Source: a virus
Taxonomy: Duplodnaviria > Heunggongvirae > Uroviricota > Caudoviricetes
Reading direction: 5' to 3' (one strand)
Length of the DNA: 64,000 nt
IMG/VR virus record: IMGVR_UViG_3300028833_000055
Span: 238,446 to 302,445 of that record
In this document: one piece after another, positions 1-64,000 of the stretch
How positions within the stretch are numbered: the stretch's first letter is position 1
Layout of the letters: every line of letters starts with the position of its first letter
Program-made: the position numbers and the translations under genes
Notes under the pieces: model-generated
What the model saw: only the letters and a program-made list of their open reading frames with translations
Told to the model about the DNA's origin: nothing
Databases searched by the model: none

Positions 1-201
1 TTTGTCGCCTTTATCCTTTCATCATCAACAGGTTTCATAAAATAACTTCTTTCTCTTTCAGTTTTTCGAGTTCGTCTTCAATTCTTTCGTCACTTTCGAA
101 TTTCACCCTTATTTTGAGGTTTTTCTCCCTTTCTTTCAGATTCCTCTGAAACTCTTCAAATTCCTTATTTATTTGCTCTCCCATATTATAAAGATAACAA
201 A

Positions 202-537
202 TTATTTGTCCATCTTTATGATGATGTTCTGTTTCTTGTTGTTTATTGCATCACTCGTCTGCTTGTTGGAGTTTATCACCGCCGAATTGGAAATCAAGGT
301 CGAGTCGAGCTTGTGTTCGAGGTTCTGTTCAAGACGGTCGAACTTCATTCCGAGTTCGTTCACTCTGATGTCCATAACGGAGTCCTGTGCCCTGTTGTTG
401 TCCACAATCTCCTTCATACTCTTCACAATCCTTTTCTCCGAATTTTTAATTGAACACTGGTTCATAAAATTCAAAAGCAGAAGTACGATTATTATGATGA
501 TGCCGTACTTACTTAAAAAATCAACTATTTTCTTCAT
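202..537 (-). CDS. Membrane-anchored coiled-coil protein (possible lysis accessory)
   Basis: 111 aa; N-terminal hydrophobic helix GIIIIIVLLLLNF followed by heptad-like region; last complete gene of the late operon. Confidence 0.55.
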   Translation of the reverse strand: MKKIVDFLSKYGIIIIIVLLLLNFMNQCSIKNSEKRIVKSMKEIVDNNRAQDSVMDIRVNELGMKFDRLEQNLEHKLDSTLISNSAVINSNKQTSDAINNKKQNIIIKMDK

Positions 538-552
538 ATTCTTTAATTTATT

Positions 553-759
553 TTACCATTTCTTTTCCGGACAACTTTCGGTGTCCATTTTCGCCTTCTT
601 GGTCAGATAGCACCCGCAAATACCGCAGGTCCAGTTCTCTTCGTTCAGTTTCGTACAGTTCGAGCAGCTGAAAATCCTGTTGGTATAAATCTGGAACGAA
701 ACCCTGTGTCCGTGCAGGATGTATCTCCAAAGCGCCTTTAAAAATCTGAAAATTCTCAT
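553..759 (-). CDS. Small Cys-rich Zn-binding protein (DUF6171-like)
   Basis: CSNC...CGICGCYL..K.....CPEKKW pattern; 4-nt overlap with upstream gene. Confidence 0.55.
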   Translation of the reverse strand: MRIFRFLKALWRYILHGHRVSFQIYTNRIFSCSNCTKLNEENWTCGICGCYLTKKAKMDTESCPEKKW

Positions 760-1094
760 AGTATTATGTTTTCATAAAACTCACGTGAAAGGGTGAGTTC
801 GTATCTTCTGTTACCATTTTCATCTTCAAGTATCCAGTAATAATCGAGGAAAGCGTTATTGTCCTCCACACCTATCAACTTGTATTCCTTATAGACCGGT
901 GTTCCGTTCAGTTCATAGAGGACGTTCCTTTTGTCAACCCATTTCTTGCCGATGTATTTTCTAAGGTTTTCAAGGATATGTCCCCAGTTCCCTTCATCGC
1001 TCTTGTGGGCTTCCGCCTCTTCGACCGTATAGAACCTCCATACGTCACCTTCCCTGCCGAATATACCTTTCTGCCTTATGTGTTCCATAATCAA
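756..1094 (-). CDS. Hypothetical phage protein
   Basis: 112 aa ORF tiled with 4-nt overlaps in the operon. Confidence 0.6.
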   Translation of the reverse strand: MIMEHIRQKGIFGREGDVWRFYTVEEAEAHKSDEGNWGHILENLRKYIGKKWVDKRNVLYELNGTPVYKEYKLIGVEDNNAFLDYYWILEDENGNRRYELTLSREFYENIIL

Positions 1095-1912
1095 ACCTTT
1101 TCAACAGTTATGACATTGCCGTCGTTTTTCGTCTGAAAGTTGAGACGCTTGATTTTCTTGATTTCACCGTTATATATTTCAACATCGACACCAAGTCCTT
1201 TCGTAGAGTCTCCCGTTTGTGAGGATATGAAATTGCCTATGGAATAGATTACGGTTTTTCCATTAATTTCATCTTCATCCTCAATGATGTGTGGATGAGA
1301 ACCGATAATCATATCTGCACCATACGATATGATTTTTTTCGCCAGCATTTCCTGCTCTCTCGTATGGACCTTTTCGTACTCTTTGCCCCAGTGCATAATA
1401 AATATAACAATTTTTGCACCGTCTTCACGAACTTTGTCAATGTCTTTTTTCATTGAATTGAAATCGTGTGCGTCATTGTACTTTACACCCTTGTCCTCTA
1501 TGTTCATTTCCGATGTATAATTTATTATGGCGGTTTCCCCGAGTATGACAGGTTCCGGCTTTGAATCGATTGAAACACCGGTATATGCGATTTCATTCGA
1601 TTCAAGGAATGAAATCGTTGACTTTACACCCTTCGCCCCCATATCACATATGTGGTTGTTCGCCAGCATAAAGCAGTTCACACCCGCCTTTATCAGAGAT
1701 GCACAAAATTCCTTCGGTGTCGAAAATTTCGGAAATCCGTTATATGGTCCGTCCGTCAGTACCGTTTCAAGGTTTCCAACCACATAGTCATATTTTGTAA
1801 ACAGTTCCTCCACGTTTGCAAACGACTTGTCAAAATTATAAGTGTCACCATACTTCATTTGGAAAAGCTGCTCGTCGTGACACATAAGGTCTCCTATAAA
1901 TAAAATTTTCAT
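1091..1912 (-). CDS. CapA/PGA_cap-family metallophosphoesterase
   Basis: Motifs FIGDLM, GNLET, LANNHICD, MHWGKEY, IIGSHPH, YSIGNFI. Confidence 0.85.
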   Translation of the reverse strand: MKILFIGDLMCHDEQLFQMKYGDTYNFDKSFANVEELFTKYDYVVGNLETVLTDGPYNGFPKFSTPKEFCASLIKAGVNCFMLANNHICDMGAKGVKSTISFLESNEIAYTGVSIDSKPEPVILGETAIINYTSEMNIEDKGVKYNDAHDFNSMKKDIDKVREDGAKIVIFIMHWGKEYEKVHTREQEMLAKKIISYGADMIIGSHPHIIEDEDEINGKTVIYSIGNFISSQTGDSTKGLGVDVEIYNGEIKKIKRLNFQTKNDGNVITVEKV

Positions 1913-3828
1913 CCCTTATACCATTTTATATTTTTCAAGTCAACCATACAGTTCAGGAAAGCATCGGTTGTGTTTTCAACATTTGGCAGTTTCCATTTCG
2001 AAACATCACCGGCGAATTTTGAATCCTTGAAGCAGTATCTCATATTTTTCACATTACTTACATTCCAGTTCGATATGTCACCGTTAAATACCGATTTTTC
2101 AAACATACTCGAAATGTGTGCCACTTTCAAAACGTTCCAGTTTGATATGTCATTGTTGAACTGACTGCCATAGAACATATGGTTCATAAAAATGCAACTG
2201 TTCGTCTTCCACTGTGAAATGTCACCGTTGAACGATGATTTCATAAACATTCCACTCATATAGACTGCATTTGAGACATTCCATCTTGAAATGTCTCCGT
2301 TGAAAACGGATTCTGCAAACATATAACTCATATCGTTTACTTTTTTAACATTCCATTCCGAAATGTCACCGTTGAATGTCGAATGTCTGAACATCGAATA
2401 CATAGTCTTCACATTCGATGTGTCCCATTGGGAGATGTCTCCGTTAAAGTCCGTGTCATAGAACAAGGCGGACATATCGGTCACACGACTTGTGTCTATA
2501 TGGTTAAGGTCTGCAAATCTTCCTCTCTTCCTTATTTCGTCATCAACGACCTTCTTTATGTTTTCATCGGTCGCTTTTATTCTGCCGCCATACGCTTCAT
2601 CCACGTTAACTTTTTTTTTATCGGGAATAGGTATGGGTTCAAACTTATTTACTTCCAAGAACTTCTTGATTTTGTCGAGTTCCATCATCTGGTCGGGGCC
2701 GATGTTGTATTTCAAGATATCTTCCCTTCCCTTGTCGTCCATCGCCGCAACATAGTTGTAACCGGTGAAATATCCGCTTTCCAACGCACCTCCGTACAAC
2801 TTGCAGTCCCTTACACCCCTCTTCATCCTCACTATCGACTTGAAGACGGTTTTATCTCCAAGGTCAGGACAGAGTTCCTTTATGTAATCATACAGTTCAC
2901 AGAAATCCATTTCATACAGATGGTATGTGATTATGGCCTTTATTGCAATGTTGAACAGAATGTTCGGTTTCGGATTCCTCACCTTGTTGAGCGAATTCCA
3001 CACGGCGAGACCCTCGTCATATGTATTCGCTTCGGGAAGACCGGAAACAAACAACCAGAGACCCGTCTGATATCCGTAGTATCTTCTTCCCACGTGTCCT
3101 TCTATTTCGTGCTGACAAAGACCTTCTATGTCTTCATTGGAGAAATGTGCCTCTGAACTCACCCTGACAATTCCTTCCGGTGTGACATTTACTCTCGGAA
3201 GCATTCCATCGACTATATCGACCTTGTATCCGTATCCGAGTTTGTCTATATATGCCTGGAATTTCTTGGCCGCCTGCTCGGGACCGATGTTTCTTACACC
3301 CGCCTTTACGACTTCATATGGGTGTTCCCTTATGATTTTGAGGGCGTATTCGTATTCATCCCTTGTCGGGAAAGAGCCTCCTCTATCGTGTGGGTTATCC
3401 GGTTTCTCGGGTTTTTCATCGTCCTCCGACATTTCATCGTGTTCCTCCTTCAACTCGATTGACGACAGAAAACCTTTTATTTTTTCTATGTAGAATTTCG
3501 ATATGTAGCTTGAAAAATTCTCAAACTTTGCAAGGAGTTCTTCAAGTTCAGACTTTATGTCAACATCGGTGTCAATCTTTTCCAGTTCAAGTTTTGGAAA
3601 ATATTTCTTTCCCACCCTTCTCGCCTTTATGAATTTCTTGAACTCCTCATCCGTGTTCATAACGTTTTTTGCACGGTATGTTGCACGGAAAAGGAGGGCG
3701 AGTTTTCCATATTTCTTGTCGAGTTCAAGCAGATATTCCTTGTCCTTCTTGTTCAGTTTGAAATACTTGTCTTCTTCTGTCTCCTTGTTCTCCCTTATAT
3801 ACTCATTGAATGAAGGTATTAGTCTCAT
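1909..3828 (-). CDS. DUF1704/MATCAP-like (QEGLA-motif) metallopeptidase fused to BspA/DUF285 repeats; N-terminal T4-like capsid-targeting-type leader
   Basis: HEIEGH (HExxxH) plus DEGLA; about six W(D/N)(T/V)SNVxxMxxMF repeats at C-terminus; N-terminus MRLIPSFNEYIRE. Confidence 0.75.
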   Translation of the reverse strand: MRLIPSFNEYIRENKETEEDKYFKLNKKDKEYLLELDKKYGKLALLFRATYRAKNVMNTDEEFKKFIKARRVGKKYFPKLELEKIDTDVDIKSELEELLAKFENFSSYISKFYIEKIKGFLSSIELKEEHDEMSEDDEKPEKPDNPHDRGGSFPTRDEYEYALKIIREHPYEVVKAGVRNIGPEQAAKKFQAYIDKLGYGYKVDIVDGMLPRVNVTPEGIVRVSSEAHFSNEDIEGLCQHEIEGHVGRRYYGYQTGLWLFVSGLPEANTYDEGLAVWNSLNKVRNPKPNILFNIAIKAIITYHLYEMDFCELYDYIKELCPDLGDKTVFKSIVRMKRGVRDCKLYGGALESGYFTGYNYVAAMDDKGREDILKYNIGPDQMMELDKIKKFLEVNKFEPIPIPDKKKVNVDEAYGGRIKATDENIKKVVDDEIRKRGRFADLNHIDTSRVTDMSALFYDTDFNGDISQWDTSNVKTMYSMFRHSTFNGDISEWNVKKVNDMSYMFAESVFNGDISRWNVSNAVYMSGMFMKSSFNGDISQWKTNSCIFMNHMFYGSQFNNDISNWNVLKVAHISSMFEKSVFNGDISNWNVSNVKNMRYCFKDSKFAGDVSKWKLPNVENTTDAFLNCMVDLKNIKWYKG

Positions 3829-3847
3829 CTAAAAATGTTGTTTGATA

Positions 3848-3855
3848 TATTTATG
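3848..3855 (-). promoter_or_regulatory. T4-like late promoter box CATAAATA
   Basis: Exact CATAAATA about 20 nt upstream of the 3828 start; the same box recurs before other late clusters. Confidence 0.65.
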
Positions 3856-3871
3856 TCCGAAACAATCATTT

Positions 3872-4402
3872 TTATATCACAAGGGGACAGTATTTTGAAA
3901 TAACTATGTAGTCGAATGAGTCGTAGCACACCCTTCCGTCGAGTGTCCATACCTTTCCGTTGGAGATTTGGTGTGCGGTGAGGACAGACAGTTTCTCCTT
4001 ATGGAGTTCATCGTCTTCGTCATACCACATAACAAGGACATTATCGGAAACACTTGTCATCTCCTTCAATGTATCGGCATTGAACAACTTATTGAAGTCC
4101 ACCCATTCGATATTCACGAGATTGTCCATTTCCGGTTTAAATCTCACCACTACTCCCGGATGTTCTACGGGGTCGTCCGAATTTTTGAATATGACTTTAT
4201 TCGGATTCTCCACGACAAAACTTCTAACCTTATCATCGTCACATTCAAGTGATATGAAAAGTTCACGGTCAAAGTAGAGGTCACCACCTTTTTGAAAGAC
4301 TTCCTTATGCATTATCTCGTTGAGTTCGTCCACGAGATTCTCCTTGCCTTCGGATAGAAGTCTGTTTATCTTGTCACAAGTTCTGTTATAGTTCCTTTTC
4401 AT
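3872..4402 (-). CDS. Hypothetical phage protein
   Basis: 176 aa ORF, acidic, directly downstream of the candidate ncRNA. Confidence 0.6.
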   Translation of the reverse strand: MKRNYNRTCDKINRLLSEGKENLVDELNEIMHKEVFQKGGDLYFDRELFISLECDDDKVRSFVVENPNKVIFKNSDDPVEHPGVVVRFKPEMDNLVNIEWVDFNKLFNADTLKEMTSVSDNVLVMWYDEDDELHKEKLSVLTAHQISNGKVWTLDGRVCYDSFDYIVISKYCPLVI

Positions 4403-4419
4403 ATTGTGTCGTTTTAAAA

Positions 4420-4600
4420 AGTCGGTCTAAACGGGAGGTTGAGTTCTTGGTTTTTGGTCTTCGAGTTTCGGACATATGGCTTACCTCAACATACTATTAT
4501 GGATTACGTGGTCGAGCCACAACTGAATCCCCTGTGATTCCGGCACATATTTTTTCATTGGGGGATACTTGGTCTTACAAGTTTACCGTTTCAACCGACT
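4420..4600 (-). ncRNA. Candidate structured ncRNA (about 181 nt, 5'/3' closing stem; possibly 6S-like)
   Basis: 5' AGUCGGUUGAAACGG pairs with 3' CCGUUUAGACCGACU; inner stems AUAUG/CAUAU, GGAUU/AAUCC, GUGG/CCAC; begins about 4 nt after a TATCTTTG box and is followed by a U run; no credible ORF on that strand. Confidence 0.55.
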
Positions 4601-4602
4601 AT

Positions 4603-4616
4603 TACAAAGATACTAT
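4603..4616 (-). promoter_or_regulatory. Bacteroidota-type -7 promoter box (TAGTATCTTTGTA)
   Basis: TAnnTTTG consensus. Identical CAAAGATACTA (+ strand) at about 4605, 9855, 10687, 36171, 37274, 38298, 43073, 45684, 51655, 52045, 56074 and 60468, always intergenic and upstream of minus-strand genes. Confidence 0.8.
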
Positions 4617-4626
4617 TTTTTTTAAT

Positions 4627-4652
4627 AAAAAAGGGGTTTCTCACCCCTTTTT
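4627..4652 (-). terminator. Rho-independent terminator ending the NAD operon
   Basis: AAAAAAGGGG-tttctca-CCCCTTTT hairpin with flanking A/T tracts. Confidence 0.7.
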
Positions 4653-5778
4653 ATTTTTTTATCCAGTCATCACTTATATACGGACTCTCTTTGAATACGG
4701 CATCCACCGTCATTCCAGTTATCCACTTGATTACTCTTACATCACTGGTAGTCAGTTCCGTATCAGTCTGTAACATAATTCCGTTTATGTCAAGACAGTC
4801 CGGTGAAGGAAATTTACAAAGTCCTTTTTTGTGGAGTTTGCAACTGTGGTGTTCCTTATGGACGACCTTCAAGTCAAACGGAAGTTTCGAAATCAATTCG
4901 TAGTCTATATTTCCATTGTCGATTTCATTCTTGAAACTATGGCATACATCCTTGTTCGGACAACTTGCACAATCCATTTCGTTTGGTCTGTAATAGTGTG
5001 CGTTGTAATCCCTTCCGGTTTTCTGTGAATACGATATGGCACAGGATGTCTTCTTGAAAATAGGAACATTGTACTGCATCGAATGACACTTCAAGTTCCA
5101 TAGAATATCATTGCCGATATTCTTCTTCATACCGAAGTCGTAACCGTCATATGGTCTGAACGGAAGATTGTTCTCCCTTATGTATTCGGAGAGTGTGGCA
5201 TCCACTTGTAAACCCGAATATGCCACCGTTGTAGAGTATTTCTTGGCCAGAGTGAACAATCTGTCCATTGTCTCCGGAGAATCGTTTATATCCCTTATTA
5301 TCGGTCTGTATTCTATTCCATATGTGTATCCGTTCATTTCGGAAATGGATTTGCATACGGAAAGGTTCTCTTCAAGTCTCTCGAATGTCGCCGCTTCGTC
5401 ATACTTCCGGTTTCCGAAGAACGATAGGCCGAAATGTATGTTGAGTTTCCATTTTTTAGTAAAAATCTTTGAGAACATATCGTCCGACATAGGTCCTTTC
5501 GTTATAATGACCACCGGACCCCTGTGGTTTGACGACTCAAGTCTTTTGAGACATTCCAGAGTGTCTTCCATATACAGGAAAGGGTCCCCGTAGAATATGT
5601 TTATCACCACTGGGATTGTATTGAAGAGAGGGTTTATTTCAGAAGAAGGAGTAAGATATTCCTTTTCCTCATATTTCCCTCTCGCTCTGCAATAGGAACA
5701 CCCGAAACATTCCTTGTGCGGCCTACCCATACAGTAGAACGATTTCAGGAAATAATATTTTTCAAGTAAGTTTCCCAT
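4651..5778 (-). CDS. Radical-SAM-like Fe-S protein with atypical Cys spacing
   Basis: N-terminal C-x7-CxxCxYC; INIFYGDPF, VIITKG, YRPII core; extra C-terminal Cys clusters (CASC..KDVC, C..H..GLC....PDC). Confidence 0.55.
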   Translation of the reverse strand: MGNLLEKYYFLKSFYCMGRPHKECFGCSYCRARGKYEEKEYLTPSSEINPLFNTIPVVINIFYGDPFLYMEDTLECLKRLESSNHRGPVVIITKGPMSDDMFSKIFTKKWKLNIHFGLSFFGNRKYDEAATFERLEENLSVCKSISEMNGYTYGIEYRPIIRDINDSPETMDRLFTLAKKYSTTVAYSGLQVDATLSEYIRENNLPFRPYDGYDFGMKKNIGNDILWNLKCHSMQYNVPIFKKTSCAISYSQKTGRDYNAHYYRPNEMDCASCPNKDVCHSFKNEIDNGNIDYELISKLPFDLKVVHKEHHSCKLHKKGLCKFPSPDCLDINGIMLQTDTELTTSDVRVIKWITGMTVDAVFKESPYISDDWIKK

Positions 5779-5782
5779 CCGT

Positions 5783-6625
5783 CTAATGTACTACTATGAA
5801 GTTGTCGTATCCCTTTTCAGCGGCGACCTTGCTCCAATCACGATATGATTCAGTTGCATAAACCTTGTCGAAGTTCTTGCAAAGGTTGTCGAAACCGACT
5901 TCGTTGACGATGTGTGTGACTTTGATGTCGAACTGTGCTTCCGGATAGAGTTCCTTCATCACACTCAACTCACCGAGGAAAGTACCGCCGGCGTCACAAA
6001 GGTCATCATAGAAGAGGAAATGTTTACCGATTTTAATCTTGTCCTGATTTTTTAGGATGAAAGATTTGATTTTACCGGTCTCCAAATCACGTTCCTTTTC
6101 GAAGTAGATTTCCTCCGACTCCTTTCCGTCATATCTTGTCATTGCACCGTGGTCGGGAAAAACGACCTCGATTTTACTGTCAAAGTTGTCAAGAAGGAAA
6201 TGATAGGGGTTCATATCCAGTGAAACACATTCACGCATTTCGAGCATAGTCCTCACACTGTGGGCGGTATAGACATAACATTTCTCGTAACCCATCTGTG
6301 AAATCATCTTGGCGACGATACGGAGGGTGAACGGTCTTTCAAAAGACATCACACGGTCCATTCTCATACCCATCAGGTAATGGATGAAGAGAACCCAGTT
6401 GACACCCTGTCTGTCGAGAATGTCACCGATTTGCAAAAGGATAAACAATTCCTCTGCGTTCGTGATACGACAGTCAACGGTATAGTCCTCTTTACGGTCA
6501 AGCTCCTCCGTGAACACAAATTGTACTTCACCGTCGGGAAAACGGTCGATACGGTATTTCACTTCACTTTTTTCCAAAGAAATTAAATCAATTCTTTTCA
6601 TACTATTCCTGTTTTTCAAATACAA
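5783..6625 (-). CDS. prs: Ribose-phosphate pyrophosphokinase-like protein (Prs; candidate ADPR-PP synthetase)
   Basis: RFPDGE, YLMGMRMDR, VVFPDHGA, FEKER, DDLCDAGGTF PRPP-binding loop; 280 aa. Confidence 0.85.
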   Translation of the reverse strand: MYLKNRNSMKRIDLISLEKSEVKYRIDRFPDGEVQFVFTEELDRKEDYTVDCRITNAEELFILLQIGDILDRQGVNWVLFIHYLMGMRMDRVMSFERPFTLRIVAKMISQMGYEKCYVYTAHSVRTMLEMRECVSLDMNPYHFLLDNFDSKIEVVFPDHGAMTRYDGKESEEIYFEKERDLETGKIKSFILKNQDKIKIGKHFLFYDDLCDAGGTFLGELSVMKELYPEAQFDIKVTHIVNEVGFDNLCKNFDKVYATESYRDWSKVAAEKGYDNFIVVH

Positions 6626-7346
6626 GCATTTTGTTTTTAGCCACAGCCCTTCTGTGCATCCTTTCTATCTTACCGAGTTTTTCGTCGGTAGGAAGTTTTC
6701 CGTCAAGGAGATAGGAATCTATTTCGGCATATGAAACTCCGAGACTCTGTTCATCTGTCACATAACTTCCGTCTTCGTTTGTGTTCAGTCCGTCAATCGG
6801 GGTCTTGTGTACAAGATGATGGGGAAGTCCGAGAAAATCACCGATTTTAAGGATTTCTCTTACGGTCAGGTTTCCAAGAGGGGAAAAATCACCTGCGGCA
6901 TCTCCATGTTTTGTGCTGTACCCGACATAATCCTCACTTCTGTTGCAAGTGTTGGCTACACGTCCGTTGTTTGACTGGCTGATGGCGTAGAGTGTTGACA
7001 TACGGATTCTCGCCGGGAGATTTGTCAAGGACTGTTCGGACAAGTCGAAACCGATTGCATTCTTGACCGCTTCGACGGTCGGACCTATATTCACCGTATA
7101 GTTCTTGATACCGAGTAAGTTGCAGACTTCGATTGAGTCAGCAATGTCCTTCTGTTCCCCGTTTGGCATCATAACTCCGATTACACGGTCTTTGCCGAGA
7201 GCCGCCACACAAAGTGCTGCTACAACGGTGGAATCCTTTCCACCGCTTATTGCAACACAACAATTACAATCTGGTCCATTTTTTTCAAACCAATTACGAA
7301 TCCATTCGATGATGTCTGTTGTAAGTTTTATTGTATCCATAAACAT
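6603..7346 (-). CDS. nadE: NH3-dependent NAD+ synthetase
   Basis: AISGGKDS PP-loop, NLPARIRMSTLY, NTCNRSEDYVGYSTKHGD, DFSPLGNL; no glutaminase domain. Confidence 0.93.
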   Translation of the reverse strand: MFMDTIKLTTDIIEWIRNWFEKNGPDCNCCVAISGGKDSTVVAALCVAALGKDRVIGVMMPNGEQKDIADSIEVCNLLGIKNYTVNIGPTVEAVKNAIGFDLSEQSLTNLPARIRMSTLYAISQSNNGRVANTCNRSEDYVGYSTKHGDAAGDFSPLGNLTVREILKIGDFLGLPHHLVHKTPIDGLNTNEDGSYVTDEQSLGVSYAEIDSYLLDGKLPTDEKLGKIERMHRRAVAKNKMLVFEKQE

Positions 7347-7354
7347 TCCTCTTT

Positions 7355-8842
7355 TTAATTTTCCGATGCAAGTCTTTTACGAATTTCAGTGAACCTTTCG
7401 TAGTTGTACATTTTACCGTCTAGAAACACGAGTCTCATAGCGTTTTCGTGCTTTTTACCGTATTCACAGTATTCATCTTCATTAAATCCGTCGGTCGCCT
7501 TGAAACCGTCTTCGGTCTTCTCGACAAACACAAGACCTCTGTGAGATTTCTTCAGATGGTTGGTGTCGGTCTTCGGGTCCTTGTAAATCCGAACCTCCTT
7601 ACCATTAACAATGGCATAAGTTGCTTTGCAAGCACATCCGTACATGTCACGAGTGTTGACAATCAGTCTGTCGCCCTCGAATACGACCTTGAAGCAGAAT
7701 GCTCCGATACCGAACACCACATTGCTGGCGGCGAAACCCATTTCATCGAGTTTCTTCCAAATCTTACGGAGCTGCAACAATGTACATCCGTCCCCCCATA
7801 TAAGTCCGATGTGCGGGTCGAGAACCTTGTATCCTTTCGAATTTACGGTTCCGCCGAATACATCCCAGAACTTCTGTATCGTACCGACTGCGATTTCAAC
7901 CATATCTCCGCTGTCGGGTCTGATGAGGAGTTTTCCGTTGTGTTCAAGGATTTCCTTCTTGCAAGCGGGAACTATATTGTTGACAACATTCCAGTAGTCG
8001 TATGTGTCACCGAGAAAACTGAACGACTTGTCCTTGAAAGTGTCGGTGAGGAACTTTTTCAGAAGCGTCTCCTCGTCCACACCTATTCCGGCGTTGCAGG
8101 AAATAACCGAGTGTTCTGTGGAAATAGCACCGATACCGATGTGGTTGTATTCGGTGTGGGCGCTGTAATACTTGTCAATGTATGGAAGCGCCGGTATGGT
8201 AGATGTCTTGTTTGAAGAAAGCAGCCAAGCGGCGGCGGTCCTTGCAGAAACCTCAAGGCAGTCGTCACCTCTCATATCGAAGTTGGAGAAGGCGTTACGT
8301 GGGTCGAGGTTGTCGTCCGAGTTCTTGTCATACCAGTACTTTGCAAGACGGTAGTACATATTTCCTATTGTTGCGTCATTGCAGATTTTCCACAATTCCA
8401 CCTGAAGGAGACATTCAACCCACTGTACCAGCCAGGCGAAGTCCTTATGTGTGTTGATGAGTTCTATGCAGGGAATACCCATATTTACCTTGCTTCCTTC
8501 GGGAAGAGCCCTGATTTGAAGAGGGAGGTATCCGAGTTTGTGAAGTTTCACGATAGGTTCGATTTTGTAGAACCCGTCAAGCTGAACATCCATCGCACGC
8601 TCATAGGTCTCGATTATTTCCTTTTCGCTCTTCTCGAAGAAGTTTTTGTTGAAATAGTCGATGAGGTATTCCTGAATGAAGGCCTGAAGTCCGAACCACA
8701 CCATCTTCTGGTTCTCTTCCTTCTCAAAATAGCTTTTCCTTGGTACCCAGTATGAAACAAGGTGAGAGAGACCTTCGGGGTACATCATATTGTGGACAGT
8801 CTTGTATGTGTCACACAACAACATTGGATTCATATCCATCAT
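7355..8842 (-). CDS. NAMPT/NadV-fold phosphoribosyltransferase (probably nicotinate-specific; Namat-like)
   Basis: CDTYK..H, STEHSV, DTYD, LLIRPDSGD, GLIWGDG, TRD...KAT, KKSHRG; Ser at the position equivalent to NAMPT Asp219. Confidence 0.9.
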   Translation of the reverse strand: MMDMNPMLLCDTYKTVHNMMYPEGLSHLVSYWVPRKSYFEKEENQKMVWFGLQAFIQEYLIDYFNKNFFEKSEKEIIETYERAMDVQLDGFYKIEPIVKLHKLGYLPLQIRALPEGSKVNMGIPCIELINTHKDFAWLVQWVECLLQVELWKICNDATIGNMYYRLAKYWYDKNSDDNLDPRNAFSNFDMRGDDCLEVSARTAAAWLLSSNKTSTIPALPYIDKYYSAHTEYNHIGIGAISTEHSVISCNAGIGVDEETLLKKFLTDTFKDKSFSFLGDTYDYWNVVNNIVPACKKEILEHNGKLLIRPDSGDMVEIAVGTIQKFWDVFGGTVNSKGYKVLDPHIGLIWGDGCTLLQLRKIWKKLDEMGFAASNVVFGIGAFCFKVVFEGDRLIVNTRDMYGCACKATYAIVNGKEVRIYKDPKTDTNHLKKSHRGLVFVEKTEDGFKATDGFNEDEYCEYGKKHENAMRLVFLDGKMYNYERFTEIRKRLASEN

Positions 8843-8862
8843 AATTCTGAAAATTTAATTGG

Positions 8863-9375
8863 TTATTCTACTACGTTTACTTGACAGCTCTTCATAACTT
8901 CGAGAGCGGCGTTGTGCCTGATGAGTGTTGTACCCGAGCATCCGTTGGCGAGAACGGTAACTTTGAGTTCGGGAAAGATGGACTTGACCATAAGCACATT
9001 GGATACGATACAGATATCCGTACAAGTGCCTACAAAGACGGCCTCGTCACAATCTTCGAGTTCAAGAGTCCACCCTACATATCCGAATGTATCCTTAAAG
9101 ACCGTATTGCCGATGTTGGAGTATGGTTTCAGTTCATCCACTATCTCCCAGCCTTCCGTCTTATGGATGCAATGTTTCACCGGAAGGTTCTTCCCCTCCT
9201 GTGTGTCGAGATAATTCTCGAAGTGTGTGTCCTTTGTGAAAATGATTTTTGAATAATTTCCCGATTCGATTTCAGACTTGATAAACGGGATGGTTTTTAA
9301 TGCAGCCGGATTTGTGAGAGAACCCGTAACGAAGTCGTTCTGCATATCAACGACTATAAGTGCTTTGTTTGACAT
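8863..9375 (-). CDS. pncA: Nicotinamidase (isochorismatase family)
   Basis: ALIVVDMQNDFV.GSL, TKDTH, KHC, FKDTFG, VGTCTDICIVSN; start taken at MSNKAL. Confidence 0.9.
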   Translation of the reverse strand: MSNKALIVVDMQNDFVTGSLTNPAALKTIPFIKSEIESGNYSKIIFTKDTHFENYLDTQEGKNLPVKHCIHKTEGWEIVDELKPYSNIGNTVFKDTFGYVGWTLELEDCDEAVFVGTCTDICIVSNVLMVKSIFPELKVTVLANGCSGTTLIRHNAALEVMKSCQVNVVE

Positions 9376-9477
9376 AACTATATAAGTTTTGGTTATTACT
9401 AAGTAGTTTCGGAACATCATCCAGACCTTATGGCGGTAATATATACCGCCGGTCGGACTTATCTCCTTGTTACCAAT

Positions 9478-9828
9478 TTATTTATTCTTCTTGTGCCAGA
9501 ATTCTATGAATCCGTTTTTGCTCTGCTGTTCGAGAAGCGAAACATACGCCTTGAATGTTTCAAACGGTTCGTATGTGAACTCCATCTTTCCGGTCTTTCT
9601 GTCCATAATGGACGATACGACCATATTCGGGTTTCTCTTGTCGAGTGAAATCCAGTCGTTGGAGTTTCCACGATATGCACGTTTCCCTTTTCTTATGTGA
9701 GAGACGAACTCCTCTGCGGTTCTGAAATGATATTCGTTGAAGTGCTCGATGTCGTTTTTCTTCTCGTTCTTCAACATCTTTCTCACATTCTGTCTTGACT
9801 TTTCGTCCATCATTGAAAAAATATCCAT
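9478..9828 (-). CDS. Hypothetical early protein
   Basis: Directly downstream of the TATCTTTG box at about 9855; first gene of the NAD transcription unit. Confidence 0.6.
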   Translation of the reverse strand: MDIFSMMDEKSRQNVRKMLKNEKKNDIEHFNEYHFRTAEEFVSHIRKGKRAYRGNSNDWISLDKRNPNMVVSSIMDRKTGKMEFTYEPFETFKAYVSLLEQQSKNGFIEFWHKKNK

Positions 9829-9888
9829 CTTTTTATTCTTTTAAAATTACATTACAAAGATACTATATTTTTTCAATAAAATAAAAAA

Positions 9889-10170
9889 TTATTCGAAAAC
9901 TTTACCTGTGCTTGTGGAAGACGTGAAGGTAAGGTCTCCCGTGTCCGTGATATTCTTCCCGAAGAAACATTCCTTGCATTTTTCCGGATTGCAGATTGCA
10001 CAGTAGTTCTGTATTCCGATGCACCAGTTGTACTCGAGGTTGTTCTTCATTTCCTTCTCGTCGTGCTCGGAAAGTTGCATATCCCTCAATACGAGCATCT
10101 TGGCGAGTTCTTCCTTGTTGAAGAGCTTCATATAGACTTCAACCTGTCTGTTAAAATCAATCGTGTCCAT
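9889..10170 (-). CDS. Hypothetical Cys-containing protein
   Basis: 93 aa; C..C...C..C cluster; operon tiling. Confidence 0.5.
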   Translation of the reverse strand: MDTIDFNRQVEVYMKLFNKEELAKMLVLRDMQLSEHDEKEMKNNLEYNWCIGIQNYCAICNPEKCKECFFGKNITDTGDLTFTSSTSTGKVFE

Positions 10171-10366
10171 TTTTCTTTATCCTTTTGTTTATTTTTCTTT
10201 TCAGTCTTTTTTCCACCATCTTCAATGGCAGAATGATAATATACGGAAGCCAAGTCGGGATTGTCATCAGGACCAGACTTGTCACGGACCAGTCCGTGAC
10301 ACCGGTACACCACACCGTAAGGAGTGTGAGCTGGATGACCAGATATGTCCATAAACTTTTCCTCAT
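10157..10366 (-). CDS. Small membrane protein
   Basis: Two hydrophobic segments, basic C-terminus. Confidence 0.5.
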   Translation of the reverse strand: MRKSLWTYLVIQLTLLTVWCTGVTDWSVTSLVLMTIPTWLPYIIILPLKMVEKRLKRKINKRIKKNGHD

Positions 10367-10665
10367 TACGAAAGCATCATTGAAAATTCCTTGAAATTAC
10401 TTACTCCGATGGTGGTCTTGAGTTCATCGTTTTCAAAAATGTTGAAGAACATAATGCTGTCGTCACAGACATCGCTGTCATCGACATTACCTCCGAGACC
10501 GATGTATTCGATTGCAACCACCGACTTGTTCTCCTTTCTCGTAACATTTCCGTTGACATTCATAGTGGTGTATGAAACATTTTCAAGAGTGAACTTGTCT
10601 TCACTCTCCTTTTTGAAACCCCTTGATTCGAGTTCCTTCTTTATGTTTTCAAGTTCGTTTTTCAT
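10366..10665 (-). CDS. Hypothetical early protein
   Basis: Downstream of the promoter box at 10687. Confidence 0.6.
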   Translation of the reverse strand: MKNELENIKKELESRGFKKESEDKFTLENVSYTTMNVNGNVTRKENKSVVAIEYIGLGGNVDDSDVCDDSIMFFNIFENDELKTTIGVSNFKEFSMMLS

Positions 10666-10697
10666 CTTCGGTATTCTTATGTTTTACAAAGATACTA

Positions 10698-11078
10698 TTA
10701 TTTTTCAAAAAAATATCTCGGAGACGACATACGGACGTTGTAGTTCGCCTCAAGGAACATTTCCTTCGCCTCGTCCATATTGTCTATCAGTATGCAGTTC
10801 AACATAAGACGGAGACTGTCAATCACCTGGTTGAACATACCGTCATAGTCACCTGACCATCCGTTGCAGGGGATGTTGAACACTTCCTTTCTTCCGTAGA
10901 AATTGACTCTGATTTCATACAGTCTGCTGTTGTAGGAATCCACATCATATGCATCATATGTCCGAGTCGATGGGTGGTCAAACTCTTCAATGTGATTTTT
11001 CCACCTAACGGCTTCCCTGTCAAGTCTTTCTATCGAGAGTATTCTTACTCCGTAATTTTTTTCGTCCATATCATTCAA
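10698..11078 (-). CDS. Hypothetical protein
   Basis: 126 aa ORF; divergent from the late cluster. Confidence 0.55.
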   Translation of the reverse strand: MNDMDEKNYGVRILSIERLDREAVRWKNHIEEFDHPSTRTYDAYDVDSYNSRLYEIRVNFYGRKEVFNIPCNGWSGDYDGMFNQVIDSLRLMLNCILIDNMDEAKEMFLEANYNVRMSSPRYFFEK

Positions 11079-11182
11079 TTAAATTACCTGAAATAAACAT
11101 AACAAAAATTCTGGCTCATTTGTAATATCATATAAATATATTTGAAAAGAAAGAAAAGTTCTTTCTCCTTTTTCTTAGAAAA

Positions 11183-11190
11183 CATAAATA
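11183..11190 (+). promoter_or_regulatory. T4-like late promoter box CATAAATA
   Basis: Same box at 16155, 18977, 23073, 26228 and 28194 (+), at 3848, 34447 and 50128 (-), and TATAAATA at 11131 and 53556. Confidence 0.65.
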
Positions 11191-11213
11191 AAGATAGAAA
11201 AATATTTTTAGAA

Positions 11214-11738
11214 ATGTCTTCTATTAGAAGGAACGATACTTATGAATACAGAAAGAATGTCGTAAGACCCAATCTCAATGTTAACCTCGTTGAAATAGGA
11301 CTCTGTACGGAGAATGTTCTCTTGAACCAGTTGAAGAAACCTTTCAACGGAAGATTCTATTTCACAACGGACACACACAGGTTCTTCTACGATTTTGACG
11401 ACAAGAGGTGTGAATTGTTTCTCTTCGGAGAAGGAGGGGGTGGTATACCGGTTGACTTGAAGGATTATGCAAAGAAAAAGGATATACCCACAAAGGTCAG
11501 TCAGCTTGTCAATGACGCAAAGTATCTCAAAGTGACAACACTTAAGAATTTTCTTGACACCAACGAATATGTCACGAAGGAAATGCTTCTCCAAAGTCTT
11601 TCACAATATGTGAAGCAGTCCGATTTCGAAAATCTTTCAAACGAGGTTTCATCGTTGGTGGATACGATAAATGATGTGAGCGACAGAATAAACGAACTCG
11701 AAGAGAATGAACACTGGGACGAGTTCAATAGAAACTGA
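11214..11738 (+). CDS. Virion fibre-associated protein
   Basis: Start revised to ATG 11214 (MSSIRR) after the late box; GRFYFTTDT head motif, IPTKVSQLVNDAKY fibre motif, short coiled coil, ends HWDEFNRN. Confidence 0.65.
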   Translation: MSSIRRNDTYEYRKNVVRPNLNVNLVEIGLCTENVLLNQLKKPFNGRFYFTTDTHRFFYDFDDKRCELFLFGEGGGGIPVDLKDYAKKKDIPTKVSQLVNDAKYLKVTTLKNFLDTNEYVTKEMLLQSLSQYVKQSDFENLSNEVSSLVDTINDVSDRINELEENEHWDEFNRN

Positions 11739-11759
11739 TACAAGAATAAAACTATATAA

Positions 11760-12434
11760 ATGGCAGTTAACAATGCTTTGAGATTTTACAAGGGATGGTA
11801 CGGAAAAGGTAGCGGTCGTCATCTGCCAAGAATATCTCATGCCATAATCTTCAACGAGGAGGAGGGTATCATTTATGTCAACGGAAAAAGTTATGCCGGT
11901 GCTTCCGATGTGAATTTCAGCAACGGTGTGTTGACAATCACCTACTCCGACGGAAGAAATTCCGTGAGCCTTGACTTCAATGACACCGCAAGCGCCACAG
12001 CGGTTTTCAGTGTCATTGAAAGGATAGAAGGTCTTATCGGTCAAAGTGTCACCGATTCGGACAGTGATGGCAGTGTCGATTATTCGGGTACGAACTATCT
12101 TGGAAACCAGACCACCCTGATAGGTGCAGATGTTACATTGGACTGGAAACTCAAAGAAGTTGAAGACAAGGTAACTCTCGGCGCCAATGTCACCTTCGAT
12201 GTTTCCAATCACGACCTTTCGGTGGAAAACGAGAACGGTATAGTTTTCGGAACGGATGTTTCGTCATTCAAGGATTATGTAAAATCAAAGAGTGTATCTA
12301 TAACCAACTCCAATGGAAGCAACGATGCGATTTCCATAACGGAGAGTGTCAATGATGATGGAAGCAAAAACTATGACATAAATCTTCTCTGGTCGGAATG
12401 GAGTGGAAATTCACAACAGAATGAAGGGGAGTAA
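11760..12434 (+). CDS. Fibre-family virion protein
   Basis: N-terminal domain paralogous to 12462 (LRFY..., AIIF....IYVNG...VLTITYSDG...LDF); DYSGTNYL; ends LLWSEW. Confidence 0.7.
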   Translation: MAVNNALRFYKGWYGKGSGRHLPRISHAIIFNEEEGIIYVNGKSYAGASDVNFSNGVLTITYSDGRNSVSLDFNDTASATAVFSVIERIEGLIGQSVTDSDSDGSVDYSGTNYLGNQTTLIGADVTLDWKLKEVEDKVTLGANVTFDVSNHDLSVENENGIVFGTDVSSFKDYVKSKSVSITNSNGSNDAISITESVNDDGSKNYDINLLWSEWSGNSQQNEGE

Positions 12435-12461
12435 CAATAATATAAAATAACAATATATAAA

Positions 12462-14486
12462 ATGGCAACAACAACAGGAATTAAATTTTACGCCGGTAGT
12501 TATGGTAGAAGCAACTCTTTAACAAAGGCAACCGGTGGTGCTATCGTATTTGACAAAACTACACATTCGTTGTTCGTAGACGGTGTGCAGTTCGGTGGTA
12601 ACATTGCAGATGCTACATTTGCAAACAATGTATTGACTATCACGAAGGCCGATGGTACAACACAAATCCGACTTGATTTCTCTGACCTCGCCACCACATC
12701 TTCTGTTATGGCGGTTTTTAGAGAGATTAAAGATGAACTTGATAATATTGAAACCGCAATAGGAAATGTTGATGGTTCGGATGCTGGATGGCAAGGTTAT
12801 TCGGGTACAAATTATCTTGATGATGCAACCTCTTTGTCAAACGCAGATACTTTGTTGGACACACAAATCAAGAGTTTGGCAGATACTGTTGATGGTTTGG
12901 ATACCGGTGTTTCAGATGTTAAGATAAATAACACATCAATTAATAGCAGCGGTGTCGCCAACATCGCTGTTGATGGTGAGTATAATGCTTCTACAAACAA
13001 GATTGCAACTAAATCAACAGTTTCTGATGCAATCGAGGCTTTGGATGTTTCATCCGATAAGGGTGCTGCTTCAATAAGTGGTTCGACTATCACTATAAAG
13101 GCAATACAGCAAGAAGACGGTTTGATTAAGGATGGTGGTACGACTACTATAAACCTTGATGGTACTTATGATGCAACGGACAACAAGATTGCAACTAAAT
13201 CAACAGTTTCTGGTGCAATCGACACATTTGAGAGTGGTTTGACTGGTACTGCAACCATCGCTTCAAAGAGTGGTGATGTTGTTACAATCAAGACTGGTGT
13301 TACAGAAGCAGCCGGTAAGATTTCAAACGATTCCGGTACAGACATCGTTCTTGAAGAGGTCGCTGTAACCGGTGCTGCTGAAGATGTTTCAATAGCAGAT
13401 TCCGGTAATCTCATCACTGCAACGACAGTTGAAGGCGCTTTGCAAGAACTTGCAACATCTATTGAAGACAACGAAATCACAATTGCTTCCGGTGAGAAGA
13501 TTATCTCAAAGAGTGCAGGTAACGAACTCTCAACAACACTTACAATGGTTGTTGAAAAACAAGGTGAAGCAGGAAACCAGAAAGACTATATCGTTTTGAA
13601 AGGTATCAATGGTGCCGAAATCACAAAGGTTGACGCCACAGATTTCTTGAAAGACGGTATGCTCTCAAACGCTGAATTGGTTACTGAGGCAGAGCAAGAT
13701 GTTTCAACAACGGCTCCTTATATCAAACTTACATTCAACACAGACGCCGGTCAGCAGGATATTCGCTTCTCTGTTTCTTCTTTGGTTGATACTTACACAA
13801 GTGGTGATGCAACCGCTTTGACAGTAAACAAATACACAATCACACCTAACACTGGTGCAGTTGCAGAGAATGCTGGTACATTGACAACCGGTGGTCAGGT
13901 TTATACAGCCATTGCAGCAACAAAGGGTCAAGACCTTCAGAACATCGCTGGTGAGACTGCAACCACACAAGGTGACTACATCAATGTTAAGGTTACTGCT
14001 ACAAAGGGTGTAAACGATAACAACTACACACTCTCAACAACTTCAAACGTAACTACACATACCGTGTCGGATGCAACCGATAGTAATAACGGTCTTGCAA
14101 CTGCAAAGGATGTCAAGGATTATGTTGATACAAAGGTCGGTACAGCAGTCCAGAGTGTTGATGGTTCAACAGCAGAAAAGGGAAAGAGTGTTTCACAGAG
14201 CGACTATGCAACCGTCAAGGTTAGTGCAACAACAGACTCTTCAAACAATGTAACTCTTGACAGTGCAGTTGGTTTGACAGTTCAGGCCGTTGGTACAGCA
14301 GACAACTCACATATGGGTCTTGCAGAGGCATCTAACGTCAGGGCTTATGTTGATGCTCACACAGCAAATGTTACAAATAATGGTGCAACGATTCCAGTAA
14401 ATGGCTCAGATGCAACAACTCTTGCAACCGTTGATAGTACCGCTATCACTGCAAAGGTAAGTTTCACTTGGGAGGAATACAGCTAA
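12462..14486 (+). CDS. Long Ser/Thr/Ala/Gly-rich fibre protein
   Basis: 674 aa; repeated DG(E/T)Y(N/D)AxxNKIATKSTV; KDGMLSNAEL, NGLATAKDVKDYV motifs; ends FTWEEYS. Confidence 0.75.
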   Translation: MATTTGIKFYAGSYGRSNSLTKATGGAIVFDKTTHSLFVDGVQFGGNIADATFANNVLTITKADGTTQIRLDFSDLATTSSVMAVFREIKDELDNIETAIGNVDGSDAGWQGYSGTNYLDDATSLSNADTLLDTQIKSLADTVDGLDTGVSDVKINNTSINSSGVANIAVDGEYNASTNKIATKSTVSDAIEALDVSSDKGAASISGSTITIKAIQQEDGLIKDGGTTTINLDGTYDATDNKIATKSTVSGAIDTFESGLTGTATIASKSGDVVTIKTGVTEAAGKISNDSGTDIVLEEVAVTGAAEDVSIADSGNLITATTVEGALQELATSIEDNEITIASGEKIISKSAGNELSTTLTMVVEKQGEAGNQKDYIVLKGINGAEITKVDATDFLKDGMLSNAELVTEAEQDVSTTAPYIKLTFNTDAGQQDIRFSVSSLVDTYTSGDATALTVNKYTITPNTGAVAENAGTLTTGGQVYTAIAATKGQDLQNIAGETATTQGDYINVKVTATKGVNDNNYTLSTTSNVTTHTVSDATDSNNGLATAKDVKDYVDTKVGTAVQSVDGSTAEKGKSVSQSDYATVKVSATTDSSNNVTLDSAVGLTVQAVGTADNSHMGLAEASNVRAYVDAHTANVTNNGATIPVNGSDATTLATVDSTAITAKVSFTWEEYS

Positions 14487-14496
14487 AAACACATTT

Positions 14497-14520
14497 CATC
14501 GGGAGGTCATCCTCCCGATG
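14497..14520 (+). terminator. Stem-loop (terminator or RNA-processing site)
   Basis: CATCGGGAGG-tcat-CCTCCCGATG perfect 10-bp stem. Confidence 0.55.
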
Positions 14521-14559
14521 ATTCATATAAGAAGAAATACAATATAAAAAATTAAATAT

Positions 14560-15432
14560 ATGAGCACTAAGTACAAAATGAGATATGGACAATATACCTC
14601 CGAAGAGGCTAAACGATTGTCTATCGATTATTTGGGAACCGTCGTATATTCGGGCAGAACCCGTGAAATATGGGTTGACGGCAAATGTATCGCCGCAAAC
14701 TTTTCACAGTCGGTTGAAGACCTCAGGGCCTATGTGGACGAACAAATCGCAAAGATACTCGGAAGCGAAGGACTTGAAAAGACCCTCGACACCATAAAGG
14801 AAATACAGGACGAACTTCTGAAGAATATAAACTACACCGTCGCTCACGACCTGGGAAACAGTGAAGTTGAATATGTATCCGTAATAAGGGAAGAGTATGA
14901 AGGCAGTGAGGATGTCGCCGCTGTTTACAGGGACGAGGAACTCAATGTTGTAGCCACCGAAGACAAGGACGGAAACATAGTTTATGAAGAAGGTTACGGT
15001 GAACTTGAAAGGGAGAATGTCATCGATGCCCTTATGGAAAAAATCAACGAGAATAAGAATCAAATCGACATTCTCAAGAGCAAGGGTTTCGTAGCAAACA
15101 TTTCAAGTGATGAAAGTGGTTTGGTAACAACCGAAGTGGAAGAGACTACCGATGAAGACGGAGTTGACAGCAAGAACTATACAATCGGAGTGAAGGTCGG
15201 TAATTTCAAGACCGGTCGTGGTGATGTTCTCAATCCGGAGTCAACCGCTTACACAAACGGTATCGCCACTGTGAAGGATGTTCAGGATTATATCGAGGAA
15301 AGAATGGTTTGGGACGAGTTTGTTTCAAGTGCAGACGATATCGCAGACGCTATAAACAACACTTCGGATTCCGATTCCGACTATGATATCCAGAATGACG
15401 CCGAACTCGACGACAATATGATATTCGGATAA
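14560..15432 (+). CDS. Acidic fibre-family protein
   Basis: LDTIKEIQDEL fibre motif; NGIATVKDVQDYI; MVWDEF. Confidence 0.65.
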   Translation: MSTKYKMRYGQYTSEEAKRLSIDYLGTVVYSGRTREIWVDGKCIAANFSQSVEDLRAYVDEQIAKILGSEGLEKTLDTIKEIQDELLKNINYTVAHDLGNSEVEYVSVIREEYEGSEDVAAVYRDEELNVVATEDKDGNIVYEEGYGELERENVIDALMEKINENKNQIDILKSKGFVANISSDESGLVTTEVEETTDEDGVDSKNYTIGVKVGNFKTGRGDVLNPESTAYTNGIATVKDVQDYIEERMVWDEFVSSADDIADAINNTSDSDSDYDIQNDAELDDNMIFG

Positions 15433-15454
15433 TAAAAAATAAACCAATACGAAA

Positions 15455-16153
15455 ATGAAACAAGTAGTTATAAATAAGCAGAACATTAAGATAAACTTTG
15501 GCGACAAGGTTTGGTCTACTGATGAAGACTTCAACGGCGGCTGGCCTTGGGGACTTGTCGGAGTTGTAAACGGAATTGAGAATACCGTTACATTCGACGG
15601 TGAAAAGGGCGGTATAGACGTATTTTCGAATTACAAGGGATTCAACTGCTACTCGGACTACCGTATGGCGATTACCGTCGGTTCAAACGGTACTAACGGA
15701 AAGAAGGGACACCTTGTAATAGAAGGTGGCGTGTACAAGTCGCTCGGTAGCCACTGTGTGTATGTTATGAACGGTCTCTGTGAAATAAAGGGAGGTTTCT
15801 TCTTTACGCAGCCTTCGTCCGATACTCCGGTTAAATCGGAAGCCGAAAGGGAGAAATACGGTGAGTGTCGTAACTTCCTCCTTAACCTCTGGGACAAGAA
15901 CGGAAAGAGCGGAGATGCTAAAATAAAAGTGACCGGCGGTTCATTCGTAGGATTCGACCCGGCCGATAACTATTCGGAAGGAAATGGAACGAATTTCGTG
16001 GGTGTTGGATACAAGTCTGTTAAAAACGGAGAATACACATACAGGGTAAAGGATTCTAATAGTAATTACGACAAGGAGCTTGTAACAGTTCCTGTATATA
16101 CCGTGGTTCCTGAAAATGACCCGAGAGATGGTATTTCTGGAATTATCGAATAA
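15455..16153 (+). CDS. Virion-associated beta-rich protein
   Basis: Gly/aromatic-rich (IEGGVY, IKGGFF, VTGGSFVGFDPA), beta-helix-like; inside the late cluster. Confidence 0.5.
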   Translation: MKQVVINKQNIKINFGDKVWSTDEDFNGGWPWGLVGVVNGIENTVTFDGEKGGIDVFSNYKGFNCYSDYRMAITVGSNGTNGKKGHLVIEGGVYKSLGSHCVYVMNGLCEIKGGFFFTQPSSDTPVKSEAEREKYGECRNFLLNLWDKNGKSGDAKIKVTGGSFVGFDPADNYSEGNGTNFVGVGYKSVKNGEYTYRVKDSNSNYDKELVTVPVYTVVPENDPRDGISGIIE

Positions 16154-16188
16154 ACATAAATAAGATATAAAATAAAAATAGAAATAAT

Positions 16189-17943
16189 ATGAACGTTAAA
16201 TTTTATAGACTATCCTCGTTGGTAGCTTGGACTGAAAGTTATAAGGGTATTTTTGTTCATTTGACACAAGAAAGTACCGTAAATACTGTAACATATAAAC
16301 CAGGTTTGTATTTTGGCGGTGAACTTAATTGGGAATACTTGACCAATGACACTGATGTTGCTAACATTCAGTCAATGATTAACAATGCAATCAACGGTTT
16401 GGATGTTACTGGATATGCACAAGGTGGAATCACAACAACTGCTAATAGTGGTGCATCTACAATTACAATCAAGGGTATTCAAGAAGTTGATGGTAAGATT
16501 TCTAATGATTCAAATTCCGATACAACAATATCAGTTGATGGTGAGTATAATGCTTCCACAAACAAGCTCGCTACCCAGAGCACTGTTACCACTGCAATCG
16601 ACGCTTTGGACGGAAGCCATGATGTTGTTACGATAGGTGCTTACAGTCCACAAGACGGTGAAAACGCAACACAGAAAATAGAATTTTTTGATGCAACCCA
16701 AACTAATGGTGTTATATCGACAAATGGAACTGTAAGTGAAACATTGTATTTGTCACAAGCGGTAACGGCTGCTAACCCGATTATTACAAAGGGAGACCTT
16801 TCTGGCATTGTCGGTGCTATGGTTTACAAGGGTACTGTCAGTAGCAATAGCGACCTTCCTACAACTGGTGTTCAGGCTGGTTGGACTTATGTTGTTGCAA
16901 CTGCTGAAACATACGCTGGTCAAGCATGTGAAGTCGGTGATATGATTATTGCCAAAGATAACACACCAACTTGGAACATAATCAGTGGTGAAAATCAAGT
17001 AACGAATGCCGACCCGACTATTGTGGCTGGTGCAGGAACATCATCTACAATAGCTACCGTTGATGGAACGACTATTACTGCAAAGGTTTCGGTAACTGGT
17101 GGTAATGCAACCATCGCTTCCAACAATAATGGTGTCGTTACAATCAAATCTGGTATCACACAGGTTGGTACAAGTGGTACTATCGATAATAGTAACAACG
17201 GTTCAGACATCGTTCTTAAAAAAGTTGCTACAACTGGTGAGGCAGATGATGTGACATATAGCATCGGTCAATCTGGTATCACTCCAACAGAGCAAGATGG
17301 TACAACCGCTACGGTACAAGAAGCCATAACACAGTTGGACAGCAGAATAACAAACGCAAACATCACAATCGATGGATACAAGGGTGCAATCACGACTGGT
17401 GACGGTTTGACAGATGTTGCTGCTGACGGTGGCTCATTCGGTATAAAGATTGACTCGAACAATGCAAATGGTTTGTCTGTTGGTGTTAATGGTATTGCAA
17501 TGGCAAAGGCTACTGGTTCATCATTCGGTACTGTTGAAGTTACCGCTGGAAACGGATTGTCATTAAGTGATGGTGTTGTTTCTTACGCTCACAACACAAA
17601 TGCAATCACGGTTGCAAGCAACAATAATGGTGTTGTAAAAATCAACGGAACATTGACACCAGACGCTTCCGATGCAATTACAGCAAGTAATTCAATCACA
17701 CTTGCAAAGGTTGCTACAACTGGTGCGGCTGCTGATGTATCTTATGCTGGTACCGATAGTGTTACTGGTAGTGAACCCGCAACAGTAGAAGATGCTTTGG
17801 ATGACTTGTATATTAAGGTTAATACACTTCAGTCAACTCATACTGTAGTGGAAGGTTCCAATAGTGTTGATGTTAATAGTGCTACTTCGGGTAATACGAC
17901 TACTTATACTGTTGACTTGGTTTGGCAGGAATCATTGGCATAA
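16189..17943 (+). CDS. Long fibre protein, paralogue of 12462
   Basis: VKFY N-terminus; GAMVYKGTV...GWTYVV...EVGDMIIA module; NGVV(T/K)I...(K/A)KVATTG repeats; ends LVWQESLA. Confidence 0.75.
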   Translation: MNVKFYRLSSLVAWTESYKGIFVHLTQESTVNTVTYKPGLYFGGELNWEYLTNDTDVANIQSMINNAINGLDVTGYAQGGITTTANSGASTITIKGIQEVDGKISNDSNSDTTISVDGEYNASTNKLATQSTVTTAIDALDGSHDVVTIGAYSPQDGENATQKIEFFDATQTNGVISTNGTVSETLYLSQAVTAANPIITKGDLSGIVGAMVYKGTVSSNSDLPTTGVQAGWTYVVATAETYAGQACEVGDMIIAKDNTPTWNIISGENQVTNADPTIVAGAGTSSTIATVDGTTITAKVSVTGGNATIASNNNGVVTIKSGITQVGTSGTIDNSNNGSDIVLKKVATTGEADDVTYSIGQSGITPTEQDGTTATVQEAITQLDSRITNANITIDGYKGAITTGDGLTDVAADGGSFGIKIDSNNANGLSVGVNGIAMAKATGSSFGTVEVTAGNGLSLSDGVVSYAHNTNAITVASNNNGVVKINGTLTPDASDAITASNSITLAKVATTGAAADVSYAGTDSVTGSEPATVEDALDDLYIKVNTLQSTHTVVEGSNSVDVNSATSGNTTTYTVDLVWQESLA

Positions 17944-17957
17944 TCGAAACAATATGC

Positions 17958-17995
17958 AAAAAAAAAAGAGTTCCAATCGGAACTCTTTTTTTTTT
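17958..17995. terminator. Bidirectional terminator between convergent genes
   Basis: A10-GAGTTCC-aatc-GGAACTC-T10. Confidence 0.8.
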
Positions 17996-17997
17996 GA

Positions 17998-18192
17998 CTA
18001 TTCGTCATCCGTTTTCATAAATTCAAAATCGAGGAAGTCAAATACGTATTCCATATAGGGAAACTCCTTCTTCAGTCTCTGTAAAAGGTTGAAGGCGGTG
18101 TATTCGTCGTTTATGCTTCCGCTGTCCACTCCCACCTTTATCGCTTCCGCTATCACTATCGCTTCCTCTTCACTGATGTCAATCTTGGCCAT
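17998..18192 (-). CDS. Hypothetical small protein
   Basis: 64 aa; tiled behind 18196. Confidence 0.5.
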   Translation of the reverse strand: MAKIDISEEEAIVIAEAIKVGVDSGSINDEYTAFNLLQRLKKEFPYMEYVFDFLDFEFMKTDDE

Positions 18193-18195
18193 ACT

Positions 18196-18888
18196 TTACT
18201 GTTTGTTTCTTTTCATAACACAAAACAAACTCGACTTGTATGACAACATCGAAGGTATCACATTAAAACCGACCAGCTCCCATCCCTCTTCACCGAGTTT
18301 GTTCAACAAGGCGGTGAGAGACTCTATGTTGTCCGGTGTGTCGAGTATCGTCTTGTACTCGTATTTATGGACAACGGAGTGAACCGGTTTCTCTTCGAAA
18401 AGTTGTGCGGGAACATCAAGACCGCCAGCCTTGAGGTCCAGAATCTGTTCACGGGTGATAGTACCCTTAACCTTTTTGGATGACGGTTTTGCCTTATCCT
18501 CTTCCTTCACCGGTTTCACATCGTGGATTTCCGGCGTCACTTCGGGGATGTTGAAGTTCACCTTCGGGGTTTTAGGTTTGAGTTCGTTCATTATATCGTC
18601 CTTCAACTCCCCGTCGACATCCTTCAGTGTGTTCAGACTCTCCTCGATGGACATACTCGGTATCTCGAACATCTCCGATGACACCACCGGTGTCTCCGTC
18701 TTCTTGTGTCTTTCGAAAGGTTTCACCGGTTTCAGCTTGAAGATGTTCTCCTTCTTTATGGTTATCATCTCGTTGTTGTCCACCAGCCTTCCCGTATATA
18801 CGGGATTGTCCTCCGACACCGCCTCCGAGTCGTCGAACTTGAACTTTCTCGCATGTGGGTCTGTCTTGTCAAATGCTATCCATTCCAT
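18196..18888 (-). CDS. Protein with C-terminal DUF4177-like domain
   Basis: YEYKTI...LLNKLGEEGWELVGF; Pro/Glu/Lys-rich linker. Confidence 0.6.
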   Translation of the reverse strand: MEWIAFDKTDPHARKFKFDDSEAVSEDNPVYTGRLVDNNEMITIKKENIFKLKPVKPFERHKKTETPVVSSEMFEIPSMSIEESLNTLKDVDGELKDDIMNELKPKTPKVNFNIPEVTPEIHDVKPVKEEDKAKPSSKKVKGTITREQILDLKAGGLDVPAQLFEEKPVHSVVHKYEYKTILDTPDNIESLTALLNKLGEEGWELVGFNVIPSMLSYKSSLFCVMKRNKQ

Positions 18889-19013
18889 ATTCTTGAATTT
18901 AAAATATCTGTATTAAAAATAACAAAAAATCACTTTTTCAATCTATGAATGTCACAAGTCTTTAAAATCATTCCGACATAAATAAGATATAACCTATTAT
19001 AGTTAGAATATAT

Positions 19014-20024
19014 ATGTCTGCAAATAGTGTAAAATTTTATTCACTTTCAAGTATACCGAACACATATCAGAACGGTTCGTTCCTCAATCTGACCACCGGA
19101 ACACAGAACAATCCGGCTGGTCTCTACTTCTGTTTTAACAACCAGTGGAAGTATCTTGTCAACCTCGACAATACTCCCGGTGTGAAGAGTGCGGCTGTCT
19201 TTGGTAATGTTGCATATTTCTACAACTATGCTCCGGCACCTTCACAGGAACCGGGTTCCGACTATATGTTTTCAATAAACCTTCCTGTATTCGATGCAAA
19301 CAGTCTTTCCGCTACAACCGTAACCGGAAACACCACCACGCCTCATACCGGAAGTACAAATATCTTGAAAATAGACTCCAATGACAAGTTGTCCATAAGC
19401 GACACTTGGGACTGTGGTGAGTACAACAGTAATGTTTACAGGCACTTGAAGCACTTGAAGTCAAGCGGTCTTGTGTATGAGCGTATTCTGAAGTACGATA
19501 TTCCGGATGGTGTTTCCATCTCGGATGTAAATGAAGTACCTAGTGCCCCGACATCACTTTCACCGGTGTATATACAGGTGACCACCAACCACTGGTACTA
19601 CAAGCTCGTGGGTCAGCCTCCGGCCACTTCGAGTCTCGAATATGGAGAGATAGCCGTTTCATATTCGGACGGATATGAAAGACTGTATATCAAGAACTCA
19701 AACGACGAGATAGTCGAGTTCGAGCCGGCGAACAAGAGGAGAAACCTTGTTTCAAACGCAACTTTCATAAACGGTGCGTTGACAAAGCAATTGAATGACG
19801 ACATATGTATATGGGAGATATCGTATTCCGAATTGACGGATGCCGGTATCAACCCTGTCGCCGCTTCGGTTTTCGTAAGGGAAATCTCCACCGGAAAGCA
19901 GCTCATACCCGATGTGGTGTTCAATGATACGGACAGTGTTGTCGAGATATACATATACTCCACCGCTAACATAGCCGCTTCACAATATAAGGCGATAGTC
20001 GTGGGTTCGAACTATAATAGATAA
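19014..20024 (+). CDS. Virion fibre/baseplate-associated protein
   Basis: VKFY N-terminus; WDCGEY; SLEYGEIAV...LYIKN motif common in phage fibre proteins; late box at 18977. Confidence 0.65.
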   Translation: MSANSVKFYSLSSIPNTYQNGSFLNLTTGTQNNPAGLYFCFNNQWKYLVNLDNTPGVKSAAVFGNVAYFYNYAPAPSQEPGSDYMFSINLPVFDANSLSATTVTGNTTTPHTGSTNILKIDSNDKLSISDTWDCGEYNSNVYRHLKHLKSSGLVYERILKYDIPDGVSISDVNEVPSAPTSLSPVYIQVTTNHWYYKLVGQPPATSSLEYGEIAVSYSDGYERLYIKNSNDEIVEFEPANKRRNLVSNATFINGALTKQLNDDICIWEISYSELTDAGINPVAASVFVREISTGKQLIPDVVFNDTDSVVEIYIYSTANIAASQYKAIVVGSNYNR

Positions 20025-20047
20025 TACAACGCAAACCGGAATAGTAA

Positions 20048-20608
20048 ATGGGAATTAAACTGACAAATCCTCTTGTTTTTGACTCGCAGAAACCGAACTT
20101 CGAGCGTGATGTCATAGACACGGCGACCGGTTTCACCAATGTCGGAAAACTTGTTCCGACGAACCAGTCATACTATGGTTCCAAATATGATGTGGGACAC
20201 ATAGTGTGGGACGTATATACCCAGAAGAACTATCGTTTCGAATATTCCGGAGGTTCGTACTATTTCGCCCCTCTGGAACCCCTCGCTATGGCGACACAGG
20301 ACTGGTATGACCTGGTGAACAATCACACGCCTTATATTCCGAAGGAAGGTGAGATTGTGATATTCACGGACTACAGGTCGGTAAACGGAGTGAATGTCCC
20401 TTCCTTCAAGGTTGGGGACGGTGTTCACAACACCACCGAACTGCCTTTTGTAAACACCCCTTATGCAGAAACTTCGGGGACCGCTGACAGGGTTGCACAC
20501 AAGCTCTATATCGGACCACACGAATATGACGGTTCGGCCGAAGTCCATATAGGGTTGTATGTCGATTCCGACTTGGAGGCAGATGATAGTGACTGGACGG
20601 TAGATTAA
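20048..20608 (+). CDS. Fibre protein with Mtd_N/hyaluronidase-N-like motif
   Basis: PKEGEIVIFTD...FKVGDG...ELPF; VAHKLYIG..YDGS. Confidence 0.6.
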   Translation: MGIKLTNPLVFDSQKPNFERDVIDTATGFTNVGKLVPTNQSYYGSKYDVGHIVWDVYTQKNYRFEYSGGSYYFAPLEPLAMATQDWYDLVNNHTPYIPKEGEIVIFTDYRSVNGVNVPSFKVGDGVHNTTELPFVNTPYAETSGTADRVAHKLYIGPHEYDGSAEVHIGLYVDSDLEADDSDWTVD

Positions 20609-20636
20609 GAACAACATATAAAATAATTTATAAGAT

Positions 20637-23006
20637 ATGGCAAATATAAGAATTCCAAGTGGTACGGGGGGTATATCGATTACAGGTACCGTTACAGGTT
20701 CGGGAACACAAGTTTTTGATACCCGTAAAATCGTAACCCTTAATACAAAGGACACCTATGTTCTTGAAAACATAGATGTGTATGCTGATTTAAGCATCAA
20801 TGTTCAGGCTGGTACATTGAGTAATGAAGCAAGTTCGGGCGTAACATATACTCCCAATACGGCCGCTTCAACAATATTACCGGCGGAGGGAACACTTTAC
20901 ATAAACGAAGGTTGGTATCCCAACACAAGTGTAACCCTTGCACATATGATACCGGACGATGTGAGTTATTCTAATGCCGGAAGTAATCAAATCCTATCTG
21001 GATTTGAAGCATATGATGTTGACGGTAAGAAACTTATCGGTACGTTAGCCACAGTTGACCCTACTTTTAACGGTGGTGATGTAACTGCAACTGCAACTGT
21101 CGGTACGATAACAAAACCTACCGCTACAATAGAATCCGCCGGTACGTTCAAGACTGCATCCACATACGGTGTTACAACTGCACAGCCGTCAACCGGAACA
21201 GACGGAACAAACTACTTGACCATTGACGGTACGATTACAAAGGGTACCGGTAGTGTAACTGCAACTGCAACCGCCAACAGAACAGCGGTCAACTGGTATC
21301 AGAATACGACCGGTCATATATCGAAGGCCACCGGTGATGTTGCATTGGCCGCACCAGCTACGGCTGCAACAAATACTTCGGCCGCATCATCGATTGATGT
21401 AACTTTGACGGATAATTTTGCACCTCTGTATATTCCTATCGTAACTGCATCTTTCGGTGGTGGTGTGATAACTCCTATTGCAAGCGGTGAAGTAGGGACT
21501 GCACCAAAGGTTACATATTCGGCTTCGGCTGCCGGTAAAAATTCGGGTGGTTCAAGTATTACACTTTCTAATTATGGTGTTGAAACCACAACAAATGCAA
21601 GTTCAAACGGATACATAACATTTACTGCATCCGGAGAAGCGACAGACGGTGCAGTCAAGGCAAAGGCGAATGCAACAAGTACAGCGGTTACATATACCAA
21701 CTCCGCCGGTGCAATAGCGGCCCACGATGGTGCTATTGCAACAACTCCGACTTCATCAGGACAAGCGAGCGTTGATGTTACTGTTACACCTACTGCACAA
21801 GCGGGTACGACTACGAAATACAGAATACCAATCGTAACACCGACCGGTACGGGTGGTGGTTTAACTGTTAGTGGTGGTTCTATAACCAATCTTTCGGGAA
21901 CGGCACCAAGCGTGACACCTTCGGCTACGGGTACATTCCTTCCGAGTGGAACCGGTAATGTGGGTGGAACATATGGTGTAACCACAAGTACACCGACCAG
22001 CGGTACTGACGGTACGAATTATGTAACAATCACTCCTAGTGGTACGGCCGGTAGTGGACAAGCATATACAGCAACCGTAAATTTGACTTATAACAGAGCG
22101 GCCGTTACAACAGACGCCGACTACAAGGGTGCTGTAAGTATGGCTTCCGGCGACACTCTTCTTGCGGCCGCCAATAACCAGAACGCTAGCAGAGCAAATG
22201 TTTCCGTAGGTACTATTCAAGCAACTGTCGGTAGTCCTTCGACATCATACTATATTCCGATTGTAACACCGGTCGGACACGGTGGTGGAGTTACCAAGAA
22301 TGATTCGGGTAACAGTGGTGCTGTAACCGGAACACCTCCAACCGTAACACTTGGTGAAAGCGGTACACTTATCACAAATGCAACTACATATGGTGTGGTG
22401 ACATCACAAGCAAGTGGTACTACTTATGTTTCTATAACCCCAACAGGTTCAACTACAACAAAAGGTAGTTATTCCGGTACCGCCACTATAAGTTATACGA
22501 GAGCGGCAGTAACACCCAATGGTGATTTCATTGGTCTTGTGAATATGGATGATGATGATGAATTTCTCGGTTCGACAACAGGTACTCTTACACACACATT
22601 GACAAGTGCAAGTAATATTGATGCAACAATAGCCGCCAATCCTACAACATACTATATCCCTGTTATAACCGTTCCAAGTACTTCAAGTGTAAGCAATAGT
22701 GTCATCAATCCTACAGTGGATTTGACTGCTGGAGTAGCATATGGAGGTACCGGTGCTCCTTCGGGTAGTGTATCCGGATTTACATCGACACAACCATCAT
22801 CTGGAGCTTATGTGGTAATAACACCGGGTAAGAATGTTACGAGCGGTACGGTTACATCAACAGTTAGTTCTATCACAATAGATAAGGGTATCACCGCCGG
22901 TGGTACAATTACCGGTGGAACAGACACCGATAATATCGGAGTTACCAATGGAACTACGACTAATTATTATGTGAAAATCTATGACGGTACATATACGGTG
23001 GCATAA
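20637..23006 (+). CDS. Thr/Gly-rich repeat fibre/adhesin protein
   Basis: 789 aa; four (Y/R)IP(I/V)(V/I)T repeat boundaries about 135-145 aa apart; TYGV...TDGTNY.TI repeats. Confidence 0.7.
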   Translation: MANIRIPSGTGGISITGTVTGSGTQVFDTRKIVTLNTKDTYVLENIDVYADLSINVQAGTLSNEASSGVTYTPNTAASTILPAEGTLYINEGWYPNTSVTLAHMIPDDVSYSNAGSNQILSGFEAYDVDGKKLIGTLATVDPTFNGGDVTATATVGTITKPTATIESAGTFKTASTYGVTTAQPSTGTDGTNYLTIDGTITKGTGSVTATATANRTAVNWYQNTTGHISKATGDVALAAPATAATNTSAASSIDVTLTDNFAPLYIPIVTASFGGGVITPIASGEVGTAPKVTYSASAAGKNSGGSSITLSNYGVETTTNASSNGYITFTASGEATDGAVKAKANATSTAVTYTNSAGAIAAHDGAIATTPTSSGQASVDVTVTPTAQAGTTTKYRIPIVTPTGTGGGLTVSGGSITNLSGTAPSVTPSATGTFLPSGTGNVGGTYGVTTSTPTSGTDGTNYVTITPSGTAGSGQAYTATVNLTYNRAAVTTDADYKGAVSMASGDTLLAAANNQNASRANVSVGTIQATVGSPSTSYYIPIVTPVGHGGGVTKNDSGNSGAVTGTPPTVTLGESGTLITNATTYGVVTSQASGTTYVSITPTGSTTTKGSYSGTATISYTRAAVTPNGDFIGLVNMDDDDEFLGSTTGTLTHTLTSASNIDATIAANPTTYYIPVITVPSTSSVSNSVINPTVDLTAGVAYGGTGAPSGSVSGFTSTQPSSGAYVVITPGKNVTSGTVTSTVSSITIDKGITAGGTITGGTDTDNIGVTNGTTTNYYVKIYDGTYTVA

Positions 23007-23028
23007 ACATTCCGATAATACTTTCTAC

Positions 23029-23063
23029 AAAAAACAGACTGTAAAAACCACAGTCTGTTTTTT
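23029..23063 (+). terminator. Rho-independent terminator
   Basis: AAAAAACAGACTG-taaaaacc-ACAGTCTGTTTTTT. Confidence 0.75.
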
Positions 23064-23104
23064 ATTTGATGACATAAATATCTTACATAATAATTATTTA
23101 CAAT

Positions 23105-24898
23105 ATGTCAAATGTTAATTTATCAGTTAATCCAGGTGAATCGAAGACACTAACCTTCAATACGGAGGATACATATATGCCCGAAGATTTGGTCTTTGAT
23201 ATAACCGCCAATTCGAATTATATTGTCGGTAACCCGGTGTCACCGGGTACACCTACGCCAAATTCAGTTGCTCAAAAAACCACTTCTCCAGTTTCTGCGG
23301 CCATATGGAGAGGAAACTGTGAAAATATATCTTCACTATATTCGGGATTAAGAGTGACTTATAAAGTCCCTGTAGTTGGAGGTGCTTCATATGGTACCGT
23401 ATTGGATATAAATGGACTTGGAAATCATCCCGTACTTGTCAACAATAACACTTGGATTGGTGCCGTACAAGGTGGTTCAATCATTGATTTGGTGTATGAT
23501 GCAGTTCCAAGTTACAGTATTTACTTGGACGGTTCACTCACTTCAACAACCGGTGTCTGGAAAGTATGTGTTCCGATGGCAAGTACCTCGGTGGCGGGTA
23601 TTGCAAAACTCGGAGCAGAGGGTGGTGCCGCCGCATATACTCATTATCATGATTATTTGACATCAGTGAGTGTAGATGGTCTGGAAGGCGGTTCAATAAT
23701 ACATAGTGTTTTGTGTTCAACCGCTTCCGGAACCGCTATGAAACAAGTTACTCCAGCCAACAATTTTTCGGTTAATGGAGGTTCTTCACTTACAATAAAA
23801 TTTGAGTACGATAACACGGCGGACAATCCGACATTAAGTGTGAATGGTGGACGAAGTGGGGCACCAATAGTTTATAAAGGCAACCAGTTGACTAATATAG
23901 CCGGTGATGCCAGTTTTATAAAAAGGGATAGACTTTATGAATTTGTTTTTGATAAATTTAATGAAGTGTGGGATATCGTTGGTGGTATAGATGAGACTTA
24001 TACTTATTATATAGATGCTCATAATTTTGGTACTATTCAATTTGCTTTTTCGGATAGTGACAATCTATATACAGATATTGCTGGAACACAAATGAATTTT
24101 ACAGCCGATGAAGTGTATGGTGCTATATTAAAGCATATTGTTAATAGAGAGAAAGTAAAAGTTGTTGTACGATGGGATACTTATAGTGAAATAATATTTG
24201 AAAATCCGGTTAGAACCACAAATTATGATTGGAATGGTAATTTAAAAAATACTATAACTCTTACTTCACATTTATTTTATTCGACAAATCAACAAGGTGG
24301 TATGAGTGCAATTAATAACGTTTGGGGAATAGCTAGTTTGGAAATATGGGAACACTATACTTATAGTAATAATGAAACTGGTCGTACTGTTTATATGTAT
24401 TCTTCTTATACTCCATATTTACCTCAAGTTGGTACGATAATAATCCCAAGATACGGTGAAAGTAATCAAAGTAATTCTTTAGGACATGCTAATATAGGTA
24501 GTAATAGTTTGTATACTTATATTGAATTACCCCAAGATGTTGAATATATGGTCTCAATGGCGGGAGATTTAAGTGACAACTGGGCGACTAATAATTTTAC
24601 CAATTTTCCAACAAAAGGTGTGTATTATAAGAGCCTTATAAACGCCAACACTACCATTTCTATAAATTTGGCGAATTTAAACGTGGGTGAGACATTCTAT
24701 ATTCTGTTAAAGCATAGTGGCAGCACCGCCCATAATGTAACCTTCCAGTCATCGGGAAGTAATGTCACGCTGTATGGTGCCGGAACATATAATTTAGGAG
24801 GTACGGGTCTTATGGAGTTCAGTTTCTTGGTATTGAGTAAGACAAGTAATACCAATGGAGAAATCCTGTTGACATATAATGAATATATAAATATATAA
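23105..24898 (+). CDS. Tail fibre / receptor-binding protein
   Basis: N-terminus shares TLNT.DTY...D with 20637; GLRVTYKVP..LDINGLG and TIKFEYDNTADNPTLSVNG fibre modules; low-GC C-terminal half. Confidence 0.7.
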   Translation: MSNVNLSVNPGESKTLTFNTEDTYMPEDLVFDITANSNYIVGNPVSPGTPTPNSVAQKTTSPVSAAIWRGNCENISSLYSGLRVTYKVPVVGGASYGTVLDINGLGNHPVLVNNNTWIGAVQGGSIIDLVYDAVPSYSIYLDGSLTSTTGVWKVCVPMASTSVAGIAKLGAEGGAAAYTHYHDYLTSVSVDGLEGGSIIHSVLCSTASGTAMKQVTPANNFSVNGGSSLTIKFEYDNTADNPTLSVNGGRSGAPIVYKGNQLTNIAGDASFIKRDRLYEFVFDKFNEVWDIVGGIDETYTYYIDAHNFGTIQFAFSDSDNLYTDIAGTQMNFTADEVYGAILKHIVNREKVKVVVRWDTYSEIIFENPVRTTNYDWNGNLKNTITLTSHLFYSTNQQGGMSAINNVWGIASLEIWEHYTYSNNETGRTVYMYSSYTPYLPQVGTIIIPRYGESNQSNSLGHANIGSNSLYTYIELPQDVEYMVSMAGDLSDNWATNNFTNFPTKGVYYKSLINANTTISINLANLNVGETFYILLKHSGSTAHNVTFQSSGSNVTLYGAGTYNLGGTGLMEFSFLVLSKTSNTNGEILLTYNEYINI

Positions 24899-24911
24899 TA
24901 ATTTTAGTAAT

Positions 24912-25406
24912 ATGAATTATTTCGTAACACCTATAAACGGAGGAGAAAATATAATACTTGAAGGTGATAAAGGGGTAACATTACCCGGTTGGGTCCCGTT
25001 TACGGAAGAACAGGAGGAGTTCTATAAAAGTCATCCGGACTATGAAGTCTGGAGAATACAGTCTTGCACGGAAATATATGAACAGCCCTACGATGAATAC
25101 AAGGAAAGCAAGGTCAATGATTTCAAGGATTATTCGGAAGGACTTTTGAATAACAAGTATGCAAGCAAAGTGATGGATTTGCTGTCTTCCGTGGTATTGA
25201 ACTATAAGGATTCAGTTTATAGTCAAGAGGATACTCGTAAGATAATGGTGGATTACACTACGGACAAGATAAATGCAAACAAGATACTGGACACGTTCGT
25301 AAAGGGGATTGGAGTCACAAAGGGTAAAGACAGTCTTGATTCACTTTATGAAAGTAATATTTCATTACTATATGATACGATAAATAAAAAGGATAGTCAG
25401 AAATAA
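24912..25406 (+). CDS. Putative tail-fibre assembly chaperone
   Basis: Acidic helical 164 aa protein directly after the fibre gene; assignment rests on position only. Confidence 0.4.
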   Translation: MNYFVTPINGGENIILEGDKGVTLPGWVPFTEEQEEFYKSHPDYEVWRIQSCTEIYEQPYDEYKESKVNDFKDYSEGLLNNKYASKVMDLLSSVVLNYKDSVYSQEDTRKIMVDYTTDKINANKILDTFVKGIGVTKGKDSLDSLYESNISLLYDTINKKDSQK

Positions 25407-26131
25407 TGTTAAGGAGTCGAGTATATGCCAATAACAAAAACGAACCCGTCAAGGATTTGCTTGACCTTTCGTTATTGACTGTGGGTAAATTGAACGATAA
25501 GGTTTCGGGGTATAATTTATTGCAAGCAACCGCCAATAGTTCCAGCTTTGTCTGGGATAGCAGTGTCGGTGCATATCAGTTTTCCGTAACCGGTTTGCAA
25601 ACTAGTTACGCCCCATACATAAACTATGGAAGTAACAGTAACAGTCCTTTGGCATCAATAATATCAACAAACGGACCGTCTACAAACTATACCGTTTCAT
25701 ATGAGATAATGTCGGACAGGGTAAATCAAAACCAGTGGCAGGTATTATTTCGACCTAATGTAAATTCGTTTGGTTCGGCTAAATTGTGTATGGCAACATC
25801 CATAAAGGGTGCTGATGAGTATAATCTAAGAAACATTCTTGTGGCGAACAGATGGTATAGGTTTGTATTCTACATTGATTTGGATAATGTTCAGTCCGGT
25901 TATTTTACACAATATGGATATAGTAGGGACTTGACCACAAATGTCATCAGACATGCTTATGTAACGAGATGGACTCTTTCTTCAAACCTTGCCGTTACAA
26001 ATGATGCATCAAAAATTTATATAATAGGGGCAAATGCCAACAATGAAAAAACAAATAGCCCGGTAACCGTTAAAAAATATCTGAGAAATCTAAGGATATT
26101 ATCGGGAGACGCTAGACAATATTTAATATAA
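25406..26131 (+). CDS. Virion-associated beta-sandwich protein
   Basis: NRWYRFVF...LRNLRI, lectin/LamG-like pattern; coupled to the upstream gene. Confidence 0.45.
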   Translation: MLRSRVYANNKNEPVKDLLDLSLLTVGKLNDKVSGYNLLQATANSSSFVWDSSVGAYQFSVTGLQTSYAPYINYGSNSNSPLASIISTNGPSTNYTVSYEIMSDRVNQNQWQVLFRPNVNSFGSAKLCMATSIKGADEYNLRNILVANRWYRFVFYIDLDNVQSGYFTQYGYSRDLTTNVIRHAYVTRWTLSSNLAVTNDASKIYIIGANANNEKTNSPVTVKKYLRNLRILSGDARQYLI

Positions 26132-26256
26132 ATGCCTCCTTTAAGTGTCTTCATATCATTCCTGTTCACCTTCATTGTGGTTTCATACTACATAGGGGAA
26201 CTCATTTCGTCACGAAGGGAGGATACCCATAAATAGAGTATAAGACAACTTTTATT

Positions 26257-26562
26257 ATGATGGTAAAAAAGAAAAACCCCGTGATTAAAAAGAAGGGCGG
26301 ATGGTTCTCCAATATGCTCTCCGGAACCAACGGTGACATTTCAAGCAAGAGGTTCTTCGGGGGCATAGGTCTTGTGGTTATGCACATCATAGCGGTGGTT
26401 TCGGTGATACTTTATCCGGATTCTCACTGGATGGGCGAACTTCTCATAACACTGACCATAACGGACGCAGGTCTTCTCGGTGTCGGTATTTTCGAAAAGG
26501 TCAGACCGAAAAGGAAGATTGGTGAGGAAAGTCACGAGAACCACGAGGATGAAGAGAAATAA
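26257..26562 (+). CDS. Holin-like membrane protein
   Basis: DISSKRFFG followed by two TM segments and a charged tail; late box at 26228. Confidence 0.5.
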   Translation: MMVKKKNPVIKKKGGWFSNMLSGTNGDISSKRFFGGIGLVVMHIIAVVSVILYPDSHWMGELLITLTITDAGLLGVGIFEKVRPKRKIGEESHENHEDEEK

Positions 26563-26590
26563 AAAAGGCGGTCAATCGACCGCCTTTTTT
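26561..26590. terminator. Bidirectional terminator
   Basis: AAAAAAGGCGGTC-aatc-GACCGCCTTTTTT. Confidence 0.8.
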
Positions 26591-27188
26591 ATTTTAAAGG
26601 AAATTTTTCATCGAGAAATCTGGCGAATGAAGCGAACGTGTTGGCGTTTGAACTTAACTTTCCGGTCTGTCCGGCACAGTTGCATCTGCACGACGCCCCT
26701 TCGGATTTCAAATATCCGAGAAGTGTCCTGTAATAATGTACGGCAGCTTCGCTTACCGTGGCATCACCGTCCCTCCGCTCTATTTCCATCTTCAGTCTCT
26801 TGATGTCGTTTTCAAGGGCTTCCCTGCGGGTGATGTCATCCTTGTGCAAGTCTTCCCATTTTCTCAATTCCTTGTATAACATCTTCTCGACTTCATCCTT
26901 GTTGTCACATGTTCTCAGTCTGCCCTTGAGACCTTCCGGAATTTTGAACAGCATATTTCCGTTCACAGTCTCCTTGTCACTCTCCCTTTCTATGGTAAAG
27001 TCGTTTTCGGAGATGTAGTTCTTCTTCTCTATGAACTTCGGTTCGTTCTCCGGTTCGTTCATCTCCGTCTCATATGATGAGATGACGAAGTTACCACTGT
27101 CGTTCAACAGCGCCTTCCTGACGGCCTCGTTGAACTTTTCCTTGTCGGTGTATTCCACACCGTTCACATGTCCAATAAATTTTTTCAT
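26589..27188 (-). CDS. Hypothetical protein with coiled coil
   Basis: FIGHVNGVEYTDKEKF N-terminus; 199 aa. Confidence 0.6.
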   Translation of the reverse strand: MKKFIGHVNGVEYTDKEKFNEAVRKALLNDSGNFVISSYETEMNEPENEPKFIEKKNYISENDFTIERESDKETVNGNMLFKIPEGLKGRLRTCDNKDEVEKMLYKELRKWEDLHKDDITRREALENDIKRLKMEIERRDGDATVSEAAVHYYRTLLGYLKSEGASCRCNCAGQTGKLSSNANTFASFARFLDEKFPLK

Positions 27189-27225
27189 TTTATGTGTTTT
27201 TAAATTTTTATATTTCTGGAACCGG

Positions 27226-27609
27226 TCATATATCCAGTTCCTTTATGGTTTTGCCCGTTTTTTCGCCCATTATGGAGGCGAATATGTGTCGGTGGCAGAA
27301 GTCTCCACTCTTCTCATAACAGAGCAGTACGAGGTCTCTTTTATCGTTTATTTCCGATATCCGCTCAAGACCTTCCAATACGAGATTGAAATCATATCTG
27401 TTTGTCATCTCCTCTCTGTACATTCTCTCGTACTCGACTTCATCAATTTCACCTCTCTTTATTTTTCCCAAAATCTCTTTGGATGGTGCAAATATTTTCA
27501 ATTCACAAATCTCGATATTCTTCGGCGTGTATCGTGCAATCGAGATTGGGAAGTAACCGGCATCCTTGATTTTATTGAGTTTTGCAAAATAACTTGTGTA
27601 TATTTCCAT
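27226..27609 (-). CDS. DUF488-family protein
   Basis: IYTSYFA, ISIAR, LVLLCYEK..DFCHRH. Confidence 0.75.
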   Translation of the reverse strand: MEIYTSYFAKLNKIKDAGYFPISIARYTPKNIEICELKIFAPSKEILGKIKRGEIDEVEYERMYREEMTNRYDFNLVLEGLERISEINDKRDLVLLCYEKSGDFCHRHIFASIMGEKTGKTIKELDI

Positions 27610-27646
27610 ATTGTAAATATAACAAAAAAATCGGAGAGTCTCCGAT

Positions 27647-27877
27647 TTATTCGTTGGTTTTAATTCTTCTCCTTCTCACGGGTTTCTCCTGTGGTTCTTC
27701 GGAGCGTTTCTTTCTTGGACGATACTGTCTCTTTTTCGGTTCGACCGTTTTCTCTCCGGAGAGGGTTTTGAGTCTCTCCACTTCGTCCTTCTCGATTTTG
27801 AGGGATTCGGTGAGTTCCTCTATCCTCTTTTCGAGTTTCCTTAATGTTTCTTCCTTTACTAATCTGTATCCAAACAT
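27647..27877 (-). CDS. Small basic coiled-coil protein
   Basis: 76 aa, Arg/Lys-rich tail. Confidence 0.5.
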   Translation of the reverse strand: MFGYRLVKEETLRKLEKRIEELTESLKIEKDEVERLKTLSGEKTVEPKKRQYRPRKKRSEEPQEKPVRRRRIKTNE

Positions 27878-27882
27878 AATTT

Positions 27883-28158
27883 TTATTTTTTTCTTACTCT
27901 TAAAAATATGGGTTTTCCTTTTTCATCGGTGGTCTTTATGACAATACCTTTCTTTATTTCATCGCGCAGTTTCATTATCTTCTTATATTTATTCTCGACA
28001 GTCAAAACTTTTTTTTGTTCTACAGTGGGTACTGGTGATGGTTCAATAATTACCGGTTCCTGTATCCCTACTCCATTTTCAGTAGAACTTTTTTTCTTTT
28101 TCTTCAACTCAAGTATAAAGTTTTGGTATTCCTTTTCAAATTGTTTAATGTCAAACAT
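27883..28158 (-). CDS. Hypothetical protein
   Basis: 91 aa ORF, divergent from the epimerase gene. Confidence 0.5.
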   Translation of the reverse strand: MFDIKQFEKEYQNFILELKKKKKSSTENGVGIQEPVIIEPSPVPTVEQKKVLTVENKYKKIMKLRDEIKKGIVIKTTDEKGKPIFLRVRKK

Positions 28159-28205
28159 ATTGCTGATTACTTTTATTTTATTTATGTTGTGTTCATAAAT
28201 ATCCT

Positions 28206-29162
28206 ATGAGAATATTGATAACAGGATGTTGTGGTTTTATAGGATACCACTTGACATTAAAACTTTTGAAAGAGAACTATGATGTTGTCGGAATAGACAA
28301 TATGAATAACTATTATGATGTGTCGATGAAAAACCGAAGACTCGACCATTTATCTGAATATGGAAATTTTGTTTTTCATTTCGATGACATTTCACATTAT
28401 GGTTCAATTTCTTGTATATTTGAAAAAAACGATTTCGACATTGTTGTGAACCTCGCCGCCCAAGCCGGTGTTCGTTACAGTATAGAGAATCCATCGGTTT
28501 ATATACAAAGTAACTTGGTTGGATTTTCGAATATTTTGGAGTGTTGCCGGAATTATAATGTTAATAGATTGATTTACGCTTCATCATCAAGTGTGTACGG
28601 AAACAGTGATGATGTTCCGTTCAAAGAAAGTGCAAGAACTGACAGTCCGGTCAGTCTGTATGCCGCTACAAAGAAATCAAACGAAGTGTTGGCGGAATCA
28701 TATTCCACACTTTATGGAATACAATGTACGGGATTAAGGTTTTTCACAGTATATGGACCGGAGGGGAGACCGGATATGGCACCGTTTTTATTTACAAAGG
28801 CGATAGACGAAGGAAAACCAATCACAGTCTTCAATAACGGGAATATGCTGAGGGACTTTACTTATGTGGATGATATTGTAAACGGTATAGTCAAAATCAT
28901 TGAAAAGAAACTTGATTATAAACACGAGATATATAATATCGGCTGCTCTCATCCAGTTAAGCTGATGGATTTCATCAACGAGATTGAAAGGTGTCTCGGA
29001 AAAAAAGCGGAAATTGTTTTCAAGGAGATGCAGAAAGGTGATGTGGTAAAAACATATGCCGATACTACTAAACTTGAAAGAGACTTCGGATACAAACCAT
29101 CAACAAAATTGAGTGATGGTATAGAAAAATTTATAAAATGGTGGAAAGAGTATGGACAATAA
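28206..29162 (+). CDS. UDP-glucuronate 4-epimerase-like SDR enzyme
   Basis: ILITGCCGFIG, NLAAQAGVRYS, YASSSSVYG, YAATK, LRFFTVYGPEGRPDMA. Confidence 0.9.
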   Translation: MRILITGCCGFIGYHLTLKLLKENYDVVGIDNMNNYYDVSMKNRRLDHLSEYGNFVFHFDDISHYGSISCIFEKNDFDIVVNLAAQAGVRYSIENPSVYIQSNLVGFSNILECCRNYNVNRLIYASSSSVYGNSDDVPFKESARTDSPVSLYAATKKSNEVLAESYSTLYGIQCTGLRFFTVYGPEGRPDMAPFLFTKAIDEGKPITVFNNGNMLRDFTYVDDIVNGIVKIIEKKLDYKHEIYNIGCSHPVKLMDFINEIERCLGKKAEIVFKEMQKGDVVKTYADTTKLERDFGYKPSTKLSDGIEKFIKWWKEYGQ

Positions 29163-29949
29163 GATTGTAGTAAGTATGACGAGTTATCCGAAAAGGATAA
29201 ACAATGTAAGTAAGTCGATATTTCTTCTTTTGGAAAAACAAACGGTGAAACCGGATGAAATACATCTGTGGCTGAGTGTTGAGGAGTTTCCAAATAAAGA
29301 GAAGGATTTACCAAATGATTTGAATATAATTATTGATGGGAGTGAAAAAGTTTATCTTCATTGGTTGGAGAAAAATACATATGTACACAAGAGACACGAA
29401 ATATTCAAATTTATAGAAAATGCTTATGTGTTTCTTATCGACGATGATGTCAGATATGCAGACGACTTGATTGAAACGGTGATTAAGAAAGCAAAACAAT
29501 ATCCGAATACGATTGTGTGTTATAATAGATATGACCAACACAGATATTCCGGAAAGCGTATATTGTATGGTAATCCCATTTTAAAAAACTCACCACCAAC
29601 GGTGAACAAATATAGATGGTGTGGGCAGAGTATGATACCATCAAATATATATCCGAAAGAATGTTTGACGGATGAAAACCAAAATATAAGAAACAACACT
29701 TCACCCGTAAGTGACGAATGTTGGTTTCAACCTTGGATTGTCAAGAATGATATTCCAATTGTATATTGCAGTTACGGGTGGGGTGAGGACATTGACCCGA
29801 ACAATGGAAAGAACAAAGGTTTGGTTGCTTGGTCGCACCAAAAGGATGAGAACGGATACGAGAGAAGAGACATTTGGTTGAACAATGTACTCAAAGCATA
29901 TCCGGAAATAATGGAGAAATATATAAGATTGTTTAATTATGGAAAATAA
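29152..29949 (+). CDS. GT-A glycosyltransferase (paralogue 1)
   Basis: VVSMTSYPKRI...LIDDDVRY. Confidence 0.75.
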   Translation: MDNKIVVSMTSYPKRINNVSKSIFLLLEKQTVKPDEIHLWLSVEEFPNKEKDLPNDLNIIIDGSEKVYLHWLEKNTYVHKRHEIFKFIENAYVFLIDDDVRYADDLIETVIKKAKQYPNTIVCYNRYDQHRYSGKRILYGNPILKNSPPTVNKYRWCGQSMIPSNIYPKECLTDENQNIRNNTSPVSDECWFQPWIVKNDIPIVYCSYGWGEDIDPNNGKNKGLVAWSHQKDENGYERRDIWLNNVLKAYPEIMEKYIRLFNYGK

Positions 29950-30784
29950 GGAATGGATTGAATTTTGTGAAAAACAAATTCCAGAACTAAAAAACATCTA
30001 TAAAAAACAAACGGGAAAATATTTGGATTTATCAAATTGTAAAACTCTTACAGAGAAAATCCAATGGTTGAAAATCTATGATAGTAATCCATTGAAAATA
30101 AAATGCAGTGACAAAATACTTGTGAGGGAGTATTGTAAATCAAAATTGGGTGTTGATTTATTTATACCCATTATTGGTGTTTGGAATAGTTTTGATGAAA
30201 TTGATTTCAAGAAACTTCCAAACGATTATGTGTTGAAAACAAATCACGGTTCTCATACAAACATAATAGTTAAAAACAATAACATCAACAAAACAATTAC
30301 TAAAAAGAAATTCAATGAGTGGTTGTCTAAGGATTGGAGTTGGTGGGGTAAAGAGATGGCATATTATCCAATAAAAAGAAAGATATTTGCAGAACAATTT
30401 GTAAAGGATAAAAACAAAGGTGAGTTGACGGATTACAAATTCTTGTGTTTTAATGGAGAACCGAAATATTGCCAAGTCATAAGTAACAGAGGTGAAAAAT
30501 CATTCCATCTCAATTACTATGATATGGACTTTAAGTTTGTAGATATATCTAGAACAGATGTTCAAAACGATAAAAACTCAATAGATTCTGTACCGAAATC
30601 ATTTGAAAAAATGAAAGAATATGCAAGGATACTTGCACAAGATTTCAATTTTGTTCGTGTTGATTTCTATGAGATAAACGACAAACCATACTTGAGTGAA
30701 TTGACATTTTTTCCAGCAGCTGGTTTTCAACAATATAAAAATCCAGAAACCGATTTGTTACTAGGTAATATGTTAAAACTATGA
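29939..30784 (+). CDS. TupA-like ATP-grasp protein
   Basis: EKIQWLK, DKILVREY, LPNDYVLKTNHGS, DYKFLCFNGEP, FVRVDFY, SELTFFP. Confidence 0.85.
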   Translation: MENKEWIEFCEKQIPELKNIYKKQTGKYLDLSNCKTLTEKIQWLKIYDSNPLKIKCSDKILVREYCKSKLGVDLFIPIIGVWNSFDEIDFKKLPNDYVLKTNHGSHTNIIVKNNNINKTITKKKFNEWLSKDWSWWGKEMAYYPIKRKIFAEQFVKDKNKGELTDYKFLCFNGEPKYCQVISNRGEKSFHLNYYDMDFKFVDISRTDVQNDKNSIDSVPKSFEKMKEYARILAQDFNFVRVDFYEINDKPYLSELTFFPAAGFQQYKNPETDLLLGNMLKL

Positions 30785-31432
30785 TACTTTTGTATTATTA
30801 TTGTTATAACTTATTTCACTATATTGTTTTCCATCATCGTTATTTTTAAACAACTCTTTATATTTAGTAAAAATATTAAATGCTAATTCTACATTGTTTT
30901 TTACTAAATTTGTTATATATATTTTTGTGTAATCGTTTTCATATTTTTTAAGATATTCATAATCTGACATCATATTCACAATAACAATCAAAGGATATTT
31001 TTGTATATTTTGATTGATTATGTATTCCATTTGAATATGCTTGGGTTTATCAATATCCCAACTACTACCTGAAATAAAAATTGGTTTATCGTTTAATTGT
31101 AAGCGGGAATTATATTTTTCAATTATATAATTTCTTATATCACAATAATAAACATTATTATTTTTCTTTAAAACTTCTTTTTGTTCTTTATCTTCAACAT
31201 AATGTTCATAAAAAACACGAACATTATTGTCTATAATGAGATAATATTTTTCCTTTTCATTGTGTTTTTTTAATATAAAATTATTAAAATTTATATTTCT
31301 ATAGTTTTTTATTAAGAAACCAAATGAAACATAATCTATTATGTTCCAACAGAATGGGTTTATATATGGTTGTTTCAATATATCAAATGTTATATTTGAT
31401 GAAACACAAGAATTACCTATTATATTAAACAT
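30779..31432 (-). CDS. Polysaccharide-associated protein (DUF1919-like)
   Basis: IIGNSC...INPF N-terminus; very low GC; inside the glycosylation cluster. Confidence 0.4.
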   Translation of the reverse strand: MFNIIGNSCVSSNITFDILKQPYINPFCWNIIDYVSFGFLIKNYRNINFNNFILKKHNEKEKYYLIIDNNVRVFYEHYVEDKEQKEVLKKNNNVYYCDIRNYIIEKYNSRLQLNDKPIFISGSSWDIDKPKHIQMEYIINQNIQKYPLIVIVNMMSDYEYLKKYENDYTKIYITNLVKNNVELAFNIFTKYKELFKNNDDGKQYSEISYNNNNTKVS

Positions 31433-31438
31433 ATTAAA

Positions 31439-32131
31439 TCAAATTTTTATATTTTTAGAAATAAATTCAAATTCTTTTTGTCTACATACCTTACTTTTTT
31501 TCTTAATTTCATTATGTAGTGGTTGTTCTTCGTCATGAAATGCATATATGTTTCTCCAATTTTCTTTAACGATAATCGCTTTATATAGTTTCATCTTTTC
31601 TTTTAAAGATGTATAGTAGTCATCATCTTGATTGGTATATTCTAAAATTTTATTTGTTAAACACTTTAATCCATATTCCTTAAAAACATATGGTGGATAT
31701 AAAGTCGCCGCTCCACCAGTGTGATAAACACCACTTTTTTTCTTTTCTCCCCACATGGATACAAAACAGTCCTTATTTTTTACCCACACGTCATAAAACT
31801 CTTGTGCATAATTTTTCAAATATATACAATCATCATCTGCACTTATAACAGGGACATCACGGTATTTGTCCATAGTGAACAACACTTTCTTAAACGCTTT
31901 GTAATTTTTATATACCCAAAGGATTTCAATCAAATCATTGTCAGCAAATAATATCAGTTCTTCAGGAAGTTCTTTTTCTTTCTTTGGAAATTCTTCTTCA
32001 CTCAAGACCAATACGATATGAAAACCCGGACACATTTTTATCAGACTATATAAAGTTTTACCGACAGTTTTTATTCTTGCCTTCCAACTTGTGAGACTGA
32101 TTACCGCTTTTTCTCCATTATATTGTTTCAT
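31439..32131 (-). CDS. GT-A glycosyltransferase (paralogue 2)
   Basis: VISLTSWKARI...ISADDDCIY. Confidence 0.75.
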   Translation of the reverse strand: MKQYNGEKAVISLTSWKARIKTVGKTLYSLIKMCPGFHIVLVLSEEEFPKKEKELPEELILFADNDLIEILWVYKNYKAFKKVLFTMDKYRDVPVISADDDCIYLKNYAQEFYDVWVKNKDCFVSMWGEKKKSGVYHTGGAATLYPPYVFKEYGLKCLTNKILEYTNQDDDYYTSLKEKMKLYKAIIVKENWRNIYAFHDEEQPLHNEIKKKSKVCRQKEFEFISKNIKI

Positions 32132-32136
32132 TGTTG

Positions 32137-33363
32137 TTATATTTTTCTTCCGTATATTATAATGCCATCATATTTGATGTCTTTGATTTTCTTAAATTCT
32201 TTCCATTCCGTTATCAACAATGTCGCTTTGGTTTCATCCATACAGTCTTCAATACCATTGCAATATTCAACAACATCTCCTATTCTTCTTTTACATTCGT
32301 TCATTGCAATGGGGTCGTATACCTTCACTTTACAACCGTCTTTCAATAATAAATCAATAACAACCAACGATGGTGCTTCTCTCATATCATCAGTCTCCGG
32401 TTTAAATGAAAGACCGAGTATTCCGATGACTTTACCTTTCAAGTCACCGAGTTCTTTTTTTAATTTCAGATACGGTGTTGTCTTTTGGTATTCGTTTACG
32501 GATTCAACGGATTTTATTACTTTCATTTCATATCCGTTTTGTTCTCCGAGTTTAATCAACGCCTTGACATCTTTTGGAAAACAACTTCCACCATATCCAC
32601 AACCGGGATTGAGGAACTTGTTTCCAATTCTGCTGTCGCTTCCCATACCGAGTTTTACAGATTCAACATTTGCACCAACAAGTTCACAAAGATTTGATAT
32701 GTCATTCATAAAAGATATTCTTGTCGCCAACATACTGTTTGATGCATATTTTGTCATTTCGGCACTTGGGGTGTCCATAACAATAACATTATCGAAATCT
32801 TTATATAATTCCAACATAATGTCGGTACTTCTGTTATCGTTTGAACCGATAACAACTCTGTCCGGATTCATAAAATCATTTACAGCGTCACCTTCCTTTA
32901 AAAATTCGGGATTGCTGACAACGGAGAACTCTATATCAAGTCCTCTTTTGCTTAATTCGGTTTCTATTGCAGACCTTACCATTTCGGCCGTACCAACAGG
33001 AACAGTTGATTTTGTAGCAAATATTGTATATTTATCTATCATCTTACCGAACATACTTGCAACAGATAACACATATTTCAAATCTGCACTACCATCCTCA
33101 TTAGGTGGTGTACCAACAGCACAGAAAACAATATCACTATCTTTTATACTATCAAATTCTGTTGAGAAATGCAATCTGCAATTCTTTTTGTTTTTTGATA
33201 TAAGTTCTGAGAGACCATTTTCATAAATTGGTATGATACCGTTATTGAGATTGTTTATTTTTTCTTCAAGAATGTCTATACAAGTCACATCATTACCCAT
33301 TTCCGAAAAACAAGTTCCAGAAACAAGACCAACATATCCGGTACCGATTATTGAAATTTTCAT
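32137..33363 (-). CDS. ugd: UDP-glucose 6-dehydrogenase
   Basis: IIGTGYVGL, SNPEFLKEG, KYASN, GYGGSCFPKD, GLSFKPETDDMRE. Confidence 0.93.
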   Translation of the reverse strand: MKISIIGTGYVGLVSGTCFSEMGNDVTCIDILEEKINNLNNGIIPIYENGLSELISKNKKNCRLHFSTEFDSIKDSDIVFCAVGTPPNEDGSADLKYVLSVASMFGKMIDKYTIFATKSTVPVGTAEMVRSAIETELSKRGLDIEFSVVSNPEFLKEGDAVNDFMNPDRVVIGSNDNRSTDIMLELYKDFDNVIVMDTPSAEMTKYASNSMLATRISFMNDISNLCELVGANVESVKLGMGSDSRIGNKFLNPGCGYGGSCFPKDVKALIKLGEQNGYEMKVIKSVESVNEYQKTTPYLKLKKELGDLKGKVIGILGLSFKPETDDMREAPSLVVIDLLLKDGCKVKVYDPIAMNECKRRIGDVVEYCNGIEDCMDETKATLLITEWKEFKKIKDIKYDGIIIYGRKI

Positions 33364-33364
33364 A

Positions 33365-34108
33365 TTATTTGTTTTTATTGTTTTGATAATATCCGAATGA
33401 CTGTTTTATATCTTTCCCCGTTTTCCTTCTAAAAACCCCGTTGACAACTTCGTCATATCGTTTTCCTATTAGATGTACACGATTGTCTTTCATCGAGTAT
33501 CTGTCTTTTATTTCGAATTTATCCAATAATTCCCGTATGGACCATTTGCTACATCCTTTGTTCAAATATCCATTCAACCACATAAGTGTCAAATATGTCC
33601 TGTCATCGTTATATGTGTGTATAACAACATCATCAACGAATTTTTCCCAGTTGTTCAACATCTTTTTCTTAAACAACGACATCGCTTGCATTGGACACAT
33701 TTTTCCGTCGAATCCTATTGACACCTTTGGATTTGATGTAATTGAATATTTACATTCATTTTTCTTAAAATCATTAATCCTGCTTTCTATCAAATCCTTC
33801 GGAAACAATATATCATCATCTGCATCAATAATCAAATCATCGTCATCCAGATATTTCAGAATTGGAAACACCTTCTTCATTGATTTGGTGTTCTCGCCAT
33901 CTACCCAGTTGATTACAAGTCTCTCGTCATTTTCGAAATACTCGACCAAATCCTTCGGGAGTTTAATTCCTTCAAACTCCGTTCTGCTCAGATTAAGATA
34001 AACACGGTCCGGCTTTACGGTGTTGTCCATAATACTCTCGACAACCCGTTTCACATTTCCAATCCTCTTTGTCCAAGATGTCATTGTTACAACCAGCATA
34101 TTATTCAT
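33365..34108 (-). CDS. GT-A glycosyltransferase (paralogue 3)
   Basis: VVTMTSWTKRI...IDADDDILF; start at 34108 or 34099. Confidence 0.75.
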   Translation of the reverse strand: MNNMLVVTMTSWTKRIGNVKRVVESIMDNTVKPDRVYLNLSRTEFEGIKLPKDLVEYFENDERLVINWVDGENTKSMKKVFPILKYLDDDDLIIDADDDILFPKDLIESRINDFKKNECKYSITSNPKVSIGFDGKMCPMQAMSLFKKKMLNNWEKFVDDVVIHTYNDDRTYLTLMWLNGYLNKGCSKWSIRELLDKFEIKDRYSMKDNRVHLIGKRYDEVVNGVFRRKTGKDIKQSFGYYQNNKNK

Positions 34109-34484
34109 CCTCCTCCTCATCATCGGAGTCACCTTCGTCCGTATAGAAATCCTTGAACGCCTCGTCGAAAGTCCTCTCTATGTTCCTGTATATGGAGTTG
34201 AGTTCTTTCTTCAGTTCGTCCATCCCGCCGTCTTCCACCTCCGGTGTGTATCCACCGTGGTCAACGACAGTCCATTTGGAAAACGGAACATATCCGTTCT
34301 TCTCCACATACTTGTCCCATTGTCCGAGTGCGTCTTCCGGCATATCCGAAACAGTGTCGAACCAGATGTCCTGTTCCCTATACTTCTGACATTCCTCGTC
34401 TGTGAAACCGTGTTTTCTCTTAAATTCTATATAATTATCCATAAGATATTTATGAAAAAAGGTGGTCATAAAGACCACCCTCAA
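34101..34484 (-). CDS. Hypothetical acidic late protein
   Basis: Late box at 34447 implies the true start is downstream of the annotated one (probably MDNYIE). Confidence 0.5.
   Translation of the reverse strand: MRVVFMTTFFHKYLMDNYIEFKRKHGFTDEECQKYREQDIWFDTVSDMPEDALGQWDKYVEKNGYVPFSKWTVVDHGGYTPEVEDGGMDELKKELNSIYRNIERTFDEAFKDFYTDEGDSDDEEEDE
34455..34480 (-). terminator. Terminator after the DUF2828 gene
   Basis: GGTGGTC-ataaa-GACCACC with a T6 run on the minus strand, directly followed by the late box. Confidence 0.7.
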
Positions 34485-34520
34485 AAAACAACTAATATTA
34501 TGGCAGAAATCAGTTATCGT

Positions 34521-36086
34521 TTATCCCTGAACAGAGGAGAGAACCTTGTCTATCGGAGCATATCTCTCGGAGTCAAGGGTTTCCTTGAGTATCAACCACG
34601 GGTCGGTCTTTCCCGACATAACCATCTTGGCTATGTTTACAGAGAAACCGGATACGAGGGCGACACCGAGTTCGTTCTCCTTCACGGGTATGGTGTCGGT
34701 TCTTGAATTGACATTCCAGAACACCAGTCTAGGCATCTTGTAACCTGCCGATTCGTATCTCTCCGAAATGGTGTCGAAAAGGGTCTTCATAGTGGAGAAG
34801 TAATTCCTTTCGTATGCACAAGTCGTAGCGCTGTCGAACTCCATATCGGAGATTATGAGAATCCTTTCGGGCAGGTCCGACTGCTCCATCTGGTTCTTCA
34901 AGGCGGTTTCGAGAAGAAGCATAAACACCTTCTCTATGTCCGTGTTGGAACAGTCGTTGTACTGGTCAACCAAAGCAATCTTGTCTGCAAGAGTGTTGCA
35001 TCCACTGATGTCTATGAAGTGAGGGTTGCTCGAGAACTCGATGAACTTGTTCTTGAACTCGCCTTCACACCTTTCGGCGAAATATACCGAAAGAGAGCGT
35101 GATACATCGATAGCCCATACTTCGTTTGCACCCTTGATTGAGGTTGCCATAGAACCGGAGCCGTCACATACGACCATAGTGTTTCCACCGCAGTCGATGT
35201 CCTTCAGGTTCATCCACATCGCTTCAAGGGAGTTGTTCATATTCACCTTTCTGTTCCAGTAGTTTACTCCATTGAGGTGGGTATACTTAGCCCATATCTC
35301 ATAAGGATAGAGTACGGATGCGTTCATCTTGGCGCTACCGTCTCCTCTCATCACGGCTTCAAGATACTTTTCGTAACGATATCCGTCGTGCTTTGCAAAT
35401 GCGTCCTTGTAGCGGAGGTTAGCCCTCGACGGAACGGTTTCGTAGTTTATCTTCTCCCACTCGTTTGCACAGGTGAATCTCTCTACGACACCGATGTGCT
35501 TACGAAGTCTTGAAAGCATCTTGCGGTATTCCTTGTTCGAAATTCCAAGGTGTCTCTTCAAGTCCATAGCGAGATGACGGACTGAATCCGAAGCGTTTAT
35601 GGAAGGCATCCACTTTGCAAGAAGGGAAATCGGCTTGTTGGCGGTGCAGTTTTCAATGTCTTCCCTCAACTGCTTCTCCACTACTTCGTAGCACACCTTC
35701 TTCAACTCCGGTATGTTTGCACATTCGATAATGTCGAAGATGTCCTTCCAGCGGCCGTATTCGGCGATGAGCGAAACCATCTTGGTTGCTTCATTCGGAT
35801 GACGCTGCATAAAGCGTACGAAAAATTCCGTGAATGCTCTCTTTTCACCGAGACCTTCCCTTACGTCACGGAGGAAGAACAACCACTTTATAGCATAGGA
35901 CAGATTTCTTTCCATAGCCCTGTCAAACGCCATAAGCGAGTCCGTCGGTACACCTCCACGGAATGAAGGTACCTTGAAGTTAAGGTCAACGAGTTCGTTC
36001 TTTGTGGTAGAATAACCGATTGCACCGTTTTCTGTTTCCTGTAGAGAGTTTATCCTCTCAATCTCATTTCTAAATTCGTCCATCAT
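34521..36086 (-). CDS. DUF2828 protein (TROVE/Ro60-like helical domain plus vWA)
   Basis: TENGA, LFFLRDVR.GLGE, EYGRWKD, LLAKWMPS, CDGSGSM (MIDAS), ISDMEFD, FWNV, LVSGFS. Confidence 0.85.
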   Translation of the reverse strand: MMDEFRNEIERINSLQETENGAIGYSTTKNELVDLNFKVPSFRGGVPTDSLMAFDRAMERNLSYAIKWLFFLRDVREGLGEKRAFTEFFVRFMQRHPNEATKMVSLIAEYGRWKDIFDIIECANIPELKKVCYEVVEKQLREDIENCTANKPISLLAKWMPSINASDSVRHLAMDLKRHLGISNKEYRKMLSRLRKHIGVVERFTCANEWEKINYETVPSRANLRYKDAFAKHDGYRYEKYLEAVMRGDGSAKMNASVLYPYEIWAKYTHLNGVNYWNRKVNMNNSLEAMWMNLKDIDCGGNTMVVCDGSGSMATSIKGANEVWAIDVSRSLSVYFAERCEGEFKNKFIEFSSNPHFIDISGCNTLADKIALVDQYNDCSNTDIEKVFMLLLETALKNQMEQSDLPERILIISDMEFDSATTCAYERNYFSTMKTLFDTISERYESAGYKMPRLVFWNVNSRTDTIPVKENELGVALVSGFSVNIAKMVMSGKTDPWLILKETLDSERYAPIDKVLSSVQG

Positions 36087-36206
36087 AATCTCTTATGTTT
36101 TTACAAGGTTCCGTTCTGGAATATGTTCCGCTGTCGGGAACCTTTAGTTAATAATTAAGTTTCAACTTTACAAAGATACTATTTTGTTTTTAAAAAATAA
36201 CAAAAA

Positions 36207-36656
36207 TTAAAAATTTTTAACTTCCCTTTCCAAGTCCCTTTCCTTTATGGTCTGTTTCTTGTCGTACGTGTGCTTTCCCTTTGCGAGATGTATCCTCATC
36301 TTGGCGATACCCCTTTCGTCTATGAACAGGAACTCGGGTACTATGGTCATCCCATTTTCCCTCACCTTCTTGTCAAGTCTCCTTATCTCCCTTTTCGTCA
36401 GAAGGAGTTTCTTGTCACGCATAGGGTCGTTCTTCTCGTATCCGGACTTGTCGTAGGCGGATATGTGGAGGTTCTTTATGAATACCTCTCCGTTTACGAC
36501 CACGCAGTACGAGTCGTTGAAGCTGATGCAGCCCATCCTTATGGACTTTATCTCACACCCCGTCAGTACTATGCCGGCGGTGAAGTCCTCCACAAATTCG
36601 TAGTTGAACCTCGCCTTGCGGTTTTCGAATTTCTTATGTTCAAATTTTTTTTTCAT
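36207..36656 (-). CDS. smpB: SsrA-binding protein SmpB
   Basis: NRKARFNY, AGIVLTGCEIKSIR, R.KKLLLTKREI, TIVP, LAKGKHTYDKK. Confidence 0.92.
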   Translation of the reverse strand: MKKKFEHKKFENRKARFNYEFVEDFTAGIVLTGCEIKSIRMGCISFNDSYCVVVNGEVFIKNLHISAYDKSGYEKNDPMRDKKLLLTKREIRRLDKKVRENGMTIVPEFLFIDERGIAKMRIHLAKGKHTYDKKQTIKERDLEREVKNF

Positions 36657-37258
36657 CTCTCCTTGTAGTACAATACGGTTGGTGTACCGTCGTGAATATC
36701 AATCTCCTTGCCGTAGATGTCACGGAACTTCTTCTTGTTGAAAGGTCTGGTAATCAAGTGTACTCCGTGAGGTGTGGGGATTGCCGTCACAACCTTCTCG
36801 CAGTCGAAAGGTTCACACTGGTTCAAGGCGTCTATGACATTCTTCATCTCCTCCTCCGAAACCGTGTCTATGTCGATAATCCAAGTCTTGTTTCCGTCAC
36901 ACGAACCGGTCTGTCCACAGGCGGTTTCGAAAACGGTTCTGAATGTGTGCCACTCCTCGTGGGCGACAAGGTGAGCCATCAATTCCAAACCCTTCAAGGA
37001 AACCTGTTTGAAGTTCTTCTTGTTGAGGTTTATGCAAGCACGGGCGTTGAAGAACTCGCACAACGAGATTATCTCCTCACGTCTTTCTTCAAGGTACTCC
37101 ACAGACTTTATGAAGTACGACTTGATAATCCTTACGGCGCTTGACGACCTTCCGTCGTTCTGGTCCTTGCCCCTCTGCATAATCTGGAGCATATAGAACT
37201 CCCCGTTTTCCTTGAAGTCGAGAAGTCCCTTTATCTGTTCAAAGTTGTCTACTGTCAT
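36653..37258 (-). CDS. Conserved phage protein, possible AEP/primase-like fold
   Basis: FYMLQIMQRGKD; WIIDID; IPTPHGVHLIT resemble DxD and GxH catalytic motifs. Confidence 0.4.
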   Translation of the reverse strand: MTVDNFEQIKGLLDFKENGEFYMLQIMQRGKDQNDGRSSSAVRIIKSYFIKSVEYLEERREEIISLCEFFNARACINLNKKNFKQVSLKGLELMAHLVAHEEWHTFRTVFETACGQTGSCDGNKTWIIDIDTVSEEEMKNVIDALNQCEPFDCEKVVTAIPTPHGVHLITRPFNKKKFRDIYGKEIDIHDGTPTVLYYKER

Positions 37259-37306
37259 AATTTTAGTTTTTCACAAAGATACTATTTATTTTTCAATAGT
37301 CGAATA

Positions 37307-37720
37307 TTATTCGTCTCCTTTTTCCATTATCTCGAGCATCTCACGCTCGTATTCTGCACGTTCACGGGCGGCGACCTCCTCATTGTGCGTCTCTTCTTCG
37401 TATTTGTCAACAAAGTCGAGGAAGTCCGGATTCATCTTTACCGTTTCATCCCAGAGGTTCATACCGTTGCGTTCGATAGACCACTTGTCGAGAGCGAGAA
37501 TTGAATCTATCGGATTGCATCCGTTCTCCAAATTGGTGTCGTTCTCCACGGCATATTTGTACTCCCTATATGTCCAAGAGTTCTTGCCGGTCTGCGGTAC
37601 TTGAAGAAAAATGTCATCGTAGGTGTGACCGACTATTCTGATGTCCTTGTCGAGATGAAACAATTCCATCAACTTCGCCTGATATCTCGTTATGTTTTCC
37701 ATACTAACAGTTGTTGACAT
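37307..37720 (-). CDS. Hypothetical protein
   Basis: 137 aa; operon tiling. Confidence 0.55.
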   Translation of the reverse strand: MSTTVSMENITRYQAKLMELFHLDKDIRIVGHTYDDIFLQVPQTGKNSWTYREYKYAVENDTNLENGCNPIDSILALDKWSIERNGMNLWDETVKMNPDFLDFVDKYEEETHNEEVAARERAEYEREMLEIMEKGDE

Positions 37721-38285
37721 CGACTATCCATATATTTTTCCTTCCCTTGCCCGGAAGCTTTTCCACGAACCTCGCCATCCAGGGGTTATTGCTCTTATTG
37801 GATGTGTTGGTGGCAAGCGCCGACTGAAAGGCGTTCCAGTCGAGTTCCCTTCTCATAAAGAGCATCCTGCACATCATCATCCTGTCTATCGCTTCCCTGA
37901 ATTTCGCTTCATCGTATTCGATGTCGTATTTCTTCGGACAATATTTGTCCCACTGGCGGTCTTCTTCATATGGGGCTATTCCGAATATCTTGCATATCGT
38001 ACCATCAAGGTGCTGGTGTACAAGACATTCCGTGTCACCGTATTTCAGTTTGATTCTGACAAGTTCTATAACTTGAAGGTTTCTGTCCACGAAACTCTCG
38101 AACCCTTCCGGACTTTTCTCCGTGTAGTTGTGCTTCAGCAGCCATATGACAAGTCTGTCCTTGAGGGCGTAGAACTGCTGTTTCGTTATGACATTCCTTA
38201 CATCGTGTGTCTTGAATACACTGTTGGTGTAGGTTATGTCTTCGAGCAACCTCCGGAAATCCATTTTTACCTCTTCTGCTTTCAT
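37704..38285 (-). CDS. Hypothetical early protein
   Basis: Downstream of the promoter box at 38298. Confidence 0.6.
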   Translation of the reverse strand: MKAEEVKMDFRRLLEDITYTNSVFKTHDVRNVITKQQFYALKDRLVIWLLKHNYTEKSPEGFESFVDRNLQVIELVRIKLKYGDTECLVHQHLDGTICKIFGIAPYEEDRQWDKYCPKKYDIEYDEAKFREAIDRMMMCRMLFMRRELDWNAFQSALATNTSNKSNNPWMARFVEKLPGKGRKNIWIVDVNNC

Positions 38286-38324
38286 ATCTTTTTTTCACAA
38301 AGATACTATTTTTTCCACAAAGAA

Positions 38325-38909
38325 TTAAAAATCTTGATAATCTTCGGGAACGAAAGTCTCGATACATTTGTCGGAGAACTTCTTCGGGTCGAAATCCTGT
38401 ACGTCCTCAATCTTGATTTTGTCCGACTCGTATTTTCTTCCGAGCTGGAAACCTTCCCAGCCGTAGTATTCAAGAAGATTGGCGAGACCCGCTTTTATCC
38501 TCCTTACCTTGTCGGCGACTCTCCTTCCACGGAAATCGGCTTCGGGAAGGATGTTCTCCACCTCTGCGTTTTTCTTTTCCTTGATTATCCTGTTTACAAA
38601 CTGTATCCAAGTGTTCTTCACGGCTTTTTCGAATTTCTCATACAGTCCGTCACCCTTTTCAAGATTCAGATAGTTTGTCAAATCTTGACAGGCGAGGTCG
38701 TGTTCCTTCTTCAACCTCTCCCCGATTTCACGGAAAGCATCTATCTTCCCTTGATAATACCAGTTATTGCAAATCGTGTCGGTATCGACACCGGGTCTCT
38801 GTGCGTTTTCGAAATTATTCATCGAATTTGTGACGGCCGTCATCAGTTCGTTGAAGAAACCGTCGTAAAGCTCCTTCGCCAATTTATATGCTACTTCCTC
38901 TTCAAACAT
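38325..38909 (-). CDS. Hypothetical protein
   Basis: 194 aa; overlaps the upstream NTase gene. Confidence 0.6.
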   Translation of the reverse strand: MFEEEVAYKLAKELYDGFFNELMTAVTNSMNNFENAQRPGVDTDTICNNWYYQGKIDAFREIGERLKKEHDLACQDLTNYLNLEKGDGLYEKFEKAVKNTWIQFVNRIIKEKKNAEVENILPEADFRGRRVADKVRRIKAGLANLLEYYGWEGFQLGRKYESDKIKIEDVQDFDPKKFSDKCIETFVPEDYQDF

Positions 38910-39561
38910 ATTGAATCATTTGTTTTTTTTCCTGAATGTATTCCTCCGGTTTCGGACATTCCTCAACCATCTCGTGATGCCACTCTTTCCAGAGGGGTTT
39001 GTATTTCCTGTTGAAGTCGTCCCATCCGAAACCGTTCTTCAAGTCTTCCATTATACTGTTGTTCAGAAGGACACCGCAGTTGTAATGTGTTATCTTTCCA
39101 TGTCTTGCAATCTGCACGGCGAACATAAGTATCCTCATGGAGTGGAAGAGTGACTTCGCCCCGCACCTCATATCGAGGTCCTTCTCGACCGTCATCTTCT
39201 TCTTCGCCTTCACCCACGAGTTAGACGATACACCGGAGAACTCCTGACGAAGTTTCCATCTGTCCAGCTCGAAGTATTTCAGGTAACCGGAACACGGCTC
39301 CTGAAACAAAGCCTCCATAGCGAATATGTTGTGTTCCTTCACCATATCTATGAAGTCGCTTTCACGGACATACTGAATGTCCATCTTCTTTCCGTCCCTT
39401 TCGGTCGTCTCGCAGAACAGTCTGTTTTCGAAACCTGTCTCCGTAGAGTGTGAGAAGGAGGAAAGGTCATAGTCACCGTCCACTATGCACCCGAGGTCTA
39501 TGTCCGAAAGTTCATCGTTTGTTTCGAAAAGTGTCGAACCTCTCTTGAAGTATATTTCCAT
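38902..39561 (-). CDS. Pol-beta-superfamily nucleotidyltransferase
   Basis: RGS.LF......SDID motif; C-terminal helical K.LFHSMRIL. Confidence 0.75.
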   Translation of the reverse strand: MEIYFKRGSTLFETNDELSDIDLGCIVDGDYDLSSFSHSTETGFENRLFCETTERDGKKMDIQYVRESDFIDMVKEHNIFAMEALFQEPCSGYLKYFELDRWKLRQEFSGVSSNSWVKAKKKMTVEKDLDMRCGAKSLFHSMRILMFAVQIARHGKITHYNCGVLLNNSIMEDLKNGFGWDDFNRKYKPLWKEWHHEMVEECPKPEEYIQEKKQMIQYV

Positions 39562-39562
39562 C

Positions 39563-39811
39563 CTAAAATTTCCTCTCTATTCTCAAGTTAATCTGCAACG
39601 AATCCCTGTAAGGCGTTATAAAGGGGTATATAGACTGTTTCTCGAATGAGATGACAACTTCCTTGATGAACTTGTTAAAGTCCTCCATAGTGTCTATTTC
39701 GACCTCGTAGAGACCGTTCAGCATCTTCGCCCCGTATGTTTTCTTCATAAGGTCGTCAAACCTCTTGTTACCCTTGAGCATAAACGCCTCGTTCTTCACA
39801 TAGACTTTCAT
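39563..39811 (-). CDS. Hypothetical protein
   Basis: 82 aa; tiled. Confidence 0.5.
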   Translation of the reverse strand: MKVYVKNEAFMLKGNKRFDDLMKKTYGAKMLNGLYEVEIDTMEDFNKFIKEVVISFEKQSIYPFITPYRDSLQINLRIERKF

Positions 39812-40026
39812 TCTTCGGTCCTTTTGTTCTTTATGATATTCTTGAATTCGTCCACCGTATAGGACTTGTATCTTGAAAAGTACAGTTCAAGTCCTAGAAA
39901 ATAGAACGACATACTGAATTTGGACACACTGAACCTGTCGGTGTTTATCCTTATCGTTGGGATAAGGAATAACTTGTGCTTGTCCCAATGCACTACGAAC
40001 ATATTCTTCTTTTCCGGCATATTCAC
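39808..40026 (-). CDS. Hypothetical protein
   Basis: 72 aa; tiled. Confidence 0.45.
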   Translation of the reverse strand: MNMPEKKNMFVVHWDKHKLFLIPTIRINTDRFSVSKFSMSFYFLGLELYFSRYKSYTVDEFKNIIKNKRTEE

Positions 40027-40250
40027 TAAAGTTCTAAAAATTCATTATCCATTTCCTTGTACTTCTCCACTATGAGCGAGGGGAGCTCGTTCTTGATGAT
40101 GTTGATAAGCTGACACATATCCTCCCGTGTCATATGTTCCGGCACGACGGATATTCTCCCCGAGGAATCCCTCTCGGCGGAAATCCTCGAAAGGAACTGC
40201 ATATCGTCTTGCAGTTTCTTCGCTTTCTTGTATGTCTCTATGTTCATCAT
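40026..40250 (-). CDS. Hypothetical protein
   Basis: 74 aa; tiled. Confidence 0.5.
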   Translation of the reverse strand: MMNIETYKKAKKLQDDMQFLSRISAERDSSGRISVVPEHMTREDMCQLINIIKNELPSLIVEKYKEMDNEFLEL

Positions 40251-40258
40251 ATATCGTT

Positions 40259-40519
40259 TTAAATTTCCTTCAGAAAATAGTTTCCAAAATCGAGTCCTCT
40301 ATGTGAAACCCACTTGTGTCCACACTTCTCACACTCGCACTTTATCCTGACCACATTGCCGGGTTCGTTGTTGTCGTGGAAATGCACCCACACGCCGCCG
40401 GTAACCCTGTGTTGTGAGGTGTTCTCCGATATTTCATTCACCCATATGTCGTCACACTTGCATTTAGGACAGGCGAGTATACGCTCCGCCAGTCTATCCT
40501 TAGTTTCCCTTGACGCCAT
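40259..40519 (-). CDS. Zn-ribbon protein
   Basis: CPKCKC...CECEKCGHKW. Confidence 0.6.
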   Translation of the reverse strand: MASRETKDRLAERILACPKCKCDDIWVNEISENTSQHRVTGGVWVHFHDNNEPGNVVRIKCECEKCGHKWVSHRGLDFGNYFLKEI

Positions 40520-40521
40520 TT

Positions 40522-40830
40522 CTATTTCATCAATATCCTGTTGACCTTACGTAATTCCTTTTCAATCAGACTGTCCTTGTATTCGATGAAGAGCAGCATA
40601 GTTTCCGACCACAACGCATACTTGTAGTCCGACACAGCCTTCTCTATGTCGTGGTATTGTCTTACACGTATCCCAATCCAGTTCAGAGTGCTGTACTGGC
40701 TGCGTGGGTCTTCGGAATTGAACTTCTTGTCCAATCTCCGGTTATAGATAAAGTATTCCCATTCCTCGTACTTTATCTCCAGATTTCTTTTTGCTCTCTT
40801 ACGGAGTTTTTTTAACAGTTTGATTTTCAT
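40522..40830 (-). CDS. Hypothetical protein
   Basis: MKIKLLKKLRKR N-terminus; tiled. Confidence 0.55.
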   Translation of the reverse strand: MKIKLLKKLRKRAKRNLEIKYEEWEYFIYNRRLDKKFNSEDPRSQYSTLNWIGIRVRQYHDIEKAVSDYKYALWSETMLLFIEYKDSLIEKELRKVNRILMK

Positions 40831-40834
40831 ATTA

Positions 40835-41467
40835 TTAGTCTTTGGTATTTTCCATATCCTTCTTGAAGGCCTCCACCATATCGTTCAGTCTTCCGGAGTT
40901 GAATCCACCGTAGAGCTCTGCGTGTGTGGCGAGCCATTGTATCGTTTTTTCGACCATCTGCTTTCTCTTCCATCCGGCCATATCGATGGCCGCCATCTCC
41001 GCCCAGCACTCTTTCGAAAGGTTCGGGTCGTAGTGCTTCGAGTTCTCCCATCCGATTTCGTGAGCCTTCTTTCTGTCATCGTTTACTTCACAGTCTTTCC
41101 TTCCTATGGTTTCGGTGAGGCAGTACTCTATGGCCGTCTCCATAGCCTCCTCGAATGTGTAGAAGCTGTCAGACATAACCTTATCCACATCCGAATTTGT
41201 CATCTGTATGGTCGGGAGATAGTTCTTTTTTCCGAGACAGTCGACCATAATGTGAATGAAGTGTTCTTCACGGAGCCATCTGCATACGGCCTGAATGGTC
41301 GGACACAATACGTTGCCTTTGCCCATATAATGTATGTCGGGGTCTATGAATCCCTCTATCACTGCATCGTCATACGCATACTGTCTTACACAAGCCTCCT
41401 TGTATCCACATCTTTGCAGAAGTCTCGCCAGTTTTGGCGAAACAAAGTCCCTTGAAATTTCATTCAT
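40835..41467 (-). CDS. Two-module phage protein (KWLRE domain plus MIEKA.EWL tail)
   Basis: FVSPKLARLL..CGY...PTIQAVCRWLREEH; C-terminal GWKRKQMVEKTIQWL...FKKDME. Confidence 0.6.
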   Translation of the reverse strand: MNEISRDFVSPKLARLLQRCGYKEACVRQYAYDDAVIEGFIDPDIHYMGKGNVLCPTIQAVCRWLREEHFIHIMVDCLGKKNYLPTIQMTNSDVDKVMSDSFYTFEEAMETAIEYCLTETIGRKDCEVNDDRKKAHEIGWENSKHYDPNLSKECWAEMAAIDMAGWKRKQMVEKTIQWLATHAELYGGFNSGRLNDMVEAFKKDMENTKD

Positions 41468-41760
41468 ATCTGTTCCTCCATATTTTTCTTGAAGTTGTCT
41501 ATAAATTCTTTCACGTTTACTTTCTTGCGGCTCGCCACCCAGTGTTCACTACCGCTGTAAAAGAGGTAGAGTTCGTTGTCCATCCACTCGGCCGCCTTTT
41601 CAATCATCCGCCGCTTCATCCATTCGGCCATTTTCAATGCACCGTGATAGGTTCCTCTATTTTCACAATTCCAGCATCCGTCATCTGCGTGAGATTTTTC
41701 AAGGCATCCATCACACAAACATGCCATCTCCAATATTTTATCCTTTGTCTCTTTATCCAT
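41464..41760 (-). CDS. Small protein with MIEKA.EW tail
   Basis: AEWMKRRMIEKAAEWM...FIDNFKKNMEE. Confidence 0.6.
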   Translation of the reverse strand: MDKETKDKILEMACLCDGCLEKSHADDGCWNCENRGTYHGALKMAEWMKRRMIEKAAEWMDNELYLFYSGSEHWVASRKKVNVKEFIDNFKKNMEEQI

Positions 41761-41764
41761 ATTT

Positions 41765-41938
41765 CTATTCCTCCATTAAAGCCCATTGATAGAATTTCTC
41801 TTCACATGGTACTCCATCGTCATCATCTTTATCACAAAATGATTTTGCCGGACATAAACTGCAATCTCTCAGGTATACAAAATCGTTGAACTTGTCAGAT
41901 GTTATGGATTTTAACCACTTAGTTATGTTATTATCCAT
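41765..41938 (-). CDS. Small Cys-containing protein (not in ORF track)
   Basis: Translated by hand: MDNNITKWLKSITSDKFNDFVYLRDCSLCPAKSFCDKDDDDGVPCEEKFYQWALMEE*; fills the gap and ends MEE like its neighbours. Confidence 0.5.
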   Translation of the reverse strand: MDNNITKWLKSITSDKFNDFVYLRDCSLCPAKSFCDKDDDDGVPCEEKFYQWALMEE

Positions 41939-41943
41939 ATCTT

Positions 41944-42195
41944 CTATTCCTCCATCGCTTTTTTAAAATCATCAATCGCTGTTTGTTCGTCACAATACAA
42001 TTTTGTCCAAGGCGTATTTCGTTTCAACCACTCCGATGCCTCCTCGATAAGCATTTTCTTTACATTCTTTGCCACATCGACAGCATCAAATAGTGCATTT
42101 CTACGACCACAAGCAGTTATGTCACATTCATCAATATGAATGCAAGTAGGACACATATTCCTCTTTGCGTATTCTTCTATCTTTGCATTTGTCAT
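41944..42195 (-). CDS. Small protein with MLIEEASEWL tail
   Basis: Start revised to MTNAKI; CPTCIH..C; ends IDDFKKAMEE. Confidence 0.55.
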   Translation of the reverse strand: MTNAKIEEYAKRNMCPTCIHIDECDITACGRRNALFDAVDVAKNVKKMLIEEASEWLKRNTPWTKLYCDEQTAIDDFKKAMEE

Positions 42196-42199
42196 ATTC

Positions 42200-42415
42200 C
42201 TATTCCTCCATCGCCTTTCTAAAATCATCAAGCAACTCTTCTGGTGTGGCATATTCTTCCGACCAATAACTGGACCCATAATCTTTCAGCCACTTCACGG
42301 CTTTCTCGACCATCTGCTTCTGCTTCCATTCGGCCATCTCCAAAAGTAAATCCTTCAAGGTTTTTGTACCGTGAAAGAACATCAGCATTTTGTCTATCTT
42401 TTCGTCGTTTGTCAT
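42200..42415 (-). CDS. Small protein with MVEKAVKWL tail
   Basis: AEWKQKQMVEKAVKWL...DDFRKAMEE. Confidence 0.6.
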   Translation of the reverse strand: MTNDEKIDKMLMFFHGTKTLKDLLLEMAEWKQKQMVEKAVKWLKDYGSSYWSEEYATPEELLDDFRKAMEE

Positions 42416-42427
42416 AGTCTTATATCT

Positions 42428-43057
42428 CTAATTCTCCATATCCTTTCTGAAGTCCTCGATTATCTCCGGAAATATCTTTCCGTATCCGTAGTAGTCAGGT
42501 ATGTGGTTTCTTATCCATTCGGTCGCCTTTTCAATCGTCCGCCACTTCATCCATTCTGAACCCTTCTCGAAAGCGAGCTGGATTGTATACTGTGCCATTT
42601 CGGAACGGTAGAACGGTCCCTGTTCCCAGAGTTCGTCCTTCGCCCTCCTTATGGCCTCGTTTCTTTCCTTGAGGAATATTAAACCGGCATCCGGTTCGGT
42701 TTCTTCCGGTGTGTATTTTTTGTCGTATATGTTTCCGGTCACCGTTTCAATCTCGTCTCCGGTCTCCATAGTGAAGCGTTTGCCGTCGTCCCTGACGAAC
42801 TTGAAGGCGCAGTTCTCGTAATATACGGTGTATGTCCATTCCGAACCCTTGAACTTCACGGCGTCTCCCTCGTACACATCGTCTCCGCTTACGGTGGAAA
42901 CACCTATGCACTCACAGAGTGTCTCCGGAATGATTTCGTAGAACTTCTCGTCATCGTCGGGGTATATGTAGTATGACCCCTCGTTCCGGCGGAGGTCTCC
43001 GTACACCCATTCGTAGTTGTCGATTCTCTTTCCTTTGAACTTCAATGTCCTTTCCAT
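42428..43057 (-). CDS. YopX-family protein with C-terminal IEKATEWI tail
   Basis: LKFKGKRID..EWVYGDL, IPETLCECIG, VYEGD.V, IETVTGNIYD. Confidence 0.75.
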   Translation of the reverse strand: MERTLKFKGKRIDNYEWVYGDLRRNEGSYYIYPDDDEKFYEIIPETLCECIGVSTVSGDDVYEGDAVKFKGSEWTYTVYYENCAFKFVRDDGKRFTMETGDEIETVTGNIYDKKYTPEETEPDAGLIFLKERNEAIRRAKDELWEQGPFYRSEMAQYTIQLAFEKGSEWMKWRTIEKATEWIRNHIPDYYGYGKIFPEIIEDFRKDMEN

Positions 43058-43083
43058 ACGATATGTTTTTTACAAAGATACTA

Positions 43084-43608
43084 TTATTTTTCTTCTTTTA
43101 CTATAAATCCGAATGGAATTTTTCCATCCATTATGGATTTCCAGTGTGCGACCACATTCTTGTTGGCCTTGAAGTCTGACTTTTCATTTTCTTCTATCAG
43201 TTCCTTTGCTCTCTTCTGAATGGTTTGCCATACTTCCGGTGGAATGGACTTTTCAAAGCGGTGTTCATACTGTGGATACAGCATATTATTGAAGTTCAAC
43301 ATCTTCATTCCGACATCATGGTCTTCCGTTATGGTATTGTCTATGATGCCCCACATAACTGCACCGGTCTGGAACGCTGTAAGTCCGAACTTATATGTAA
43401 ACATTCGGGCTGCCGCCAGTGAGATTGCCGTTGTTGCATTGACCGTTTCCTCATAGTAGTCCGGTTCCGGAAGCGTTTGGCAGTATTCCACGAGTTCATT
43501 TGTAAATGTGTTGAACTGCTCGAGTGTCTTTATGTCGTTCTTTGCCCTTTTTATCCACGTTTCCTTGTTGGACTTCCATCTATTCCTCTGTTCGTCTGTT
43601 ATCTGCAT
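43084..43608 (-). CDS. Conserved phage hypothetical protein
   Basis: MLYPQY..RF...VVAHWKSI.DGKIPFGF. Confidence 0.6.
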   Translation of the reverse strand: MQITDEQRNRWKSNKETWIKRAKNDIKTLEQFNTFTNELVEYCQTLPEPDYYEETVNATTAISLAAARMFTYKFGLTAFQTGAVMWGIIDNTITEDHDVGMKMLNFNNMLYPQYEHRFEKSIPPEVWQTIQKRAKELIEENEKSDFKANKNVVAHWKSIMDGKIPFGFIVKEEK

Positions 43609-43639
43609 AATATGTTACTTTTCAACTTCTGTGATTTTC

Positions 43640-43739
43640 GAAAGTCTCCTGTATTCCGGAGAGTCTTTAAAATTTAATTGGACTATCATCACTTTGCAAT
43701 TCCGAAAGTCTTCTATATTCCGGAGAGTCTCTAAATTTC
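43640..43739. repeat. Two imperfect 36-bp direct repeats, each a hairpin
   Basis: CGAAAGTCT(C/T)CT(G/A)TATTCCGGAGAGTCT at 43640 and 43704. Confidence 0.7.
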
Positions 43740-44203
43740 ACTGTAGAGGATAATCTTTCTATCTCTGCGGCCTTGTTGAGTTTCTCCCTGATTCTAGACC
43801 GTTCATTTTCAAATTTTCTCGCTAGATAAGGGATTATTTCATCGAGTTCGGAAAAAACTTCAGTGTTTGCATCACAAGTCCACTCTATACCAGTTTCATA
43901 TTGTATCCTGTAAGGTTCGCATCCGAGCTTGTGGAGTTCCTCGAGTATATAGCACAACACGGGGTTGTCCGACTTGGATTTCTCCGTAATCTCTCTTACC
44001 TCGCAGAAGTATCCCATATCAATGTTGCATCCGAACTTTCTGTCAATACAGAACTTGTATTCCACCCCGTGTCTTTTGCAGCTTGCATCCAGTTCATCAT
44101 CGTTCAGTACCCAGCAGCCAAGAGAGGTATTTCCTATTTGTACAGAAATTCTACGTAAATGCCTGTGCAGATATTCGGGTGCGTATTTTATCATCTTTTC
44201 CAT
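43667..44203 (-). CDS. Hypothetical protein
   Basis: 178 aa; tiled. Confidence 0.55.
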   Translation of the reverse strand: MEKMIKYAPEYLHRHLRRISVQIGNTSLGCWVLNDDELDASCKRHGVEYKFCIDRKFGCNIDMGYFCEVREITEKSKSDNPVLCYILEELHKLGCEPYRIQYETGIEWTCDANTEVFSELDEIIPYLARKFENERSRIREKLNKAAEIERLSSTVKFRDSPEYRRLSELQSDDSPIKF

Positions 44204-44215
44204 ATCTTTATTCTT

Positions 44216-44536
44216 TTATAATATTACTACCTTTTCATTCTTTATGGAAACCGTTCTTTTCAAGGAATACTTTCCGTTGAACGACACTCCTACGAAAGCC
44301 GCTATTCCACCACGCTGTTCTATTATGTTGTCAGCACTCTCGTTTATGAGTTTGTTCTGGTCACTGGACTCCATACGGGGATACAGTTCCGGATATTTCT
44401 CCGACATATTCGTCCCCGTTTCCAGTCCTATCTGTCCGTTCACGAATGAGTCTGATGCACAGAAGACTCCGAACATATATGTTTCGGAACAAAACTTCCC
44501 GTCCGATTCGGTTATGTTGATTACATAGAAAAACAT
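44216..44536 (-). CDS. Hypothetical protein
   Basis: 106 aa; tiled. Confidence 0.5.
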   Translation of the reverse strand: MFFYVINITESDGKFCSETYMFGVFCASDSFVNGQIGLETGTNMSEKYPELYPRMESSDQNKLINESADNIIEQRGGIAAFVGVSFNGKYSLKRTVSIKNEKVVIL

Positions 44537-44541
44537 TTCCT

Positions 44542-44814
44542 TTATTTTTCAATAGTTTTCTGTCTTATCACCTCATCCACGACTTCCCCCACTTTCCAGT
44601 CTTCAAGTGTGAAAAGGGGGAATTTGTCCTCCTCGACATTTATTTCGAAATTCCTTTCCAGAGCCATCAGCATCTCCACGAGGTCGAGTTCATCGAACGT
44701 CAGGTTCCCGTGCAGTAGTGTTTCTTCCGTAATCTTTTCCGTTTCTTCGGGTTTCAAGTCCAGCAGTTTCTGACAGAACCCCTTTATGAAATCCAGTATT
44801 TCTTTCCTATCCAT
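44542..44814 (-). CDS. Acyl-carrier-protein-like protein lacking the phosphopantetheine Ser (DEL for DSL)
   Basis: NLTFDELDLVEMLMALERNFEINVEED aligns with the ACP consensus DLGADSLDxVELxMxxExxFxIxIxD; codons GAT GAA CTC checked by hand. Confidence 0.75.
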   Translation of the reverse strand: MDRKEILDFIKGFCQKLLDLKPEETEKITEETLLHGNLTFDELDLVEMLMALERNFEINVEEDKFPLFTLEDWKVGEVVDEVIRQKTIEK

Positions 44815-45139
44815 TTATCTTGAGGTTTTTAATCACATCAATGTACGCCTCCTTTGAGGTCTTGTATCCCGCATATCCGTGATATGTCGTCCTGTCGAGC
44901 ACGGCCTTTATCGTATATCCTTTCTTTCCGTAGTAGAGTTCAACCGAGTCACATTTCTCGCATATCTTCATCAACGCACCGGTTGACCAGCACGGAACAT
45001 CACTTGGGTGCATACCGGGTTTGGAAACCCATACCCACGGTTTCCTGAAACCGTCAAGCGAGGTATAGAACATATCCGCCGTCATCGGATTCAGACCGAG
45101 TTCAAGCAGAGCTTTACTTTCTTCTACTGTAGTGTACAT
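44807..45139 (-). CDS. Conserved Bacteroidota-phage-type small protein
   Basis: YTTVEESKALLELGL...TADMFY...VPCWSTGALM. Confidence 0.55.
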   Translation of the reverse strand: MYTTVEESKALLELGLNPMTADMFYTSLDGFRKPWVWVSKPGMHPSDVPCWSTGALMKICEKCDSVELYYGKKGYTIKAVLDRTTYHGYAGYKTSKEAYIDVIKNLKING

Positions 45140-45142
45140 ATC

Positions 45143-45670
45143 TCAAATCAATTCTTCTATTTCAATCTCTCTGTCGGGAAACCTGAACCTTGCGATTTTC
45201 AACGCCACATCACGAGCCTCCTCCTTGCTTTCGAAAGACGAGGTGGTGTCACCTTCGTCATATCCTACCCACCTTTCAGGGTTGTCGTCAATCTCTTTCC
45301 GTGTGAGATGTCTCATCACCTCAATCACCCATCTGCCTCCTATGTTGTCTCTCAATTCCGAAGGGGCGTTACGCCATTCTTCACATATGTATCCTCCATG
45401 CACGAGGACCTTTCCGTTCTCATCCCTTTTGCAGATTTGGGGTTGTGAGGCGCTTATCGTGGCGTAGTAGTGTATGGCACCTATGGAAATCCCTCTGTAC
45501 GATGAGATTTCTATCTTCACCCTTTCACTGAAGGGTTTCCCGAGAAAGTACTCGGGGTGACCGGATATGCTGAAATTCTCCGGTATCTCGTTCGCCATTA
45601 CGAGGGGGTAGTTTCCCAGGTCACGGGAGCATTCCCTTACCCATTCTTTATTGACAGTTTCCATTTTCAT
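45143..45670 (-). CDS. Hypothetical early protein
   Basis: Downstream of the promoter box at 45684. Confidence 0.6.
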   Translation of the reverse strand: MKMETVNKEWVRECSRDLGNYPLVMANEIPENFSISGHPEYFLGKPFSERVKIEISSYRGISIGAIHYYATISASQPQICKRDENGKVLVHGGYICEEWRNAPSELRDNIGGRWVIEVMRHLTRKEIDDNPERWVGYDEGDTTSSFESKEEARDVALKIARFRFPDREIEIEELI

Positions 45671-45765
45671 ATATCCTTTTTTACAAAGATACTATTTTTT
45701 TAAAAGATAATAAAAAAAAAACCGGTACTTATTGATACCGGTCCTAAATTTATATTTGGGTTATT

Positions 45766-46776
45766 TTAATAACTCGTGTCCTGAATGACATCACCGAATG
45801 TAAATACTTGTGGTGTTCCGTTATTGTTGTATGACAACAGAAGTATTTCCATACACAAATTTGAATTTGGTTGAACCGGATATACGATTGATGATGTCAA
45901 TACTCTTCCGTTGAAGAAGAAATATGTAGAAGCCTGGAACTGTGTCGGGTCTACTGTCACATTAATCGTATCGTTTGTTACATTTACATAATAAAGTCTC
46001 AACTTGTTTCCGAAATCCGGTACGGATGAGAATGAAACGGTTTCACTTTGTGTTCCGATAATCAAAATAGTGTTGTATCCTTGTGCATCTATGTTTGCAC
46101 AAGATGTTATTGTCTTATAGTTTGTGGATTGTGCATTTACATCGCTTGCCGTAATAGCGGTACCAATCTGGACATGACCATAACTGTCCGCCCCTATCTT
46201 TACTGCATTTGTAGTCAAACCCGTTGGTGAAAGATTGTGAGTTATTCGTACATTTCCATCCAGTGCCCCGCCACCGCCGAGTGCTCCCGTACCGGTCACA
46301 GTTGTCGTCTTCGGTACATATGCGCTTAAAGCATTTGACAATGCCACACCATTCAAGGCATTGTCGGTATCCGATGAAATATATGTCGATGTAACTTGTG
46401 GTATGTTCGGCTGGTTTGACAAGTCATTATAACTGATACCCAAATCCCTTGTTGTCTTGTTTCCGGTAAGTGTCACGCTGTTAATACTCGGCTGGTTTGA
46501 CAAGTTACTATATGAACCGCTTGTGGCTACAGTACTTAAATTGAGTTTGTTCTTCAAGACGGGTAATGTTATTATATCGACATTCTCGTTGTCGTTATTC
46601 GTGTAATAAAGTTTATTGTTTGTCTCATCGTATTTTATATCAATAACTTCACTGACATTATCGTTCTGTATCAGATATAATTCATTCAACCCAATCATAT
46701 TGTTGTTGGCAAGGGCATCGAATATGGCCTTGCTTTCAAGTTTGTTTATAACAAGAGGAACCTTTACTTCATTCAT
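45766..46776 (-). CDS. Tail fibre protein
   Basis: LSTVATSGSYSNLSNQPSINSVTLTGNKT, GTGALGGGGALDG..ITH, D.YGHV fibre motifs. Confidence 0.7.
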   Translation of the reverse strand: MNEVKVPLVINKLESKAIFDALANNNMIGLNELYLIQNDNVSEVIDIKYDETNNKLYYTNNDNENVDIITLPVLKNKLNLSTVATSGSYSNLSNQPSINSVTLTGNKTTRDLGISYNDLSNQPNIPQVTSTYISSDTDNALNGVALSNALSAYVPKTTTVTGTGALGGGGALDGNVRITHNLSPTGLTTNAVKIGADSYGHVQIGTAITASDVNAQSTNYKTITSCANIDAQGYNTILIIGTQSETVSFSSVPDFGNKLRLYYVNVTNDTINVTVDPTQFQASTYFFFNGRVLTSSIVYPVQPNSNLCMEILLLSYNNNGTPQVFTFGDVIQDTSY

Positions 46777-46777
46777 T

Positions 46778-47929
46778 TTAGTTTACTTTTATTATTTTAT
46801 AGTTTTTTGTCGTGTCAAACAAATTGTTCAATGTTGTTTGTTCCACCCATTGTCCGTTCACCTTTCTGAATGCCTTTGATACGGCTGCCCATTGTCCGTT
46901 CACCTTTACATAAAGTGTTTCACTGACCCTTGTGGATGCATATAGCGTCACATTATCGGTAACACTGAATGTATATGGATTATCGGTTGAAACAAGTGTT
47001 GTTCTCTGTGGATTCGAATACCATCCTTCAAACATTCTGTTTTGTCCCGTGACTGTAGCGGTAACTGTAACACTCGTACCATATGTTGCTTGTGCGGCGG
47101 TTGTCGATACTGTACAATACGAGTCTGCAACAACATTGACATCATACAGGAAATCACCCTTTGCATATAAAGTTGTATCTTGTGTAATCGTTGTCTGGTA
47201 TGTTGCATTTGAAGAAACCTTGTTTGTACAAGCCGAATCCGAATACCATCCGTCGAATGCCACTCCACCGATAAGTGTAGCCGTAAATGTAACAATATCA
47301 CCATCCACCGCTTCACTTTTACTTACACTTACGGATGAAATACCGGTACCGACCACAACCGATGCTGAACAATCAAATACATCATCATAAGTTATTGTAA
47401 GGTTTGCTTGTGTTATACGGAGTTGTACGTTTGCAGTCTTGGAATCGGAAGACATTGTATACAAACCGGATGTTTGAAGTCCAAATACAATGTTTGCATC
47501 GAATATTGAATTATAAATTGTATTCAGACCGGAAACGTTGGAGAAACTTCCCGAATAATTTGTATAGGAAGTCGTCATACTCGCTTGATTTCCGTTTGCG
47601 GATGCACCACCATTGATACTTACTGTCGGAATAACATTCGCCGTTACACTGGATACACTAGAAAGTCCCTCATCACTTGTATTGTACATTCCTCTGAATA
47701 AGTAACTTATACTCCTCAGATATATTTTTTTCGAAACACTGTTATCACCACATTTGAAAGATGATGTTTTTGTAGATGTTGTTTTATCAAATTTGTGGTA
47801 TATGTATGTCGTGTTGTCATCCGATGTGACATCATAGACCAATGTATATCCATTTGAAGTATTTGATGGATATACATCGTGATTTAACGAAGCGTCACTT
47901 ATCGGGTATATCTTTAAAGTCTTAGCCAT
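46778..47929 (-). CDS. Virion protein with InlB-B/Flg_new-like repeats
   Basis: Two VT.TAT....F(D/E)GWY...VS....Y.(T/F)..T...TLYA repeats; C-terminal YVKVNGQW...KVNGQW. Confidence 0.7.
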   Translation of the reverse strand: MAKTLKIYPISDASLNHDVYPSNTSNGYTLVYDVTSDDNTTYIYHKFDKTTSTKTSSFKCGDNSVSKKIYLRSISYLFRGMYNTSDEGLSSVSSVTANVIPTVSINGGASANGNQASMTTSYTNYSGSFSNVSGLNTIYNSIFDANIVFGLQTSGLYTMSSDSKTANVQLRITQANLTITYDDVFDCSASVVVGTGISSVSVSKSEAVDGDIVTFTATLIGGVAFDGWYSDSACTNKVSSNATYQTTITQDTTLYAKGDFLYDVNVVADSYCTVSTTAAQATYGTSVTVTATVTGQNRMFEGWYSNPQRTTLVSTDNPYTFSVTDNVTLYASTRVSETLYVKVNGQWAAVSKAFRKVNGQWVEQTTLNNLFDTTKNYKIIKVN

Positions 47930-48633
47930 AATTTAACTTCTTCTTTAAGAGTATTTTTAATATTTTCCATATATGGTAAATATCCGGGTTGCTTTGCCTT
48001 TGTTATTCCAAGATTATTTATCGTTTCGCTCATATCTACTAACGACAGGTTCATTGCAAAAACAATAATGCTGTCATTGGAGAAGGTTACAGTTCCACAA
48101 ACCTTCCGGTTGCCATACATCATATCGTTTCCATCCGCATAAACATCCGGATAGTATTTCTTCACGGTTTCGAAAGATTTTTTAAAGAAATAATCATTAT
48201 AGTTGTTCTCATATGGAACACAGATGCAAAATCTGAAATCATCGTTGTGCGTTATTATCACACCACCACCGGATGTATCGTATCCTGGTTTAAAGCAGTC
48301 AAGTCCATTTTCCTCATATCTGTTTTCATCTTCTTGTGACAAACTGATAGGTACAAGGGCAAACGGTTTGTTATATTCTACAAAGTAACAGAACGGTGTT
48401 GCATTTTGATAATTCGTATAGGCGAGAGGCTGAAGAATTGTTGCAGAGTCTGTAACCGATACTATATTGCAGTTTGCAACTTTGTACCAGAACTTGTCGA
48501 TTCCAAATTCTTCCAAATCGCTGTAACCACATGAATCAAGATAGTCGTGTATGTTTACCTTGTTATTGCCGTTATTTATTTTTTCATTCAGGTATTCCCG
48601 CTCTTTCTGGATTGCCAATGCAATATTCTTCAT
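47914..48633 (-). CDS. Lipoate/biotin-protein-ligase-family (LplA-like) catalytic domain
   Basis: TSGGGVIITH and DGNDMMYGNRKVCGT motifs; embedded in the late fibre operon. Confidence 0.7.
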   Translation of the reverse strand: MKNIALAIQKEREYLNEKINNGNNKVNIHDYLDSCGYSDLEEFGIDKFWYKVANCNIVSVTDSATILQPLAYTNYQNATPFCYFVEYNKPFALVPISLSQEDENRYEENGLDCFKPGYDTSGGGVIITHNDDFRFCICVPYENNYNDYFFKKSFETVKKYYPDVYADGNDMMYGNRKVCGTVTFSNDSIIVFAMNLSLVDMSETINNLGITKAKQPGYLPYMENIKNTLKEEVKLWLRL

Positions 48634-48636
48634 ACA

Positions 48637-48951
48637 TTAAGATTTTAGATATATGTCACCGTCCACACCGAGACTGTTGCTCGGGTCGGAAGAACCGTAA
48701 TAATAACTGTTTATTACAACCGTACCAAGAACTTCCGAACCGTTTACCCAGGCCGCCTTTCCTTCCACGATGTCATTGGATGTGGCCAATGTGTAACCGG
48801 TAGTTTGTGTTCCTGTTCCCGTGTATGTTCCGACAGTACCGAGAATATTTACGCCGGTCTTTATGTTTTCGGGTTGAATGCTTGAACCGTCACCTTCTAC
48901 GAACATAACGGAAACACCCTTTATTTTATTTGTTCCTAAATATAAACTCAT
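48637..48951 (-). CDS. Small fibre-associated protein
   Basis: PENIKTGVNILG..GT, DIVEGKAAWVNG.EVLGT, YYGSSDPSNSLGVDGDIYLK. Confidence 0.65.
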   Translation of the reverse strand: MSLYLGTNKIKGVSVMFVEGDGSSIQPENIKTGVNILGTVGTYTGTGTQTTGYTLATSNDIVEGKAAWVNGSEVLGTVVINSYYYGSSDPSNSLGVDGDIYLKS

Positions 48952-48952
48952 A

Positions 48953-50104
48953 TTAATTTCCTATTGATTGTATGTCCGAGTCTGTCCAAGTCTTTATTGT
49001 TGTCAAGTTGCTATTGACATAACTCTTTACATCGTAGGCCGTAGCCACTCCATTGCTGGCGGATGTCGATGCGCTTATGTCCTTTATCTTTAAACTTGAT
49101 GACAATGTTGTTGTCGTTATGCCGTTGGATGTTGTGTCGGATGTACTCACACTAATGTAGTTTCCATCTCCACCCGAAATTTGTGTTTCGCCGGTTATGG
49201 TATTTACCGTATTGGGTAATGAGATATTACCACCGGAGTTCGGATTATATGTACTTCCATTCAATGTCAATGACTTTGTGTATCCACTCAAGTCAATGGA
49301 GTTTGCACTAATGTCAATCCACTTATAAGTATTTCCACTTTGAACTGTCATAATTTGGTGATAATCACCATTATTTGTAGTTTTACACAAATATATCTTA
49401 TTCATTGTGGATGCCGAAGCAGTTAAACTACCGGTGTAATATGAGTTTCCTTGGTAATAATGTGAATATCCGCTTGGTGTTGTTGCATTGCTTGTGGGTT
49501 CTATATACTGTATTTGTCCGGATGACAAACTTGTGAGTCTTGAATCGATATCGGATATCGATGACTGTATGTCTGTCGTGGTTGAATTGTATGTAACGGA
49601 TATGTCCTGTGAGGAACCGGTCGTCGCCACCTTGTGCAATGTAATGTCGGATGAACCCGTGTTGTTTATTACACCGTCCACCTCGTTTATCGTTGTCTTT
49701 ATGGTAACTACTCCGTTGCTTGAACTTGCTGTCGTTATTGTTCCGTCAAGTGCAGTTATGGAGTCACTTACCGCCTTTGAAATGGAACCGTTTCCACTTC
49801 CGTTTATAATACTTATTGCATTGGTGTTTGTGTTTATGTCATCCCTTATTCTGCACAACAGACTTGAAGGTGCATTTGCAGAAGTATCATCCTTTAGGTT
49901 TATGCTGTATGTTGTCCCGTTGATTGTGGATATGGTCAATTCCTTTGTCGTAGTGTTCCAAGAAGCATCACTTACATTTGATGAATATCTTACACCACCC
50001 ACAAAAATGGATTTCGTATTTTTATCGAAAACAATAATTCCTTCAGAAGCATCTGTGGATGAATTGTATTCCTTTTTCTTAAATCTTAATTGTGTTGAAC
50101 TCAT
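48953..50104 (-). CDS. Fibre protein, paralogue of 12462/16189
   Basis: LRFK N-terminus, IIVFDK.TKSIFVGG, NGVVTIKT..DITLHKVATTG, NGVATAYDVKSYV; late box at 50128. Confidence 0.72.
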   Translation of the reverse strand: MSSTQLRFKKKEYNSSTDASEGIIVFDKNTKSIFVGGVRYSSNVSDASWNTTTKELTISTINGTTYSINLKDDTSANAPSSLLCRIRDDINTNTNAISIINGSGNGSISKAVSDSITALDGTITTASSSNGVVTIKTTINEVDGVINNTGSSDITLHKVATTGSSQDISVTYNSTTTDIQSSISDIDSRLTSLSSGQIQYIEPTSNATTPSGYSHYYQGNSYYTGSLTASASTMNKIYLCKTTNNGDYHQIMTVQSGNTYKWIDISANSIDLSGYTKSLTLNGSTYNPNSGGNISLPNTVNTITGETQISGGDGNYISVSTSDTTSNGITTTTLSSSLKIKDISASTSASNGVATAYDVKSYVNSNLTTIKTWTDSDIQSIGN

Positions 50105-50147
50105 TTATCCGATTCGTGTCTTTTAGATATTTATGTGGTTGATATAA

Positions 50148-50183
50148 AATGAAAGTGGAAACCGATTAGTTTCCACTTTCATT
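50148..50183. terminator. Long perfect hairpin (terminator)
   Basis: AATGAAAGTGGAAAC-cgatta-GTTTCCACTTTCATT, 15-bp stem. Confidence 0.75.
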
Positions 50184-50440
50184 CAACCGGTGGTGACGAC
50201 AAACCGACTTGTATGTTATATTTCCTGTTTCTATCGCCACAGACTTCCCACAGCGGAATAGTTTACCGTTCACATCGGTTTTAAGTCCGTAGCAAATGAC
50301 ATCCTTTTCGTCTGCAATCCCGCATAGTACAAGTACATCTTCCCGTGTAAGAAACTGAACCTCATCTACAAACAGTACTCCGAAATCAAGTTTGAGAAGT
50401 TCTGACGAAAGGTCGTTATAGTAATATGTCTTTATATAAT
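50166..50440 (-). pseudogene. tdk: Thymidine kinase remnant (no start, internally deleted)
   Basis: Hand translation: ...GVLFVDEVQFLT...DVICYGLKTDVNGKLF-RCGK-...TYKSVCRHH*; lacks P-loop and ATG, with an in-frame TAA immediately upstream. Confidence 0.75.
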
Positions 50441-51232
50441 CTTATGTTCCAGACAGTATTTGACCGCTGCCCCTGCCGCTTCCTCGTATGTGGCGAAGTC
50501 CTCGCCGTAGTCCCCGTCCTTCAGCATCTGTCCGGGTATAGTAATCCTGTACATCCAGGATTCCTGTGACTGTGAGAAGATGGTTATGTGGAAATGATAA
50601 AGTTCCCTCAGCCACTTCATCGCCATCTGCAACGTTGGCATAACAATACAGCATTTCTCATCGTATTCTCTTGTTGTGTCGCCAACTTTGTATGTACAAG
50701 AATTCCAGTGACATCCGGTTGAAAATTCTTTAACAACATACCACGCATCATGTTCAATATTCTGTGGAAAGCCTTTATCTCTCAATAATTTGGCTATCTC
50801 AAATGTTACTCTGTCTTCTGTAATCATATCTATAAGTTCTGCAATCCCGTGCTTCAACTCGTCGGTAAGCGGCATCCACCACTTGACATGCGTCTTGTTG
50901 TAGAACGACCACCCGCTGTCACCTTTTTCGAAACGGTTTACAAGAATTTCGTGTTCATTGCAGTCGAGCATAGTTATGTACCACCCGTTTTCTTCCGGAT
51001 ATTCATTCTCTTTCGGATTCCTCGGGTTTTCAACAGTCTTTGTCCAAGGAATCGATTCGAGCAGGCTTTTCATCTTCGGATAAACCTCATCGTTGTATTT
51101 TTCCTCCGATATTCCTTTGCTCTCACTGCAATGGGCTATACTTCCGGAGAGCCATATTTCACCCTTGCTGTTAAACGAGAACTTTGCTCCGGCCGCTTTC
51201 TGCAATATGTTCAGTATTTCCTTGTTTTCCAT
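50432..51232 (-). CDS. Multi-module phage protein (DUF551-like plus KWLRE domain)
   Basis: PEENGWYI...HVKWWMPL; EDRVTFEIAKLLRDKGF...PTLQMAMKWLRE. Confidence 0.6.
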   Translation of the reverse strand: MENKEILNILQKAAGAKFSFNSKGEIWLSGSIAHCSESKGISEEKYNDEVYPKMKSLLESIPWTKTVENPRNPKENEYPEENGWYITMLDCNEHEILVNRFEKGDSGWSFYNKTHVKWWMPLTDELKHGIAELIDMITEDRVTFEIAKLLRDKGFPQNIEHDAWYVVKEFSTGCHWNSCTYKVGDTTREYDEKCCIVMPTLQMAMKWLRELYHFHITIFSQSQESWMYRITIPGQMLKDGDYGEDFATYEEAAGAAVKYCLEHKII

Positions 51233-51642
51233 TACAATAGATGTTTCAATGAATATTTGATTGCATTATAGACTGCATTTTCGAACGAATGTGCATCACA
51301 CTGTGTACAGGGCGTGTACTTTATCACATCCTCATCGTGATAGATGCTATGCACATTCTCCATCTTGTATACGGTGGCCGTAATCCAGTAGAAGTCGGTC
51401 TGTGAAAGCCTCGGTTCGACACCTATGAAGATGTTGTGTTCTTCCCTCAGCCATTTCATAATCTCTTCAAGTGTCGGTCTTGAATAAAGATACGGGTCTT
51501 TGTTCCAGTCCTTCTTGACGCTTGATGTGACTTCCATAACTTCCATAGGCTGTTCATCGTCATAATCGAAATATGAGTTTACCGGTCTGTTGAACCCACA
51601 TTTTTTCAGGAGTTCCGATACTTCAAATTCAATTTTTTCCAT
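51232..51642 (-). CDS. KWLRE-domain protein
   Basis: FEVSELLKKCGF...RPTLEEIMKWLREEH...FENAVYNAIKY. Confidence 0.6.
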   Translation of the reverse strand: MEKIEFEVSELLKKCGFNRPVNSYFDYDDEQPMEVMEVTSSVKKDWNKDPYLYSRPTLEEIMKWLREEHNIFIGVEPRLSQTDFYWITATVYKMENVHSIYHDEDVIKYTPCTQCDAHSFENAVYNAIKYSLKHLL

Positions 51643-51662
51643 ACTTTTTTTTTACAAAGATA

Positions 51663-51995
51663 CTATTTTTTTCTTAACGAATACGTCTTCTTGTACTTTT
51701 TCTGAAGTTTCACGTACCTTTTCTTCGCCTTTTCATACCTCTCGTACTCGGGGACGAACTTCTCGTCGAGTTCCTTTATGAGCCCCGACTCGTAGAACAG
51801 GGCCTCCATAGGTGTTATCGACTGTATCCGAAAGTATTCTTTCAACGCCTCGTCCCTCTCCTTCATAAGTTTCCTTTCGGGAGAGTCCTCGGGGAACTCC
51901 ATATACCAGTCCCTTCTCTCGCCTTCCTCCTTTATATGGAGGTCCATCATCTCCTTGACCTCCTCTACAGTGTAGTATTTCTTCTTTCTTCCCAT
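51663..51995 (-). CDS. Hypothetical charged protein
   Basis: 110 aa; downstream of the promoter box at 52045. Confidence 0.5.
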   Translation of the reverse strand: MGRKKKYYTVEEVKEMMDLHIKEEGERRDWYMEFPEDSPERKLMKERDEALKEYFRIQSITPMEALFYESGLIKELDEKFVPEYERYEKAKKRYVKLQKKYKKTYSLRKK

Positions 51996-52074
51996 CCTTA
52001 TAAAAAAATTTTCGAAAACCTCTTTTCGAATTTTTCCGGCTTTGCAAAGATACTATTTATATTTCACAGTATTG

Positions 52075-52107
52075 AAAAGGAGGAAAGTTTTTCAACATCC
52101 TCCTTTT
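52075..52107 (-). terminator. Terminator after the helicase gene
   Basis: AAAAGGAGGA...TCCTCCTTTT inverted repeat. Confidence 0.6.
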
Positions 52108-52120
52108 GAAATCTCGAAAA

Positions 52121-53554
52121 TCAGTACATTATCGAAACGGACTCCGAAGCCCTTGTCACCCCCACGTAGCGGAGCATCCTTACCGTGTCGGGGTCGGGGC
52201 ATTTGAGAATGTCGGCGTCATTGACCAGAACGTGTGAGAATGTGCTTCCCTGGCTCTTGTGAATAGTATGGGCGTATCCGTAGTCTATTACTTTGTTCTG
52301 GAGCAGGTGTCCCTCTTCGTCCCGGATGGCGTCGTTGACGAAGAGCAAGGAGTCTATCCCGGAAATCCTCGCCAGAAGCATCCCTTTGTCCTTCTTGTCG
52401 GCCGTCCTCCATCTGTTCCACAGGAGTTTCTTCTGCTGTGAGAGGAGTATGGCGGCGGTCATATTCTCGGGTCTCCCTATCACGTCCACGTAAGGCACTG
52501 TCACTTTTCCTCCGTCCGGTTCGGAAAGCACCAGCGGGGTGACCGTCATCTCTATCTTTTCATCCGAACTTCTCTCGACTTCTATGTATTCCGTCACGTC
52601 AACTTTCTTCTCGTCCTGCACCTCCTCTATTATATACCCTTCGGAGTTCACGAACTTGTAGGGGCTTCCTGTCATTCTCCTTGTGAAGTCGTATCCCCAG
52701 TTGGCGTAGGACATGACCGGCTCCCCCTTCACCGGACCGTCCCCGTATCCGAGAAGCCTCCTGACGGCTCCGTTGACCGCCTCCACGTCCTTATTCGTAT
52801 ACGATAGGAACCGGAAGAAATCCGGGTCGTCCTTCAGTCCTGGAATATATTTTTCGAAAACTTTCCTGACCGCCGGTCCGTTCCTACGGTCTATGAACTC
52901 CACTCCGTCCGAGTTTTCCATCGAGAACCCTTTCCCTTCCCTTATACGGGAGGCCTCGTCTATAATCCCCTTCTCTCCGGTACGCTCGACCCTTTCTAAA
53001 ATTATTTTTCTCCCCAGTTCCGTCCGGAAGACTATTGATATGTCGTCCTCCCCGACCGGAGGGAGCTGTGCCTCGTCTCCCACGAAGACTATCTTGCATC
53101 CGTAGTCCCGTGCCTTGCACATTATGTCGGTGAAGTTCTCCTCCGAAAGCATCGAGGCCTCGTCTATGAAGACTATCGACTTCCTCGCCAGACGGCATTC
53201 CGCCTCGCTCCGTTTCTTATAAGACACGTCGAAGGCCTCACGGTCGAAGTCCTGCTCCACTATTATTCCGAACAGGGAGTTCACCGTACAGGCCTTCTCT
53301 CCGGTCTTCTTCTTCAGAACACCGGCCGCCTTGTGCGTAGTCGCACAGAACTGCATCCTCTTCTCGAAGCGGTACAGGTCACGCACCAGAGAAAGCATAG
53401 TGGTCTTTCCTGTACCGGCCCCTCCGGTGAGCGTAACGCAGTTCTCCCCCTCGTCTTCAATGAACCTCGAAATCTCCTCAAGAGCCCGAATCTGTCCACC
53501 GTTCAGTTCAAGAGGAGTATCAAGTCTCCTTCCGTTTATGTTATATCCGTTCAT
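52121..53554 (-). CDS. dda: Dda/RecD-like SF1B DNA helicase
   Basis: GGAGTGKT, ATTHKAA, FIDEASM, VGDEAQLPPV, YAHTIHKSQGSTF, YVGVTRA. Confidence 0.85.
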   Translation of the reverse strand: MNGYNINGRRLDTPLELNGGQIRALEEISRFIEDEGENCVTLTGGAGTGKTTMLSLVRDLYRFEKRMQFCATTHKAAGVLKKKTGEKACTVNSLFGIIVEQDFDREAFDVSYKKRSEAECRLARKSIVFIDEASMLSEENFTDIMCKARDYGCKIVFVGDEAQLPPVGEDDISIVFRTELGRKIILERVERTGEKGIIDEASRIREGKGFSMENSDGVEFIDRRNGPAVRKVFEKYIPGLKDDPDFFRFLSYTNKDVEAVNGAVRRLLGYGDGPVKGEPVMSYANWGYDFTRRMTGSPYKFVNSEGYIIEEVQDEKKVDVTEYIEVERSSDEKIEMTVTPLVLSEPDGGKVTVPYVDVIGRPENMTAAILLSQQKKLLWNRWRTADKKDKGMLLARISGIDSLLFVNDAIRDEEGHLLQNKVIDYGYAHTIHKSQGSTFSHVLVNDADILKCPDPDTVRMLRYVGVTRASESVSIMY

Positions 53555-53567
53555 CTATAAATATGTT

Positions 53568-54032
53568 ATGTCCAAAACAATAAATTTCTCACGACTGGAA
53601 AGGACTCTGGAAGGTCTCTTTGACGGAATAGCGGAAATGAACGCTTTCTGTTTACAAGACCTTTTCCTTCAAGTGAAGGAATATCCCTGGAAGCCGTATT
53701 TCGGGACGAGCTACGGAAAGTATCTCCGTCCCCTAAATCTTCTTCAAGAAAACATAATAGCCGTATCCTTCAACATAAGGATGATTTCCTCCCACTCCTC
53801 TCTTTTCAATATCTCCTCATACGAGGCGGCCAGAAGGATAGCAATCCACGAGGCCGCACACGGAGTGGTAGACTACATAAGGATGAAATCAAACATCCTG
53901 TCTTCTGTAAAGCCTCTGTCGGTAGAAGAGGAGAATATGGTAGAGGACTTCTCCTCCCGCTATCCCGAGGAAACATTCCTCTACCGTACAATATCGTCCT
54001 TCGTCCGGAACACTATACACGTCGGACTGTGA
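53568..54032 (+). CDS. Putative zincin-like protein (HExxH)
   Basis: Start revised to ATG 53568 after TATAAATA at 53556; IAIHEAAHGVV. Confidence 0.55.
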   Translation: MSKTINFSRLERTLEGLFDGIAEMNAFCLQDLFLQVKEYPWKPYFGTSYGKYLRPLNLLQENIIAVSFNIRMISSHSSLFNISSYEAARRIAIHEAAHGVVDYIRMKSNILSSVKPLSVEEENMVEDFSSRYPEETFLYRTISSFVRNTIHVGL

Positions 54033-54182
54033 GACATCCTGCACTCCCTTCCATTCTTTCTCCATATACGGTGAACTCCACCTGCTCACCTACCTTGTAT
54101 TCGTACTCTATAATGAATTTAGCCATATAGGTAAATATAACAAAAATACGGGGAGGGGACGGGAAATGAAAAGGAAAGAAAA

Positions 54183-54237
54183 GGAAAGCCTTCGGAAAGC
54201 CTTCGGAAAGTTTTCGGAAAGCCTTTTGGAAAATTCT
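54183..54237 (+). repeat. 11-bp tandem repeat GGAAAGCCTTC x5 (degenerate)
   Basis: Units at 54183, 54194, 54205, 54216 and 54228. Confidence 0.85.
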
Positions 54238-54359
54238 GGACATCCACTCCGTTTAAGTCCCTGACGGCGAGTAACAAAATATAATCTACTGATTTCTAAT
54301 GAATTACAAAATTGATTTTTTAACTTCTTGAATTATAAGGGAAGGAGAATCGAGCCTTT

Positions 54360-54860
54360 TAAGTAAAACACCACCCCTACACCCCCAAAAAAGCCGATTT
54401 TTCGGAATTCCCCGAATTCCCAGAATTCCCCTATTTTCAGCATTTTACCCTTTTTTGACCCCTTTTTAGACCCCCCAAAATACCCCTTTTTTGACCCTCT
54501 GAAAATACCCCCTTTTTTAGATACCCCATTTTTTACCCTTTTTTCGGATTTTCGAAAAAATACCCCTTTTTCTGAAAATACCCTTTTTTCGGATTTTCCC
54601 ATTTTTTGCATATTTTCGAAATATCCGTTTTTTCCACATTTCCGATTTTTACCAAATATCCATTTTTTCGGAAATATCCGTTTTTTCGGTTTTTCACCAT
54701 CGAGTGATTTTTTCACCTTTTTCGGAAATATCCACTTTTTCCGAAAATACCCCTTTTTCCCAAAACCCCCAAATTCGAATAATCCACCCTTTTTACTGAT
54801 TTTACCGATTATCCGATATCACCGATTATCCGATTTCTGTGGAAAATACGGTTCTGTGAA
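54360..54860. repeat. Low-complexity C/T- and A-tract region
   Basis: AAAATACCCCTTTTT near-copies at about 54477, 54502, 54557, 54575 and 54744; many TTTTCGGA/TCCGAT words. Confidence 0.75.
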
Positions 54861-54963
54861 GGTATCCGATTTCACCATCCGACCTCTTCGGAACGGTTCA
54901 TCGGGTGACGAGTCGGATTCGTCCGGTCGACTTCCCCCACCGGAGCTCCCCGACAGGAAGACC

Positions 54964-55044
54964 GGGTCGTCAACCTAGGCAAGCGGGTCGTCAAGACCAG
55001 GCTGACCGGTCTCCAACCCAGGCAAGCAGGTCGTCAACCCAGTC
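54964..55044 (+). repeat. Four iteron-like repeats with 21-22 bp period
   Basis: Consensus GGGTCGTCAACCCAGGCAAGC at 54964, 54985, about 55007 and 55028. Confidence 0.75.
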
Positions 55045-55181
55045 GGTCATACCTTCAGTGACGGATGCAAATCATCGGTCGTGTCCTTTCAAGAACTCTT
55101 CGGATTCGAAAATGAAAAATCGGACAACACCTACCGATGTTATCCGATTCGTCAATCCGACTTCTACTCGTCAACCCGACC

Positions 55182-55538
55182 TTACTTGATTACAGTGAAG
55201 TCACCTTTACCGTCGAGGAACGGGCAGTTGAGATGCACGTACTCCTCGTCGTCGAAGTCACATTTCTGCAACAGGTGCCACGGAGACTGGGCAGACACGC
55301 CCCAGCAGTTTGCAAGTCCGTCGGAGTAGAGGAACATATCCGTTATCTCAAGTTCCCCCTTCCCTTTTTCGAACTGGTCCATCAGCCTGTCCCACTCGGT
55401 GTCCCCTTCCACCCCCTGCGTCTTGGACAGACACGATTCAAACCCCACCTCACGGTAGTGGACATAGAAGACCGTCCTCTCAAGACGGTTCGCCTCCTTG
55501 TGACCGGAGACAAGTTCCTTAAAAAATTCCAGAGTCAT
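55182..55538 (-). CDS. Hypothetical early protein
   Basis: 118 aa; TATATTTT promoter variant at about 55562. Confidence 0.55.
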   Translation of the reverse strand: MTLEFFKELVSGHKEANRLERTVFYVHYREVGFESCLSKTQGVEGDTEWDRLMDQFEKGKGELEITDMFLYSDGLANCWGVSAQSPWHLLQKCDFDDEEYVHLNCPFLDGKGDFTVIK

Positions 55539-55723
55539 ATTCTTATAGTTTTTCTTTTTTAAAATATAACAAAAAAAAAAGTCCTCCGAAGAGGACCTGA
55601 AGTTTAACTATAAAGTAGGAAATTGTATGATTACATTTTGATTTCTTTAAAAAACTTTCGAAAGGCCGACCGGCCTTGAACCGGCCGTCCCCTCCTATGG
55701 CAAATAAAATTTTATATTACCTC

Positions 55724-56047
55724 CTATTCGAATCTCGGGGAGACTTTCGTTATTCCGAACACATACTTGTCATCGGTCATCCTTGCGTGGAGTATGTAAC
55801 CGGGCGAGATGAGTCTCTTGACCTTGGCTCCCTTTTCCATATCGGTGTTCAGTATGGTGAAGACTGCATCCGCCAGCACCTTGCTGTCCCAAGGCAAGGT
55901 GACTATGTTTTTCATAAGGCCGGTGGTCACTCCGTTCGCCAGAGTCTCCTTCGGGTAGATGTCCATATACATGGTGTCCATCACCACCTCGTCCGATATT
56001 TCGACTTCCGAGAAGTCAACCTCTATTGTATCCTTGTAAGTTTCCAT
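55724..56047 (-). CDS. Hypothetical early protein
   Basis: Promoter box at 56074; terminator-like hairpin at 55581-55596 downstream. Confidence 0.6.
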   Translation of the reverse strand: METYKDTIEVDFSEVEISDEVVMDTMYMDIYPKETLANGVTTGLMKNIVTLPWDSKVLADAVFTILNTDMEKGAKVKRLISPGYILHARMTDDKYVFGITKVSPRFE

Positions 56048-56180
56048 ATCCTTTCCCTTTCCTTCCTTTTTTACAAAGATACTATTTTTATTCCATAGTC
56101 TTCAGATTTCAGTAAAAAAATTTCGAAAAAAAGAAAGGGGGACTTTCCGTCCCCCCTTTGTTCTGCACTGCACTCTTGTT

Positions 56181-56435
56181 TTAGTCAAGACGACTCTTGT
56201 CAATTCCGAGTGTGTCCGCCAAGTCCTCCTTTGCACTCTCCTCGTCATTGAACCCAGTTGCAAGGTCGTGGAAGGCGTAAGGCTGACTGCAATCCTGATA
56301 GAACCAGCAGAACTCGTCATACTTGTTCTTGAAAACCACCGCAAGGTACTTGCAGTTATCTTCGTCCTTTACTACTCTCTTTACTCTTGTTTCGACCAAA
56401 TCATAGTCTCTTCTCAAATCTAATACTGTATCCAT
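56181..56435 (-). CDS. Hypothetical early protein
   Basis: Own promoter cassette at 56464-56515 and terminator at 56134-56158. Confidence 0.6.
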   Translation of the reverse strand: MDTVLDLRRDYDLVETRVKRVVKDEDNCKYLAVVFKNKYDEFCWFYQDCSQPYAFHDLATGFNDEESAKEDLADTLGIDKSRLD

Positions 56436-56463
56436 CTTATTACTTTTTTAAGTTAAACATCTC

Positions 56464-56515
56464 TTTTGTTATTTCTTACGATACAAAGGTAACACTTTTT
56501 TTAATACCGACCAAA
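56464..56515 (-). promoter_or_regulatory. Strong Bacteroidota-type promoter cassette (-33 TTTG, -7 TACCTTTG, leader GTAAGAAATAACAA)
   Basis: Near-identical copies at 57285-57380 and 61980-62075. Confidence 0.75.
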
Positions 56516-56591
56516 TTTTTTTGCAACTTTTTTTGAATTTTTTTTTTTTAGATTTTCGAATTGGGGAGGGCGAACCCCCCCCCCGACTTCT

Positions 56592-57248
56592 TTACATTGC
56601 ATAGTAGATGTCTTTAAGAGTTTCCTCAATGTTTCCCAACTCGTTTCTCATTTCGTCTATCTTTCCTAATGTCTCGTTGATTTTTCTCTTTAAATCAATC
56701 TCGGTCTTGGTTGTCTCGGTCTCGGTCGGAACACCGCCACCCATTACAACACCCATTGGAGCGCCACCCATTGCAATGGAGAATATCTTTTCCAATGTCT
56801 TTCCCATATCAAGACCATCGGTCATACCCTCTCCGAACTTTGATGTCGGTCTCGGACTTGCAACCGACAACATCTTTTCCAATAACTTGCCGATTAACTC
56901 CTCACGACTTCCAATCTTGGTTTCGGTCTCGGTTGTCTCGGTCTCGGTTGTCTCGGTGGTCTCGGTTTCAATCTTCGGAGTGAGTATATCAACATCGGTC
57001 GGTATGAAATTGATTATGTCAATTTCATTCCCCTTTTGAAAACTCCTCCAAGCGTTCTTTTCCAAGTCCCAGAAGACCTGCACCATTGGGGAACTTGAAC
57101 CGTCGGACTTCCTAATAGGTTTGGTTGCAAGTATGTCTTTCTGCAATGTACCGATTGCAAGTCTTACCGACCCGTCCAACTTATGAAATCTAAATGTTAC
57201 GATTCCGTTCTTCAAACCTCTTTCAATCTTTTCTAACATTGTTGCCAT
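56592..57248 (-). CDS. WYL_2/DUF2693 SH3-barrel protein with TE-repeat linker
   Basis: LKNGIVTFRFHKLDGSVRLAIGTL...FWDLEKNAWRSF; ETETTETTETETT linker; start revised to MATMLE. Confidence 0.7.
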   Translation of the reverse strand: MATMLEKIERGLKNGIVTFRFHKLDGSVRLAIGTLQKDILATKPIRKSDGSSSPMVQVFWDLEKNAWRSFQKGNEIDIINFIPTDVDILTPKIETETTETTETETTETETKIGSREELIGKLLEKMLSVASPRPTSKFGEGMTDGLDMGKTLEKIFSIAMGGAPMGVVMGGGVPTETETTKTEIDLKRKINETLGKIDEMRNELGNIEETLKDIYYAM

Positions 57249-57548
57249 AACTTTTTTCCTTTCTAATTTTAATTGAACTTCGTTTTTGTTATTTCTTACA
57301 TTACAAAGGTAACACTTTTTGAAATACTGACCAAGGATTTTTTTAATTTTTTTCTCCCTCAAAATCAAGCACTTAACAAAAATTTGCAAATTTTTTTCAT
57401 AAAGTAGGTAAAAATTCCGTCATTTTTTTCGGAGATTTCTGTAAAAGTCCGATTTCGAAAATCTTGAAGGATTTTTGAAACGCATAACTATTGGTCGTGA
57501 ATGGAGTTTTTGGATACCGAAGTTTGGATACAGCAGTTGTATCCGACC

Positions 57549-57822
57549 GTGATTTCGTTCATCGGTCCACAGGTCGGATTCGGAACAGTTCCTCTTCGGT
57601 CGTGGATGAGGATTATCCACCCAAAATCATTTGATTGTCAAGAAGTTAGTCCGATTTCTTCATCCATCATAGGTTGAAAAAGTCCGTTTTCGAAATTTTT
57701 GGATATAAAATCAAAACACAAATGGGTGATTTCGTTCATCGGTCCACAGGTCGGATTCGGAATAGTTCATCGGGTGACGAGTCGGATTCGTTCATCGGTC
57801 CACAGGTCGGATTCGGAATTTT
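57549..57822. repeat. Three copies of TTCGTTCATCGGTCCACAGGTCGGATTCGGAA
   Basis: Copies at about 57549-57591, 57726-57768 and 57786-57822; irregular spacing. Confidence 0.85.
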
Positions 57823-58016
57823 GATGGATGCAGAATCATAGTCGATGCAAATCTTCGGATATCTACAGACGACATCTTCAGACATCTTCAGATATCTTCA
57901 GACGACTGTTTTCATCCACGACCGGTTGATGCAAATCCGGTGGGGGCATCCCAAGAAACCGGTGTACTCTTGGGCGAATACACCGGCACTATTATTAGAA
58001 AGGGGGTTTCGAAATT

Positions 58017-58295
58017 TTACTCTTCGGTTTCAATTATCGAAGTCCCCGCACTCGGGAAAGGTTTTTCCTCCGGCAGAATCTTCGGGATAAACTCCTTGTT
58101 CACGTGGCCGCATTTCCTGCAGGCGAATACCGGTATCGGGATTACGGCGTCCTGCTTTTCACCGATTAGAAGACCGGGTATCCTCCTCAGCAGAACGCTT
58201 TCGCTGAAGGTCTTTCCGCTACAGTTCTCACATACTATGGGGGTCGATTTCGAAATCAACGCCGCTGAATTAAGTTTGTTTCCAAGTTCGTCCAT
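58017..58295 (-). CDS. Zn-ribbon protein
   Basis: CENC...IPIPVFACRKCGHVN. Confidence 0.65.
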   Translation of the reverse strand: MDELGNKLNSAALISKSTPIVCENCSGKTFSESVLLRRIPGLLIGEKQDAVIPIPVFACRKCGHVNKEFIPKILPEEKPFPSAGTSIIETEE

Positions 58296-58316
58296 TTTCT
58301 ATATCCTCTTTTTTAG

Positions 58317-59018
58317 TTACTTTTCATATTCGAATCTCTTTACGATAAGCGGTTCGGAAACCTTGAATGAATGGTACTCTTCGGTCACGTGGTTGTTCAT
58401 TATGATGTCCATACCGTGAGGTGTGCTTTCCGACAGGTACTTCATAAGGTCCGGGTCGTCAACCTTCCTGACAAGACGGCCGTTGTAGACGAACTCGAGT
58501 TTCCTTTCATCCCAGTGGAGTTCGTACCTGATGAACTTCTTGGTCGGGTCGGGCATACGGAATATGCCGACACGTTTCGCCATGTTACGTACAGCATCCG
58601 GTTGATGGAAATTGCTTGTCACCTTCCAGGTGAACGGGAAACCGTAGTAACCGCCACGGGAATTCGTCCACGCCTCCACCACGTCTATCTCCGGAGGCCA
58701 GGGTCCCGCCCACATCCACAAGGCCGGCCAGAGGTTCCTGCCCGACGGGAGCTTCGCCTCCCACAGGTAGTGGCCGTACCTGAAGACTTTTCCGCTTGCA
58801 AACGAAGATACCAGTCCGACTCCGTATGCCGGATAAAAGCTTTTTCCGGCAGTCTCGATTCTCCTCGGAGAGTACTTGCAAACCAGTCGAAGACATCCGT
58901 CTTCATCCACGCTCACGCAGTTGTCGTCATACCACGCATATGCTTTTTCCGGATGGACCGTTCCCCATCTCTCCTTCGTAGTCCATCTGATGCCGCACCA
59001 TTCAAACTGTCTGTCCAT
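58317..59018 (-). CDS. Glycoside hydrolase family 16 protein
   Basis: YGHYLWEAKLP.G..LWPALWM...EIDVVE catalytic motif; Y.L.W....L.F..NG. Confidence 0.82.
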   Translation of the reverse strand: MDRQFEWCGIRWTTKERWGTVHPEKAYAWYDDNCVSVDEDGCLRLVCKYSPRRIETAGKSFYPAYGVGLVSSFASGKVFRYGHYLWEAKLPSGRNLWPALWMWAGPWPPEIDVVEAWTNSRGGYYGFPFTWKVTSNFHQPDAVRNMAKRVGIFRMPDPTKKFIRYELHWDERKLEFVYNGRLVRKVDDPDLMKYLSESTPHGMDIIMNNHVTEEYHSFKVSEPLIVKRFEYEK

Positions 59019-59019
59019 A

Positions 59020-59274
59020 CTATTTCACTCTTTCCTTATATTTCTCCAGTACTTTCGAAACCGCATTCTCTATGTCGCCTTCGAGCGATTCGTCATCCGA
59101 CTCGTATTCGTATTCGGTGTCGAACTCCGAAGTGACCCAGTTGCACATTCCTCTGTCGTGGACCGTCACACAGAACCACCCGTCCGGATGAATGTCGAAG
59201 TAGATTTGGATGAAGACCGTAACTATCACGGAGATTCCAAGCAGGATAAACGGTAAGTCTCCAAGCGATTCCAT
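59020..59274 (-). CDS. Small membrane protein
   Basis: N-terminal TM helix, acidic tail. Confidence 0.5.
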   Translation of the reverse strand: MESLGDLPFILLGISVIVTVFIQIYFDIHPDGWFCVTVHDRGMCNWVTSEFDTEYEYESDDESLEGDIENAVSKVLEKYKERVK

Positions 59275-59292
59275 ATCCTTTAAGTTTTAATG

Positions 59293-59766
59293 TTATTGCT
59301 TCAAATGTCTTCTCGCCGACGATACGAAAGCGTCCGGTATTTCGAAACAGTTGTTCTCTTCATCCGCTATGTATGTGAGGAAGAAATCATATGATGTCAG
59401 TTCGCCGCCCTCTTCGTAATAGACTGTTTCCGATGTCTTGAAAAATTCTATGAGTATGCCGGATGGTGTCACCAGTGACATATCCGTAATCTCCTGATGC
59501 GATACGAAGTAGTCCATCCTTTTCAGTGTCTTCACCGCCTCGTCACGGTTGACTCCGATTTCCACGTCGCCTATCACGGTTCCGTCGTCCTCGTACTTCG
59601 AATTGATGAAGTATCTTCCGGTTTCATCCGTCTGAATCGAGAGTACCGTGTTGCGGTTGTCGTATCCGTTGAAGACGGCCGCCTTGTACACTGTCGTCCT
59701 CTGCTGTGAAAAGCAGAACATTGACGACAAAATCAGAATAATTACTGCGATTGCTTTTGTTTTCAT
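59293..59766 (-). CDS. Putative secreted protein
   Basis: Sec-type signal peptide MKTKAIAVIILILSSMFCFS. Confidence 0.55.
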   Translation of the reverse strand: MKTKAIAVIILILSSMFCFSQQRTTVYKAAVFNGYDNRNTVLSIQTDETGRYFINSKYEDDGTVIGDVEIGVNRDEAVKTLKRMDYFVSHQEITDMSLVTPSGILIEFFKTSETVYYEEGGELTSYDFFLTYIADEENNCFEIPDAFVSSARRHLKQ

Positions 59767-59795
59767 TTCCTTCCCCTTTCCTGTATTTTCGAAAT

Positions 59796-60191
59796 TTACT
59801 GTAATCCGAACCTGATGTTCTTTACCTTTCCGTTCTCGTTCACCACGGCGGTGAGGATTATGAAGCCGTGCCCCTCATCGATGAAGTTGCACATACGCTG
59901 CAACGTGTCGTCGGTGTCTATGGTCGACACGCTCCTGGAGAGAAAGGCGTATCTCCTGGACGCATCTGCGTTGAAGCGGGCGACCTCGTATGTCACATCC
60001 CTGCCTTTCCTGCCGGAGTGATACTCGACTATCATGCTCGTGAACCCGTCGGTCACGTTCCGGAACCTGATACTGTCGTCAAGCTTCACCGTAAGCTTCA
60101 ACCCTCCGTTCTTGGACAGGCTCGCCGTCGACTGTGCCGCCGCTACCGCCGCTGCAAGAACCATACCCATTATAATCAGAAATCTTCTCAT
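59796..60191 (-). CDS. Putative secreted protein
   Basis: Signal peptide MRRFLIIMGMVLAAAVAAA-Q. Confidence 0.6.
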   Translation of the reverse strand: MRRFLIIMGMVLAAAVAAAQSTASLSKNGGLKLTVKLDDSIRFRNVTDGFTSMIVEYHSGRKGRDVTYEVARFNADASRRYAFLSRSVSTIDTDDTLQRMCNFIDEGHGFIILTAVVNENGKVKNIRFGLQ

Positions 60192-60213
60192 TTCATTTCG
60201 AATTTTGAATTTT

Positions 60214-60444
60214 TTACCAGGCGCTGTAGTCGGTTATGTCCTTCGCCTCGCCGCACTTCTTGCAGACTATGATGGCGCTTACCCCTATGCCGCCGGACCA
60301 GTCGAAGATGACCTGGAAACCGGCGGATTCCCTTCCGTGCTCCGCCTTGTGTTCATCCATGAACTCCAGCGCCATCCTTTTCTCTTCGGCGTTGAGTCTG
60401 AACAGATTGTCGGGCAGTGTCGATTTGTATCCTTTGGTATCCAT
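60214..60444 (-). CDS. Small protein with CxxC
   Basis: SGGIGVSAIIVCKKCG...DITDYSAW; promoter box at 60468. Confidence 0.6.
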   Translation of the reverse strand: MDTKGYKSTLPDNLFRLNAEEKRMALEFMDEHKAEHGRESAGFQVIFDWSGGIGVSAIIVCKKCGEAKDITDYSAW

Positions 60445-60479
60445 ATCCGTCCCCTTTCCTTTTTTTACAAAGATACTAT

Positions 60480-61073
60480 TTATTTTTCGAAAGATATAAG
60501 TTCCTTCAGCATTTTTTTATGCTCTTCGGTCTGCGGTGTCCCCGAGAAGTTGTAGTGGTTGAACAGGATTATCTTCTCACGGTCCGTGAGCGGAATCATC
60601 CAGTCCGAATAATATACGTTCCCGGTCATTGAGTTGACCCTTTGACGGAAGAAGGTCTGTGCATTCCTGTCGAAGTCCTTCCAGAACACCTCGCATCCGC
60701 CCACGCTGATTGGGAACTCGTTGTGCAGGAACTTGTGGATGGTGAGCAGCCTCTGTTTCCCGTCTATTACATATAATGTCTGCTTCCCGTCCTCCGAAGT
60801 ATGGAGGACTATCACCACCGGCTCGATATGCTTCTCCAGCATCAGGCTTCTGATAAATTCATTCTTCTGGCAGTACTCCCATACGTACGGTCTCTGTAGA
60901 TTTCTTCCGAAATCTTTCAGATACACATCGAAGTCATATCTGTTGTACCCGTATGAGAAGTCATCCGAAAGCATCGAGTTGAACAGCCGGTAGTCGAACG
61001 TCAGTCCTCCGCTTACCGTGCAGTGGATATCATTTATTCCGGTATCCTTCCGTATGTCATCTATCGTTATCAT
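60480..61073 (-). CDS. Stand-alone DUF262 (ParB-like/GmrS-type) domain protein
   Basis: LQRPYVW...FIRSL, VIDGKQRLLTI, LFNHYN. Confidence 0.75.
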   Translation of the reverse strand: MITIDDIRKDTGINDIHCTVSGGLTFDYRLFNSMLSDDFSYGYNRYDFDVYLKDFGRNLQRPYVWEYCQKNEFIRSLMLEKHIEPVVIVLHTSEDGKQTLYVIDGKQRLLTIHKFLHNEFPISVGGCEVFWKDFDRNAQTFFRQRVNSMTGNVYYSDWMIPLTDREKIILFNHYNFSGTPQTEEHKKMLKELISFEK

Positions 61074-61486
61074 ATTTCTTCGGATTTATTTTGATGCCTT
61101 TCATAAGTTTCGTAGAGGTTTTCCAAGAAGTAGTACCAGTCCCAGGAACGACCGTATAGATAGCAGTCATCCAAACTTACTTCCTGCGGGTTGTTTTCAC
61201 TCCATTCGTCTTCCAAGTCCCGGTCACCGGATTCGGTATTGATATAGATATCACCGATTTCCGTATTTAGCATGAACTCAACTTCATACCAGCCGTCACA
61301 ATCAACCCAGCGGTGGGTGTCATCGGCGGTGACGGTCCATTCGTATTTACCGATTAGACCGTCCACAAAGTCTTCAAGTTCCTTGACAAACTCTTCCGGC
61401 ATCCATCCGGCTTTCTCCTGATGGAACTCTTCACATTTTCTGCTGTATTCCTTTGCTTTTGCAATTTCTTCCGGTGTCATAGTCAA
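61070..61486 (-). CDS. Hypothetical acidic protein
   Basis: 138 aa; tiled. Confidence 0.55.
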   Translation of the reverse strand: MTMTPEEIAKAKEYSRKCEEFHQEKAGWMPEEFVKELEDFVDGLIGKYEWTVTADDTHRWVDCDGWYEVEFMLNTEIGDIYINTESGDRDLEDEWSENNPQEVSLDDCYLYGRSWDWYYFLENLYETYERHQNKSEEI

Positions 61487-61528
61487 TCCTCCGATTTTTT
61501 CGAAAGCGGGGGTGAACCCCCACCAATG

Positions 61529-61954
61529 TTATTCCGTGAAAAAATATCCTTCCTCCAGAAGCGCTGCCGCCTCGTCTATGTCGTGGGCGAACACCTTGAG
61601 TTCGATTTCTTCCGAGCACTTCAATCTGAACATCTTCAACCCGGTATCGTTGAACCTGAAATTTTTCAACTCAACTTCCGTTCTCACCTTTTCCACCAAT
61701 ATGTGGAGGACCTCCATAATCAGTCTCGTGTTGAGTTCGTCGAGCGAAGTGAGTTCGTTGTCGAGGGACAGTATGACCCTTCCGTCAACCCAGTGTGCGT
61801 AGAGACCGTCGTCTTCGTTGAGTTCGACCCTCTTCATTTTCCTTACCGTTTCCTCGACAAGGTTTTTCGCCTTGAAGTAGATTATTTCCGGTGTGATTCT
61901 GTCACCGGCGAGTTCTCTTTCGAACCCTTCCAGTTTCTGCAATAACTTTTCCAT
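61529..61954 (-). CDS. Hypothetical early protein
   Basis: Behind the promoter cassette at 61980; hairpin at 61507-61522 downstream. Confidence 0.6.
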   Translation of the reverse strand: MEKLLQKLEGFERELAGDRITPEIIYFKAKNLVEETVRKMKRVELNEDDGLYAHWVDGRVILSLDNELTSLDELNTRLIMEVLHILVEKVRTEVELKNFRFNDTGLKMFRLKCSEEIELKVFAHDIDEAAALLEEGYFFTE

Positions 61955-62162
61955 TGTTCTGTTTTTTAGTTAAACCTTCTTGTTATTTCTTACATTACAA
62001 AGGTAACGCATCCGGAAATATCTTCCAAGGATTTTTTTAATTTTTTTCACAGTGGAAATCAAGCAGTTGACAGATTTTCGAAAAAATTCAGAGAAAATCT
62101 TCGTAAAAAACCGTCGGATTTCTTCCCGATTCCGGCGGATGCAGAATCATACCGTTTCGAAA

Positions 62163-62603
62163 TTATTTCTGTTCCGCTTCAGTAATCTGTCTGGGCATCG
62201 ATGTGAAGTCGTATTCCATCAGGCCTTCCATTCCCTTTACCGTAGCGTGGCTTCCGTTGGATACCATCAGAGACTGTGGACCTTCGTCCATCTCGACGAC
62301 CACTACTTTCTTGCCTATGCCATATGCATATCCGATTTCCCAGGAACTGCCGGCCGTCGTCTTGGTTCTGCCGTAGGATATGGCCACTACGCAGTCCGAC
62401 TCGTCTATCGCCTTCTTGTCCGCCTCGAACACAAGCTTCCCCCAGTCCTTATTCGAATAATCCCAGGCATTCTCGATGGCGTGTTCGACCGGACCGTAGA
62501 CGTTATGTCCGCCTTCACGAAGTTTTGCAAGAACCTCGTACATCTTGGGACGACACTCGTGTGACAGTGATGATGCAAGGTAGATTCTCATAACTCGTTT
62601 CAA
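62163..62603 (-). CDS. Nucleoside 2-deoxyribosyltransferase/N-glycosidase-like protein
   Basis: IYLAS, D.KAIDESDCVVA, GSSWEIGYAYGIGKKVV. Confidence 0.82.
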   Translation of the reverse strand: MKRVMRIYLASSLSHECRPKMYEVLAKLREGGHNVYGPVEHAIENAWDYSNKDWGKLVFEADKKAIDESDCVVAISYGRTKTTAGSSWEIGYAYGIGKKVVVVEMDEGPQSLMVSNGSHATVKGMEGLMEYDFTSMPRQITEAEQK

Positions 62604-63079
62604 AATATTTCAAGAATATTTGCAAACACAACCGCCTCATCCGGTGTGAGGGAATACTCGTTGATGTCCCTCAGTTTACGCAGGAACCAGCATGCACATT
62701 TGACCGGTTCGTCGTATGTCCAGTACTTGCACTGGCAGTCCATGCATTTCTTGTTCGGATGACCCGCCGAACAATGTTCCTCGTCGTCAACCGGGAGTTC
62801 CTGGTGTCCACATGAGAACAGACTGAGTTCGTATATTGTGTCGGTCTTCTTGATGTAGTTCCGCCTCCATTCCTCCAAGTCGTGACCATTCCTCTCCAAA
62901 GCTTTCGGCTGAAGCTTGTCGTACCAGCTTAAGCATCTGTTGTCGTGAGGAGCTCCTTCCTGGAAAGCGTACTCGATATAGCGTCCGTTCTCATCCTCTT
63001 TCAGAACTACGAACCTGTCGAGTTTCCCGGTAGCTATCGCATAAGCTCTGAGTTTCATATATTCATCCTGTGTCATCAT
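62600..63079 (-). CDS. Hypothetical Cys-rich protein
   Basis: C-terminal C..H...C....C..C.C cluster. Confidence 0.5.
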   Translation of the reverse strand: MMTQDEYMKLRAYAIATGKLDRFVVLKEDENGRYIEYAFQEGAPHDNRCLSWYDKLQPKALERNGHDLEEWRRNYIKKTDTIYELSLFSCGHQELPVDDEEHCSAGHPNKKCMDCQCKYWTYDEPVKCACWFLRKLRDINEYSLTPDEAVVFANILEIF

Positions 63080-63091
63080 AGTATATCTGTT

Positions 63092-63505
63092 TTATTTTCT
63101 TATTATTCCAACATATTCGAGTGTGCCGAACCGCCCCTTCAGGTCGCCAAGTGTGAGTCCACGCTTCTGTATGAACGACTCGATACCGTCGAGCAGCTCC
63201 TTGCGTGTGTACTTCCTGACGACATCGTATGGGACAACCCCGTCAAGGGAGTATTCCTGCTCGTGTGACTCGAAGAGCTCTTCATCCGGAATCCAGGATA
63301 AAGTCCTGGCATGCCATCTGATGATGGAACCCTCGTGTTCAACCAGGTAGTCGAGAGCCTGCCCGTATGAATCGAAGACGTACTTCCTGCGGTATTCCTC
63401 TTCGGCTTTCTTCCATTCCTTCCGCTTTTCTTTCTCAACCTCATCGAGGAGACGGCTTATCGTTTCTCCGGACTTGCCGGAACATATGTCCATCAGTGTC
63501 GGCAT
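63092..63505 (-). CDS. Hypothetical protein
   Basis: 137 aa; tiled. Confidence 0.55.
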   Translation of the reverse strand: MPTLMDICSGKSGETISRLLDEVEKEKRKEWKKAEEEYRRKYVFDSYGQALDYLVEHEGSIIRWHARTLSWIPDEELFESHEQEYSLDGVVPYDVVRKYTRKELLDGIESFIQKRGLTLGDLKGRFGTLEYVGIIRK

Positions 63506-63519
63506 ACTTCGTTGTATTT

Positions 63520-63939
63520 TTAGGATTTGTAAAAGATGTCATTCAGTTTCATCCACTTTTCTTTCGAAACCAGTACGAATCCGTCAAGCAGGTCGTCCTC
63601 GTCGAGAGGCACGTAATTTACGTCGACAAGACAAAAGCGGATATTCATATCCTTCGACAGGACATAGTACCTTTCCCATCCGTCGGAATGATAGTCGACC
63701 TTCCTTCCGTCTTCAAGCGTGAAGCACCATCCGTCACCGGTGACAGGCTTGTCGTCCGCTACCTTCGACAGCGGAAGGATATACTGTTCTATGTACTTCG
63801 CCGCATTTTCGAATGTTATCAGGCTCGGGTCGGCTTCAAGTACGAGACCATATACCGTTTCCTTTCCCCAGTTGTCTCCCGGCAGAGTGACCGGACGGTT
63901 GAATATGGCCAGACATTTGTTCTTTATGATTTTGTCCAT
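63520..63939 (-). CDS. Hypothetical protein
   Basis: 139 aa; tiled. Confidence 0.55.
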   Translation of the reverse strand: MDKIIKNKCLAIFNRPVTLPGDNWGKETVYGLVLEADPSLITFENAAKYIEQYILPLSKVADDKPVTGDGWCFTLEDGRKVDYHSDGWERYYVLSKDMNIRFCLVDVNYVPLDEDDLLDGFVLVSKEKWMKLNDIFYKS

Positions 63940-64000
63940 CTCTGATTTTTTTAAAAAATGGAAACCCGGTGTTTCACAACGGCGGGTTTCCGAAAGCTAA

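Follow-up and report, generated by a model that had tools for sequence, protein, structure and literature searches.

Depletion of NAD+ is among the commonest strategies used by bacteria against phages, and three phage pathways that counter it are known so far. The first, NARP1, consists of Adps and Namat and has been described in phages Bas63, SPbetaL1, ICP1 and Fado (Osterman et al. bioRxiv 10.1101/2024.02.11.579819; structures in PMC12774641 and PMC13586617). NARP2 (Nampt and Nmnat, phage KVP40) and NARP3 (PnuC and NadR, PMC13464706) also restore phage NAD+, and both need an adenylyltransferase. A fourth point of reference is the Preiss-Handler pathway (PncA, PncB, NadD and NadE), a complete set of which is carried by Bacillus phage G (gp275/277/281/283), which has a genuine NAPRT of PncB type as well as an NadD of its own, and lacks Adps.

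The locus studied here lies in a 64,000-nucleotide stretch (the window) of a gut jumbo phage record of 363,334 bp that is 96% complete. As in NARP1, an Adps-clade kinase and a Namat-clade transferase with conserved catalytic cores share one operon, no adenylyltransferase is present and the presumed input is the ADP-ribose left by NADases. The cassette differs from NARP1 in having a nicotinamidase and NadE as obligatory partners, NadE being encoded between the transferase and Adps, and in that its predicted intermediate is NaAD, whereas NARP1 yields NAD+ directly. It shares with the Preiss-Handler pathway the initial deamidation of nicotinamide and, as predicted, the final amidation of NaAD by NadE, but has a Namat-type enzyme and Adps in place of PncB, and no NadD; a tblastn comparison of the phage G PncB with the window transferase gave no match. 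The absence of an adenylyltransferase likewise sets it apart from NARP2 and NARP3, and its transferase falls outside the clade of the KVP40 NadV, an enzyme of PRPP-preferring type.

Organization of the locus and its genome

The cassette is read from the minus strand in the order PncA-transferase-NadE-Adps. It comprises a PncA-type nicotinamidase of the isochorismatase fold (8863..9420, an ORF of 185 aa), the Namat-clade ADP-ribose/phosphoribosyl transferase (7355..8842, 495 aa), a single-domain, NH3-dependent NAD+ synthetase, NadE (6603..7346, 247 aa), and an Adps-family, PRPS-like pyrophosphokinase (5783..6625, an ORF of 280 aa). The true start of the nicotinamidase is probably M16, at position 9375, because homology begins at this second methionine; the original prediction had ended the unit there. 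The Prs-like protein probably starts at ATG 6601, giving 272 aa, and with this start the junctions read directly from the sequence are 20 nt (PncA/transferase), 8 nt (transferase/NadE) and 1 nt (NadE/Prs-like). The claim that four genes form one tightly packed minus-strand unit is thus upheld by the ORFs, the family matches and the junctions.

A divergent radical-SAM/DUF1848-SPL-like gene (4651..5778, minus strand, 375 aa) begins 4 nt past the stop codon of the Adps-like gene and probably shares a transcript with the cassette. We rejected it as a fifth pathway member, as it is radical-SAM/SPL-like and missing from all related loci. A GC-rich hairpin between A and T runs (4628..4652, not assigned to a strand) probably closes the minus-strand unit as a bidirectional terminator; this hairpin apart, promoter and terminator scans performed no better than on shuffled sequences. 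An inverted repeat with 7-bp stems and a 5-nt loop (9432..9450, minus strand), read directly from the sequence, lies between the upstream gene, whose stop codon is at 9478-9480, and the start of the nicotinamidase. Scanning the window for Rfam families and tRNAs gave no matches.

The original prediction that no adenylyltransferase is encoded in the window held, and extends to the whole genome: a six-frame search of the 363,334-bp record with PF01467 and TIGR00482 found no NMN or NaMN adenylyltransferase, while all 14 of 14 control genomes gave matches. The existence of an NMNAT elsewhere in the genome, which would have counted against the proposed pathway, is therefore not supported. The Prs-like gene of the cassette is the only one in the phage genome. 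Genes for macro-domain proteins (Adpp-type phosphatases) and NADAR proteins adjoin some related cassettes; neither is found in this phage. A DNA-level search of a phage collection returned short patches only, and no close isolate.

Identity of the four enzymes

The nicotinamidase matches the Pfam Isochorismatase family (E 1.6e-19), and the Pyrococcus horikoshii pyrazinamidase/nicotinamidase 1ilw is among its best solved relatives. It has the Asp-Lys-Cys triad (D25/K109/C137) and the metal ligands D64/H66/H83, which align with P. horikoshii D10/K94/C133 and D52/H54/H71; these positions are at least 95% conserved among 113 unique cassette homologues. Its score falls below the NCBIfam PncA equivalog cut-off (NF008623, 30 bits vs 174), and we consider it a divergent PncA member whose activity is inferred.

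NadE is assigned by PF02540 (NAD_synthase, E 1.8e-50) and TIGR00552 (163 bits vs a cut-off of 63.65). It retains the SGGxDS ATP loop (S34-G-G-K-D-S39) and consists of one synthetase domain, without a glutaminase domain. Its nearest solved structures are the NH3-dependent NadE 2e18 and then the Francisella NadE 3fiu (E 3e-31), which we take to be an NMN synthetase structure. The second of these raises a rival explanation, in which the transferase would make NaMN, the NadE homologue would amidate this to NMN, and NAD+ would be completed by an NMN adenylyltransferase of the host. In its favour, the F. tularensis NadE is the second-best solved relative of the phage protein, and its homologue, where NadM is its partner, works as an NMN synthetase (PMC3376133). 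Against it, no NadM/NMNAT was found in the phage, the short NadE of archaea, a member of this subfamily, is a genuine NaAD synthetase and lacks NMNS activity, and the top NCBIfam and TIGRFAM matches of the phage protein are to NAD synthase. We regard this route as highly improbable.

The Prs-like protein matches phrog_619 (E 1e-48) and scores 66 bits with TIGR01251, under the canonical Prs cut-off of 113. Compared with ICP1 Adps (ORF228 from NC_015157), for which ADPR-PP synthesis has been shown structurally and by LC-MS (PMC13586617), it has matching residues at F18, R87, H121, D161, K185, Cys215 and Phe221, and it fulfils the sequence criteria for Adps, with the acceptor residues Arg87, His121, Asp161 and Asp212/213/216 and the catalytic Lys185 all present. 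Its PP loop reads DDLCDAGGTF, vs DDICDGAASF in ICP1 and DDMIDTGGTL in E. coli. The C-terminal alpha11-alpha12 module of PRPS is missing (272-280 aa vs 315 aa in E. coli Prs), and the alignment stops before the Prs C-terminus. The SPbetaL1 Adps gave no product in a reaction testing canonical Prs activity. A locus search with the single Prs-like sequence retrieved no relatives, and an alignment-based search did find some. In the tree, the protein falls with ICP1 Adps in an Adps clade (support 100/100) split from nine canonical Prs and, within it, in a crAss/Lak subclade (100/99) as sister to MT836666.

The transferase matches the NAPRTase and NAMPT_N families, NF006629 (411 bits) and phrog_448 (E 1e-149). 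In phmmer it is closer to Namat (9w5w/9w5x, E 1e-104) than to human NAMPT (1e-46), and Namat is also the top Foldseek match of its AF2 model (pLDDT 94.3; TM 0.91, rmsd 1.7 A). It joins ICP1 and other classic Namat in a Namat-like clade (support 100/100) that excludes the Nampt of KVP40, avDM9 and CcrBL9, and within this clade the Ser-type subclade also has support 100/100. Its catalytic core (D11, Y13, F188, R191, H244, R308, D310, R398 and D399) is invariant among 35 relatives; the reference residues in SPbetaL1 Namat are Asp13, Tyr15, Phe189, Arg192, the catalytic His, Arg306, Asp308 and Arg399/Asp400.

A remodelled pyridine pocket and its gene neighbourhood

The pyridine pocket of the transferase departs from that of Namat at three positions, with S186 for His187, S214 for Asp215 and S241 for Ala242. 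Asp215 of Namat hydrogen-bonds the nicotinamide amide (PMC12774641), and a D215A mutation lowers Namat activity about 8-fold. The substitution at this position corresponds to D219S of human NAMPT, listed as a substrate-affinity switch at a residue said to define substrate specificity (PMC4919578 Table 2, PMC7096376); D219A is listed as a loss of activity. The pocket therefore predicts a preference for nicotinic acid over nicotinamide, which makes the protein a candidate nicotinate ADP-ribose transferase; this is an inference from sequence, without an enzyme assay.

The determinants of the ribosyl donor are less clear. The selectivity-clamp loop meets its criterion (Arg, Lys or Tyr at the third residue), with Tyr38, then Phe39, aligned with Arg40. 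The adenine clamp, in Namat an 11-residue motif with aromatics at positions 3 and 7, fails the Namat criterion: it reads G-A-F-C-F-K, a 9-residue insert and V-N-T-R-D, with Phe kept at position 3 and Val at position 7. The insert (V386-I394) is modelled as a beta-hairpin (pLDDT about 88). Given the hairpin and the Val, a preference for ADPR-PP over PRPP cannot be assumed.

The pocket type covaries with the gene neighbourhood. Among about 148 fetched loci with a nicotinate-type pocket (66 viral, 80 in bacterial assemblies, Phass-1 and the phage contig L269), a nicotinamidase and/or NadE adjoins the transferase in all, wherever flanks exist, and the position of Asp215 is Ser or Ala in every cassette-linked homologue. 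None of about 155 loci with a classic pocket (Asp or Glu; 10 + 80 His-Asp-Ala and 65 crAss-type His-Glu-Ala with a readable clamp motif) adjoins either gene. The recurrence of the gene set across the nicotinate loci puts the four-gene linkage far beyond chance. The nicotinate-type transferases all lie on one side of a single tree branch, so that the covariation amounts in essence to a single evolutionary event, maintained through deep divergence, rather than to many independent ones; an independent origin of the nicotinate pocket in Phass-1 is not required by the tree. The three-residue signature, His/Asp/Ala vs small/Ser-or-Ala/Ser, parts the two types and could guide both annotation and mutational tests.

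These data bear on a second rival, an ordinary NARP1 converting nicotinamide and ADPR-PP to NAD+, with PncA and NadE as independent auxiliaries, of which PncA might clear surplus nicotinamide and NadE might draw the de novo pathway of the host forward. The placement of the two proteins in the Adps and Namat clades fits this reading, and NadE occurs alone in other phages, e.g. cyanophages. However, all linked transferases have lost the Asp that binds the amide, and all unlinked ones retain Asp or Glu at this position; replacing it is costly in Namat (the 8-fold effect of D215A), and a Namat that used nicotinamide would be deprived of its substrate by a nicotinamidase. We therefore consider this explanation very unlikely.

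The other four-gene nicotinate cassettes, from gut phages and Clostridia (Phass-1, OQ749652, and loci L005-L167), have PncA, transferase and NadE of the same lineages as the window, with transferases 44-64% identical to that of the window, NadE up to 68% identical and the same pocket signature. The Phass-1 cassette has been annotated gene by gene only. Their order is PncA-Adps-transferase-NadE and their Adps form a dedicated clade (99/97), whereas the window and L269 (56-72% identity) have the order PncA-transferase-NadE-Adps and a classic Adps of crAss/Lak type. In L269 an additional gene separates the transferase from NadE; it resembles a zinc-finger/DUF723 mobile endonuclease rather than a pathway enzyme. 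Since its Prs-like gene belongs to the crAss/Lak classic-NARP1 lineage and not to that of the other four-gene cassettes, we conclude that the window cassette is a chimera in which the Adps-like gene has been replaced, a difference in lineage that the original prediction had missed. This swap suggests that classic and nicotinate cassettes can exchange the step that forms ADPR-PP.

A candidate deamidating route to NAD+

The data establish what the four genes are, that their catalytic residues are conserved, to which clades they belong, how the pocket is substituted and that this pocket is linked exclusively to PncA and NadE. The reading that best accommodates these findings, which we favour by a modest margin, is a nicotinate-route variant of NARP1, all of whose substrates, products and anti-defence role are inferred, without biochemistry. 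In this model, host defences that cleave NAD+ would leave ADP-ribose and nicotinamide; the nicotinamidase would convert nicotinamide to nicotinic acid, and the Adps-family kinase would form ADPR-PP by pyrophosphorylation of ADP-ribose. Nicotinic acid and ADPR-PP would then be joined to NaAD (deamido-NAD) by the Namat-clade transferase, whose pyridine pocket no longer has the Asp that binds the amide and has acquired Ser residues; NadE would amidate the NaAD to NAD+. The whole route would not require an adenylyltransferase. Such a route had been proposed originally from sequence alone; all available computational tests support it, without showing any activity and without excluding completion of an NaMN route by a host NadD.

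That alternative, a phage-boosted Preiss-Handler salvage, is the main rival: the Prs-like protein would make PRPP, the transferase NaMN, host NadD NaAD and phage NadE NAD+. In its support, the pocket changes favour nicotinate and are silent on the ribosyl donor, the insertion alters the adenine clamp, classic Namat retains PRPP use in vitro, and host NadD is ubiquitous, making the NaMN route chemically possible. Several observations argue against it. The Prs-like protein scores under the Prs family cut-off and groups with Adps, well away from canonical Prs, and its lineage is otherwise paired only with classic-pocket Namat. Phage G, which uses the NaMN route, carries PncB and its own NadD, without Adps. 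Phass-1 combines an intact Namat clamp with a nicotinate pocket. Lastly, canonical Prs and NadD are present in 5/5 sampled cassette-bearing bacterial genomes, and true PncB in 4/5, so that a cassette making NaMN would be redundant there. We therefore judge this rival unlikely.

Some caveats apply to the nicotinate-route reading. No enzyme of the nicotinate cassette type has been assayed, and the preference for ADPR-PP or PRPP as donor is unsettled. The route would cost one ATP more than NARP1, and a selective reason for this has not been demonstrated; the suggestion that deamidated NaAD escapes NAD-specific NADases remains untested speculation. The anti-defence role is itself untested, and a general NAD+ supply is a possible alternative purpose, because the phage also encodes NAD-dependent sugar-nucleotide enzymes.

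We found no description of the nicotinate route (PncA/transferase/NadE/Adps) in the literature searched and, within that limit, the claim that it is undescribed as an anti-defence pathway holds. A bolder reading, which we hold to be slightly more likely than not, is that it represents a fourth kind of phage NAD+ reconstitution with a new nicotinate ADP-ribose transferase activity, widespread in gut phages and gut bacteria, and that its ADPR-PP step is so modular that this jumbo phage could acquire it from another lineage. The chimeric cassette amounts to a natural domain-swap experiment, and argues for ADPR-PP as an intermediate common to both cassette types. If the nicotinate route is correct, operons now annotated as plain NARP1 or 'NAMPT + Prs' would need a corrected label, and NaAD made directly from ADPR-PP would be a new enzymatic reaction, one that would account for the constant pairing of nicotinamidase and NadE with NARP1-like gene pairs in hundreds of loci of gut phages and Clostridia.

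Layout and setting of the cassette

The original prediction described a four-gene minus-strand unit without an adenylyltransferase in the window, and this observation held in every respect. The unit consists of four tandem minus-strand ORFs: an isochorismatase-fold ORF (8863-9420; E 1.6e-19), a transferase ORF (7355-8842; NAPRTase + NAMPT_N, NF006629 411 bits, phrog_448 E 1e-149), a NadE ORF (6603-7346; NAD_synthase E 1.8e-50, TIGR00552 163 bits vs a cut-off of 64) and a Prs-like ORF (5783-6625; phrog_619 E 1e-48, with only 66 bits against a cut-off of 113 for the canonical Prs model). Successive genes are separated by 20 nt, 8 nt and, provided that the Prs-like gene begins at the ATG at 6601, 1 nt; this ATG is directly past the NadE stop and has AGGAA upstream. 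A fifth gene (4651-5778, minus strand), 4 nt past the Adps-like stop, is likely co-transcribed with the cassette; its product, a divergent protein of 375 aa, is radical-SAM/DUF1848-SPL-like and carries a CFGCSYC motif at the N-terminal end. The gene has no counterpart in any related cassette and ends at a strong hairpin (4628-4652) that closes the minus-strand unit. Between the stop of the upstream gene and the nicotinamidase start is a perfect inverted repeat (9432-9450; 7-bp arms, 5-nt loop), which is not followed by a T-run and is therefore not a canonical terminator.

The whole virus record containing the window is 363,334 bp long and was judged 96% complete. Six-frame searches with PF01467 and TIGR00482, whose positive controls matched in 14/14 genomes, found no adenylyltransferase in the whole phage genome. 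The genome also encodes a small Nudix hydrolase (142-aa frame, G000:C1:345098-345355 in the whole record), which stands alone and has no adenylyltransferase fusion.

Elsewhere in the window, a low-GC island (28206-33363; 26-35% vs about 42%) carries sugar-nucleotide and polysaccharide genes, namely an NAD-dependent epimerase/dehydratase, a GT2 glycosyltransferase, a TupA-like ATP-grasp protein and a UDP-glucose/GDP-mannose dehydrogenase; these are NAD-using enzymes carried by the cassette-bearing phage. A 639-aa protein with DUF285/PARCEL surface repeats and a MATCAP/QEGLA-type metallopeptidase-like region (1091-3828, minus strand) is followed by a PGA_cap (CapA-like) metallophosphoesterase, and a 521-aa protein with DUF2828 and DUF7788 (34521-36086, minus strand) is of unknown function.

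Both the triad of nicotinamidases (D25, K109, C137) and the Asp-x-His...His metal site (D64, H66, H83) are present in the isochorismatase-fold protein, and each of these residues is at least 95% conserved among 113 unique cassette homologues. The protein falls far under the NCBIfam PncA cut-off, and we therefore regard it as a divergent member of the PncA family. NadE is of the NH3 type, has a single domain and contains the SGGxDS loop. A Francisella-type NMN synthetase route is a very remote reading of the cassette, since NMNAT is absent and the short NadE of archaea is a genuine NaAD enzyme.

The transferase and its altered pocket

The solved structures closest to the transferase are those of SPbetaL1 Namat (9w5w/9w5x, E 1e-104), followed by Haemophilus ducreyi NadV (1e-92) and human NAMPT (1e-46). 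Its AlphaFold model (pLDDT 94.3, built on 35 relatives) superposes best on Namat (TM 0.91, rmsd 1.7 A), and the whole catalytic core is preserved. With the PRPP-preferring KVP40-type Nampt as the root, the tree unites every Adps-associated transferase in one clade (support 100/100); the window protein belongs to this clade, within a 'Ser-type' subclade (100/100). The closest transferase (64%) is at locus L088 (JBGVNW010000068.1, 360,293 bp), a contig similar in length to this phage genome, which is binned in a 'Bacilli bacterium' MAG and is possibly a related jumbo phage mis-binned as bacterial.

The nicotinamide pocket of Namat is made up of Phe189, Arg192, Asp215, Ala242, Arg306, Asp13' and Tyr15'; Asp215 hydrogen-bonds the amide of nicotinamide, and the D215A mutant is about 8-fold less active (PMC12774641). 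In the window protein Asp215 is replaced by Ser214, Ala242 by Ser241 and the conserved His187 by Ser186. The equivalent residue of human NAMPT, Asp219, has been described as defining substrate specificity, and D219S, which corresponds to the Asp215 to Ser change, is listed as a substrate-affinity switch (PMC4919578 Table 2, PMC7096376). We infer from sequence alone that the window transferase is a Ser variant copying this switch.

The adenine 'selectivity clamp' is kept in part only. The clamp loop, Tyr38-Phe39, obeys the rule set out in the Namat paper (PMC12774641), while the clamp helix motif has a Val at its second aromatic position and a 9-residue insertion (V386-I394) predicted to form a beta-hairpin. 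The transferase of phage Phass-1 (OQ749652), the earliest branch of the nicotinate-type enzymes, has the pocket changes together with an intact Namat clamp motif, and the pocket change thus predates the hairpin insertion and is independent of it.

Covariation of the pocket with neighbouring genes

Four sets of loci were compared: 76 viral ones retrieved with the window protein, 80 from bacterial assemblies, a further 80 viral ones of the classic type, and 80 surrounding relatives of the window's Prs-like gene. Ser or Ala occupies the Asp215 position in 66 viral and 80 bacterial-assembly transferases, as well as in Phass-1 and the viral contig L269; without exception these enzymes combine this with Ser in place of Ala242 and a small residue in place of His187. 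Wherever the contig reaches far enough, each is adjoined by a nicotinamidase and/or NadE gene. The classic-pocket transferases (10 + 80 + 65 with a clamp motif that could be read) have His-Asp-Ala, or His-Glu-Ala in the crAss lineage, and their clamp motif is unbroken, with a length of 13 residues except in a single enzyme (11 residues). A Prs-like gene adjoins nearly all of them, and none of these 10 + 80 + 65 fetched loci has a nicotinamidase or NadE nearby. Since a single branch (support 73/93) separates all the nicotinate-type enzymes from the other transferases, the covariation counts as one event, an ancient and faithfully kept change and not many independent ones.

Plain NARP1, the known phage pathway in which Adps converts ADPR to ADPR-PP for use by Namat, with PncA and NadE as unrelated neighbours, is very unlikely: the nicotinamidase would then break down the very substrate that the transferase needs, and the loss of the pocket Asp would be left unexplained.

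In assemblies of Lachnospiraceae and Ruminococcus, many Ala-type cassettes (L112, L115, L117, L119-L121, L141 and other genome_contigs loci) consist of PncA-Adps-transferase and lack NadE within 6 kb; presumably these use the chromosomal nadE.

A borrowed kinase and the proposed route to NAD+

The Prs-like protein aligns with ICP1 ORF228, an Adps with reported structures and LC-MS activity (PMC13586617), and keeps Phe18, Arg87, His121, Asp161 and the catalytic Lys185. Its PP loop, DDLCDAGGTF, is remodelled and includes the Cys215 and Phe221 typical of Adps, and the C-terminal helices of PRPS are missing. ICP1 Adps and all cassette-linked Prs-like proteins form a 100/100 clade in a tree that also includes nine canonical Prs proteins. 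The Prs-like genes of other four-gene cassettes have a subclade of their own (99/97) that excludes the window protein, which groups with crAss-like and Lak-phage genes (100/99; sister MT836666, 52% identity). Wherever the partner of another fetched member of this latter subclade could be read, it was a classic His-Glu-Ala Namat, with the gene order transferase-Adps and with neither PncA nor NadE present. By tblastx, the window matches its nearest cassette relatives only over 6699-9384 (PncA, transferase and NadE), and the cassette's Prs-like gene is the only one in the phage genome. These observations lead us to conclude that the cassette is a chimera, in which a nicotinate-type PncA-transferase-NadE block is joined to a xenologous Adps of the classic lineage in a rearranged order. 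The same chimera, with the same gene order, occurs at 56-72% identity in L269 (194 kb), the only other such phage contig found, where the transferase and NadE are separated by a gene for a 315-aa treble-clef zinc-finger (DUF4379) + DUF723 protein (5312-6259 of that contig), likely a mobile endonuclease. We read the recurrence of the chimera as evidence that both cassette types share the same kinase step.

The main rival is a NaMN route, in which the transferase makes NaMN and the host NadD finishes the synthesis. In its favour, the adenine clamp is altered, Namat retains some PRPP activity in vitro and NadD is universal. Against it, the window kinase belongs to the Adps clade, and SPbetaL1 Adps acted on ADPR and gave no measurable product in the canonical-Prs reaction. 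The sampled cassette-bearing bacterial genomes have canonical Prs and NadD (5/5) and mostly a true PncB (4/5), so that a NaMN-forming cassette would be a duplicate there. Bacillus phage G, which does encode a NaMN route, differs from the window in having a true PncB and its own NadD and no Adps. We thus consider the NaMN route unlikely and lean, with some reserve, towards a deamidated NARP1 (NA + ADPR-PP to NaAD to NAD+) as the best reading of the cassette.

Neither nicotinamidase, NadE nor nicotinic acid is mentioned in connection with phage NAD+ restoration in the NARP1/NARP2, aRES/Adpp and RyR preprints, the NARP3 paper or the two structure papers, and full-text literature searches on a NaAD, ADPR-PP and NadE route found nothing relevant; the Phass-1 cassette is annotated gene by gene, without comment. 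The deamidated route would cost the phage one extra ATP, and the selective reason for it is inferred, not shown. It may lie in the salvage habits of gut anaerobes, which would proceed via nicotinic acid: cleavage of NAD+ in such hosts would leave the free pyridine mostly as nicotinate, and whatever remained would be captured by the phage PncA.

Follow-up and report, generated by a model that had tools for sequence, protein, structure and literature searches.

A Namat relative with a rebuilt nicotinamide-reading pocket in a giant rumen phage, and its likely route to NAD+ through nicotinic acid

NAD+ depletion is among the commonest strategies that bacteria use against phages, and the NAD+ reconstitution pathway NARP1 is the chief countermeasure known from phages. 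NARP1, NARP2 and NARP3 have been described, together with a phosphatase add-on to NARP1, and the NAD genes of jumbo phages have been catalogued by KEGG annotation. The window analyzed here (64,000 nucleotides of an IMG/VR virus record) contains an operon in which a transferase gene, at 7355..8842 on the minus strand, lies between the genes of a nicotinamidase-like protein and an NAD+ synthetase, neither of which belongs to canonical NARP1. Which pyridine base does that transferase take, and to which ribosyl donor does it attach it? The most likely answer is that this giant rumen phage encodes a Namat relative whose nicotinamide-reading pocket has been rebuilt and that it probably restores NAD+ by way of nicotinic acid. 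In the literature that was searched, we found no description of Namat or NARP1 tied to nicotinate, NaAD, PncA or NadE.

The transferase and its operon

The 495-residue product of the gene, a Namat-clade enzyme of the type II phosphoribosyltransferase fold, matches PF04095 (NAPRTase, 80 bits) and PF18127 (NAMPT_N, 32 bits) in Pfam, each above its cutoff, and phrog_448 among the PHROGs (E 1e-149). (Its NCBIfam match, NF006629, bears the label "nicotinate phosphoribosyltransferase", which is that model's name for NAMPT-type proteins and not evidence.) A sequence search of the PDB places 9W5W and 9W5X first (E 1e-104), H. ducreyi NadV (9KE8) second (5e-92) and human NAMPT at about 1e-46; the two leading entries are the SPbetaL1 Namat, the nicotinamide ADP-ribose transferase of NARP1 (PMC12774641). 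Structure prediction and superposition, which the sequence-only reading had named as its own check, lead the same way: an AlphaFold2 model, for which 33 sequences were aligned, has high confidence (mean pLDDT 95, pTM 0.93), including the Ser214 region and the loop insertion region that are taken up below, and retrieves the Namat crystal structures first in Foldseek (TM 0.91, rmsd 1.8 A), with NadV (TM 0.87) and human NAMPT (TM 0.85) behind them. The closest solved relative of the transferase is a phage Namat, not NAMPT. That earlier reading, both of whose quoted peptides are present in the minus-strand ORF, had called the protein a NAMPT-fold enzyme: the fold stands (TM 0.85-0.91 to NAMPT and Namat), and within it the protein belongs with Namat rather than NAMPT.

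The catalytic (phospho-)histidine is kept. His244 (codon at 8111..8113, minus strand) and Glu243 before it are invariant in alignment A1 and match the human EH247 motif; R308, D310 and R398 are invariant with H244, the four being counterparts of human R311, D313, R392 and H247, respectively. With both domains, the catalytic His and the ribose/phosphate residues present, the protein takes its place in the NAMPT-type type II phosphoribosyltransferase superfamily. It shares its fold and dimeric type II core with the Namats of NARP1 (SPbetaL1, Bas63 and Paenibacillus foliorum; PMC12774641; bioRxiv 10.1101/2024.02.11.579819) and retains, besides the histidine, the equivalents of Namat Arg306 and Asp308, the stacking residues Phe189 and Tyr15, and the clamp residue Phe392. 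Family and catalytic machinery are also common to human NAMPT, H. ducreyi NadV and the phage KVP40 NadV of NARP2, but NAMPT is more distant than Namat, uses PRPP, and retains Asp219, His191, Gly217 and Ala244, to which we return. Megablast of the operon against GenBank phages gave no match and tblastn found no cultured phage with more than 43% identity, which leaves no isolate to serve as a model.

The operon consists of five minus-strand genes separated by 20, 8, -23 and 4 nt, transcribed in the order isochorismatase-fold PncA-like protein, transferase, NadE, Prs-like (Adps-like) enzyme and Cys-rich ORF. The PncA-like nicotinamidase (8863..9420, minus strand; 185 residues; Pfam Isochorismatase, 71 bits), aligned to P. 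horikoshii PncA (1ILW), retains the Asp and Cys of the active site as well as the D-x-H...H metal site that is specific to nicotinamidases; a candidate for the catalytic Lys lies close by in that alignment, not exactly in register. NadE (6603..7346, minus strand; 247 residues) is a single-domain NAD+ synthetase with no glutaminase domain (PF02540, 172 bits; TIGR00552, 163 bits against a cutoff of 63.65). Its end is overlapped by 23 nt by the start of the 280-residue, PRPS-fold Adps-like gene (5783..6625, minus strand). Four nucleotides further on begins the last gene of the unit, the Cys-rich 375-residue ORF (4651..5778, minus strand), whose only match in NCBIfam is a weak one, to the radical-SAM protein HxsC (23.5 bits against a cutoff of 268), and which has no counterpart in any related locus that was examined; its membership in the pathway is doubtful. 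The unit ends at a terminator-like hairpin flanked by T/A runs (4628..4652), which is a match to consensus only.

The base pocket and its neighbours

The bond between Asp219 of human NAMPT and the amide of its substrate has been described as designating nicotinamide as the substrate of that enzyme. In the Namat crystal structure the equivalent Asp215 hydrogen-bonds the nicotinamide amide and is, with Ala242, a member of the published nicotinamide pocket (PMC12774641). An ungapped hand alignment had earlier placed Ser at D219 in the phage protein, and HMMER alignments put that Ser214 (codon at 8201..8203, minus strand) exactly there: S-S-N-K-T-S214-T of the query faces S-F-T-G-T-D215-T of SPbetaL1 Namat (9W5X numbering), and in the alignment to human NAMPT (4O1A, native numbering) Ser214 is opposite Asp219, with F193 and R196 in register, Lys212 opposite residue 217 and Ser186 opposite His191.

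Serine 214 is not the only change. When all alignment columns are ranked by their power to separate Asp-type from non-Asp enzymes, those that separate best are D215, H187, A242, G213 and S239 (Namat numbering). The first is Asp in 98% of Asp-type enzymes and, in the non-Asp clade, Ala in 58% and Ser in 40%. At His187 (human His191), where 99% of Asp-type enzymes have His and the non-Asp clade has Ser, Gly or Cys, the query has Ser186 (8285..8287, minus strand); Ala242 (human Ala244; Ala in 98%, against 96% Ser in the non-Asp clade) is Ser241 (8120..8122, minus strand); Gly213 (human Gly217; Gly in 99%, and Lys in 50% or Asn in 27% of the non-Asp clade) is Lys212 (8207..8209, minus strand); and Ser239 (human Ser241; Ser in 92%, and Gly in 83% of the non-Asp clade) is Gly238. 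In human NAMPT, His191, Gly217 and Ala244 are drug-resistance sites, at which mutation blocks the binding of inhibitors in the pyridine tunnel. The separating columns thus cluster at the base site, which is the pattern that a change of base specificity predicts. (The change of S190 to Asp, in the motif FDMRG, was considered as a marker of the clade and rejected: other non-Asp enzymes retain Ser or Gly there.)

What such changes do to nicotinamide use can be judged from published mutants. D215A lowers the activity of Namat 8-fold (PMC12774641); for human NAMPT, D219A is recorded as an inactive mutant and D219S as one that switches substrate affinity. Because Ala at this site cripples nicotinamide use in those mutants, a clade that mostly has Ala there is unlikely to act on nicotinamide. 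The Asp is not, for its part, a complete bar to nicotinate binding, since human NAMPT has been crystallized with nicotinic acid bound (6TA0/6TA2). As a plausible detail, the Lys or Asn at position 212 and Ser241 may contact the nicotinate carboxylate.

Scanning viral contigs turned up 76 loci, and further scans brought the set to 79 distinct transferase proteins, whose neighbours were read within 6 kb. (A scan with P0012 as query mostly returned contigs already in the set, and one with P0033 returned none.) Fifty-two proteins with Ala at the Asp215 column and four with Ser, all of them also carrying the loop insertion, have PncA, an Adps-like gene and NadE beside them; another five Ala-type proteins with the insertion have two or one of the three (several are at contig ends), and one fragment in which the column is unreadable has the insertion and NadE. 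By contrast, 16 Asp-type proteins, which have no insertion, are accompanied by an Adps-like gene only, and one by none of the three. PncA and/or NadE therefore accompany all 62 of the non-Asp or insertion-type enzymes among the 79 viral homologues (all three genes in 56), the 17 Asp-type enzymes have Adps alone or nothing, and there are no exceptions in either direction. Whether Ser, specifically, co-occurs with pncA and nadE had been posed before as a check: all four viral proteins with Ser do carry the cassette, but Ser is the minority state in the non-Asp clade (40%, against 58% Ala).

Because the Ala-type contigs include many close relatives, the survey was widened by an exhaustive search, from which 150 representatives of clusters at 50% identity were taken. 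The Asp215 column is acidic in 101 of them (99 Asp, 2 Glu) and has Ala (28), Ser (19) or Val (1) in a deep non-Asp clade of 48. For ten divergent non-Asp representatives the contigs of origin were looked up. Nine were informative, and these, which span the Ala, Ser and Val types and include five without the loop insertion, all have a NAD synthase gene close by, eight of the nine with an isochorismatase gene and a Prs-like gene (for a protein of ~285 residues) as well. (The contig of P0012 is too short to show neighbours.) (Two representatives have N-terminal extensions: that of P0020 is an HNH/AP2 homing-endonuclease-like sequence, and that of P0048 has no recognisable match.) Since insertion-less non-Asp enzymes have the cassette too, the PncA/NadE association follows the loss of Asp and not the insertion. 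The insertion was rejected as a determinant of the association on the same grounds: of the ten insertion-less representatives six were looked up and five could be read, each of them with the whole cassette or some of its genes. As far as sequence goes, the earlier suggestion that the substrate is nicotinate has gained support, the loss of Asp tracking PncA/NadE in every locus examined and the rest of the pocket having changed with it; we consider nicotinate likely to be the base.

The ribosyl donor

The second half of the question turns on two things, the enzyme that would supply the donor and the segment that would hold its adenine. For the first, the sequence of ICP1 Adps, whose numbering reproduces the published residues exactly, was taken from the genome record of Vibrio phage ICP1. 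This validated Adps matches phrog_619 with 285 bits and the window's Prs-like protein matches it with 167 bits, and the Prs-like genes tested from related loci belong to this PHROG as well; the window's protein falls far under every NCBIfam PRPS cutoff (66 bits against 113, for example). It keeps F18, R87, H121, D161, K185, D212, D213, C215, D216 and F221 of ICP1 Adps and has the same length (280 residues) and the short C-terminus that has been given as a signature of the Adps family (PMC13586617). The likeness has its limits: identity is only about 21%, Phe92 (an adenine contact) and Phe223 of ICP1 Adps are Met and Gly in the window's protein, the PP-loop reads AGGT rather than GAAS, and Adps structures were not among the matches of a PDB sequence search with it. 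By its sequence features, all the same, the partner is a member of the Adps family and not of the PRPS family, and an Adps-family gene with the functional residues thus lies beside the transferase, as in NARP1. The Met in place of Phe92 is an observation that counts against the route by way of ADP-ribose pyrophosphate (ADPR-PP) that is proposed below.

In Namat, the adenine of the AMP moiety is held by a selectivity clamp. Phe392 and Tyr396 in its SCH half stack on the adenine, and the AMP moiety is bound with an 11-residue segment that has no insertion (PMC12774641). The counterpart in the phage enzyme, G380-D399 (7646..7705, minus strand), is remodelled: G380-A-F-C-F-K, the insertion V386-VFEGDRL-I394 and V-N-T-R-D399 align with Namat G390-S-F-T-Y-Q-Y-N-T-R-D400. 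FGIGAFCF followed by some ten extra residues and TRD had been noted previously, and the count comes to nine residues that Namat, H. ducreyi NadV and human NAMPT all lack (7661..7687, minus strand). In the AlphaFold2 model the inserted block (pLDDT 92-93) is ordered and, with flanking residues, makes a beta-hairpin (strands 386-389 and 392-395) that comes after a short helix; the hairpin commonly carries an acidic residue, Glu389 in the query. Phe382 preserves Namat Phe392, Ser391 is replaced by Ala381, and the position of Tyr396 is displaced by the insertion, so that of the published SCH signature the query has position 3 and lacks position 7. The other half of the clamp, SCL, in the beta1-beta2 loop, is in better order. 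There the rule is Arg, Lys or Tyr at the third position, and where that residue is Tyr, the one following it does the adenine stacking (PMC12774641). The query has the allowed Tyr38-Phe39 (8726..8731, minus strand) at Namat Arg40, aligned to Arg40-Val41.

Basal non-Asp enzymes (P0011, P0028 and P0044, for example) have the canonical clamp motif GSY-YQY-TRD, and with it the SCH signature, without insertion; most but not all non-Asp enzymes have the insertion, ten representatives among the 150 being without it. Since Namat binds the AMP moiety without an insertion and the insertion-less non-Asp enzymes share the cassette, the comparison marks the insertion as a later feature of a subclade, which brings in a hairpin and eliminates the stacking position of the Tyr396 type. 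It had been spoken of as a remodelled phosphate loop, a name that does not fit, the segment being the counterpart of the adenine-clamp helix of Namat and not simply a phosphate loop. That the altered loop could accommodate the AMP moiety of ADPR-PP was right in so far as the segment binds that moiety in Namat, but the insertion is unnecessary for it, basal members of the clade doing without. Neither the Ser214 state nor the insertion is chance or a sequencing oddity, because both recur in relatives on many contigs.

The genome as a whole bears on the donor too. In the 96%-complete, 363-kb phage genome the transferase is the single PF04095 gene and there is no PF01467 adenylyltransferase, in a search for which the control found PF01467 in 14 of 14 genomes; no adenylyltransferase was found in the related cassettes read gene by gene. 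By this search the phage lacks the PncB-type NAPRT and the NadD of Preiss-Handler salvage, and likewise the NMN adenylyltransferase with which NAMPT pairs in phages. NadD is, on the other hand, nearly universal in hosts, and the missing phage adenylyltransferase does not, for that reason, close a mononucleotide route.

That route is the strongest competitor of the one that we prefer. The transferase would be a functional nicotinate phosphoribosyltransferase on a NAMPT scaffold, joining nicotinate to PRPP made by the Prs-like protein; host NadD would convert the resulting NaMN to NaAD, and phage NadE would finish, a phage Preiss-Handler pathway instead of ADP-ribose recycling. The changes in the base pocket and the PncA/NadE linkage suit it equally well, the query does not have the full Namat signature in its adenine clamp, Namat can itself use PRPP in vitro (PMC12774641), and host NadD is expected to be present. 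What makes it unlikely is the partner, which shares a PHROG with ICP1 Adps, the Cys215-Asp216 of the PP-loop, Phe18 and the truncated C-terminus and scores so far under the PRPS cutoffs, together with the full Namat clamp of basal clade members and the absence of an adenylyltransferase from the cassettes read and from the nearly complete genome. The Adps-family partner, the canonical clamp of basal enzymes, agreement with the SCL rule, the missing PF01467 and the single PF04095 gene together argue for ADPR-PP, which is probably the donor. With the query's SCH off the published signature, the preference for ADPR-PP over PRPP is less secure for this enzyme than for basal members of its clade.

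Maintenance of the linkage and the proposed route

How much independent evidence does the neighbourhood supply? A tree of 142 representatives, constructed with the tested segments taken out, groups the non-Asp enzymes in one clade of 42 (support 0.94) and a trio, and parsimony requires only a single change from Asp to non-Asp. The link to PncA/NadE is, therefore, one ancient event that has since been kept, not repeated convergence, and it is the maintenance of the linkage that argues for functional coupling. The linkage has been kept although members of the clade fall to 35-40% identity. Gene order is not constant: the window and locus L158 have PncA-transferase-NadE-Adps, while in L001 and the Ala-type phages the Adps gene comes second, giving PncA-Adps-transferase-NadE. 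Inside the clade Ala, Ser and Val replace one another, but in the loci examined there is neither a reversion to Asp nor a loss of the cassette.

Maintenance also bears on the proposal that the transferase still uses nicotinamide, or both bases, and makes NAD+ as in canonical NARP1, PncA and NadE then forming a separate salvage branch that happens to lie alongside and supplies host PncB and NadD. A single origin permits co-inheritance without direct coupling, and human D219S is reported to change substrate use, not to abolish it, so that an enzyme of the Ser type could be promiscuous. Most of the clade, however, has the Ala that is crippling for nicotinamide use in both Namat and NAMPT, four further pocket positions have changed in concert, the adjoining nicotinamidase would compete for the transferase's own substrate, and the linkage outlasts changes of gene order and divergence to less than 40% identity with zero reversions to Asp; we regard this proposal as improbable. 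That the acceptor is some other pyridine or heterocyclic base and the product an NAD analogue rather than NaAD is very improbable: broad remodelling of the pocket and an uncharacterised Cys-rich protein at the end of the operon would suit it, but PncA makes nicotinate and NadE consumes NaAD, exactly, and related loci do not share the Cys-rich gene.

The reading that we prefer, at a probability of about 0.6, is that the transferase is an enzyme of Namat lineage rebuilt for nicotinate and working in a four-enzyme, deamidated NARP1. Its distance from Namat can be put briefly (Asp215, Ala242, Gly213 and His187 replaced by Ser, Ser, Lys and Ser, Ser391 by Ala, and a nine-residue hairpin at the place of Tyr396), and it is the loss of nicotinamide-reading residues together with the addition of PncA and NadE that points to a four-enzyme variant. 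From the family, the residue changes and the conserved neighbourhood, which are observed, we infer both substrates, the product and a role against host defence, as follows. A host defence NADase would cut NAD+ to ADP-ribose and nicotinamide; the phage nicotinamidase would convert the nicotinamide to nicotinate and ammonia; the Adps-like enzyme would pyrophosphorylate ADP-ribose at the expense of ATP, yielding ADPR-PP; the transferase would join nicotinate and ADPR-PP to give deamido-NAD (NaAD) directly, with release of pyrophosphate, needing neither a mononucleotide intermediate nor an adenylyltransferase; and NadE would amidate NaAD to NAD+, spending a second ATP and perhaps reusing the ammonia of the nicotinamidase step. 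Such a route would share with Preiss-Handler salvage (PncA, PncB, NadD, NadE) its start at PncA, its end at NadE and its intermediates nicotinate and NaAD, and differ from it in that the two middle steps have apparently been replaced by Adps and one transferase acting on ADP-ribose. We would give somewhat better than even odds to the full proposition that the clade makes NaAD and pyrophosphate from nicotinate and ADPR-PP, bypassing NaMN and NadD and so joining the Preiss-Handler and NARP1 logics, and that the window's subclade has swapped half of the adenine clamp of Namat for a new beta-hairpin.

That the operon represents a variant of a known system, NARP1, implying an enzyme reaction without description in the searched literature, is thus supported, short of proof. 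The non-Asp form is widespread, accounting for roughly one in three of the closest cluster representatives and for the majority of the viral contigs recovered. If the reading is right, there would be a second widespread form of NARP1, running through nicotinate, and a new enzyme activity in NAD metabolism; it would account for the presence of pncA and nadE in so many phages of gut and rumen and would correct the current annotation of these genes as NAMPT, NAPRT and PRPP synthetase. The clade would also offer a clean natural experiment in base recognition by the NAMPT fold, involving four positions known as drug-resistance sites of human NAMPT.

Genes flanking the cassette in the window

Directly upstream of pncA lies an ORF of 116 aa (9478-9828, minus strand), whose counterpart at locus L158, on another contig, occupies the same place and is 41% identical. 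At the other end of the operon, a Cys-rich ORF of 375 aa (4651-5778, minus strand) starts 4 nt past the Adps-like gene. Its sole match, to the radical-SAM maturase HxsC, is a weak one, scoring 23.5 bits where the cutoff is 268. A search of the related loci for a homologue found none, and the Cys-rich ORF is therefore probably not core to the pathway. Further along, the minus-strand stretch 1091-3828 includes a gene for a 639-aa protein in which DUF285 repeats accompany a MATCAP-like peptidase domain; a PGA_cap/metallophosphatase protein adjoins it.

Transferase homologues and cassettes elsewhere

Among cluster representatives P0004-P0151, many transferase homologues are 530-1114 aa long and match the query in two or three stretches. 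That these long proteins match in pieces, with break points near query residues 230-330, is a sign that the gene family may have taken up inteins or homing-endonuclease insertions. The N-terminal extension of one representative, P0020, matches HNH_3 and AP2.

The cassette at L166:128-4614 (Adps-like, PncA, a transferase with Ala at the position of Ser214, and NadE) adjoins a chemoreceptor gene, and ahead of it comes a protein whose NrtR winged-helix domain scores 30.7 bits (cutoff 27). This cassette seems to be a copy from a bacterium or a prophage, possibly under an NAD/ADP-ribose-responsive regulator. A Tad2-like gene (L169:10217-10510) adjoins the cassette at a second locus, and a Macro-domain gene (L174:4079-4546) and an RNA ligase (L174:2663-3976) adjoin it at a third; these neighbours are further counter-defence or ADP-ribose genes.

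The Adps partner and a candidate fusion

The window transferase is 67% identical to its L158 homologue and 63% identical to that of locus L001. For the window's Adps-like gene (5783-6625), by contrast, identity is 72% with the L158 counterpart (L158:9235-10053) but falls to 27% with the one in L001 (L001:5160-5912). The Adps partner seems to have been swapped from cassette to cassette, and the order of the cassette genes is not constant among these three loci. The 547-position profile phrog_12872 is matched by Prs-like proteins over approximately positions 5-235 and by the transferase over approximately 375-538, and looks like a natural Adps-Namat fusion. Such a fusion, if real, would be an independent tie between the two activities.
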